Below are positions 1 to 64,000 of a stretch of DNA of 64,000 nt, piece after piece. This DNA comes from Amoebidium appalachense (lineage: Eukaryota > Protista > Ichthyosporea). The notes under the pieces were generated by a model. The model was not told the origin of the DNA. It worked only from the letters and a program-made list of their open reading frames with translations, and did not search any database. Location: positions 2,130,389 to 2,194,388 of the forward strand of contig CAVNZM010000004.1 in the NCBI GenBank assembly GCA_963693365.1, written 5' to 3'. Made by a program: the position numbers and the translations under genes. Position 1 is the first letter of the stretch. The number at the start of each line of letters is the position of its first letter.

Positions 1-19039: not shown

Positions 19040-21947
19040 ATGGAGGCGATTAAGAAGAAGATGGACGTGCTGAAGCAGGAGGCACAGGCAGCCACAGAGC
19101 GTGCCGAGGCAGCGGAGAACGAGCTCAAGGGTGCTAAGACGAGAGCAGATGCGGCAGAGGCGGAGTGCAAGGCTATGGAAAACAAAATTAAGCTGCTCGA
19201 GTCAGACTTGGAAAAGGCGGAGGAGAAGGGGGCTAGCCTCGGTGCTAAGGTGAGAAAGGGTTTGGAAGGGGAAGATCATAGGCCATCGTTAGTGCCGTTG
19301 GTATGCTTACAGTTCTTGCCAAGTGTTCTTCGCCTGTACGCTCTGTAAACCCGTGGAAGTTGCCTGCTTTTGCCATCTGCATCGTTCCCATGGTTTTGGT
19401 GTATAGTTAGGAATGCATACACCTCAACGCCTATGGTTGGTACTTATTGTAAGCTTCTGTCCTTCTCTTCCCCTCGTGCCCCCCCCTCTCGTGTTTCGCC
19501 TCCCATCTTCGCTATTCGCTCATCAACCCTGCCTATGTCCATTATTCCGGGTTTGGTATTCCTAGTAAGTGGTAGCTTGCTACACACCTTGTAACTTTCA
19601 CCTCCATTCTCGGCTACCTACCTTGCACCAGGGGGCTGTGAAAGGGTAGCTGGCTGAGGGTTTAGATCTTTTGTGTGCCCGGGTGCTTATATGCCCGCAC
19701 AGAAAGGCACCAACATAGAATTTGGAGAACGCCTAGCTGACCCACTTGTTAACAGACCAAGGAAGCTGAAGAGCGAGCGGACTCAGCAGAGAGGAGGGCA
19801 CGTGGTGGTGGGGTTGCAGATTTGGACCGCATTGATGAGCTGGATGCTGCAATTAAGGCCGCTAAGGACAAGTTCCAGGAGATGGAGAAGAAGGCCGAGG
19901 ACACTGAGCGTAAGGTATGTTTTTTGGACGATTTTTTCTTTTTGTTTCTTTTCTGTGTGGATGGGTGGGTTGGTGGGTGGTGGTGACGGGAAGATGGCAG
20001 GTTAACGGGTGTGTGTGGTGGTGTAGGGGAAGGGAGTGAAGGGCAGAGTCGTTGGGCGTACAGGTTGGGTACCTGCGTGGTGCCGTGCGTGTGTGTGTGT
20101 GGTGGTGGTGGGGGGGGGGGGGGGGGGGGGGGGGGGGGTATGCTTTGTAGGCTGTGTTGGGCTGTGCTTGTCTCCGTAGGAAATGTGGGAGGCAGGGAGG
20201 TATATGGGCGATGTTTGGTTGTGAAACACAGCCTTTTTTTTTTTTTTTTCCTTTGAAGAACGGAATGTCTGATGCAAGTGTGTTTGGTATCGGTCAAAGG
20301 CATAGTAGAACTTGCCTCTGGTTGGTCCTTGCATGGGCAGGGTGTGGTTTTCCCGGGCATGTGTTGCAAAATGGAGTAACTGTTTGGGTGTCCATGGCCG
20401 CATATTATAGCGGTGTGATATTGTCTGTGTGCATGCTTTTTTGCGCTTCTAGCCCCCCCCCCCCCCCCCCCCCCCCCACCCCAACCACGCATGCACGCAC
20501 CCATCCCACCCTCATCCCTGTGTTGCATACTGCGTACATCTACATGTTAGTCCTCTCTCCTCCTGTCCCACTCTTCCCTCTCTTCCTTCTCCTCCCGGCA
20601 TCTCTCTATTGCTCTCACTCTCCTACTCCCCTCCTCCCCCCCCCCCCCCCCCTCCCCCCCCCCCTTCCCCCTTCTACACACACACACACACACAAACACA
20701 ACATGCATATACACACACCAACAACCACAATCAACATACGACCATCACCACCACCACACATTGGCATGCACACATGCGCGCGCGCGCAGTGCCCTTTTTT
20801 ATGTACCCACACATCGGCCTCGTATTGTGTATTGAACCCGCAGCTCTCCTCTCGCTGCTGCTTTTCTTAACTCCTCTCCTGGGCTAGCACCCTAGTTGTC
20901 CGTTCCCCCTCCTCCTTTTTTCACCGGGGGGAGGGGGAGAGGGGGGGGGGGCTTTGTATGCACAGGTGGCATAACTGTGCTATCTGGGCCTGCTTTTTCG
21001 TGCATTGCCCTACTCTTCTCTTGGTACCACGGGCCAACTCGCTTATCAGTGTCGAAACAAGGACGTGGTTGAAGCCATCCTGGTTTGATAAGGCTGAACT
21101 CCATTGGGACTCCCCATGCGGATGGATGGGCATGAGTGTCTAGCGCACACACACTTGTTTGGTTGCCTGCTTCGTTTACCTAATGTGTTCTCTATTCCCT
21201 TCTGCCTTGCTTTTGGCTTTTGACCTTCCATTCCTTCGTAGTTCACCACCAATCTAGTCACACAGCCTCTCTCTTTGCTATGCTGTGTACTTGTTTCGAG
21301 TCGTACCTCACCGATTGTCCACACCTCGTCGCCTGGACTCTATACGTGTTGTACCCCTATGCCTGTCGCATGTGTTCTCTTTTCGTTTTGCCTCGATGCA
21401 CGCTACATCATGTGAGCAGTGGTTGATATGGGGGGGTGGAACTGTCGTCTTTCCTTTGTACGAAGCCCTATATGCGGACAAGTGCATTAGATGTTTTGTC
21501 GGGAACAAGCTGTTCTGTGTGCATGTTCGTTTCTGGTGGGTGAGGAGAACCCATCATGGATGCTTCTTATCCTGTCGTGTTTCGAGACCTGTATGTAGAT
21601 GGGAAGGTGTGTGCTTGCAAGCCTGTCGTGCTTTTCTTTTCTTTTGCTTTTTCCATAGTTTTTGCGGGATTTTTTTTTTTTTTTTTTTCTTTAAAACCCA
21701 CCACCAGCTTACCCTTCCCCCCCCCCCCCCCCTTTCCCTTCTTCTTTCTCCCTATCCCCATCTCTCGGGGTGGAAAGAGCAGGATGCACAATGCATTTAC
21801 AGGCATCCACATACACACATCTTCCTCGTCCCCCTCCTATTCCTCGTTTACACCTCTTACCAATGCACATGCGACACACATCAGCATTCACGCAAGCGGC
21901 CACGAGCATGATGTCAACCCGCAAAAGTTCTCTCACCAACGACCCAA

Positions 21948-21984
<37 letters not shown>

Positions 21985-22026
21985 GACAGACACACTCTCT
22001 CTCTCTGTGTGTGTGTCTCCCAATTC

Positions 22027-22070
<44 letters not shown>

Positions 22071-22366
22071 TTCCCTCTCTCCATCTTCCTCCCGTCCTCT
22101 CTCGCTCTCCCTCTCACTAACCCGCGTGCTCCAAACCACAGGTGAAGATGCTCGAGCGAGACCTCAACCGCGCCGAGGGCCAGTTGGCGTCGACGCAAAA
22201 GGCGGGAGGTAGCGACTTTGGGGCCAAAATCGAACAGTTGGACCACAAGGTTGCAGAGCTCAACAAGAAAAAGGATGATCTGGAGGAGGAGCTCGACCAG
22301 GCCAAGTCGAACTACAAGAGTGTCAAGGAGGAGTACGACAAAACCCTCGCTGAGCTCGCTGCATAA
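19040..22366 (+). CDS. TPM: Tropomyosin, 197 aa, 3 exons
   Basis: Exons 19040-19249, 19756-19914, 22142-22366, all phase 0 GT-AG. MEAIKKKMDVLKQEAQAATERAEAAENELK... coiled coil; KVKMLERDLNRAE...; C-terminus YKSVKEEYDKTLAELAA. Confidence 0.92.
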
Positions 22367-23965
22367 GTGCATACCTGTGTGTACATGTGTGTGTGTGTGT
22401 GTGCTTGTGTAGGGGTGGATGTGTGTGTGTGTAGAGGCTGATGTGTGTGTGTGTGTGTGTGTGAAAGCATGTGGCGTTGTGCGCCGGTGGTTAGTGTAGT
22501 GTAGGTAGAAAATGTGTGTTGTGGTATGTTGTGTGTAGCACCGGAGGTTCCAGCCCGTTTAATTTTTTGTGCACGCAAGGTGTTATAGTTGCGTGTCCAG
22601 ACAAAAGCCAGTGGAACACATGCATACAGGCACTCAGGTGATAGGTTGCAATGCCCAACTTTCAGATTAGAACAAAACCGCGAAGAAACGAACCGTAGCT
22701 CGTTATGTATGACATTGTTCCGAATTGGCGGATAAAGGGAAAAGGTTTCGGATGCCGTGTGTGTTGTGTTTCGAATGGGTGTGATTCCGAGGAGCTGACC
22801 TCTGTGTGGAACATGCCCCCCCCCCCCCCCCACACACACACACACACACACACTCACACTCACACTCACACTCACACTCACACTCACACTCACACACACC
22901 CAAAAAAAAAAAAAAAAAAAAAAAAAAACGCGTGCGCGCGCACACACACGCACAGCCTCCACCACACACCAACCTCCACCACGCACGTGCACACGTGCAC
23001 ACGTTCAGATATAATGAGCAGTTCTCCCCCCCCCCCCCAAACACCCACATGCACGCTTACACACACCCAGGCTGAGCCAAGGTGAATGGACCACGTAACT
23101 CGGGTGCACACTGTGAATGACTTTGTCCATCTAAACGCGGGCCTGCCCCCCCCCCCCCCCCCCCCCCCCCTCTCAAAAAAAAAAAAAAAAAAAAAAAACT
23201 TTCCACGGATCTCCTCCCTCTGATCCCAAACTGTAATTACACGTGGTCCATGCGTGCACGCGCGCACGGTATAATAAGTATTTGTACTCCACACACACAC
23301 ACACACACACACAGACCTCACGTCGACGGGTTACCAAATTTCCTGTACGTAAATTGTCTTCGAATATTTGCCAGTAAACGAGAATCAAACACAGCTCGCT
23401 CGAGCTCGAGAGGTCGAAACTTTGACTTCCAGTGCATCATGCATACATCTATCCCATACATCCCCCCCCCCCCCCCCCCCCCCCCCTCCCCTCCTCCTCC
23501 TCCTCCCTCCCCCTCCCCCCACCGTACCCCCATCCCCTCGGGCCTGGGACCGGATCCCGGCCCCCGCCACCGCCGCCAACACGTGACCACCAGTGGCACC
23601 TTGACCACCGGTACACCCGGCCCGGGCCTCAACCACCCCACCCACCTACTGGGCCGTCCTACACCAGCCTAGTGTCAGTGAGTCGTAATCTTTCAATTTT
23701 GGCCTGTGCGAATTTTTGGAATTGTTGTGCACTCATAAAGGACTAAGCAGGCCTGACCAGAGTCGACGTACGGCGGGTCACATGGTATGTGCATGTATGA
23801 GGGCGAGATACTCTCATAACTCATAGGCTGAATGCACCACATGGATTCCCCTCCTCTACGCCCCCACCTTCTCTCTCAATCTTGCCCCCCCCCCCCTCCC
23901 CCCCCCCCCCCCCCCCCTTTTGTTACCCCCCTTCTTCTTTCTGTTCTACACTTCTTTGCCTATTC

Positions 23966-24001
<36 letters not shown>

Positions 24002-25085
24002 CTTTTGGCAATACCATATGCCCAGGCCCGCTGACCTTTCTAAAGTGCCATCCGACATCCCCCAGTTCTACCTGAAGCTCTTCGACTTGCGCTGTTTTGA
24101 CAATCAGTGTACAACCCTACATTTTAGTGCGGGAGTTTTATGGTCTTCCATTTGGTTTAGCTGTAGACTAACTCTATTTTTGTAGCATTCCTCAGACTAT
24201 CCGTCCCTTTCCGCAGAACCATCTCCCTAGGCAAGTCTCACCCAAGTTGGCAAGTCTGACACAAATTGCCGCTTCGGCATTCATTCGGACGTCACCTGCT
24301 CATCTACACAGGGGCTATCCACAGAGTCGAGTGTGTTTTTGATTACTTCATGTGAGTTCTATGTTCTGTGTGCCTACCAGCAGTGTGGCATATACCATAT
24401 TTGTCACTGTGTGTGTGCGATACATAGGTGTGCAGTGGTTGTGTGTATATGTGCAAGACCAAGACGGGTTTTTCTATATCGATGGGGAGGGCTGGGGGGT
24501 GGGGGGTGGGGGGCCACTTGAGTATCACTGCCCTGTCCTTAACAAGCCCACGCATAGGATGCATACACCGACACGGACACTAACAACTCCAACACACACG
24601 TTGTGCTATCTATCCTCCACCTTCTCCACCAAAACCACCCAACCCACCGGCGTGTCACACGTACCTGCCCTGTCTCGTCCCCCCCCCCCCCCCCCCCCCC
24701 CCCCGCCTGCCCTTCCCCCCCCCCCCCCCCCCCCCCCCAGTGTGATATTTGCCTTGCATACTTCTTGTCGGACTGTTGGGAATTGTCAGGCACATATGAA
24801 TTACACACACACACACACGTGCATGCGCGCGCACACACACACACACTTATGCACACACGCACACACACGAAGGGCACATTAATACATAAGGGGTTTACGC
24901 TGTTTACTCGAGGCAAAGAGAACCAGTCTCAGGTATGGGGGGGGGGGGGTTTGCTCGGAATATCCCCTCAGCGGTATATCATGATCACGTACATAGATGT
25001 CGGGTGGTGACTATATATCAGGGTTTACTTTCTCTACGAGACACCATAAAGACTACAAGGAGAAATCAATTAGTTGGGGTTCCCC

Positions 25086-25086
<1 letters not shown>

Positions 25087-25124
<38 letters not shown>

Positions 25125-25156
25125 GGGCTCCCCTCGGGACACTCGGTATCAGCTGG

Positions 25157-25229
<73 letters not shown>

Positions 25230-28140
25230 TGCGCTATAATTTTGTAGTGATGTGTTTCTCAAGCCAATCAATACATCTAATAAACAGGTCGTAGTTACGC
25301 GTGTTTAGTATAAAATCAAGGATGTTGTAATTTACAGGTAGGCTATCTTTCTGGGTGTCTGTTGTGAATGTGACGTGTGTGTGTTGCGGTATTATGTGGT
25401 CTATCAAACTACATTTGGCGATACATGACCGGTTAAACTGGTGTGTGTGTGTGTTGTTTGGGCATGCAAATGATGCCACCTTATACTTATTAGATCTCCA
25501 CTGTATAGCACGTGTACAGTAAAAGCGTGGTAATTGATCAATAATACCATCAGCTAGAGAAAGACCAGTTCTACAGGAAGGTAATATGTATTTAGGTGTT
25601 ATACACTTGCGAGTGCCATATTTGGCAATATGGTTGAGGCGGTCAGTATATATAAAACGAGACATAAGGCTTAGTTTTTCAAGGTGTATGCTTTCATCGG
25701 GTCTAGTGTCGTGTGGTATCTTTTTCCATTTGTTATATTGCGTGATTATCTTGTGATTGTGTACATGTTTAATAAGTAAGTGGCAGTCCAAAGTCACACA
25801 CACACTATTGCGGGGTTTATTTGTATTTGTGCCCAGGGGAGAAGGGGAGAGAGAGGGGAGGAAAGAGGGGAGAGGTGAGGAGGGGACAGGTCGGATAGAG
25901 AAGAGAGGGTGGGAGGGCAAATACTTCTTTAAGCGGCTTATGTGCTTATTGAATTTCAGCGCGAGATAGGATACTCTAGCAGCTATTGGGACCAGACCAT
26001 ATATCGAGAGCGTTACAGGCCCAGGTTTACAACAGTTGTTAGATAGAAAGGAGGCAACTTCTGCTTCAAGGAAATTTGCCAAGGGTTTAAGCGCTCTAGT
26101 TCTCTCTTTCTTGATCCAAGCGGCGAGAAGGGGTAAACCATATTCACATGCCGGGAAGACAAAAGTGCGAATAAATGTAAGTCTAATAGAAGGATGGAGG
26201 GGTGTGTCTTTAAAAATATTAGCCGAGAAGAAAGCTAACCGCTTACGAGCCAACTCTACCCTCTTTTCGACCATATGGGGAAACATAACACCAACAGAAT
26301 CAACCGGAACACCAAGATATTTGTATTCTGGAACTATAGGTACAGGTTTAGATGATAATGTAAATGTGTGTAAATTGTTAGCTATATCAGGTACAAGAAC
26401 ACCACATTTGTCTATGTTAAGGATCATAAGGTTTGCCTTGCACCACTCTGACACTACATCGAACAATCTTTGCAGGCGTCTAGGGGTACGGGCAAGGAGG
26501 GACAGATCATCAGCATAGAGAAGTGCAGGCGGAAAGTTATTAATAGGGTCATCGTTTTCGGCGTAAATCTTGACAGCCAAATCATCTATAAATAGGTTAA
26601 ACAAAAAGGGGCTAAGCAATGAACCCTGCAAGAGACCTCTAGTACGAGCAAAACCATATGAAAGATGCCCATTAACCACAGCTCTACCATAGGTTTGAGA
26701 CAAGAGTGCTTCTAACAGAACACCAATGCAGTGTGGTACACCCCGTGCAGCAAGCTTTTCCCATAGGAGACCAGGGGAGACAGAATCGTAAGCAGTTTTC
26801 CAATCAATAAAGCCAACATATTGTGCACCAACTTGCATAGAATCGTGCAGTGCCATTATTTGAACATAACATGAATTGTTTTTACGAAAAGCGGATTGGC
26901 ATGGGTGTATGTGAAGAATAGATTGAAACCTAGGGTGATGTGCAAATAACCTAAGTAAGCAAGCTTCAAAGAATCTACGAACAACCTGGGTTAGTGTAAT
27001 GGGGCGAAAGGATGATATGGGGCCCTCAGAGTCCTTCTTAACTATGGGGATCACTAAGGTATCTAACCAAGATGACGGGACATGTCCACATTTAACACAC
27101 CAAGAAAAGAGAGAGCTTAACATGATAGTAAGATCAGGTTTAATAGCACGATCACTTTCCTTTTGTGGGTAGGAGGGAACAAGGATTTTAAGAAACCCAG
27201 CAGGGAGTCCATCAGGTCCACAAGACTTACTAGAGCTATAACTAGATATCACAGACCATATGGCATCGGGACTGAAAAAGGGGAGGATCGATTCTATGGG
27301 GATAGATGGGTCTGCAGGCCACACAATAGGTTTCTGAGCGGGGGTCCTATCTTTAAACAGTTCCGAGAAATACTTATCAGAGTCTATGAGGGGGTCTCCA
27401 GTGGTATCACCAATAATACGAGCAGGGGGGCCAAATCGATTCATACTAGCAAGCCGGCGCAGGCTTTCCTTTTGGGACAGGGGTTCACCTAGTCTAGCGG
27501 GAGTGGTGTTTGGTAACAAGAGAGCATCGGGATATTCCTTCCTACCACCGCCAGCATAATCACCGAGATCTATCAAATCATCAACAATAAAGTTAGTGCA
27601 TGTATCTAGTACGAGATGTGAATCTGGCCTGGCTTGTGCAGATTCTAATAGGCGCATATATATAGGGTGTTTCGTAGCATAGCATACACATACATCAACT
27701 CTACCCCACTGTGACTTAAGCTGGGATAGACGGAGGCGAAAGGTGGGAGGGGGAGGGGGGAGCAGATCAAGGGAGATCTTAGGTAGGAAAAGGATAGGAG
27801 AGTGGTCAGATGACCTAGAGAGGTTAGGAGGGAGAGAGAGTTTTGACATGGTTGATGGCCAAAAGGCCACTCCCCAGTCGGTGTTGTGGGCATGGGATAT
27901 TTGAGGGAACCGCAAAGTGTGACTTTGGACATACCTTGCTAAAGGGATAGCACGCTCCGGGGGCTTAGATGGGTACCCGACACTCACTTGCAGTGTGTCT
28001 GTGTGGTGGAGTCGCGTGTTAAAATCACCTAAAATAACAGTGGGCATTGGTAACTGTGACAACTCGTGAGTCAATTCGACAACCGACATAGATGGTGGGT
28101 AATATACAAAAGTAAAAACATTATAATACATAAACACCAC
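25087..28140 (-). mobile_element. Non-LTR retrotransposon (LINE), APE endonuclease + RT; 5' part of the endonuclease lost or disrupted
   Basis: Long ORF2, short 3' UTR containing (CA)n, and a 34-nt A-run on the element strand (25087-25120) that may be the tail. Confidence 0.9.
25234..28140 (-). CDS. LINE ORF2 (C-terminal half of APE, reverse transcriptase, Cys-rich tail)
   Basis: APE motifs VYYPPS, VILGDFN, SSDHSPI; RT motifs KSCGPDGLP, FRPITL, FIDWKTAYDSV, GLLQGSLLSPFLFNLFIDDL, LLYADD, YKYLGV; no stops over ~970 codons. Confidence 0.93.
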   Translation of the reverse strand: MVFMYYNVFTFVYYPPSMSVVELTHELSQLPMPTVILGDFNTRLHHTDTLQVSVGYPSKPPERAIPLARYVQSHTLRFPQISHAHNTDWGVAFWPSTMSKLSLPPNLSRSSDHSPILFLPKISLDLLPPPPPTFRLRLSQLKSQWGRVDVCVCYATKHPIYMRLLESAQARPDSHLVLDTCTNFIVDDLIDLGDYAGGGRKEYPDALLLPNTTPARLGEPLSQKESLRRLASMNRFGPPARIIGDTTGDPLIDSDKYFSELFKDRTPAQKPIVWPADPSIPIESILPFFSPDAIWSVISSYSSSKSCGPDGLPAGFLKILVPSYPQKESDRAIKPDLTIMLSSLFSWCVKCGHVPSSWLDTLVIPIVKKDSEGPISSFRPITLTQVVRRFFEACLLRLFAHHPRFQSILHIHPCQSAFRKNNSCYVQIMALHDSMQVGAQYVGFIDWKTAYDSVSPGLLWEKLAARGVPHCIGVLLEALLSQTYGRAVVNGHLSYGFARTRGLLQGSLLSPFLFNLFIDDLAVKIYAENDDPINNFPPALLYADDLSLLARTPRRLQRLFDVVSEWCKANLMILNIDKCGVLVPDIANNLHTFTLSSKPVPIVPEYKYLGVPVDSVGVMFPHMVEKRVELARKRLAFFSANIFKDTPLHPSIRLTFIRTFVFPACEYGLPLLAAWIKKERTRALKPLANFLEAEVASFLSNNCCKPGPVTLSIYGLVPIAARVSYLALKFNKHISRLKKYLPSHPLFSIRPVPSSPLPSFLPSLSPSPLGTNTNKPRNSVCVTLDCHLLIKHVHNHKIITQYNKWKKIPHDTRPDESIHLEKLSLMSRFIYTDRLNHIAKYGTRKCITPKYILPSCRTGLSLADGIIDQLPRFYCTRAIQWRSNKYKVASFACPNNTHTHQFNRSCIAKCSLIDHIIPQHTHVTFTTDTQKDSLPVNYNILDFILNTRNYDLFIRCIDWLEKHITTKL

Positions 28141-28149
28141 ACACATGCA

Positions 28150-30045
<1,896 letters not shown>

Positions 30046-30049
<4 letters not shown>

Positions 30050-30440
30050 CTGCAATGAAAATTGTGTCTTTGTGTTTGTCTCAATGTATATGTGTACTTG
30101 TTGGGCCAGGAAAGTGGGTGTCAAAATGGGTGCTTCTCTGTGCCATTGCTGTTGCGTGTTGAAAGCTTCGCGGCCAGATAAGCCTATACGGGTGCAAGTG
30201 TTACTTGACTGTTCACACGCAGGCAGGTAGCGAGCTGGAAATGCAAGCACAAGAGTGGCATAGACGCTTGTGTACCTTGTGAGTGTGCAATCGGGAATTT
30301 GGGCCCTATGTGTGTTATGCCTGCATCTTTTGCGCAAAAATGTGTTGCCTGTTTCAACGTGTTGCTGTGCTTCAGCATCTTTGGCTTCTTTTTTGCTTGA
30401 GTGTATAAAAAAACTTACCATCTGTGACCCCCCCCCCCCC

Positions 30441-30484
<44 letters not shown>

Positions 30485-30661
30485 CCCCTTCCTCCCCACC
30501 GACTCCCCCTGAATCCGTCGGCCCCCGATTTCAACACCCTGACTCACCATCACCGCGGGTATATGGGCGTCCGTAGGGCACATACAGAAACACACAGCAA
30601 GTCGGCTCGGCATCCCCAACTTAAACAAGGCAACCGCATTCGAGGCAAGGGCTTTCTCCAT
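30046..30661 (-). pseudogene. Possible LINE ORF1 remnant
   Basis: AVCF...VMVSQGVEIGGRRIQGE (RRM-like) and FLRKRCRHNTHRAQIPDC (knuckle-like, first Cys lost); same strand as, and upstream of, ORF2. Confidence 0.3.
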
Positions 30662-30851
30662 TCAAGTATGTAAACTTTCGTCACTGAATAGTCCTTGTTC
30701 TGTTAAAGCTCCTTTGTTCCATTGCATGGGGAAATATGGTGGGCAGCATGGGAGTGGTGTGCATACACTTGCTACGTTTTTCCTTCCTCGGGTGGAAGAA
30801 GGAAAAAAGGTGGGGGGGGGGATTCACTTCATTTCTGGTACTTTTTTTTTT

Positions 30852-30882
<31 letters not shown>

Positions 30883-31055
30883 GGGACTTTGGGGGGGGGG
30901 GGGCGGGGGGGGGGGGGGGGGGGTTATCTGAGGTATATTTAGGTATCTAGCGACTTCATAGGTGCATTGGTTTTGTAGGTGATCTTGTTATGTATTAACA
31001 CAGATTATCTGTCCCCTTTTCTGAATATGTCGGTGGCAATTGTAGGTTTTGTTTC

Positions 31056-31220
31056 GGTTTTGTAGGTGCATTTGTAGGTTTTGTAGGTGCATTTGTAGGT
31101 TTTGTAGGTGCATTTGTATGTTTTGTAGGTGCATTTGTAGGTTTTGTAGGTGCATTTGTATGTTTTGTAGGTGCATGCATTTGTGGGTTTTGCAGGTGCA
31201 TTTGTAGGTTTTGTAGGTGT
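31056..31220. repeat. 21-bp tandem repeat (GCATTTGTAGGTTTTGTAGGT)n
   Basis: About 7-8 copies; a degenerate version recurs at ~32280-32380. Confidence 0.85.
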
Positions 31221-31336
31221 GTTTGCAGGAGGGGAGAGGAACCGAGACGGTGTGTGGGGAAGGATGAGTAACCCCAGGGGCAGAGGGGGGACGGGGGGAG
31301 ATTTTGCGTAGAAGTGTTGACTTTTTTTTTTGCCCT

Positions 31337-31368
<32 letters not shown>

Positions 31369-31371
<3 letters not shown>

Positions 31372-32093
31372 GTTTTGTACGGGTCTAAGGGAGCAGAGTG
31401 CACAAAGGTGTCATGTAAAACACGACTAACACAGTAAAGAGAGGGCAATCGGAGTTGTTCACGAGACATTGAAAGATTTCAAACAACAACTGATCCTTTA
31501 TTGTGCTCTCGGTTCTTTTTGTACTTGCGACTTATTAGCTTATCACAACTGAAGGGGGAGAACCAATCGGTTCTATCAGAAGATAGAAAAACACATTCCG
31601 ACAGAGCATACGCATTCCAACTTCCGACTTAACTAAAGTTAAGAAACTTTTACTTAAATAAATCAAGTAATTATACATCTAGTCACTATTAACACATTTA
31701 TATTTATATTCGTCTCTATAAAGAAACTCATTTAAATACATATATTTCCTAATAGTCGACACTCTCAAAGTGAAGACACATTGCAATAAACCGAATTCCA
31801 TATGTATCTATTGTCCAATCACAACACATATATTAATAGACAGGAATGCACAACACGATCTACAGATGTACTCGCTCGCCACTATTGGCGAGCCATCCTA
31901 TTGAGAACAAAACTAAGGCACTTTGAAATAAAAGAAAGACAACGAATGTAGCTAGCCAATCACGCTACCTCTCAGATAAACAGAGGAGAGCAAACAGAAA
32001 TAAAATACAATAAGTTCTTATCAGGCAAGAGAGCCAGGTGTGCACAGATCTACAGATATCTGTGCACACAGAAACAAGGGAGAGAGAGAGATA

Positions 32094-32126
<33 letters not shown>

Positions 32127-32248
32127 GGAGAGAGAAAGAGGAAAAGGGGGAGAGCACAAAGAAGGAAAGCAGACACGAATGCAAACAAGGCTAAGACACA
32201 TACATACTTCAAGACTCTTGCTGTCATACGTAGTGACGTATTCCAACA
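31369..32248 (-). mobile_element. Solo LTR related to 7701-8440
   Basis: Starts (g)ttgttttgtacggg and ends CAACA; poly-G on both sides; shares blocks gcagag.gcaca..ggtgt.atgt, cagatcta..gatatc.gtg.acac.gaaaca and acttc....tcttgc.gt with the first copy. Confidence 0.65.
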
Positions 32249-32499
32249 GGGGGGGGGGGGGGGGGGGTTTGTTGTTGCAAGTTCTGTGGGTGCATTTACA
32301 GGTTATGTGGGTGTATTTGCATGTTGTGCAGCTGTGTTTGTAGGTTGTGTAGAAGCATTTGATGATTTTTTAGGTGTGTTTTCTGGAGGTGAGGGGAACG
32401 GGACGGTGCTTGGGGAAGAATGAGTAATCCCCAGGGGAGAGAGGGATTTTTTTGGGGGGGGGGGGGGGTTATCCTCCAGAGTGTTTACTTTTTTTGCCT

Positions 32500-32537
<38 letters not shown>

Positions 32538-32802
32538 GAGGCTTCGGGTTATGTCGGGGTGTTTGTAGGTTATGTAGATCCCCTTGATCTCGTTTGTTTG
32601 ATGTGGGTGTTGGCAGAATGGGAGGGGAAGGGGAGGAGATGGAGTGCGGGGAAGGATGAATAACCACCCGGGGGAGAATGAGAAACTCACAATTTAAACA
32701 TTTTGCCCCAATAAAAAATATCGATCGGCTTCACTCACGTGTCTGATCAAATTGCAAGGCTTAAACTCATTGCCTCTCCTGTCCCTTACTTCTCCTCTTC
32801 CT

Positions 32803-32854
<52 letters not shown>

Positions 32855-32911
32855 TTCCCCCCGTCCTCCTCGGAGTCCCCCAGGTTGCCTCTCCGAGACT
32901 CATTCATCTCA

Positions 32912-33132
<221 letters not shown>

Positions 33133-33236
33133 CCCCCCCCCCCCCCCCCTCTCTCTTTTTGTGTGTGTGTGTGTGTGTCATAAGTTCTTCAGTTGTTGGA
33201 GCTTCTGTTGGCTTATTGTTCTGTTGTCTTGTGTTG

Positions 33237-33267
<31 letters not shown>

Positions 33268-33386
33268 GCCTGCCCCTCCCCCTCACCCCCACCCTCCTTT
33301 TTCTCTTTCCCCTCACTCCCCCCCTCCAAAAACAAATCCCGCTCATCGCCTTTTCCTCTTCCTTCCCTTCTTCTCCTTTCGTCAGC

Positions 33387-33449
<63 letters not shown>

Positions 33450-33734
33450 CCCCCCGCCCGGACGTCCGCCTTTTCTCCCCCCCCCCCCTCTCTTTTTTTT
33501 TCCGTTCTTGTTCGTTCCCCCCCTCACACTCTCCCCTTCAGCTAAAAAAAAAAGAGCCTACCACCAAGCTGCTTCTGAGTGTGAGTCACACACACACTCC
33601 TCCCGTCTGCACAGATAGTTGTCTATGAATCCCTTTACATACTTGCCTATGTCTACGTCTGCCCTGCTCCCTCATATTCTGTGTGCTGAATTCCACTCCT
33701 CATCATCAACACTCACCCCACCCCCCTCCCCTTT

Positions 33735-33774
<40 letters not shown>

Positions 33775-34049
33775 CGGTCCCCCACCTCCCCCTCCCCCCT
33801 CCCGAGTCTCCCTCCCGGCCCCCACGCCCCCCTCCCCCCAACAGGCCCCAACCCACTCATCACCCCTTTCCTTTGCATCGGAATTTCTTCTAGTCCCTCC
33901 CGTCCCCCTCTTCCCCCATGCCCCCTCCCTCTCTCCGCACATCAACTCCCCCCTCCCTCCCCCCTCCCCCCCACTCCCCCGACTCTGTTTTTCTTCTTCT
34001 ATCTTCTATTTTGCGGGCCATCAAATTTCTTGTCTTGATCATTGTCCCA

Positions 34050-34082
<33 letters not shown>

Positions 34083-35308
34083 ACCACCCCTCCTCCCTTG
34101 TTGCTCCCCCGGGACCCTCATCTCGCCTCCTCTCTCCTCCCCCTCCCCCCCCCCCCTCCCCCCCACCCTCCTCCCCCATCCCTTCCCCCCCCCCCCCCCC
34201 CCCGCATCACCCCTTTTCCTCTAACTTGTTATCTCCCTCGGAATTCATTCCTCTTCCTCCCCTCCCTCCCCCCTCCCCCCTGCCCCCATCTGCCCCTCAT
34301 CCTTTCAGGAGCCAGATAGGTCCATACGATGGACCTTCCCTCGCACCTGATTGGACAAAACACGATCCGATGACGTAAACTCAGGGGGGAACGGTTCGAT
34401 CCCCGAGCGAAACAAAAGGGGCCGTCAGGCCCCTATACCTGGGAGTTTTGGGGGGGAGGGGGGGGAGGGGGAGGGGGCAGCCCCTCCATAAAGAGCCCAG
34501 ACACGAATGGGGCTATGGTTATTGGGTTTATTTTTTATTTCGTTGATAAATGCCACATGTATCAAATAGTTTTATATTTTTAGCTGTGTATGCACGTAAT
34601 CTCCCTATACCTAGAGGCCTTCGTTGTGCGGACATACGTCTTCAGAGGCAACTCCCCCCGCCCCCTCCCCCTTTTTTCTTCTTCTTTTTTGTGGGCCACG
34701 ATTTTTCTGCTGCCTTGTTCGTTGGCCGCACCCCCCCCCCCCCCCCCCTTCCCCTCTCTTTTTTGCTCCCCAGAGAACCCCCCTCCCCCCTCCTCCCCCC
34801 CCCCCCCCCCCCCACCCGTCCCCTCCCCCTGCCCCCCTTGACCCCTTCTCACCCCCCATCCCCATTCCCATCCCCACCCCCCCATCCCATTCATCAGCTC
34901 ATTTCTCTAAATTCCTCCTCCTTACCCTATTGGTGCCCTCCCCCGCCACCCTCAGAGGCTCCCCCTATCCCCCCCCCCCCTTCCCCACATCAACTCCCCC
35001 TTCCCCTCCCCTCCCCCCATCATCTCCCCCTCCCCCCCCCCCCCCCCCTCCCCACGCCACCCCCTCCCCCCTTTTTTTCCTTCTTTTTTTTGTGTGGCTT
35101 TCCCTTTTCTTCTATCTTTTACGTTGGCTTCCCTCCTCCCCTTCCCCCCTCCCCCCCTCCGGCCCTTCTCCCGTCACGCTCATTCACCTTTAAGATTTCC
35201 TTTCCTTCCGAATTCCTTCGTCCTTTTCCCGTAGCCCCCCCCCCCCCCCCCCCAAACACACACACAAGCACCCTCCTTTCTATTTCTTTCTTTCTTTCTT
35301 TCTTTTTG

Positions 35309-35350
<42 letters not shown>

Positions 35351-36788
35351 GTTTTTTGCTGTCCTGGTTGTTGGTCTCTCCCCCCCGCCCCTCCCCACCT
35401 TTTCCCCGCCCCCCACCCCCTCCCCTACATGTACAGAAACTTAAATTTAAATTAAAAAGTTACCACGAAGCAGCCTGTGAGTCCACACACTCACGATCTG
35501 AACAGATAGAGCTTTATACACCCCTCTACATAAATGCTTGCTGATATCTTCGTCTTACCTGCTCGCTCATAAAAAATGCGGCCAATAGCCTACTTCCGTT
35601 AAGTTAAACTAAACCTCCTAGATTGGAATCAGTGAAAATAAGCTCAAGTTCTCCTAACTTCTTGTAAATTATAAAGCCCGATTGTTCTGCCATGTCTGTT
35701 TGACGGGCTCAGTCAAGAAGTCAAGCAGTTATATAGTAGGTTTAAACTTGGGGCCGTTAACGTTGCTGACTAAGACCTTGGTAAAAAGGTTTATATCAAG
35801 CCTACAGCTCCCACTCGTTGCCATCCTCCCCCCTCCCCCCTCCCTCCCCTTCCTTATTTTCCTTCTTCATGGCGTTTCCACCTTCCCCCCCCCCCCCCCC
35901 CCCCCCTCCCCCTCCTCCGCTCCTCACCATCCCCCTTGGGGGCTCTCCCCTTCCCCATCTTTTTTCTTTTTCCCCTTCTTCGGTCTCTTTCCCCACCCTC
36001 CTTCACACCCCCTCTCTCTTCCTCTCCCTCCACAACCGACAAATCCTTCTCTTCTTCGGAGTGCTCTCCTGTCAACGGTTTCATCAATATGATACGATGG
36101 CGAATTGGCGAGTGAGCTCTACTGTACATATACATATACGGGGACATATACCCGTGCCTTGGTCACATTGCGAGCCAATCTGGCAACTACCCCAGCTAAT
36201 GACTCTAATCCAATCATGTGCATTCAACCTAGATTCCTAACAATCTCAATAGCCAATCAGCTGTGTCTATGCTAAGCCCCCATTGCTATCCCATAACGAT
36301 CCAAACAACACTAGCAGGAATGGTCACACCACAGCTTGCTAATTAGGAACACGCATTGACACACAGTAGCACGCAGGAGCCGCCTGGCGGGCTAAGAACG
36401 AGAGAGAGAGAATTGAGGACTAGAAGCCACCCACTCACGTGAACGTGTGTGTGCCACGATGTGTGCGTGCACGTGCATGTGTATGTGTCTCTCTCTGTGT
36501 GCTTGTGTGGCTTGTGTGTTTGGGGGATCGGGGGGTCCGGGGGGGGGGGGGGGGGGGCACAGGGAGAGGGGAGAGGGGGGAGGGGGGGAGGGGGGGGGAG
36601 GGGGGGGGGGAAGCAGGGGGGCGGCAGCTTTGATTACACTCCCTGGTGATCGCAACACACACTCCAAGTTGTTGTTCTAATCTCAGTTGTTCGTTTTCCT
36701 TATCCTATTTATATTGTTTGTAAGTGACCAGATGTGGAAAACTATAATACTATTTTGGAATCCCGTGTACACACGTATCCACGTTTCA

Positions 36789-36872
36789 TATTACATTATT
36801 ACTACTTGCTATAAATAGAGTGCAAGTAAGCTATTACATTATTACTACTTGCTATATAGAGTGCAAGTAAGC
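36789..36872. repeat. ~42-bp tandem duplication
   Basis: tattacattattactacttgctata(a)..agagtgcaagtaagc twice. Confidence 0.8.
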
Positions 36873-37152
36873 TCAGCTTAGGTTGTTGAGTCACAACATC
36901 CCTATAAGCTTATATGTCTATGTACGGCAGTGCTCCCTAGGTGAACAAAGCTATGCTACTAAATACGCTGTTTATTTGACGCTCGCTCGGATTGAGATTG
37001 GCAAAGTTCGTGCAAGTTTAAGGATGTACACATGCGCTTTAAACTGGGCAGCACCCCAGTTCTAGGCTGGGTGTTATCATTAACAACCCATGGCTTGTTA
37101 TAGCACCTTCTTACTCCCTATAGTCCTACGAAATCCTTTTTTCACTCCTTGC

Positions 37153-37195
<43 letters not shown>

Positions 37196-37578
37196 CCCCC
37201 CCCCCGGGAAAAACCATGATAAATCGTGATTTAAAAAAAAAACAGCCACGGTCAAAGCAGAAGTTCTACTTGCATATTCTGGCATACCTCGCAGTTCTAC
37301 TTTCGAAAATTTCTACATCCCCCCCCAATCCCCCCTTCCCCCCATCCCACACAAAAATCCCCTCTCCCTCTTCCCCCCTAAGGCCCCTCAGGATGGGCAC
37401 TACTCAGGCCTCACACTCCTTGCGTTCCCCCATTTGCCACACACAGCCAAACAAAGGACAGCATGTGTTATGCTTTTCCGAATGATTATGTCGTTGCTGT
37501 CAAGAAAAAAAACGGACTCCGCCTGGATTAACCGCACTAAAAATAGTTGCACACCACTACATTTAGCAAGCCCACATC

Positions 37579-38063
37579 CTATTCCAGCATCTTTGTTCTC
37601 AGGCACTCCACCCATTCCGCGCCGAACCCATACCGGGCCAGGTAGTCAGTAACTGACCCGAATTCCTTTCTGATGAGGGCCAGGGTCTTCAATATGACGT
37701 CACGGTGTGCCAGGGCAAATTCCTCTGTGTGGCCCTTGCCCACGACTATCTCCTGTCGGATATGCTCACGTACCGGCTCCAAACCCGCCTGCAAACCCAC
37801 CCACCTTTGATGATTGATTTATATTAAAGAAACCAAGTGCTTTGTGATTGCATGATTGATGGTGAACACTGAACACAATGGGAATGGGATGGTCAGGTCG
37901 AGTGACGGTGTGTTGAATCAAGGAAACCAACCGGGGGAGGGGGGCGGGGCTTTGGGGGGAGGGGGGAGGGGGGGGTTTGAATGCGTCAAAAAGTACGAAG
38001 TGCACAAGAACAAACGGATAACACGATGCAGAATGCAAGCCATACATAAAGAGTATGGGGGGA

Positions 38064-38094
<31 letters not shown>

Positions 38095-38630
38095 TGGTAA
38101 GCAAAACCATTACAATCAATGCACGTTCGAGTGAAAACGAGGGGGTGGCCTCGAGATGAGCGTGAAGCTGCTGTGGGGGCGGGGGTGGGTGTTGGTGTTT
38201 TCTCTATTATTTTTTGGGGGGGGGGGGGGGGGAGGGGGAGGTTGGGATGGGAAGGGGGAGGGAGGTGGTGTGTGGAGAAAATCAATTGTTGCCCAATCGT
38301 GGAATACTTTTGTTTTTTTTATGTGTGCGCGCGCGCCCACGTGTGTTTGTGTGTGTACATGCGCGCGCGCGCGTGTGGGTGTGTGTTTGTGCGTGCGCCC
38401 GATGTGGAAGAATGTGTGTGTGTGTGTTGGGGTGAAGTGCTAGTGTGCGTGTGTGTGTGTCGGGGAAGGGGGGGGGGGGGGGGGGGGGGGGGGGAGGGGG
38501 GGGAGGGGGGCTACCTCGCTCAAGTTGAAGTCCTCTGCTATGACGTCATCAGGTACATTGAGGCAGGCAAGTACAAGAGCAGTCATGAGGCCTGTCCGGT
38601 CCTTACCATAGCTGCAGTGGTAGAGTGTGG

Positions 38631-38687
<57 letters not shown>

Positions 38688-40134
38688 ACGCACGTGTTTT
38701 GGGGGAGAGAGTTCCCCCCCCCCCCCCCCCCACAAAGAATGTGGGGGAAGGGGGGGGAATATTAGCATGTTGCGGATGTGCTGAAAATGGTCGACACATC
38801 TGTGCCCTATACCGATGCTCTTAAACATGAGCCACTGGAGAGGCATGCACATGTGTAAGTGTTCCATGTGTACACACGTGCGTATGCACCACCAATGCAC
38901 ACACGGTAACCATTTTATATCACTGGCCAGCTTGCTCCTGTCACTACTCCCCCCTCCCCCCCCCCCCCCCCCCCCCCCCCCCCAACAACACAATGTCGAC
39001 TCACGCCCTCCTTACCCTCCCATATTTCACGTTACATTCTGCTCCCCCATCCCCCCTCCTTCCCCTTCCCCCCGTCTCCGCCCCGGAGTCCTTACCCTAC
39101 ACCCCAGCCCCCACCTCACACTCCCATATGAACAGACACAAATTCCCCCCCCACCTTCCCTCTTCCCCTCCTTCACTTCTCTCCGGCTGCATGCATGCAC
39201 ACAACCACAGACCCCTGCAACCCCGCCCTCCTCATGCAGATACGCGCAGACACACACACACCGACACAAGTGTGGACGCACGCAATAAACTTTGTAATAA
39301 GGCACACATGCCCCACCCACCCACCACCCCACACCAACGTACACTTCCCCCCTCCCCCCCTCCCCCCTCCCCCTCCCTCCCCAACTTTCCACACACACAC
39401 ACACACACACAGCGAGAGACACACACACCCACACCCACCCACCCTGTTTGATGCAGCGGTCAGCAGCATGAGGGCCTGGGCCACCTGATTGGACGATGTA
39501 CGGATCATGGTCTCATACATGCAGTAGAGGCCCTTGGCATTGAGCACCTCATCAATCACCTGCCATATATGGTAAACAGTGGAAAATTCGAACACAAACC
39601 ACCTCAATATATACCAATCATTTGTCATATGAGGTATACGGTGGTAAACCTGAACCATTGATCTATCTATCAACCTTGGTGGAGAAAGGGGGGGGGAGGG
39701 GGATGGGAGGTAAGTATGCATTTCAGTGTAGAAAAACCTCCCTAGGGGAGGAGCGGAGAGGGGGGCGGGGAAGACCTAGAGGCTTTAGAAGAAACTCCCA
39801 GGGAGTTTTCTTCTCGATGGCGCAAGGAACACACAGTAAAATGGAAGTGCAGGCAAGGTGATGGGGGGGGGGGGGGGGGGGGATGGAGAGAGGTGTGTGG
39901 GGAGGGGACGGGGGGGCAGGGGAAAGAGAGACAGAGGGGTGGGAGGGCGCCGGGGGGCAGGCAGGGGGGGGGGGGGGGGGGGACGAGGGCAAGGGAGAGA
40001 GGTGGGGGGAAAGGGAGGGGGTGCTGCGTACATATGCTTCTCCCTGTGTCTGGTTGCCGGTGGCAAAAGCCTTCAGCACTTTGAATTTGGACGGTTGCTG
40101 CCAAAATAGCCCCAGAGCATACCCCAAACCTACG

Positions 40135-40181
<47 letters not shown>

Positions 40182-41814
40182 CGTGTGCGTGTGTGGTGTG
40201 AGCGTATGTGTGTGTGCATGCATGTATGTGTGTGTGTGTGTTCGGGATATTGGGCCAGGAGCAGGGGGGGCGGAGGGGGGGGGAGGGGATTAGTGTACTG
40301 TAATCCGGTCTCTCGTGCCAACAGAATTCTTATGAGTTTATACTGGTTCGTTTGTTCTTCCTTTGATTCATCGCTGCCTACCTTGGCTATGCTTCCTTCA
40401 TGAGTTTGCATAGAGAGGCAAAGAAGGAAGAGGAAGGCGCGGGGGGGGGGGGGGGGGGGGGGGGTTGAGCTGTGCGGGGGGGAGTGATCCCATATATTAA
40501 GGGAGGGAGGTGGGCGGGAGAGGTGTGTGCAGGTTGGTGTCTGGGGAGCAGGGGGAAGGGAAGAAGCTCACGGGGGTCGAGTAGCTGGCAGCTATCTCGA
40601 TCGTGATCATGGACTTGGCTATTCTCAATCCCCCCCTTTACCCCCATCCCCCTCCCTCCCCACCTTCAATCTCCACCCTCTTTGTTCCCCCCATCTATCG
40701 TTCTTTTATGTCATTGGGTTTGAGGCCTTCTCTCCTGCCTTGTAACTCCCCCCCCCCCCCCCCCCCCCTCCTCCCCCCCCCCCCCCTTGCCCACTTTCAA
40801 CCCTCCCCCTCCCCCCCCCCCCCCTAAACATCATCAACCTCCCCCACCCCCCCCCCCCCCCCCCCCCCACCCACCCCCCTCCCGCCCGCCCCATCAGCAA
40901 TACAACAGGTTGGTTGATAGCAACCGGGAAAAAAAAGTGAGAGAGAGAAGGCAAGGGGGACTCGGGGCGGAAGGGATGGGGGGGGTGAGGGATGGGGGAA
41001 GGGGGTGGGGTGAGAGGGAGGTGGAGGGAGGGGGAGGGATGGGTGGGTGGAGGGGGGGAAGAGGGGGGAGGGGCCGGGGGGGGGGGGGAAGGGGGAGGGT
41101 CACCGAGGACCGGGTAGTTGTATCTTCTCAGCTGGCCTCCATTTGGCGGCTGTGTTATGCTGGTGGGCTTAACTGTGGGTGTGGGTAGCAGTGTGTATTT
41201 GTGATAGATCTGCAGCTAATGGTCAGAACACATTCACAATGGGGTTGAGGCATCTTTGATCCACTACTATGCTTCTGCTGCCTGCTTACTATAATAGTAG
41301 CCAAATGCCATACAAAGCCTCCGTCTCCCTAATGATCTGATTAATACCTTCTCCCTCCGTCCCGCCCCCACCCCCCACCCCCCCCCCCCCCTCCTTCCCT
41401 CCCTCTCTCCCCCTTCCCCCATCCCCCTCCAACCACCCGCCCACACACCCACCAGTGGGCCACCACACAGCAAAGAAATGTTAAGATTTCTCTTTTAGTG
41501 TGTGTCGATCTTTCTGCTCTCAACGGAGCATTCAGGAACACACCACACACGCTGCCACACACATGGACTTCCCCGCTTGCCTGCGAACAGCCGCCTCCCC
41601 CTCCTCCCCCCTCCCCCCTTCCCTCCCCTCCCATCCCCCCCTCCCCCCCCCCCTCCCCCCCCAGCACACAGCCACCCGCTAGCATCCATCATCCACCCAG
41701 TCACCCATCACATATTAATGCAAAGGGGCCTTCTTTTCTCCCCCCCCCCCCCCCCCCTTCCAACCACACACGCACACGCACCGACACCCAGCCCCCCCCC
41801 CCCCCCTCCCCCCC

Positions 41815-41849
<35 letters not shown>

Positions 41850-42848
41850 AACTACCCACCAACCCCCCCGGTCCCCCCCTTCCGGCCGCCACCGCCTCCC
41901 CCCCCCCAACACACACGCACACATACTCACCGGGCAGTCTGTAGGCACGTGCTCCCTGACCTCTCTTGCTGCCCTCAGGTCCACTATTGTGTCTATTGAG
42001 TATTCTCCCACCAGCCTCCCCACGTCTGCCTCCGTAGCTTCGTCTGGCCGTGCACAGCGGAAAAGCAACCCCTGGCGCACTCTCTGTGCCCAAGCCCCAA
42101 GAAACATTACCATGGGACAGGTTCGACACCTTGCAGAGATATGAATGCTCCCACTCGCTCGACCACAGAAGTACAGAAGCGCACGCTTAAACACCCGCAC
42201 ACAAGAGCTGGTTTGTGTCTCCTTCCCGTCGACTTCCTCTTTTCTTCCAAATATTTAAATTGGTAAGGATTGTCACAGAATGCCAATCGCACCACCTAGA
42301 AGGCGTGCCTTTAAGCTAGGTAGCTGCTTCCTATATATGAGCATTGTGTACGGGTACCTGAAAGAAAACAAGTGAGCAGCATTGGTGTTTGAATTAGAGC
42401 CTCAGCCTATATAGGAATTAAAGTAAGAATTGATTCAGTTTCTTTTCGTGTCAAACCTCACCTCTGTAAGAGTGCATATGCAAGCAGTAAATTCGTGATG
42501 GACGTGATGAACTTTATGCCCTAGTTTGATGAACGAGAACTCGAGACAGCTATTGAACAAAGCCCCAATCACTGAATTGTAGGAAGCATGCGAAACACCT
42601 TGGTCCGGTAGTGCTAGCCCAGCCAACCGCACCCAGAGCATTCCACTCCATCTTCGGATCCTAAACACACCACATATGGCTACGCAAGCATAAGTACACT
42701 GAACAAGTTCGCACACACACAAAACAAACCATTGCTCACATGTAGCCGCACAACATACCTTTCCATCCTGAGTCGTGTGCCCACCAATGTCCCTGAAGTT
42801 GTGTATCTTTTCTAAGCTTCCCAGCTTTCCTTCCGTTTCAACAGTCAT
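37579..42848 (-). CDS. Tyrosine/lipid phosphatase, PtpB / Y_phosphatase3 family
   Basis: Exons 42848-42759 (HNFRDIGG), 42083-41931 (GLLFRCARPD...IVDLR), uncertain middle exons around 41180-40030, 39559-39443, 38631-38515 (catalytic HCSYGKDRTG...EDFNLSE) and 37788-37579 (EFGSVTDYL...LRTKMLE*); GT-AG junctions. Confidence 0.88.
37976..38057 (-). repeat. ~115-bp dispersed repeat, copy 2 (truncated), in phosphatase intron
   Basis: Reverse complement matches ~14270-14351. Confidence 0.85.
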
Positions 42849-43837
42849 TTTTACTGTCACCACTACTACAAGCCCAGGATGAAGCTCAATGCGAAAAAAT
42901 GAGATCGGTAGATGTCAGCGAGGTGGTGGCAATGTGATGTCCACGAACGGCAGGCAGGAGTTGCAGACTTCCTCCCCAGCGACGGGCACCACGAGGACTT
43001 GGAAACTTGGAAACGTTTAGATCGGAAACAAGAGTCTATAGTCTACGTGTATTTAACATCCCTGTCGTGTGTGTTGAAACTTCAGTCTAGCATGCACATA
43101 AGAAGATCACAACCTAATAGTGACTACAATTGTACTTAGGCAGGAGCGTGCTTCTCGAGTTTCTTTTGTTGTTATGTTCTCGGGCCAGCGGGGCTTCCAC
43201 AAAAGCAGCAACACAGTGATTGGGCAATAAAGACCGCCAAGATTTACTGATTGGTGCTCTTGTAAAACTATGTATGCATGACAAAGATTGAATGAAAATA
43301 CACAAAACCAGGAAATCTGCATTCTTTTGAGGGTGAGTAATTGTGACCGTCATCCGCCACCGCGGGACGGCTCGCCGAGTGACGCCGACTCGGCCGGCGC
43401 ACTGTATGAGCGAGATATCCCTTGGATAGTCGGGCCTATAGACCCCCCTCTCTGATAGACCCGCCTGGCATGCCCCTAGCCTGCCGCACGCATCATGCCA
43501 GCTCAGTCTCTCGCTGGCGCTCTCTCGTTCAGGTCTGATCCTTTCTTGTTGCCACGTGTCGTAGCTCTCCCACGCGTCCGACAATACAGGCTCGCCCACG
43601 TTATCACGAGGTCAGTGTCTCTTTGCCTGTCTTGTCTCCTTTCCGTGCCTGGAGCACGTTGACACATGGTAGCAGAAAAGGTTCTTTCCTTTATATGAGC
43701 GTAATCAGCGGCATAGTATAGGGGGAGCCATGAGGCTCGGGCAGGGTCTCTGCGGATCTGGTCTCTGCCTATGACTCCAAGTACAAATTCATATGCGTGT
43801 GATTGTGGGACAATCTCACTCATACAGCACTTGTACT

Positions 43838-44587
43838 GTGCAGCCGATTCCGTTAGACCGGTTTAGAGATGATTTTTTTCAAATTCTGCCTAACCTTATA
43901 TGGCTCACCGGAACAATTCGAATCTACATAGTGATTGGTTGCGCCAAAAGTAAGGGCCAAGGTAAGGGCTGCTCAGGCGGTGACAGGCCAAAATCTCAGA
44001 CCGACAGCCTCTCAAAAGCAGTTAGGCCCCGATTTTACTTAGAAAGTTGGTTTTCGTCCAAAAAGTTTTAGGAAATAAAAAGACGCGCAAGAATGATATA
44101 AGCAGTCGGGGTGCTCCGACAACGCCTACATCGCCAATTAATAATTTACTAATGGAGCAAAACCCCTTTTCTATTCAGATTATTGATTTTAAGCATTATA
44201 AGCAAAAATTGGTATATGACCGCCGATCACTTGACTCAGCCCTTCATTTCGCCAGTTCGGCTGGCTGGATCTCTCTAGAGCGAAGCAAACACATTGAGAT
44301 TCTCAATTAGTAAATCGAAATTGGTCTATAGTCAACCATATGCCGTCCAATATCACCAGTACATATCTCTACTAACGCCGCAACTGAGCAGTTTGAGCTG
44401 GGAGCATTGTTATTTTCCCACATTCTCTTTTGAGGGCTGCCTGAGGCTGATCAGCCCAGGGCTGGGGGTGGGCCATCTAGATCTTGAATTTTTGATGGTG
44501 CGCGTTTGACCACTAAGAGCCTTTGACAAATTCTGTTTGCCGATCTAGATCTATTCAGAAATGAATCGCCTTATCGGCACCATGCAC
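43838..44587. mobile_element. Candidate degenerate foldback/MITE-like element
   Basis: Inverted blocks about a common centre ~44220: 44005-44018/44427-44439, 44134-44153/44306-44324, 43838-43848/44573-44587. Confidence 0.35.
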
Positions 44588-44785
44588 GTGTGACATGTAG
44601 GCTACACAGTCCCACACACACACGAGCTCGCGCACACACGGAATAAAAAAATGCCCACCTGCTTAAAGGCACTTACTAATAGCGAAGCGTACACATAATC
44701 AACGACCCAGGAGTAAAAAAAATTAGATGCACACGCCTGCCGATACGGCACCCCATTGCTGCCACCAGGGATTTCGAACTCAAAC

Positions 44786-45349
44786 ATGGAAACACAAAAA
44801 CAACCAACATGTGTGCGGAGGCCCAAGCGCACACAATCACAGACTCAGCAAAGGTCCAAAGTGCCAATGCGTGACCACATTTTTGCCCTTTACGACTGCG
44901 ACTTTGCATTAGCTAGCGACTCAGAGGAAGAACTTCCTGGTGGTACGGACATGTGGGATGTTGTTGTTGTGCCACATGTGAGCGAGGAAGCAGAGAAAAA
45001 GGGAATCCAGCTAGTTGGGTGGTCCTTAACGGCATACGAAGTGAGAGCACCTGGGAAAAGGCGTTACTCTTCAACTGCTCTTCTAGACAAGCAACCGTAC
45101 GCATACCGCGGCGGCCCATATCAGTATACACGCACACAAGGCACATCTACACAAGCTGCAGCACAGTCATCTAGAAGGGCTTCTTCTTCCCATGATTTCT
45201 CTTCGACGACCAGGAGGTTTATTAGGCACAAAATTTGCCAAGGCAACAAACACTGTCAGAGGTCGGAACACCAGCTTCTGCGGCATGAAGAGTGTTTATA
45301 TGCACGTCAAACAGCTCTGAATGTGGAGGAACACGGGGGATGTGTTTGA
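44786..45349 (+). CDS. Hypothetical protein, 187 aa
   Basis: ATG in an aaacATGg context; non-repetitive ORF; divergent from the phosphatase across a CpG-rich interval. Confidence 0.45.
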   Translation: METQKQPTCVRRPKRTQSQTQQRSKVPMRDHIFALYDCDFALASDSEEELPGGTDMWDVVVVPHVSEEAEKKGIQLVGWSLTAYEVRAPGKRRYSSTALLDKQPYAYRGGPYQYTRTQGTSTQAAAQSSRRASSSHDFSSTTRRFIRHKICQGNKHCQRSEHQLLRHEECLYARQTALNVEEHGGCV

Positions 45350-46219
45350 AAACTCAGATCGAGCTGCGACTGAGAGTGAAGACAGTGTGATCTTATTATA
45401 ATTACCGTGGTACATAAGCGTGTGAAACATTGCAGCAAATCTCATTCGCATAACAAGAAGAACACCGGTGACTTGGAACACAGATGTGTGTCACAATTGA
45501 ACTACCGCACACCTCTGTTGAGCTCTGCTGCTGCAAATTAAACCAGCATAGTCATTCATTCAATAAATCAACTATTTTGCCTTCCAAGTTTCCTTAATAT
45601 TATCCTCGCCACCCCTACAGTAACCACTGCATGTGGCGCCGACCCTGGGCCAATCAGAGAACGTTGTGTGCGGCCATTACACCTCACCTCGAACACATAC
45701 ATGATGGCAACTTAATGTTTCAATGCTGTATAATGATTTATTGGTGCACAAACACGAACACATATTACCCATGCATGTGCACAAGTCAGACTTTACAAGA
45801 GTTACATCACCATTAGTCTTCTCGAAATATTTTCAAAAATGCAATAACTTTGCAGACACATCATTGTTGTACAGAACCATCTATGTCATTCATTCATAGA
45901 ATAGAAACGTTTGTTAAGCAGCATCATGTGTCCACACACATTCAGAACTCCCCCCCCCCCCCCCCCCCCCTCCCCCCCCTCCCCCCAACCCCACCCCCCT
46001 TCCCCGCCCACCCTCTAAATCATGCCAGCCAGCCCCCCACCCGCACTACACAACCACTGACACCCACCACCAACCAAACAAGAGGAAAGAAGACACCCCA
46101 CATGTGCATGCACACACACGCACGCACGCACGCACGCACGCAGGCACGCACGCACGCACGCGCACACGCACGCACGCGCGCGCGCGCACACACACACACA
46201 CACATGTGCAGAGGCCTTA

Positions 46220-46482
46220 TTATGTTGTTTTTGCGCTGACCACCGCCACCATCATGTTGAGGTCTCTCATGTCTTCCATGGCTTTGCGTAGCGCCCGGTT
46301 TTGGCCCGCAAGCATCTGCGGTGATACAGTTGAGCAAAGGAGTGGCGGAGGTGGTGACGGAGGATGGGGAGAGGGGGGTGGGGGGGGGGGGAGGGGGGGG
46401 GAGGGGGGGGGGAGGGGGGGGGGGGGGGAGGACGGGGTTAGATATGGAGGCAAATATTGCGAAGGCAACAAGTGTCGGAAGG

Positions 46483-46534
<52 letters not shown>

Positions 46535-47688
46535 GATGTATGCGTCAGAGGGTTGGAAATATGGAGGAGACAACAAAGAGCAACAACAAAGCGTCACAAA
46601 AGTGGGAAACCCAAAATCAAACAATGAAAGCGTGCAGGCAGAAGACACTTGAACAGAGCCCATCATCAGGGGGGTTCCTATGCCTCCACAAAAGCATGGG
46701 TTTCGACTCCTGAACCTCTTGCGCGTGGTTCCCAACCCATACTTTGTTTCAACAGCAATAGGCGAGTCCACCCGTCTTCGCCAAAGACAAGCAGGGTTGT
46801 GGAGAAGCAGTGGGAGAAGCAGAAAGTGTGTTGATCAATTTCTGCTATTCAGTGTGCGGAAATCCATAAGCTAACTCAGGGGATGGTTTGCCGGCAATTT
46901 GATCGGGGGATCCAATCAATCGGGATCAATCAAATTCCAGTCTGTGAGCCGGTCAAAATTTTCTCTTTCGGGGCTTTTCTGTCTAAGTTTCAACGCTAGA
47001 TCCAGAAAGAATGGCGCATATAATTTGCCCTGAAAATAAAATCCTACTAATAAAGTGGGGGGTAATTACATAATTAAGTTTCAATGTCAGTCCCTCGTAG
47101 GGTCTTATTCTACCCTCTCTATAACTGCTTATGCTAACCAAAGATGGCGCCTCAACCGAGGCCTACCACTCCCCCGGACAAGTGGGTTCTGCGTAATTGA
47201 CCCCCAACTTTATGAGTAAATTTTCTCCCAAAGTTTATTCGGTCAATCGTCCAGGATCTAAACGGGGTTTATAGTGCATTATAGTGCATAGTGCATCTAT
47301 TGATCGACTGGATCAGTTATGAAATTTGGTCGATCTCAATCCGTTGCGCACCCCCAATTTTTAACTAAACATCATCCCCCGAGTCACCTTATATAAATGG
47401 TGCAAACAAATTAACCACCACAGACCACATTTAATCCTCTTCAAACCTCTTGCACACATGAGTTTGACGCAGTACTTTGCCATTGGGGGAACGCAAGGGT
47501 GCTTGCAACGTGCCTTCGGCAAGTTACATACAAGTTGTTGTTTTCTTTCAATTCAATATTTAGAACAGGGCACAGTCCTATAAAAGTAAGTGGTGACATG
47601 GTCCTATAGATTTGTGTGTGCAAGTTATCATATGTAGTTGCGTGCTCCCAGCAACACAGGCGGAGGAGGGGGTGGTGGTGGTGGTGGT

Positions 47689-47739
<51 letters not shown>

Positions 47740-50700
47740 TAGCGGGGATTGGAGGAGGAGGGGACGAGGGAGAGGGGAAGGTGCGCAGGCGGGGCGGGGA
47801 GGGGGCGGCGCGAGGGGGCGGAGGGAGGGGGGGGGGATACCAATGCCAGCTCGTCCCGTCTTCTGGTCAGACTCTCAAACTCCTTTGCATCTTCTGGGCT
47901 CACCTCCTGCTTGTGGATATCAGGTGGCCAATAGTCCGCCTGCAGACACAAAACATTAGAAAGGTGTTTGTTTGAGAGTGGATTGTAGGGAATAATGCTT
48001 CCGCTGATTGGTGAGGGTCAATGCAGAGAGCAAACGCAAAGAATCAAGACATGGGGGCACTCAAGGACGCAAGAGGTACACAGACACGCATAGGAATAAG
48101 ATGATCATCCAAACCACCCAGGAAGCAGGCAGAACACTACGTATGAATATCATTGACCTTTAAACGAACAGACACCCACACATAGCCACACATGCATGTG
48201 AGCATACTTTTGGGCATATCTACAAACCCCCCTCCCCCCCCCCGAAAAAAAAACAAAAAAAAAAAAAACATACACACGCCCACCTTCTGTACTAAGACAG
48301 ACATGTCCGTATAGACACAAATGGTAAACGCCGCTTCAAAGACGACCTATACAATCGAATCAAGGAAGCAAGATAAAACACCGCAAAGCACCTGCATCTA
48401 CACACATGCATGCAGGGGCACCCACACTTTCTCAACCTCCGGCACATGTTGCCTTCCTCATTCCCCTCCCCTCCCTTTCCGTGCCTCCTGTTCCCTCCGG
48501 CTCAACTCTCCCCTCCTTCCCTTCTACCCCCCCCCCCCCCCCAAAAAAAAAAAAAAAAACACTTCTCCCTCCCCCTTCCGCACGACACCCATCCACCCAT
48601 CCATCCACGCACCCGCCCGCCCAACCACCACCACCAACACACACACACACACACGCCTCCCCCCCCCCCACCACCACCCACCCACGCACCCATTCAACCA
48701 CCCACCCACACACACCTTCCCACCCCTCCCACCCCCCCCCCCCCCCCCCCCCCCCCCCCGGCCCCCCTGAAACACACACCCACACCCACCCATCCAGCCA
48801 CCCACCTACCCACCCACCACCCACCTATCCACCCACCTATCCACCCAACCACCTATCCACCTATCCACCCACCCACCCACCCACCTATCCACCCACCTAT
48901 CCACCCACTCACCTACCCACCTATCCACCCAACCACCTATCCACCTATCCACCCACCCACCCACCCACCTATCCACCCACCTATCCACCCACTCACCTAC
49001 CCACCTATCCACCCAACCACCTATCCACCTATCCACCCACCCACCCACCCACCTATCCACCCACCTATCCACCCACTCACCTACCCACCTATCCACCCAA
49101 CCACCTATCCACCTATCCACCCACCCACCTACCCACCTATCCACCCACCCACCTACACACCTATCCACCCACCCACCCACCCACCTATCCACCCACCTAT
49201 CCACCCACCCACCTACCCACCTATCCACCCAACCACCTATCCACCTATCCACCCACCCACCTACCCACCTATCCACCCACCCACCTACCCACCTATCCAC
49301 CCACCCACCTACCCACCTATCCACCCACCCACCTACACACCTATCCACCCACCCACCTACACACCTATCCACCCACCCACCCACCCACCTATCCACCCAC
49401 CTATCCACCCACCCACCTACCCACCTATCCACCCAACCACCTATCCACCCACCCACCTACCCACCTATCCACCCACCCACCTACCCACCTATCCACCCAC
49501 CCACCTACACACCTATCCACCCACCCACCTACCCACCTATCCACCCACCCACCTACCCACCTATCCACCCACCCACCTACCCACCTATCCACCCACCCAC
49601 CTACCCACCTATCCACCCACCCACCTACCCACCTATCCACCCACCCACCTACCCACCTATCCACCCACCCACCTACCCACCTATCCACCCACCCACCTAC
49701 CCACCTATCCACCCACCCACCTACACACCTATCCACCCACCCACCTACACACCTATCCACCCACCCACCTACCCACCTATCCACCCACCCACCTACCCAC
49801 CTATCCACCCACCCACCTACCCACCTATCCACCCACCCACCTACACACCTATCCACCCACCCACCTACCCACCTATCCACCCAACCACCCAACCACTAAC
49901 AGCCTCACCCATACCTTGGCACACATCTCATTGATTCTATTCACCGTTGCCTTCAGTCTCTCCATCGCCACCGTGTGTGCCTGCAGTTGTTGCTGCAGTC
50001 GGGGCAGATCCCCCTCCACCCCCTTGCCCCCCTCTCGTGCCCCCTCAAGCAGAGACATGCGCCTGCTTGCTCGCCTCTGACCCTGCCCTTGGTCTGTGCG
50101 AAATTAAGGGGTCAGCCCGGACCTTAACACACGTATCCCCCCCCCCCCTGCCCCGGAGCCGGGCTCTCTTTTAAACACGTGCCCACAAAAGTACATTTGA
50201 GGAAGAAATACGCAGAGGCAGGCAGGCAGGCAGACAGATACATGCGTAATCAAACTACACTGACACCAACCACAGTTTCCTATATCCAACGCCAGCTACA
50301 GTATACAGTGCATTTCTAATGTTTCATAACATCTATGTTCACCACATTACCCCCCCCCCCACCCCCCACCCCTTCCGCCCCTCTCCCAAGCCCCCCCCCC
50401 CCCCCCCCCCCTCCCCCCCCTCCCCCCCCCTCCCCCTCCCCCCTTGGCATCCCATTGAGCTATCCTTGGGTAGAGTGGCGTGCTGGTTGGTATTTGTATG
50501 CACAAGTTGGTGGTTCCATATAACTTTATTTTAGACAATGGTGTATGTGTTGACTTGTGTGTGGTATGGAAGTGTGGGGGGAGGGGGGGGGGGTAAAAAC
50601 AGAATCGGTTGGTGTCCGTCTACGAGTAGGTGTGTGTGTGTGTGCGTGTTGGGGGGGGGGGGGGGGGGGGGGAGTGTGAGTGAGTGTGTGTGTGCGTCTG

Positions 50701-51714
50701 TGGATTTGTGAGTGTGTGTGGGGGGGGGGGGGGGAGGGGGGTTTTGAATGCGTCAAAAAGTACGAAGTACACAAGAACAAACGGATAACACGATGCAGAA
50801 TGCAAGCCATACATAAAGAGTATGCATAATAAGCAGAGCCCATCCTCAGGGGGGGCCCACGTCATCCACAGTACCCGAGTTTCGACCTATTCCCCTCGTT
50901 AACGAAACCCAACTCAGATACTGTTTCACTTGAACATGAGTAGGTCACCCGTCTTGATCAGAGACGAGCAGGGTTGCTTATGCAGGCAAGGGCAGTGGGA
51001 AAGGCCGGGGGTTAAAGTTGCAGCAGTAAGCAGAAGCAAGAAAAATATAGATAGGAACTCAGGAGACGGGGCTTCTAGGAAGCTCCCCCGTCGATACCTA
51101 AGTCGATACTTCCCTGGAGTGCATGTGTCAGTATGCATGTGAGGGCATGTGCACCAGCGTCCAGAAGTATGCATATTCGCGTTTGTCGTTCTCTCTCTCT
51201 GTGTGTGCATGTGGGGTTGTGTGTGCACATGTGCATATACGTCTGTCGGCCTTGTGTGTGTTCACATGTGTGCTTGTACATCTACATAGGTATGTAGGTG
51301 CAGGTGCAGGCAGGCACCTACGCACGTGGGTGTGTGCCTGTGCATTTAGAGTGTGAGTGCGGGTTTAGACTCAGCATGTCTACACTGTGACAGCGATATA
51401 AACGCTTCATTTTCGAAACGAGAAACATTAAACTGTATGCTACACATTCAAGTGGACGGAAAGGAGGCATGCTTCTTCAAAAAAAAACCGCACATACCGC
51501 TTTCAGGAGCTGAAACTTCTTCGGCCTTCGCTGGGAGTTTGAACTGTAACGGAGAGACAATTCGTAAGCAGATAACTTATGGGTTTAAAACAATTACGTG
51601 CCTTTCACTAGTTTTCCCAAAATACTAATTATCACTCGTGAGCCATGTACCCATACCTAGCTAGCCAAAACCATATTGAAGGCAAAACACATCAATTTTT
51701 TTTGGTGGTGTTGT

Positions 51715-51761
<47 letters not shown>

Positions 51762-51869
51762 GGGGGGGGGGGGAGGATAGAAATAAAAAGTAGGGAGTGG
51801 GTTGGGGTAGGATCGAGAAAAGGGAGGGTGACGGGAAGGTGGGGGGGGGGGGGGGGGGGGGAGTAGGTG

Positions 51870-51900
<31 letters not shown>

Positions 51901-52230
51901 TGTGCAGAACACGGGGAGCAACAAAAACGATGACTGCAATGCCATACCATAGCATGGCAATAGGCTGCCATAATAGCAAAAATTAGCGCAAGTGTTTCGT
52001 TTTTTTCACAGAAGAGCAAGCGAGAGAGAGGGGGGGGAGCAGAACGAGCGAGAGAAGGGGGGGTAGGGGGGAGAGGGGGGGAGGGGGGGGAGAGGGAGAA
52101 AGGGAGGGAGGGAGAGGGAGGGAGGGAGGGGAGAGGGAGGGAGGGAGGGAGAAGGGGGGAGGGTGGGTGGGGTGGGGGGAGAGAGTGAAGGGGAGAGAGA
52201 GAAGGGGGGAGTGAGAGATAGAGGGGGGTG

Positions 52231-52275
<45 letters not shown>

Positions 52276-52465
52276 AGAGAGGGAGGGAGGGGAGAGAGAG
52301 AGAGAGAGAGAAGAGGGAGGGGGGGGGGGGGGAGAGAAGGGGGGAGGAAGAGGAGGGGGGGGGGGGGGAGGGGGGGGGGGAAGAGAAGGAAGGAAAGAGG
52401 AAAAAAGAGGGAAGTGGGAAAGAAAAAGAGAGAGAGAGAGATAAAGAGAGGGAGGGGGTGGGAGT

Positions 52466-52499
<34 letters not shown>

Positions 52500-52686
52500 G
52501 AAGGGGGGTGGAGGGAGAGAGAGGAAGCAGAGGGGAGGCAGGCAGAGGCACGGGTAATCGAGCAACGGAAAGTGCACAAACCTGCTTAATAAGGTCAAAC
52601 AGTAAATATGCTTCGGCCAACACGGACTGAAGCTGAGCCTGTGCCTGTTGCGACAGCTGCAGGAGCTCGGCGTAAGCAACGCTCAT
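46220..52686 (-). CDS. MED30: Mediator complex subunit 30-like, ~164 aa
   Basis: Exons 52686-52582, 51113-51098 (candidate micro-exon), 50093-49915, 47939-47841, 46315-46220. Helices QLQSVLAEAYLLFDLIKQ, DLPRLQQQLQAHTVAMERLKATVNRINEMC and RRDELALMLAGQNRALRKAMEDMRDL parallel the three MED30 helical blocks, as recalled by eye. Confidence 0.62.
46874..47384. mobile_element. Foldback / MITE-like element in MED30-like intron
   Basis: Termini actcaggggatg / catcccccgagt; internal inverted pairs 46997-47003/47254-47260 and 47045-47069/47193-47218 share the same centre. Confidence 0.6.
48800..49890. repeat. 1.1-kb intronic minisatellite of CCAC/CTAT/CTAC tetramers with 84-bp and 24-bp higher-order units
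   Basis: Directly visible; 28-aa and 8-aa periodicity in the spurious translations. Confidence 0.92.
50742..50858 (-). repeat. ~115-bp dispersed repeat, copy 3
   Basis: Reverse complement matches 14235-14352. Confidence 0.85.
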
Positions 52687-54350
52687 GTTTGCGTTTAGCT
52701 GCACAATGAATTGGAATCGACAACAAAGAATGAACTGTGCACGTAGATTCAGAGCTACAAAACTGTAATTCGCGAGCTGTGAATAAATCCACTACGGTCG
52801 CGTAGCTTTCGTGTGTGTAGGAACTCCACGTTGTACTCGCAGGTGATTTGCTTATGCGGCGTCAGCCGGCCATGGATTGCAAAGTGACGTGCGTGCGTGC
52901 GGTCAGTCACGGTGCACAGGGGCCGAGTCTCAGTCGGACTGTCGACTGAGCTCGAGGCGGCAGCCTGGGGCTGCAACTCTGCGCAGGGGGCCAGCCTGGC
53001 CGGGGCCCCGGAGCTACGTTTCATTCGATCAGTATGCATCAGCCTTCGGTTGCCATTGGTTGTGCGTGCACCTGCTAATGGCGCTATCATCTGCAATGCA
53101 CGGCCACGTAAACACACTTGTTGCACGGTGCACTACGGGCAGGCACGCATGCACGTGAACATGTAGACCAGCTGGCAAATTTTGCGTGAAACCCACCAAG
53201 CCTTCTACAACTACCATTATCAATTTTGGCCAATCATCCAGCTTTGGTTTTCAGTTCTCGACGCTGCGGCTTACGTGGATCCCCGCGGCCGTGCCCACCC
53301 ACGGCCGGACCTCGAGCTCCGGGAGCCTCGGGCATGTGGCTTTCGGCTGCAGCATCAGCTGTGACACAGTGCAGCCTGACGATTCGCACTGGCCACAGCT
53401 GGTAGCCTGGAAACGGGGCTGGCAAGTGGCTGGGCTAGCTAGATGACCGGTGTTGTGCCTTGCTGGGGTTGGCATGCTGTCCCATCATGGGCATGTTTCA
53501 TCACGTTACGCCCTGCTTGTTCACCACTGTCCTTCGTTACCGGCAGCCCACAGTACACAGGGACCCCACCTGTCCCCACGCCGCAGACGCCTGAGAGCTG
53601 ATGAAGGTGACACCTTGATGCTGCAGACATGTGACATGCAAGCATGCACGTGCACGGGCGGCATCGATCCTTGGCTGCATCCGTCATTTATAAGTAATGA
53701 TTAAGCGTACATACATATACGATCAAACCGACTCTAATGTCTACCTTTTTCTCTTACAATATACGCGATATGTCGTTAGTTTTTGCACATGTCAGCTACT
53801 TTGGCAGGCAGCTCTGATTCGGGTAAGGTATTTTTAAACGGTAACACTTCGCTGAGACCCTGTGCATGCAGTGGGCCCCCCACTGAACAAACCTCTGAAT
53901 TCGAACGCGGCCCGTGTGGCACATGCCTGCAAGATCTTCGATATCGAGACCTCCACGCTTGAGCCATACATAGATCTAAATTCTCAACAACTATTGGTTG
54001 AAAACGCATTATAGATCCTTTAATCAGCATCTGATTGGCAGAGTCCTAACCACAATAGAGCGGAGCTGTTCCCAACACTAGTCCCAACACAGGCTGCTGT
54101 GATGGCGGAGGAAATGCACTCCTACAAAACACCTCTCCTCCCTCCCACCTTCGCACTTCGTTTGCAAGTGTGTCTGTCGTCAAAATCGGAAGCGTATTTA
54201 GTAACTCCTAAACGCCAATATGCATAATGGTTTATCTTCTTGGTAAGCAAAAAACGAAACATCAGCTGCCATCACACACGTGGTGATGAAAGCTGGCCAA
54301 GGATTTGCACGGCGCCTTAACCCTTGGGACAAAAAGGCTGGACAAATAAT

Positions 54351-55070
54351 ATGGAAGTAAAACAAATGCAACACACCGAAGCACTGTGCGAACGAGGCGT
54401 TACCTCGGTGTTTTCATCATCGAAATTCAGCCCCGTCGCTGCGCATGCCCGCTTTGCAGCCCTTCGGACAGAGCTCCGCAGCAACCATCATCTGTATGAG
54501 ATCAAGGACATACCCAAATCGGAAAGAAGATTTGAGTCTCCTTACATTTCCCACCACTCCCCCTCTTCCCCAAATGAAACAGTTTTTACTTTCCACTCTT
54601 CGAACAGTTTGAAAGATGACGATGGATCTGACGTCCCAGAGACCCCCAACACCGCACGGTCACTCATGCGAGGCCTGAGTCAACGGGCCCGGGCAAGCAG
54701 TCTGCGCAAGTCTTTCACCAGCTCCCTCGACAGCATGTTCCGTGTAAGCAGCAAAAGTAGCTTGAACTCCTCCTCGAGCAGTGTTCCAAATAGCCCTGCA
54801 AATACCTCTTATCCTACGCTCCCACAGGAAGAGGGTTTGGACATATCTCCGAGCGACTTGGTGGGTCGGCTTAGGAGCAAGTCAAACACCAGCTTGCCTG
54901 AGGTTCCAAAAAGGGGTCTGACTATTCAGAGATCCAAAACAGTGCCTTCAAAACCGACAGAGGATGAAGAGTGCAAGGGTAGGCTGGCAAGATACGGTAG
55001 TGTGAGGAGCTTCAGCAAGGGCAAACTGACCTTCAAGACTTTGATAAGGAAAAGTAGCAGTGAGGTCTGA
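54351..55070 (+). CDS. Ser-rich, probably disordered hypothetical protein, 239 aa, single exon
   Basis: Clean non-repetitive ORF from ATG 54351; many RxxS / SP sites (RARASS, RKSF, RSKS, RSKT). Confidence 0.65.
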   Translation: MEVKQMQHTEALCERGVTSVFSSSKFSPVAAHARFAALRTELRSNHHLYEIKDIPKSERRFESPYISHHSPSSPNETVFTFHSSNSLKDDDGSDVPETPNTARSLMRGLSQRARASSLRKSFTSSLDSMFRVSSKSSLNSSSSSVPNSPANTSYPTLPQEEGLDISPSDLVGRLRSKSNTSLPEVPKRGLTIQRSKTVPSKPTEDEECKGRLARYGSVRSFSKGKLTFKTLIRKSSSEV

Positions 55071-57364
55071 AGCACAAGACCTGGCCAGTTTTGCGCTTTT
55101 GTGTTGTAGTATTTATAGTGATGCTTGTATGGTTGGCGTTCTTCATAAGATCATAGTATGAGCCTCTCTGCTGGACAGGAGGTATTTCCCCTTCAAAAAA
55201 AAGGGCTCGCGTTAAGACTCTTGTGAAAATTTAGGTGCTCTTTGGTGCCACATCGTGTACAGCATACATAGATTTTGTAATTACCGCAAGTGCACCTTGA
55301 GCGTTCCCAGCACATCGACGGCATATTGAAAATAAACTTAGTGGTCCGTATCATTAGGAAGAAATTCAAGAGCTCTGATTGCACAGCCACCACCTACTAT
55401 GATGCAGCTACAGAAGAAATCCCTGCGTTTTTACAAATAACAAGCGCACAAGCTCACAAGCATTTAATCCGCAGCAGTGTCAGACACAACTCACCACTCG
55501 CCACAAGCAAATATACACATGTCATCAACGGCTTATTGATTCTCACTTTCCCTACCCTGTGTGATTCTTATAGTGTATGAGACCAGATCCAAGCCCCCCC
55601 CCCCCTCCCCCCCCCCCCCTCCCCTCCCCCCCCCCCCCCCCCCTCCCCCCCCCCCCCCCCCCGCCTCCCCCCCGCCTGCCCGATCCAGCCATTGAATCCG
55701 TCAGTCCATTTCAAAGCTTCCCTTTCGCTTTCCTCGTCTCTTTTTGTTCCAGAGCCAAACACCCAAACACGCTTTCCCCCCTCCTCCCCACCTCTCTCTC
55801 TCTCCCCCCCCCCCCCCCCTTCCCCTCCCTCCCTCCCTCCCTCCCTCCCTCCCTCCCTTCCTCCCTCCCTCTCTCCCTCCCTCCCTCCCTCCCTCCGCCC
55901 CCCTCCCTCTCCTCTCTCTCTCTCTCTCTCCCCTCCCTCCCTTTCTTTCCCTCCCTCCCCCTTTCTCTCCCTCTCTCTCTCGCTACTCCCCCCCCCCCCC
56001 TCTTGCCCACCTCCCTCCCTCCCATGCTCCCCCCTCTCATTTGCCTCTCGCTTCTCTCTTTCTCTCTCTCTCTCTCTCTCCCCCACCCCCCTCTCTGTCC
56101 CTCCAGCCCCGCCCCCCCCCTCCCCCCTTCTCTCTCTTATACGCACATGCAAAAGCCCTCTTTCCTCTGTAGCTACAACATTTTCGGCATTCTTTCGAGT
56201 CCCTGCACTCTATTTGAGCTACAGACCGTCTTGTACTTTCTTCTTTCTCCCCTCTCGACTCCATCTAGAACTTTGCTGCCAGCCTCTCTCTCACTCCCCA
56301 CCCAAACTCGTGTCCGTACCTACGTCCCCTTCGATTGTTACAGTCGCTCTACTCCCAGTTGCCCCCATTTTCAACTCCATACTCTTCCCTTTCTCCTGCT
56401 CACTTTCCCTCGAACTCCATAATCCATTGTCCTTCGTAGACTGTCCGGGTCTGGTGCAGGACCTTTTCTTGGAATAGATTCTCCGACTTCTACACAGTGA
56501 CCACGATTCCTCCAAACAGAAATCTCACGTGCTTCTTGAGCACTGGGCCAACGAGAATGCCAAGCACCTGGAACTCATTTCTACAATGCACTGGACAGTG
56601 GTACTTTATTCACACACGCATTTCGCTAAGTAGTTGCACTCCATGCTAGTCTTGAGCACCGAAACAGTGAAAACTTTTGGAGACCACACATGCACGCTCA
56701 TAAATACACTGGTGACACCAAGTGCACTTGCATACGCACACCGCGCAGACATACATGAAACCTGAAATCAGGTGCAGACGCAAGCTCCATGGCATAAAGC
56801 GCACACATGCACACACGTGTGTGGGAGCTGCAAACACACCTGGCCGTTTGAGATTGGTGACGTGCTACGCTTTGTGGGGTGGTGGCATCATTTTTGGAAC
56901 AGTTCTCAGTCAAAACTCTTTTAGATTCAACATCTTTTTGCTAAAATAACCTTGTGAAGCAACGAAAAGCCGTACTCGAAGCAAAATCCCGAAGTCACAA
57001 GTACAATCTACGCACTAATTAAACATGATCAGGCTTATGGAGCAGTTCAGATAGCACCACATCTCTATAAGGGAGCTTCGTTGCTTATGCCCGTTGAAAC
57101 AGGCAGTCTATTTCTATTGAAACTTTCGGAGTAGTCTTCTAAGTGATAATCAAGTCTAGTCATTTCTCAAAAGATCATGGTGCTCACAACAAAACACGTA
57201 CTGCTATGACCATAACTAAAAACGTATAGACTTGCCCCTACTGCCGTTTATCTAATACGTCAACAGAAAATATATTGGATTGATTTCTAATTTTTGATTC
57301 TTATCCCTTTCATTCTCTCTAACCATGATCTCTTCAGGTCCTTGTATGAGGGATCTTCTAAATG

Positions 57365-57973
57365 TTAGCTGACCGAACCCACTGTAGCCAGCTCGGCAGG
57401 TGGGCACGGGCCAGCACCGGTACTTCCCTTTCTTGATGTTCGCTTGGTGCCTTGACGGGGAAACGCAAAGCTGGCCAGTCTGGCCAGCTTAGACGATCTC
57501 CTTCTCTTTTCGCTCTCATTCATCCCCGAGGATCCAGGCGTAGTGGGACTCGGTGGGCTGGTGTTGAGATGCATGTTGGAGTCAAGCGCAACATCCTCCC
57601 ATGGGCACACATTGTCGGTTTGTTCCGATGAGTATTTTCTATTAAGGGCATTTATCTCAACCTGAAGGACACCAGCTTTTGGCACGTCTTCGTTGTATTC
57701 CCACGGGCACACTTTCTCCCCCAGTTTTTCGACCAAAATTTCGTCTGCGGTGGGTTGACTCGCTTCCTTTTCGTACTCCCAAGGACAAACTTTCTCCCCC
57801 AGTTTTTCGACCACCAGTTCGCCCGGGGTGGGTTGACTTGCTTCCTTTTCGTATTCCCAGGGACACACACTCTCTCCCAGTTTTTCCACTATCACTTCTG
57901 ACACGCTGGCAGTTTCATTCGCCTCCCAGGGGCATGGATGCACCTGCTTCTCACAAGGCGTCTCGAGGTTCAT
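57365..57973 (-). CDS. Stand-alone CPWE-repeat protein, ~202 aa
   Basis: Five CPWE motifs (HPCPWEA, SVCPWEY, KVCPWEY x2, NVCPWED); 78-bp / 26-aa in-frame tandem repeats; basic Ser-rich tail. Confidence 0.75.
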   Translation of the reverse strand: MNLETPCEKQVHPCPWEANETASVSEVIVEKLGESVCPWEYEKEASQPTPGELVVEKLGEKVCPWEYEKEASQPTADEILVEKLGEKVCPWEYNEDVPKAGVLQVEINALNRKYSSEQTDNVCPWEDVALDSNMHLNTSPPSPTTPGSSGMNESEKRRRSSKLARLASFAFPRQGTKRTSRKGSTGAGPCPPAELATVGSVS

Positions 57974-59075
57974 TTTCCGTGCAGCTTTCGATTTGCATGT
58001 GCACCTGGTGAATGCGTACACAATTTATCTGAGTTGTTCGGTGTGTGTTGTGTTGGCCCTGGCCTTAGAAATCATTTACGCCCTCCTTTTCTGGTAGAAT
58101 ATGTAGCTCGTTGTTTTGTCTATCCCCCTTGGCTACAGTAGTGCTGATCTGATCTGCTAATTAGACGTTCGCATATGTAGGCCCACTAAAGCACCTAAGT
58201 GCACGAGTACACACCGAGTACCTGGTACCCCACGCACCCACGAGACTGATAAAACCGTCCCCGGCCAGGCCTTCGCGGCTGCGGGCATTTATTGGCTTTG
58301 GACCAATGAACCGGAAAAGATTCAAAACCACAAGCACACACGTCACCACGCGTTACACTGCATGCACGGTCCCCCCTTGGGTGTGGTGGCTAGGCACGTG
58401 CATTCTTTTTTTTTGCTCTGAAGCCTTAGAGAAGCATTCCGGCTTCCTTGCTACACGCGGAATATTCCAGTATTCCGCAATCTTTTCAGTGCGGTATATT
58501 TATACCTTTTTATTTGTCACGGGAATCCGTGGCACGCCCACCTAGAGAGGTCTAGTCAGCTCTGGAGCTCGTGCGTAGGTTCGGTGGCCACAGCCACAGT
58601 CCCCAGGCCTGCACTACGCACCACATGATCTATCTCGCTTATTGCTGTGTTCTGATTGGATAGATATCATTGTACATTTTCGAGTTTTTCTTGTACCTGT
58701 GATTGGCTAGGAGCGCACCATCGAAATCGGCGACCCGTGCTGTCGTGCACTCATGAACCAACACAGAGTGTGAAATAGTGAAATTGAGTGCATGCATGTG
58801 GTACGCTTTATGGAAAAATGCATTCGGCAAACCGTCAGATATATATCGATACAAATATCGGGAGGCTGGTGCATAAATATTAAATCCATCAGAATCCATC
58901 GATCCGATCAGATCACGTCATAACATGCATTCGATGGTGTGCCATATGCGCATGCATGCATATGCATGCATTCACGTGCACGTGGTACGCTTGGCCATGG
59001 GGAAGCATAGATAATACTTGAATTCAACGTGCGGAATTCAATTACGGTAAATACGTATACATTTATTATTGGCTT

Positions 59076-59149
<74 letters not shown>

Positions 59150-59255
59150 CACGGTGTGTGTGTGTGTGTGTGTGCACGTGTGCGTGTGCGCGCGTGTGAC
59201 ACTGTGTGTGTGTGTGTGTGTATAATGAGAGACTAGTACTGGATGTTGGTCCAGC

Positions 59256-59296
<41 letters not shown>

Positions 59297-59362
59297 AGTC
59301 TTGAGCATCGGCCAGGACCTAATTTAAGCCCCGTTCCCCTCCCTCTCTCTCTCCCGTGCGCC

Positions 59363-59576
59363 CTCCCACCTACCGACCCACCCGTCCTCCTTCTGAACGC
59401 TGTCCCCCCCCCCCCCCTTTCCCCCCCCCCCCCCCCCCCCCCCCCTCCCCCCCCCCCAAAACACACACATACACACACACACACACGTGTGTGTGGGGGG
59501 GGGGGGGGGGGGAAGGGGAGGGGGCGGGAGAGGGGGCAGATTTCAGAAGGAGGACGGGTGGGTGGGTAGGTGGGAG
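59363..59576. repeat. Inverted repeat / long hairpin
   Basis: 59363-59397 pairs with 59542-59576 at 34/35; inner poly-C/poly-G and (CA)n/(TG)n arms are also complementary. Confidence 0.85.
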
Positions 59577-60400
59577 CGCGGGAAAGCAAAGGGACTGGGG
59601 GGGGGCCGGGTGGGGGGAGGGGGGGGGGGAGGTGGGGGGAGGGGAGGAGGAGGGTGAAGAGGATTAACATCTTATGTACTTGAATGTCAAGTGTGATTAT
59701 GAATCACATGATTGTCTAATAGTACATGACAACGATACGGGATGTTGTTGTAGAACACTGGTGAACATCGTAGGCTGCAAAATATTGCTTACAATTCGAG
59801 CCTGCTGTGTACATGTGTACTAAAAGTCACACAGTAACAGTTCTCGTGCACGCGACAAGTATTATAATATTATCAGCAATGAAAGTCTGTAATAGTGTGC
59901 CTCTTCAATGAATGCTATCATAATTCTACAATGCACGAACTACATTCGACAAAAGTTGCATGGCCGTCTATCTCAACCTCATGGAAATGACAATCATAAC
60001 CTGGCGCAGAACAGTGACTGTACACCACCATCACCACCACCACCACCACACACACACACATCACCACCACCGATCCACACACACACACACACACATTCAC
60101 ACCGCCCACACACCCACAAGCACGCCTGCAGAAACAAACTTCACACATACACACACAGACTTTCAACAAACCACCCCATTGGGCCCCTAACTACTCTACA
60201 TTTAGTCTTCTGGCAGCGAGCATTGCATACATGTGCAGACATGCACTGACCGACATACACGCCAAAGAAAACTCTCGAAACCTCCGACCCTACCAGCTTA
60301 AACATGTAAACAGAAGCGCACAAACACAACAGTGTTACTAAAAGGCCACATAGCCAAAATAAGCACATCCTAATCACCACTAAATATCAATAGTTCCACA

Positions 60401-60764
60401 TCAGTAACAGTCCTCCAGCCAATCATCATCACTTCCCTCTTCCGCAATTTTCTCCTTCCCACTTACCCCTCCTGCAGTCCCCACCATCGCCTCCACCTGT
60501 GGTTGTGTTTTTGCACTACCAGCAACTGCATTTGGCCGTGCAAACGCATTTGCTGCGCTGATAGCTTTTGCATAGGCGCCAAAGGATGGTGGGCAAGGTA
60601 CGGAACTCGCTGAAACTGATTTGCGTACTCCAGGCAGGTTTGTGGATGGGCCTGCAGCAGAGACACCGGCCCAGGCCGTTGCCTGCACGACCTTTGTTGC
60701 TCTGGGTGCTAGATCGTTGTCGTAATGTTCAACTAGCGACCTGCAAAAGGGGGGAAAAGGGTTT

Positions 60765-60837
<73 letters not shown>

Positions 60838-61524
60838 GTCAGCTCTCACTGATAACCCTCTTCCTCTTCCTGCCTCCTGTCCACCTCCCCCTCATCCCCT
60901 TCCCCTCCCCCCACCCCGGCCCCCTCTCTCTCTGCCCTTTCCACACTCTCTACCCTGTCCCCTAACCCGGCTCCCTCTCCCTCCTCTCCCCCGTTCCCGG
61001 GTCTCTTTCCTCCTTCTCTTCAAGGCTATACAAGTAAATATTCCTCGGCCGGTGAGCTAGGTGAGGCTTTTCCAGAACACATCAGGCACACGCAACCTCC
61101 AACCTTATGCCCAAAGATGGTCCCCTTCCCCTGCTCCCTCTCTTTCGCTCCATCTATTTCCCCCACCCACCCACACTCTCCCTTCCTCTTCTCTCTCTCT
61201 GTCTCTCTCCTTCTCCCTCTTGCTTTCTTTCTCTCCTCGCATCTTTAAGCCGGTGAGTGTTTGTGTCTAGGTGTGCATGCAGCTTTATTTTATATTTGTT
61301 GTGTCCCTTACCCTCTTTTCACACCCCTTCTCCCCTTCTCTCCTTCACCTCCCCCCCCCCCCCCCCCCCCCCCCCCGGGGCCCCAACCCCCAACCCCCAT
61401 CATCTTCTACCGGCCCCCACCATGGGGCCCTACATATACATTTATGCCGCCCCCGCTCCCCCTCTCTCTCTCCCCCCCCTCTCCCCCCCCCCCCCCCCAA
61501 AAAAGGTTAATCCCTCCCTCCCCC

Positions 61525-61620
<96 letters not shown>

Positions 61621-62198
61621 TGTGGGCCCAGGGCCGGCAGCGCCGGGGGTTGGGGGGGGATCCATACCTTCTCAAGCTTGGACTTGAGGTGTTTGTTGAT
61701 GCGCTTGGTGCCTGTGTTGATAGGCCACCCGCATTCATTTGGCGGCTGATCGAGCCCGGCCGTGGTATGCTTGTAGGGGGTCGTATACTGCTTGGCCGGC
61801 GTATCATGCGTGGGGTATTATCAGTCGATTCTGTCGGTGTGGGCCCACGAGAGGAGGGGACGCTTGCTACAGAAGGGATGGTGGGGTTGCCGTACGTGTA
61901 GAGGCCGGATGGGACGGAGGGGGGACGTCGTACCGGGGGGTCTGGTTTGGCAAACGCGTAGTCTTTGGTGCTGTCTGCTTGGGTTGGGGCACCTGCACAT
62001 GCGGCGGTACACATGTTAGAAAGGGGGTCGACGGTGTGGGCGTGGGTTTCATTTTTGTTTTCGTACTTGGGTTTGTTTCTATTTTTATTATCAGAGTTGT
62101 TTCCTTTTTTGGTTTCTTTTTTCAAAAAAAAGAATTTTGGCGGTGGTGATGGTGGTGGTGGTGTGTGTGTGTGCGTGCGTGCGTGGGGTAGGGTTTGT

Positions 62199-62254
<56 letters not shown>

Positions 62255-62407
62255 AATGTCAAGGAGTGGTCCCTACACAGAAGAAATGTCGTATCGGTCT
62301 CTGTGTTCAAGGGGGAAAGGGAGTGAGGGGAGGGGGTTCGGGGGGGGGGGGGGGGGGGGGGAGGGAGAAGACGGTGGGTTCGAAGGGGGGAGGAGGGAAC
62401 GGGGAAA

Positions 62408-62448
<41 letters not shown>

Positions 62449-62592
62449 CTTTTCATTCCCTTCGTGCCTGCATTGACATCAGAGAAAACTGCATTCATGC
62501 CACTTTCTCGAATCATCATTTTTGTAAAACGGATGAGCAGAGAATGATAAGAAGGAAGAGGGGCACCGAAGTGTGGCTGCTGGGCCTCTTTG

Positions 62593-62635
<43 letters not shown>

Positions 62636-63268
62636 AGAGAGAATGCAGGAAAGGAGATATGTGTTTGGTGATCGGAGAAAGTGGGTGGGTAGAGGAGCCT
62701 CTCTGTCGACAGCCAGCCAATGACATGGGGATCTGCACATACCAGCAAGTCCAGCCATGTTGTTAGGCACCGATGCCCTTGTTCTTGGGGTGCCCCCCAC
62801 CACACTGGAGGAGAAATACGCCCCACTGGCTGCACTCGTCATGGTCTCCCGTAACCTCTTCCTGTCGTCTCTGACTGCCCGGCGCACACCCTCCATATCT
62901 TCATTGCTCCCACCACCACCGTTAACATACCCTTCTTCCACCTGCCCACCACCACCATAACTCATAAAACCACCGTTATTGGAACCGTAATCAACTGTTG
63001 TTGCCGTGCGGGTGACCCGTTTTGTTTCTTGTGGTGAGTAAGGGAGTATAGTGTCCGTCCCTCTTCGCGGTGACGCCATTATTGGGTCTGCAAAAGGAGA
63101 ATAGCGGCCAGAATCAACCCCCAACCACCCGGTGTCTGTGTGGTCGTTGAGGGGGGATGTGTCTTGGGGGAAAACAAGGGCACTATCGAGACTGTCCAGA
63201 AGACCTGGTCCGAGAGCTCCCTTTCCCAGTGATGGAGATGAAAACGGGGAGGGTGTCAAGTCTTGTAT
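60401..63268 (-). CDS. SLAIN-like microtubule plus-end-tracking protein, 3' three exons; 5' end not identified in the window
   Basis: Phase-consistent exons 63268-62743, 61992-61668, 60740-60401 (397 codons). Ser/Pro/Arg-rich with SxIP-like TSIP and TNLP; ends DDDWLEDCY*. Confidence 0.72.
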
Positions 63269-63284
63269 CTGTGGTTGGGCAGTT

Positions 63285-63333
<49 letters not shown>

Positions 63334-63374
63334 TATGGGTGTGTGGGTGTGGGTGGGTGGGTGGGTGGGTGGGT

Positions 63375-63433
<59 letters not shown>

Positions 63434-63783
63434 GGTGGGTGGGTGAATGGGCGGGTGTGTGTGTGTGTGTGTCTGTCCTTGTGTGGTGTTTGAAGCGGTG
63501 TGTGTGTGTGCCGGGGGGGGGGGGGGGGGGGGGGGGACGTGTGTGTGTGGTGGAGGGGGGAGGGGGGGGAGGGGGGGGGGGAGAATGGTGCAGGATGCAA
63601 GGGCATGAAGGGGAGGGGGGGAAAGGGGGGGGAGGGGGGGGGGTTTTGAGGGACATTGGGGGAGGAAGGGAGGGGGGGGGGGGGGGTATAAAGCCCTAGT
63701 TTTGAAAGGAGACACTACTCCCTACCCCCCCTCCCCCCCCCCCCAAAAAAAAAAAAAAAAAAAAAGGGGGGGATGGGGGGGAG

Positions 63784-63814
<31 letters not shown>

Positions 63815-64000
63815 AAAAAAAAAAGGGGGGGGGGGATGGTGGGGAGAGGGGGGGGGGGGGGGGGGGGGAGGGGGAGGCAAAGGTGAAACGCAAAGGCATG
63901 GAGAAATAAAGGGCGCAATATTCAGGTTCGGCAGGATGATACCAAGCACTAAGGAATAAAAAAAAACTCCACAACAGCCTGTATCGAGACTTCTTTACCG

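Follow-up and report, generated by a model that had tools for sequence, protein, structure and literature searches.

An expressed orphan gene encodes a free-standing array of five CPWE motifs, a candidate binder of active G-alpha

Background

The motif CPWE is carried by RGS9, and Trp70 of PDE6-gamma lies within a copy of it. Repeated copies, of the form [VI]CPW[ED] and set in low-complexity sequence, make up the C-terminal PGL (VCPWE) arrays of the receptors GPR158 and GPR179. As far as the accessible text of PMC9027133 goes, G-alpha-o is trapped by the VCPWE motifs of GPR158, which may hold it apart from beta-gamma. The available part of PMC11437087 describes the GPR179 tail as a series of tandem PDE-gamma-like (PGL) sequences whose mutation lowers basal G-alpha-o BRET, with the function of the long arrays only hinted at so far. 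For PDE-gamma itself, the portions consulted of two sources state that GTP-bound transducin has a pocket between switch II and helix alpha-3 into which Trp70 inserts (bioRxiv 2020.04.01.020651), and that the 25-residue peptide PDE-gamma(63-87) served as the bait in pull-downs of GTP-gamma-S-loaded G-alpha-i/o (PMC7903328).

The evolutionary setting is known in outline, here again from the accessible sections of each paper. PDE6-gamma has been reported to have originated de novo in vertebrates and to lack a homologue in invertebrates (PMC4906994), G-alpha-i/o and RGS7 are present in unicellular relatives of animals (PMC3971589), and a pre-animal origin has been given for GPR179-like seven-helix domains (PMC12716839). 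The PGL motifs described in the literature found are all in vertebrate proteins, namely the GPR158/179 tails and PDE6-gamma. A free-standing CPWE or PGL protein was not found in the literature searched, mostly papers outside subscription, and the available portions of PMC8611064, PMC3373406 and PMC9716020 hold nothing on the motif. Here we describe a gene whose product is little more than a PGL array, which separates the function of the motif from a receptor and raises a direct question: is a PGL array alone enough to buffer active G-alpha?

Results

An open reading frame with five CPWE motifs

The gene lies on the minus strand of the window, by which we mean the whole 64-kb stretch of DNA that was analysed. 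Its coding features are as follows.

57365..57973, minus strand: 202-aa ORF with five CPWE (PGL-like) motifs, ATG start at 57973
57923..57934, minus strand: CPWE motif 1, preceded by Pro and not Val, outside the tandem array
57695..57886, minus strand: 78-bp (26-aa) tandem array holding motifs 2-4 (period 78, 2.5 copies, 85% matches)
57596..57607, minus strand: CPWE motif 5, in the V-CPWE form, outside the tandem array

The motifs begin at residues 14, 37, 63, 89 and 123 and are separated by linkers of 16-26 residues. Exactly C-P-W-E is invariant across all five copies, and V stands in front in four of them, which agrees with the sequence definition of a PGL motif by its [VI]CPW[ED] core. Matches to the CPWE coding pattern in the DNA number five in 64 kb, all within the ORF, compared with a mean of 0.44 in shuffled sequence; at least five matches were reached by none of 100 shuffles of the window. 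When the protein was shuffled 100,000 times, one CPW[ED] appeared in 279 of the shuffles, two appeared in a single shuffle, and more than two in none.

The motif region (residues 1-135) is acidic, with a net charge of -18, while the tail (residues 150-185) is basic and rich in Ser and Arg, with a net charge of +9. Three basic kinase-type sites are present, RRRS (157), KRTS (177) and RKGS (181), and from these consensus sites the protein may be under kinase control. Five of the seven cysteines are those of the motifs. No transmembrane helix was predicted in the ORF protein (highest 19-residue hydropathy 0.47), and a Pfam search with it returned no family at its cut-off, the best E being 0.048 among 5 rows at E <= 10. 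The PDB gave no matches for the protein or for a profile of the five motifs, and Rfam gave none across the window. A single-sequence AlphaFold2 model had a mean pLDDT of 43.8 and no secondary structure, which counts weakly towards disorder since it was made without an alignment. The protein is likely disordered, and its composition and absence of domains fit the disordered setting in which PGL motifs occur.

The repeats are old and maintained by selection

Mismatches between the repeat copies fall 3, 2 and 12 times on codon positions 1, 2 and 3, respectively (12 of 17 at third positions; binomial p = 0.0019). Such a concentration at third positions indicates that the ORF frame is under purifying selection. 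Silent codon changes outnumber replacements by 9 to 5 in this frame, the only one of the six with a silent excess; the opposite-strand frame that shares the third positions of the ORF has 7 silent and 8 replacement changes, along with two stops. From unit to unit, silent sites differ by 0.46-0.65 and amino-acid-changing sites by 0.00-0.13. Within the 13-codon core of the repeat, the corresponding differences are 0.52-0.65 and 0.00-0.06, and units 2 and 3 are separated there by 4 silent changes and 0 replacements. A preliminary description of this DNA had called the repeats recent; with silent divergence of about 50%, they are not. They are old and kept by selection, and the ORF is very likely a coding gene.

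The ORF is complete within one exon in the RNA observed

The features below bear on whether the ORF stands alone or forms part of a longer gene.

56589..58493, minus strand: unspliced RNA contig from run X1 (1905 bases, 0 differences, no joint or loose end)
56605..56610, minus strand: AATAAA, likely polyadenylation signal, 16 bases before the end of the X1 contig
58025..58027, minus strand: in-frame stop 5' of the ATG, within the X1 RNA contig
57974..58493, minus strand: leader, in which 7 upstream ATGs compare with 8.5 expected from composition
58004..58007, minus strand: sole YAG acceptor between 60400 and the ATG through which the main frame could be entered (phase 2; no contig seen to use it)
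60401..63268, minus strand: separate upstream gene (exons about 63268-62742, 61991-61668 and 60740-stop 60401, last splice shown in RNA)

None of the runs is on record as RNA, and the RNA nature of X1 and X2 was taken from their contigs, which splice the upstream gene. On 60120-60770 the contigs of both runs stop following the genome at 60742, and their next bases match the end of exon 61991-61668. They also run on unspliced through the stop of that gene at 60401, past 60120 and into its 3' part, which gives the upstream gene an end of its own.

The X1 contig over the ORF consists of a 520-base leader, the ORF, and a 776-base 3' part. Contigs show neither strand nor start, and the strand of this one was assigned from the ORF and the AATAAA; the only plus-strand polyadenylation signal within it is 1470 bases from the opposite end. 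The contig passes unbroken through both the in-frame stop and the acceptor-like site at 58004, 30 bases before the ATG. A piece from X2 covers 58060-58229. The largest other ORF in the contig has at most 67 codons. In the RNA observed, the ORF is thus complete within one exon, and an unspliced contig with an upstream in-frame stop means that it is not the last exon of a receptor there. This evidence comes from one sample, common to X1 and X2, and contigs drop rare isoforms; a minor isoform spliced through the 58004 acceptor is possible. X1 and X2 coverage is absent at 58494-59050 and at 56138-56588, except for short low-complexity matches near 56107, and we do not count these gaps as support for a separate start. 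A third run, X3, the nature of which is not on record, covers 57307-57724 only, and a fourth, X4, contributed no sequence.

Translation presumably begins at the ATG at 57973, whose context, AAAATG, is common to this ORF and the neighbouring phosphatase gene. An upstream ATG at 57998 opens a 15-codon frame that overlaps the main start, and such a frame, in a leader not depleted of ATGs, is unusual for an efficiently translated mRNA. A TATA-like TATAAATA was observed at 58497-58504 on the minus strand, a few bases beyond the RNA contig end at 58493 and nearer than the usual TATA-to-start distance.

Most elements of the preliminary description were recovered. It had placed an ORF of about 202 aa with five CPWE motifs at the same coordinates, with three of the motifs in 26-aa tandem repeats, no transmembrane or globular domain, and basic kinase-type sites in the tail. 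It had also called the gene single-exon and stand-alone, and had named transcription and upstream receptor exons among the points to check; the locus is transcribed and unspliced, and no receptor exon is joined to it in the RNA observed.

Relatives and similar motif arrays

No orthologue of the CPWE protein was found among near-length or longer proteins, representative sequences, or metagenome and viral contigs. The near-length search gave none from 4070 candidates, and the search of longer proteins gave one from 7997 scored, coelacanth GPR179 (E 4.4e-9). HMMER against 1.84 billion representatives returned 7 matches, four of which, including the best two, were GPR179/158; the remainder were two ankyrin-type repeat proteins (P0003 and P0006) and an acidic repeat protein (P0007). 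We rejected P0007 as a relative, since its acidic repeats are unrelated and contain no CPWE. The exact protein sequence was absent from the protein collection searched, none of 86 pattern matches in a metagenome scan was confirmed, and none of 36 viral loci had two CPW[ED] in one frame. The ESM Atlas gave no usable match, and the protein-language-model recognition score was low (1224). Neighbours in the atlas were bacterial clusters, uninformative as to range, and a search for homologues of a neighbouring gene gave none.

The match to GPR179 amounts to 33% identity in gapped pieces and does not extend beyond the short repeated motif; it is therefore no demonstration of common descent. In the four GPR179/158 tails, V or I precedes the motif in 84 of 89 CPW sites and E or D follows in 87 of 89, while in the ankyrin-type matches G precedes CPW in 19 of 23 sites. 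Judged by these flanking residues, the motif context of the ORF sides with the receptor tails over the ankyrin-type repeats.

The spacing recurs in one shark GPR179 (P0002), whose tandem PGL units are repeated every 26 residues as they are here, with unrelated linker sequence. GPR158 and GPR179 are otherwise very different proteins, with about 1800-2600 aa and 17-34 motifs against 202 aa and five, and without similarity outside the motif. Their 7tm_3 and GPR158_179_EC domains are absent from the CPWE protein, and with the RNA contig being unspliced and having an upstream in-frame stop, we rejected its classification as a GPR158/GPR179 receptor. PDE6-gamma (PDE6G/H) resembles it in being small, soluble and receptor-free and in having a polycationic region, but it has one motif and not five, and its basic region lies before the motif instead of after it. 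The profile of a PDE6 gamma subunit does not fit, with that family missing from the 5 Pfam rows at E <= 10 and no PDB matches. The ankyrin-type G-CPW[DN] repeats of P0003 and P0006, both weak search matches, also place CPW about every 25 residues, but with G before the motif and in a helical ankyrin context. With no ankyrin profile match, and V rather than G before CPW, an ankyrin-type GCPW repeat protein was likewise rejected.

Discussion

Judged from sequence, this is an expressed orphan gene that presents a new arrangement of a known motif and has a plausible function. We put at about even the chance that its product is a disordered, multivalent binder of GTP-loaded G-alpha(i/o), acting as a receptor-free trap or adaptor. 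We infer G-alpha binding by analogy, the proposed docking of each CPWE motif on active G-alpha-i/o being drawn from the GPR158, GPR179 and PDE-gamma literature. As in PDE6-gamma, the Trp of each motif would insert into the switch II/helix alpha-3 pocket that is formed only in active G-alpha, and linkers of 16-26 residues would let each motif take its own G-alpha. The bound subunit could then be held away from effectors and G-beta-gamma, or be offered to an RGS protein. The basic Ser/Arg tail might tether the product to acidic membranes and be switched by phosphorylation. The preliminary description had suggested a receptor-free G-alpha effector or sink. Its receptor-free part is supported, in that the RNA contigs, selection and hydropathy point to a stand-alone, non-membrane protein. 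The motif matches PGL in form and in the search results; the effector or sink is what we propose by analogy. Motif 1, which has neither V nor I in front, counts against G-alpha as the partner. A complex prediction for residues 44-79 with a stand-in metagenome G-alpha-o (L042), GTP and Mg gave no answer (0.00 in both runs, mark 0.34), with the alignment unused, the controls not folded, and a method unproven for peptides, and we give it no weight in either direction.

The strongest competitor, which we nonetheless consider unlikely, is a stand-alone protein whose CPWE repeats bind something else, such as a TRAF/MATH-type domain, with the PGL likeness a coincidence. Only a four-to-five-residue core is held in common with GPR179, and CPW recurs in the unrelated ankyrin-type repeats. 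A CPWE site of GPR179 also fits the TRAF6-type consensus PxExx[FYWHDE], according to the part of bioRxiv 2024.07.23.604860 that was available, and by eye so do two of the five motifs here. The other three copies fail that consensus. No copy, including the pair outside the array, departs from C-P-W-E, and four have V in front, which is the PGL signature. That the repeats act by way of their cysteines, as a scaffold for metal binding, redox chemistry or acylation, seems to us very improbable: the acidic setting and the share of cysteines within the motifs would suit it, but paired Cys/His ligands are absent, and Pro, Trp and Glu vary no more than Cys does.

Two further readings concern the gene and not the partner. 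The ORF could be an alternative last exon or have a spliced N-terminal extension, entering through the acceptor at 58004 from, for example, exon 61991-61668. Because the donor of that exon (at 61668) and the acceptor are both phase 2, such a join would be in frame. ATGs in the leader are at background level, as in an intron, the 5' part of the upstream gene is probably beyond the window, and a rare isoform would be dropped from the contigs. Against this, both RNA runs join exon 61991-61668 to 60740, the X1 contig is unbroken across 58004, where no loose end appears, and an X2 piece covers 58060-58229. At E <= 0.01 Pfam assigns no family to the upstream exons within the window. Of the hydrophobic stretches found upstream, none falls in a modelled exon, and most belong to microsatellites or untranslated sequence. 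We regard this alternative as improbable. Still harder to credit is that the transcript codes for no protein, or that translation has ceased and the ORF is a relic in decay. The seven upstream ATGs, the lack of an orthologue in our searches and the low recognition score would agree with it, but the frame is open over all 202 codons, its changes are strongly skewed towards silent ones, and the contig has no further ORF of more than 67 codons.

If the proposed G-alpha binding is correct and the host is not an animal, G-alpha trapping by the PGL motif would exist outside animals and without a receptor. That active G-alpha-i/o is titrated in a non-animal eukaryote by a multivalent PGL-motif protein free of any receptor is a claim that we make tentatively, holding it less probable than binding as such. 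This mode of trapping would then be either ancient, a module that was afterwards joined to GPR158/179 and taken up again in PDE6-gamma, or a separate invention directed at that pocket. The preliminary description had gone further and concluded that the motif and this mode of regulation predate animals. Such a conclusion is unsupported, even with a non-animal host, as a five-residue motif can arise by convergence; the reported de novo origin of PDE6-gamma in vertebrates (PMC4906994, from the text accessible) is an indication that it can arise independently. A host that is not an animal would make the gene relevant to the origin of PGL-type G-protein control. Should G-alpha prove not to be its partner, the protein would be an orphan repeat protein and of modest interest.

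Genomic neighbourhood

The upstream gene (60401-63268, minus strand) is expressed and spliced and encodes a long low-complexity product, with its 5' part upstream of 63268. The product ends in an acidic, Trp-containing tail, which is reminiscent of the acidic motifs that bind Arp2/3. On the plus strand, an ORF at 54351-55070 converges on the CPWE gene and encodes a Ser/Arg-rich protein of 239 aa with many basic kinase-type sites; it had no Pfam family and was absent from the protein collection searched. A multi-exon gene at about 37580-42850 on the minus strand has Pfam matches to Y_phosphatase3 (PF13350) in four exons; this family is uncommon in animals, and its presence makes it plausible that the host is not one. 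The open frame at 25237-28182 (minus strand, 982 codons) matches the reverse transcriptase family RVT_1 at E 5e-28, with no other Pfam match, and is likely a non-LTR retrotransposon. Introns are of the GT-AG type, and CpG occurs at 0.50 of expectation. Across the window, introns are full of long C/G homopolymer runs and CA/TG microsatellites, which give rise to many spurious Pro/Gly-rich ORFs.
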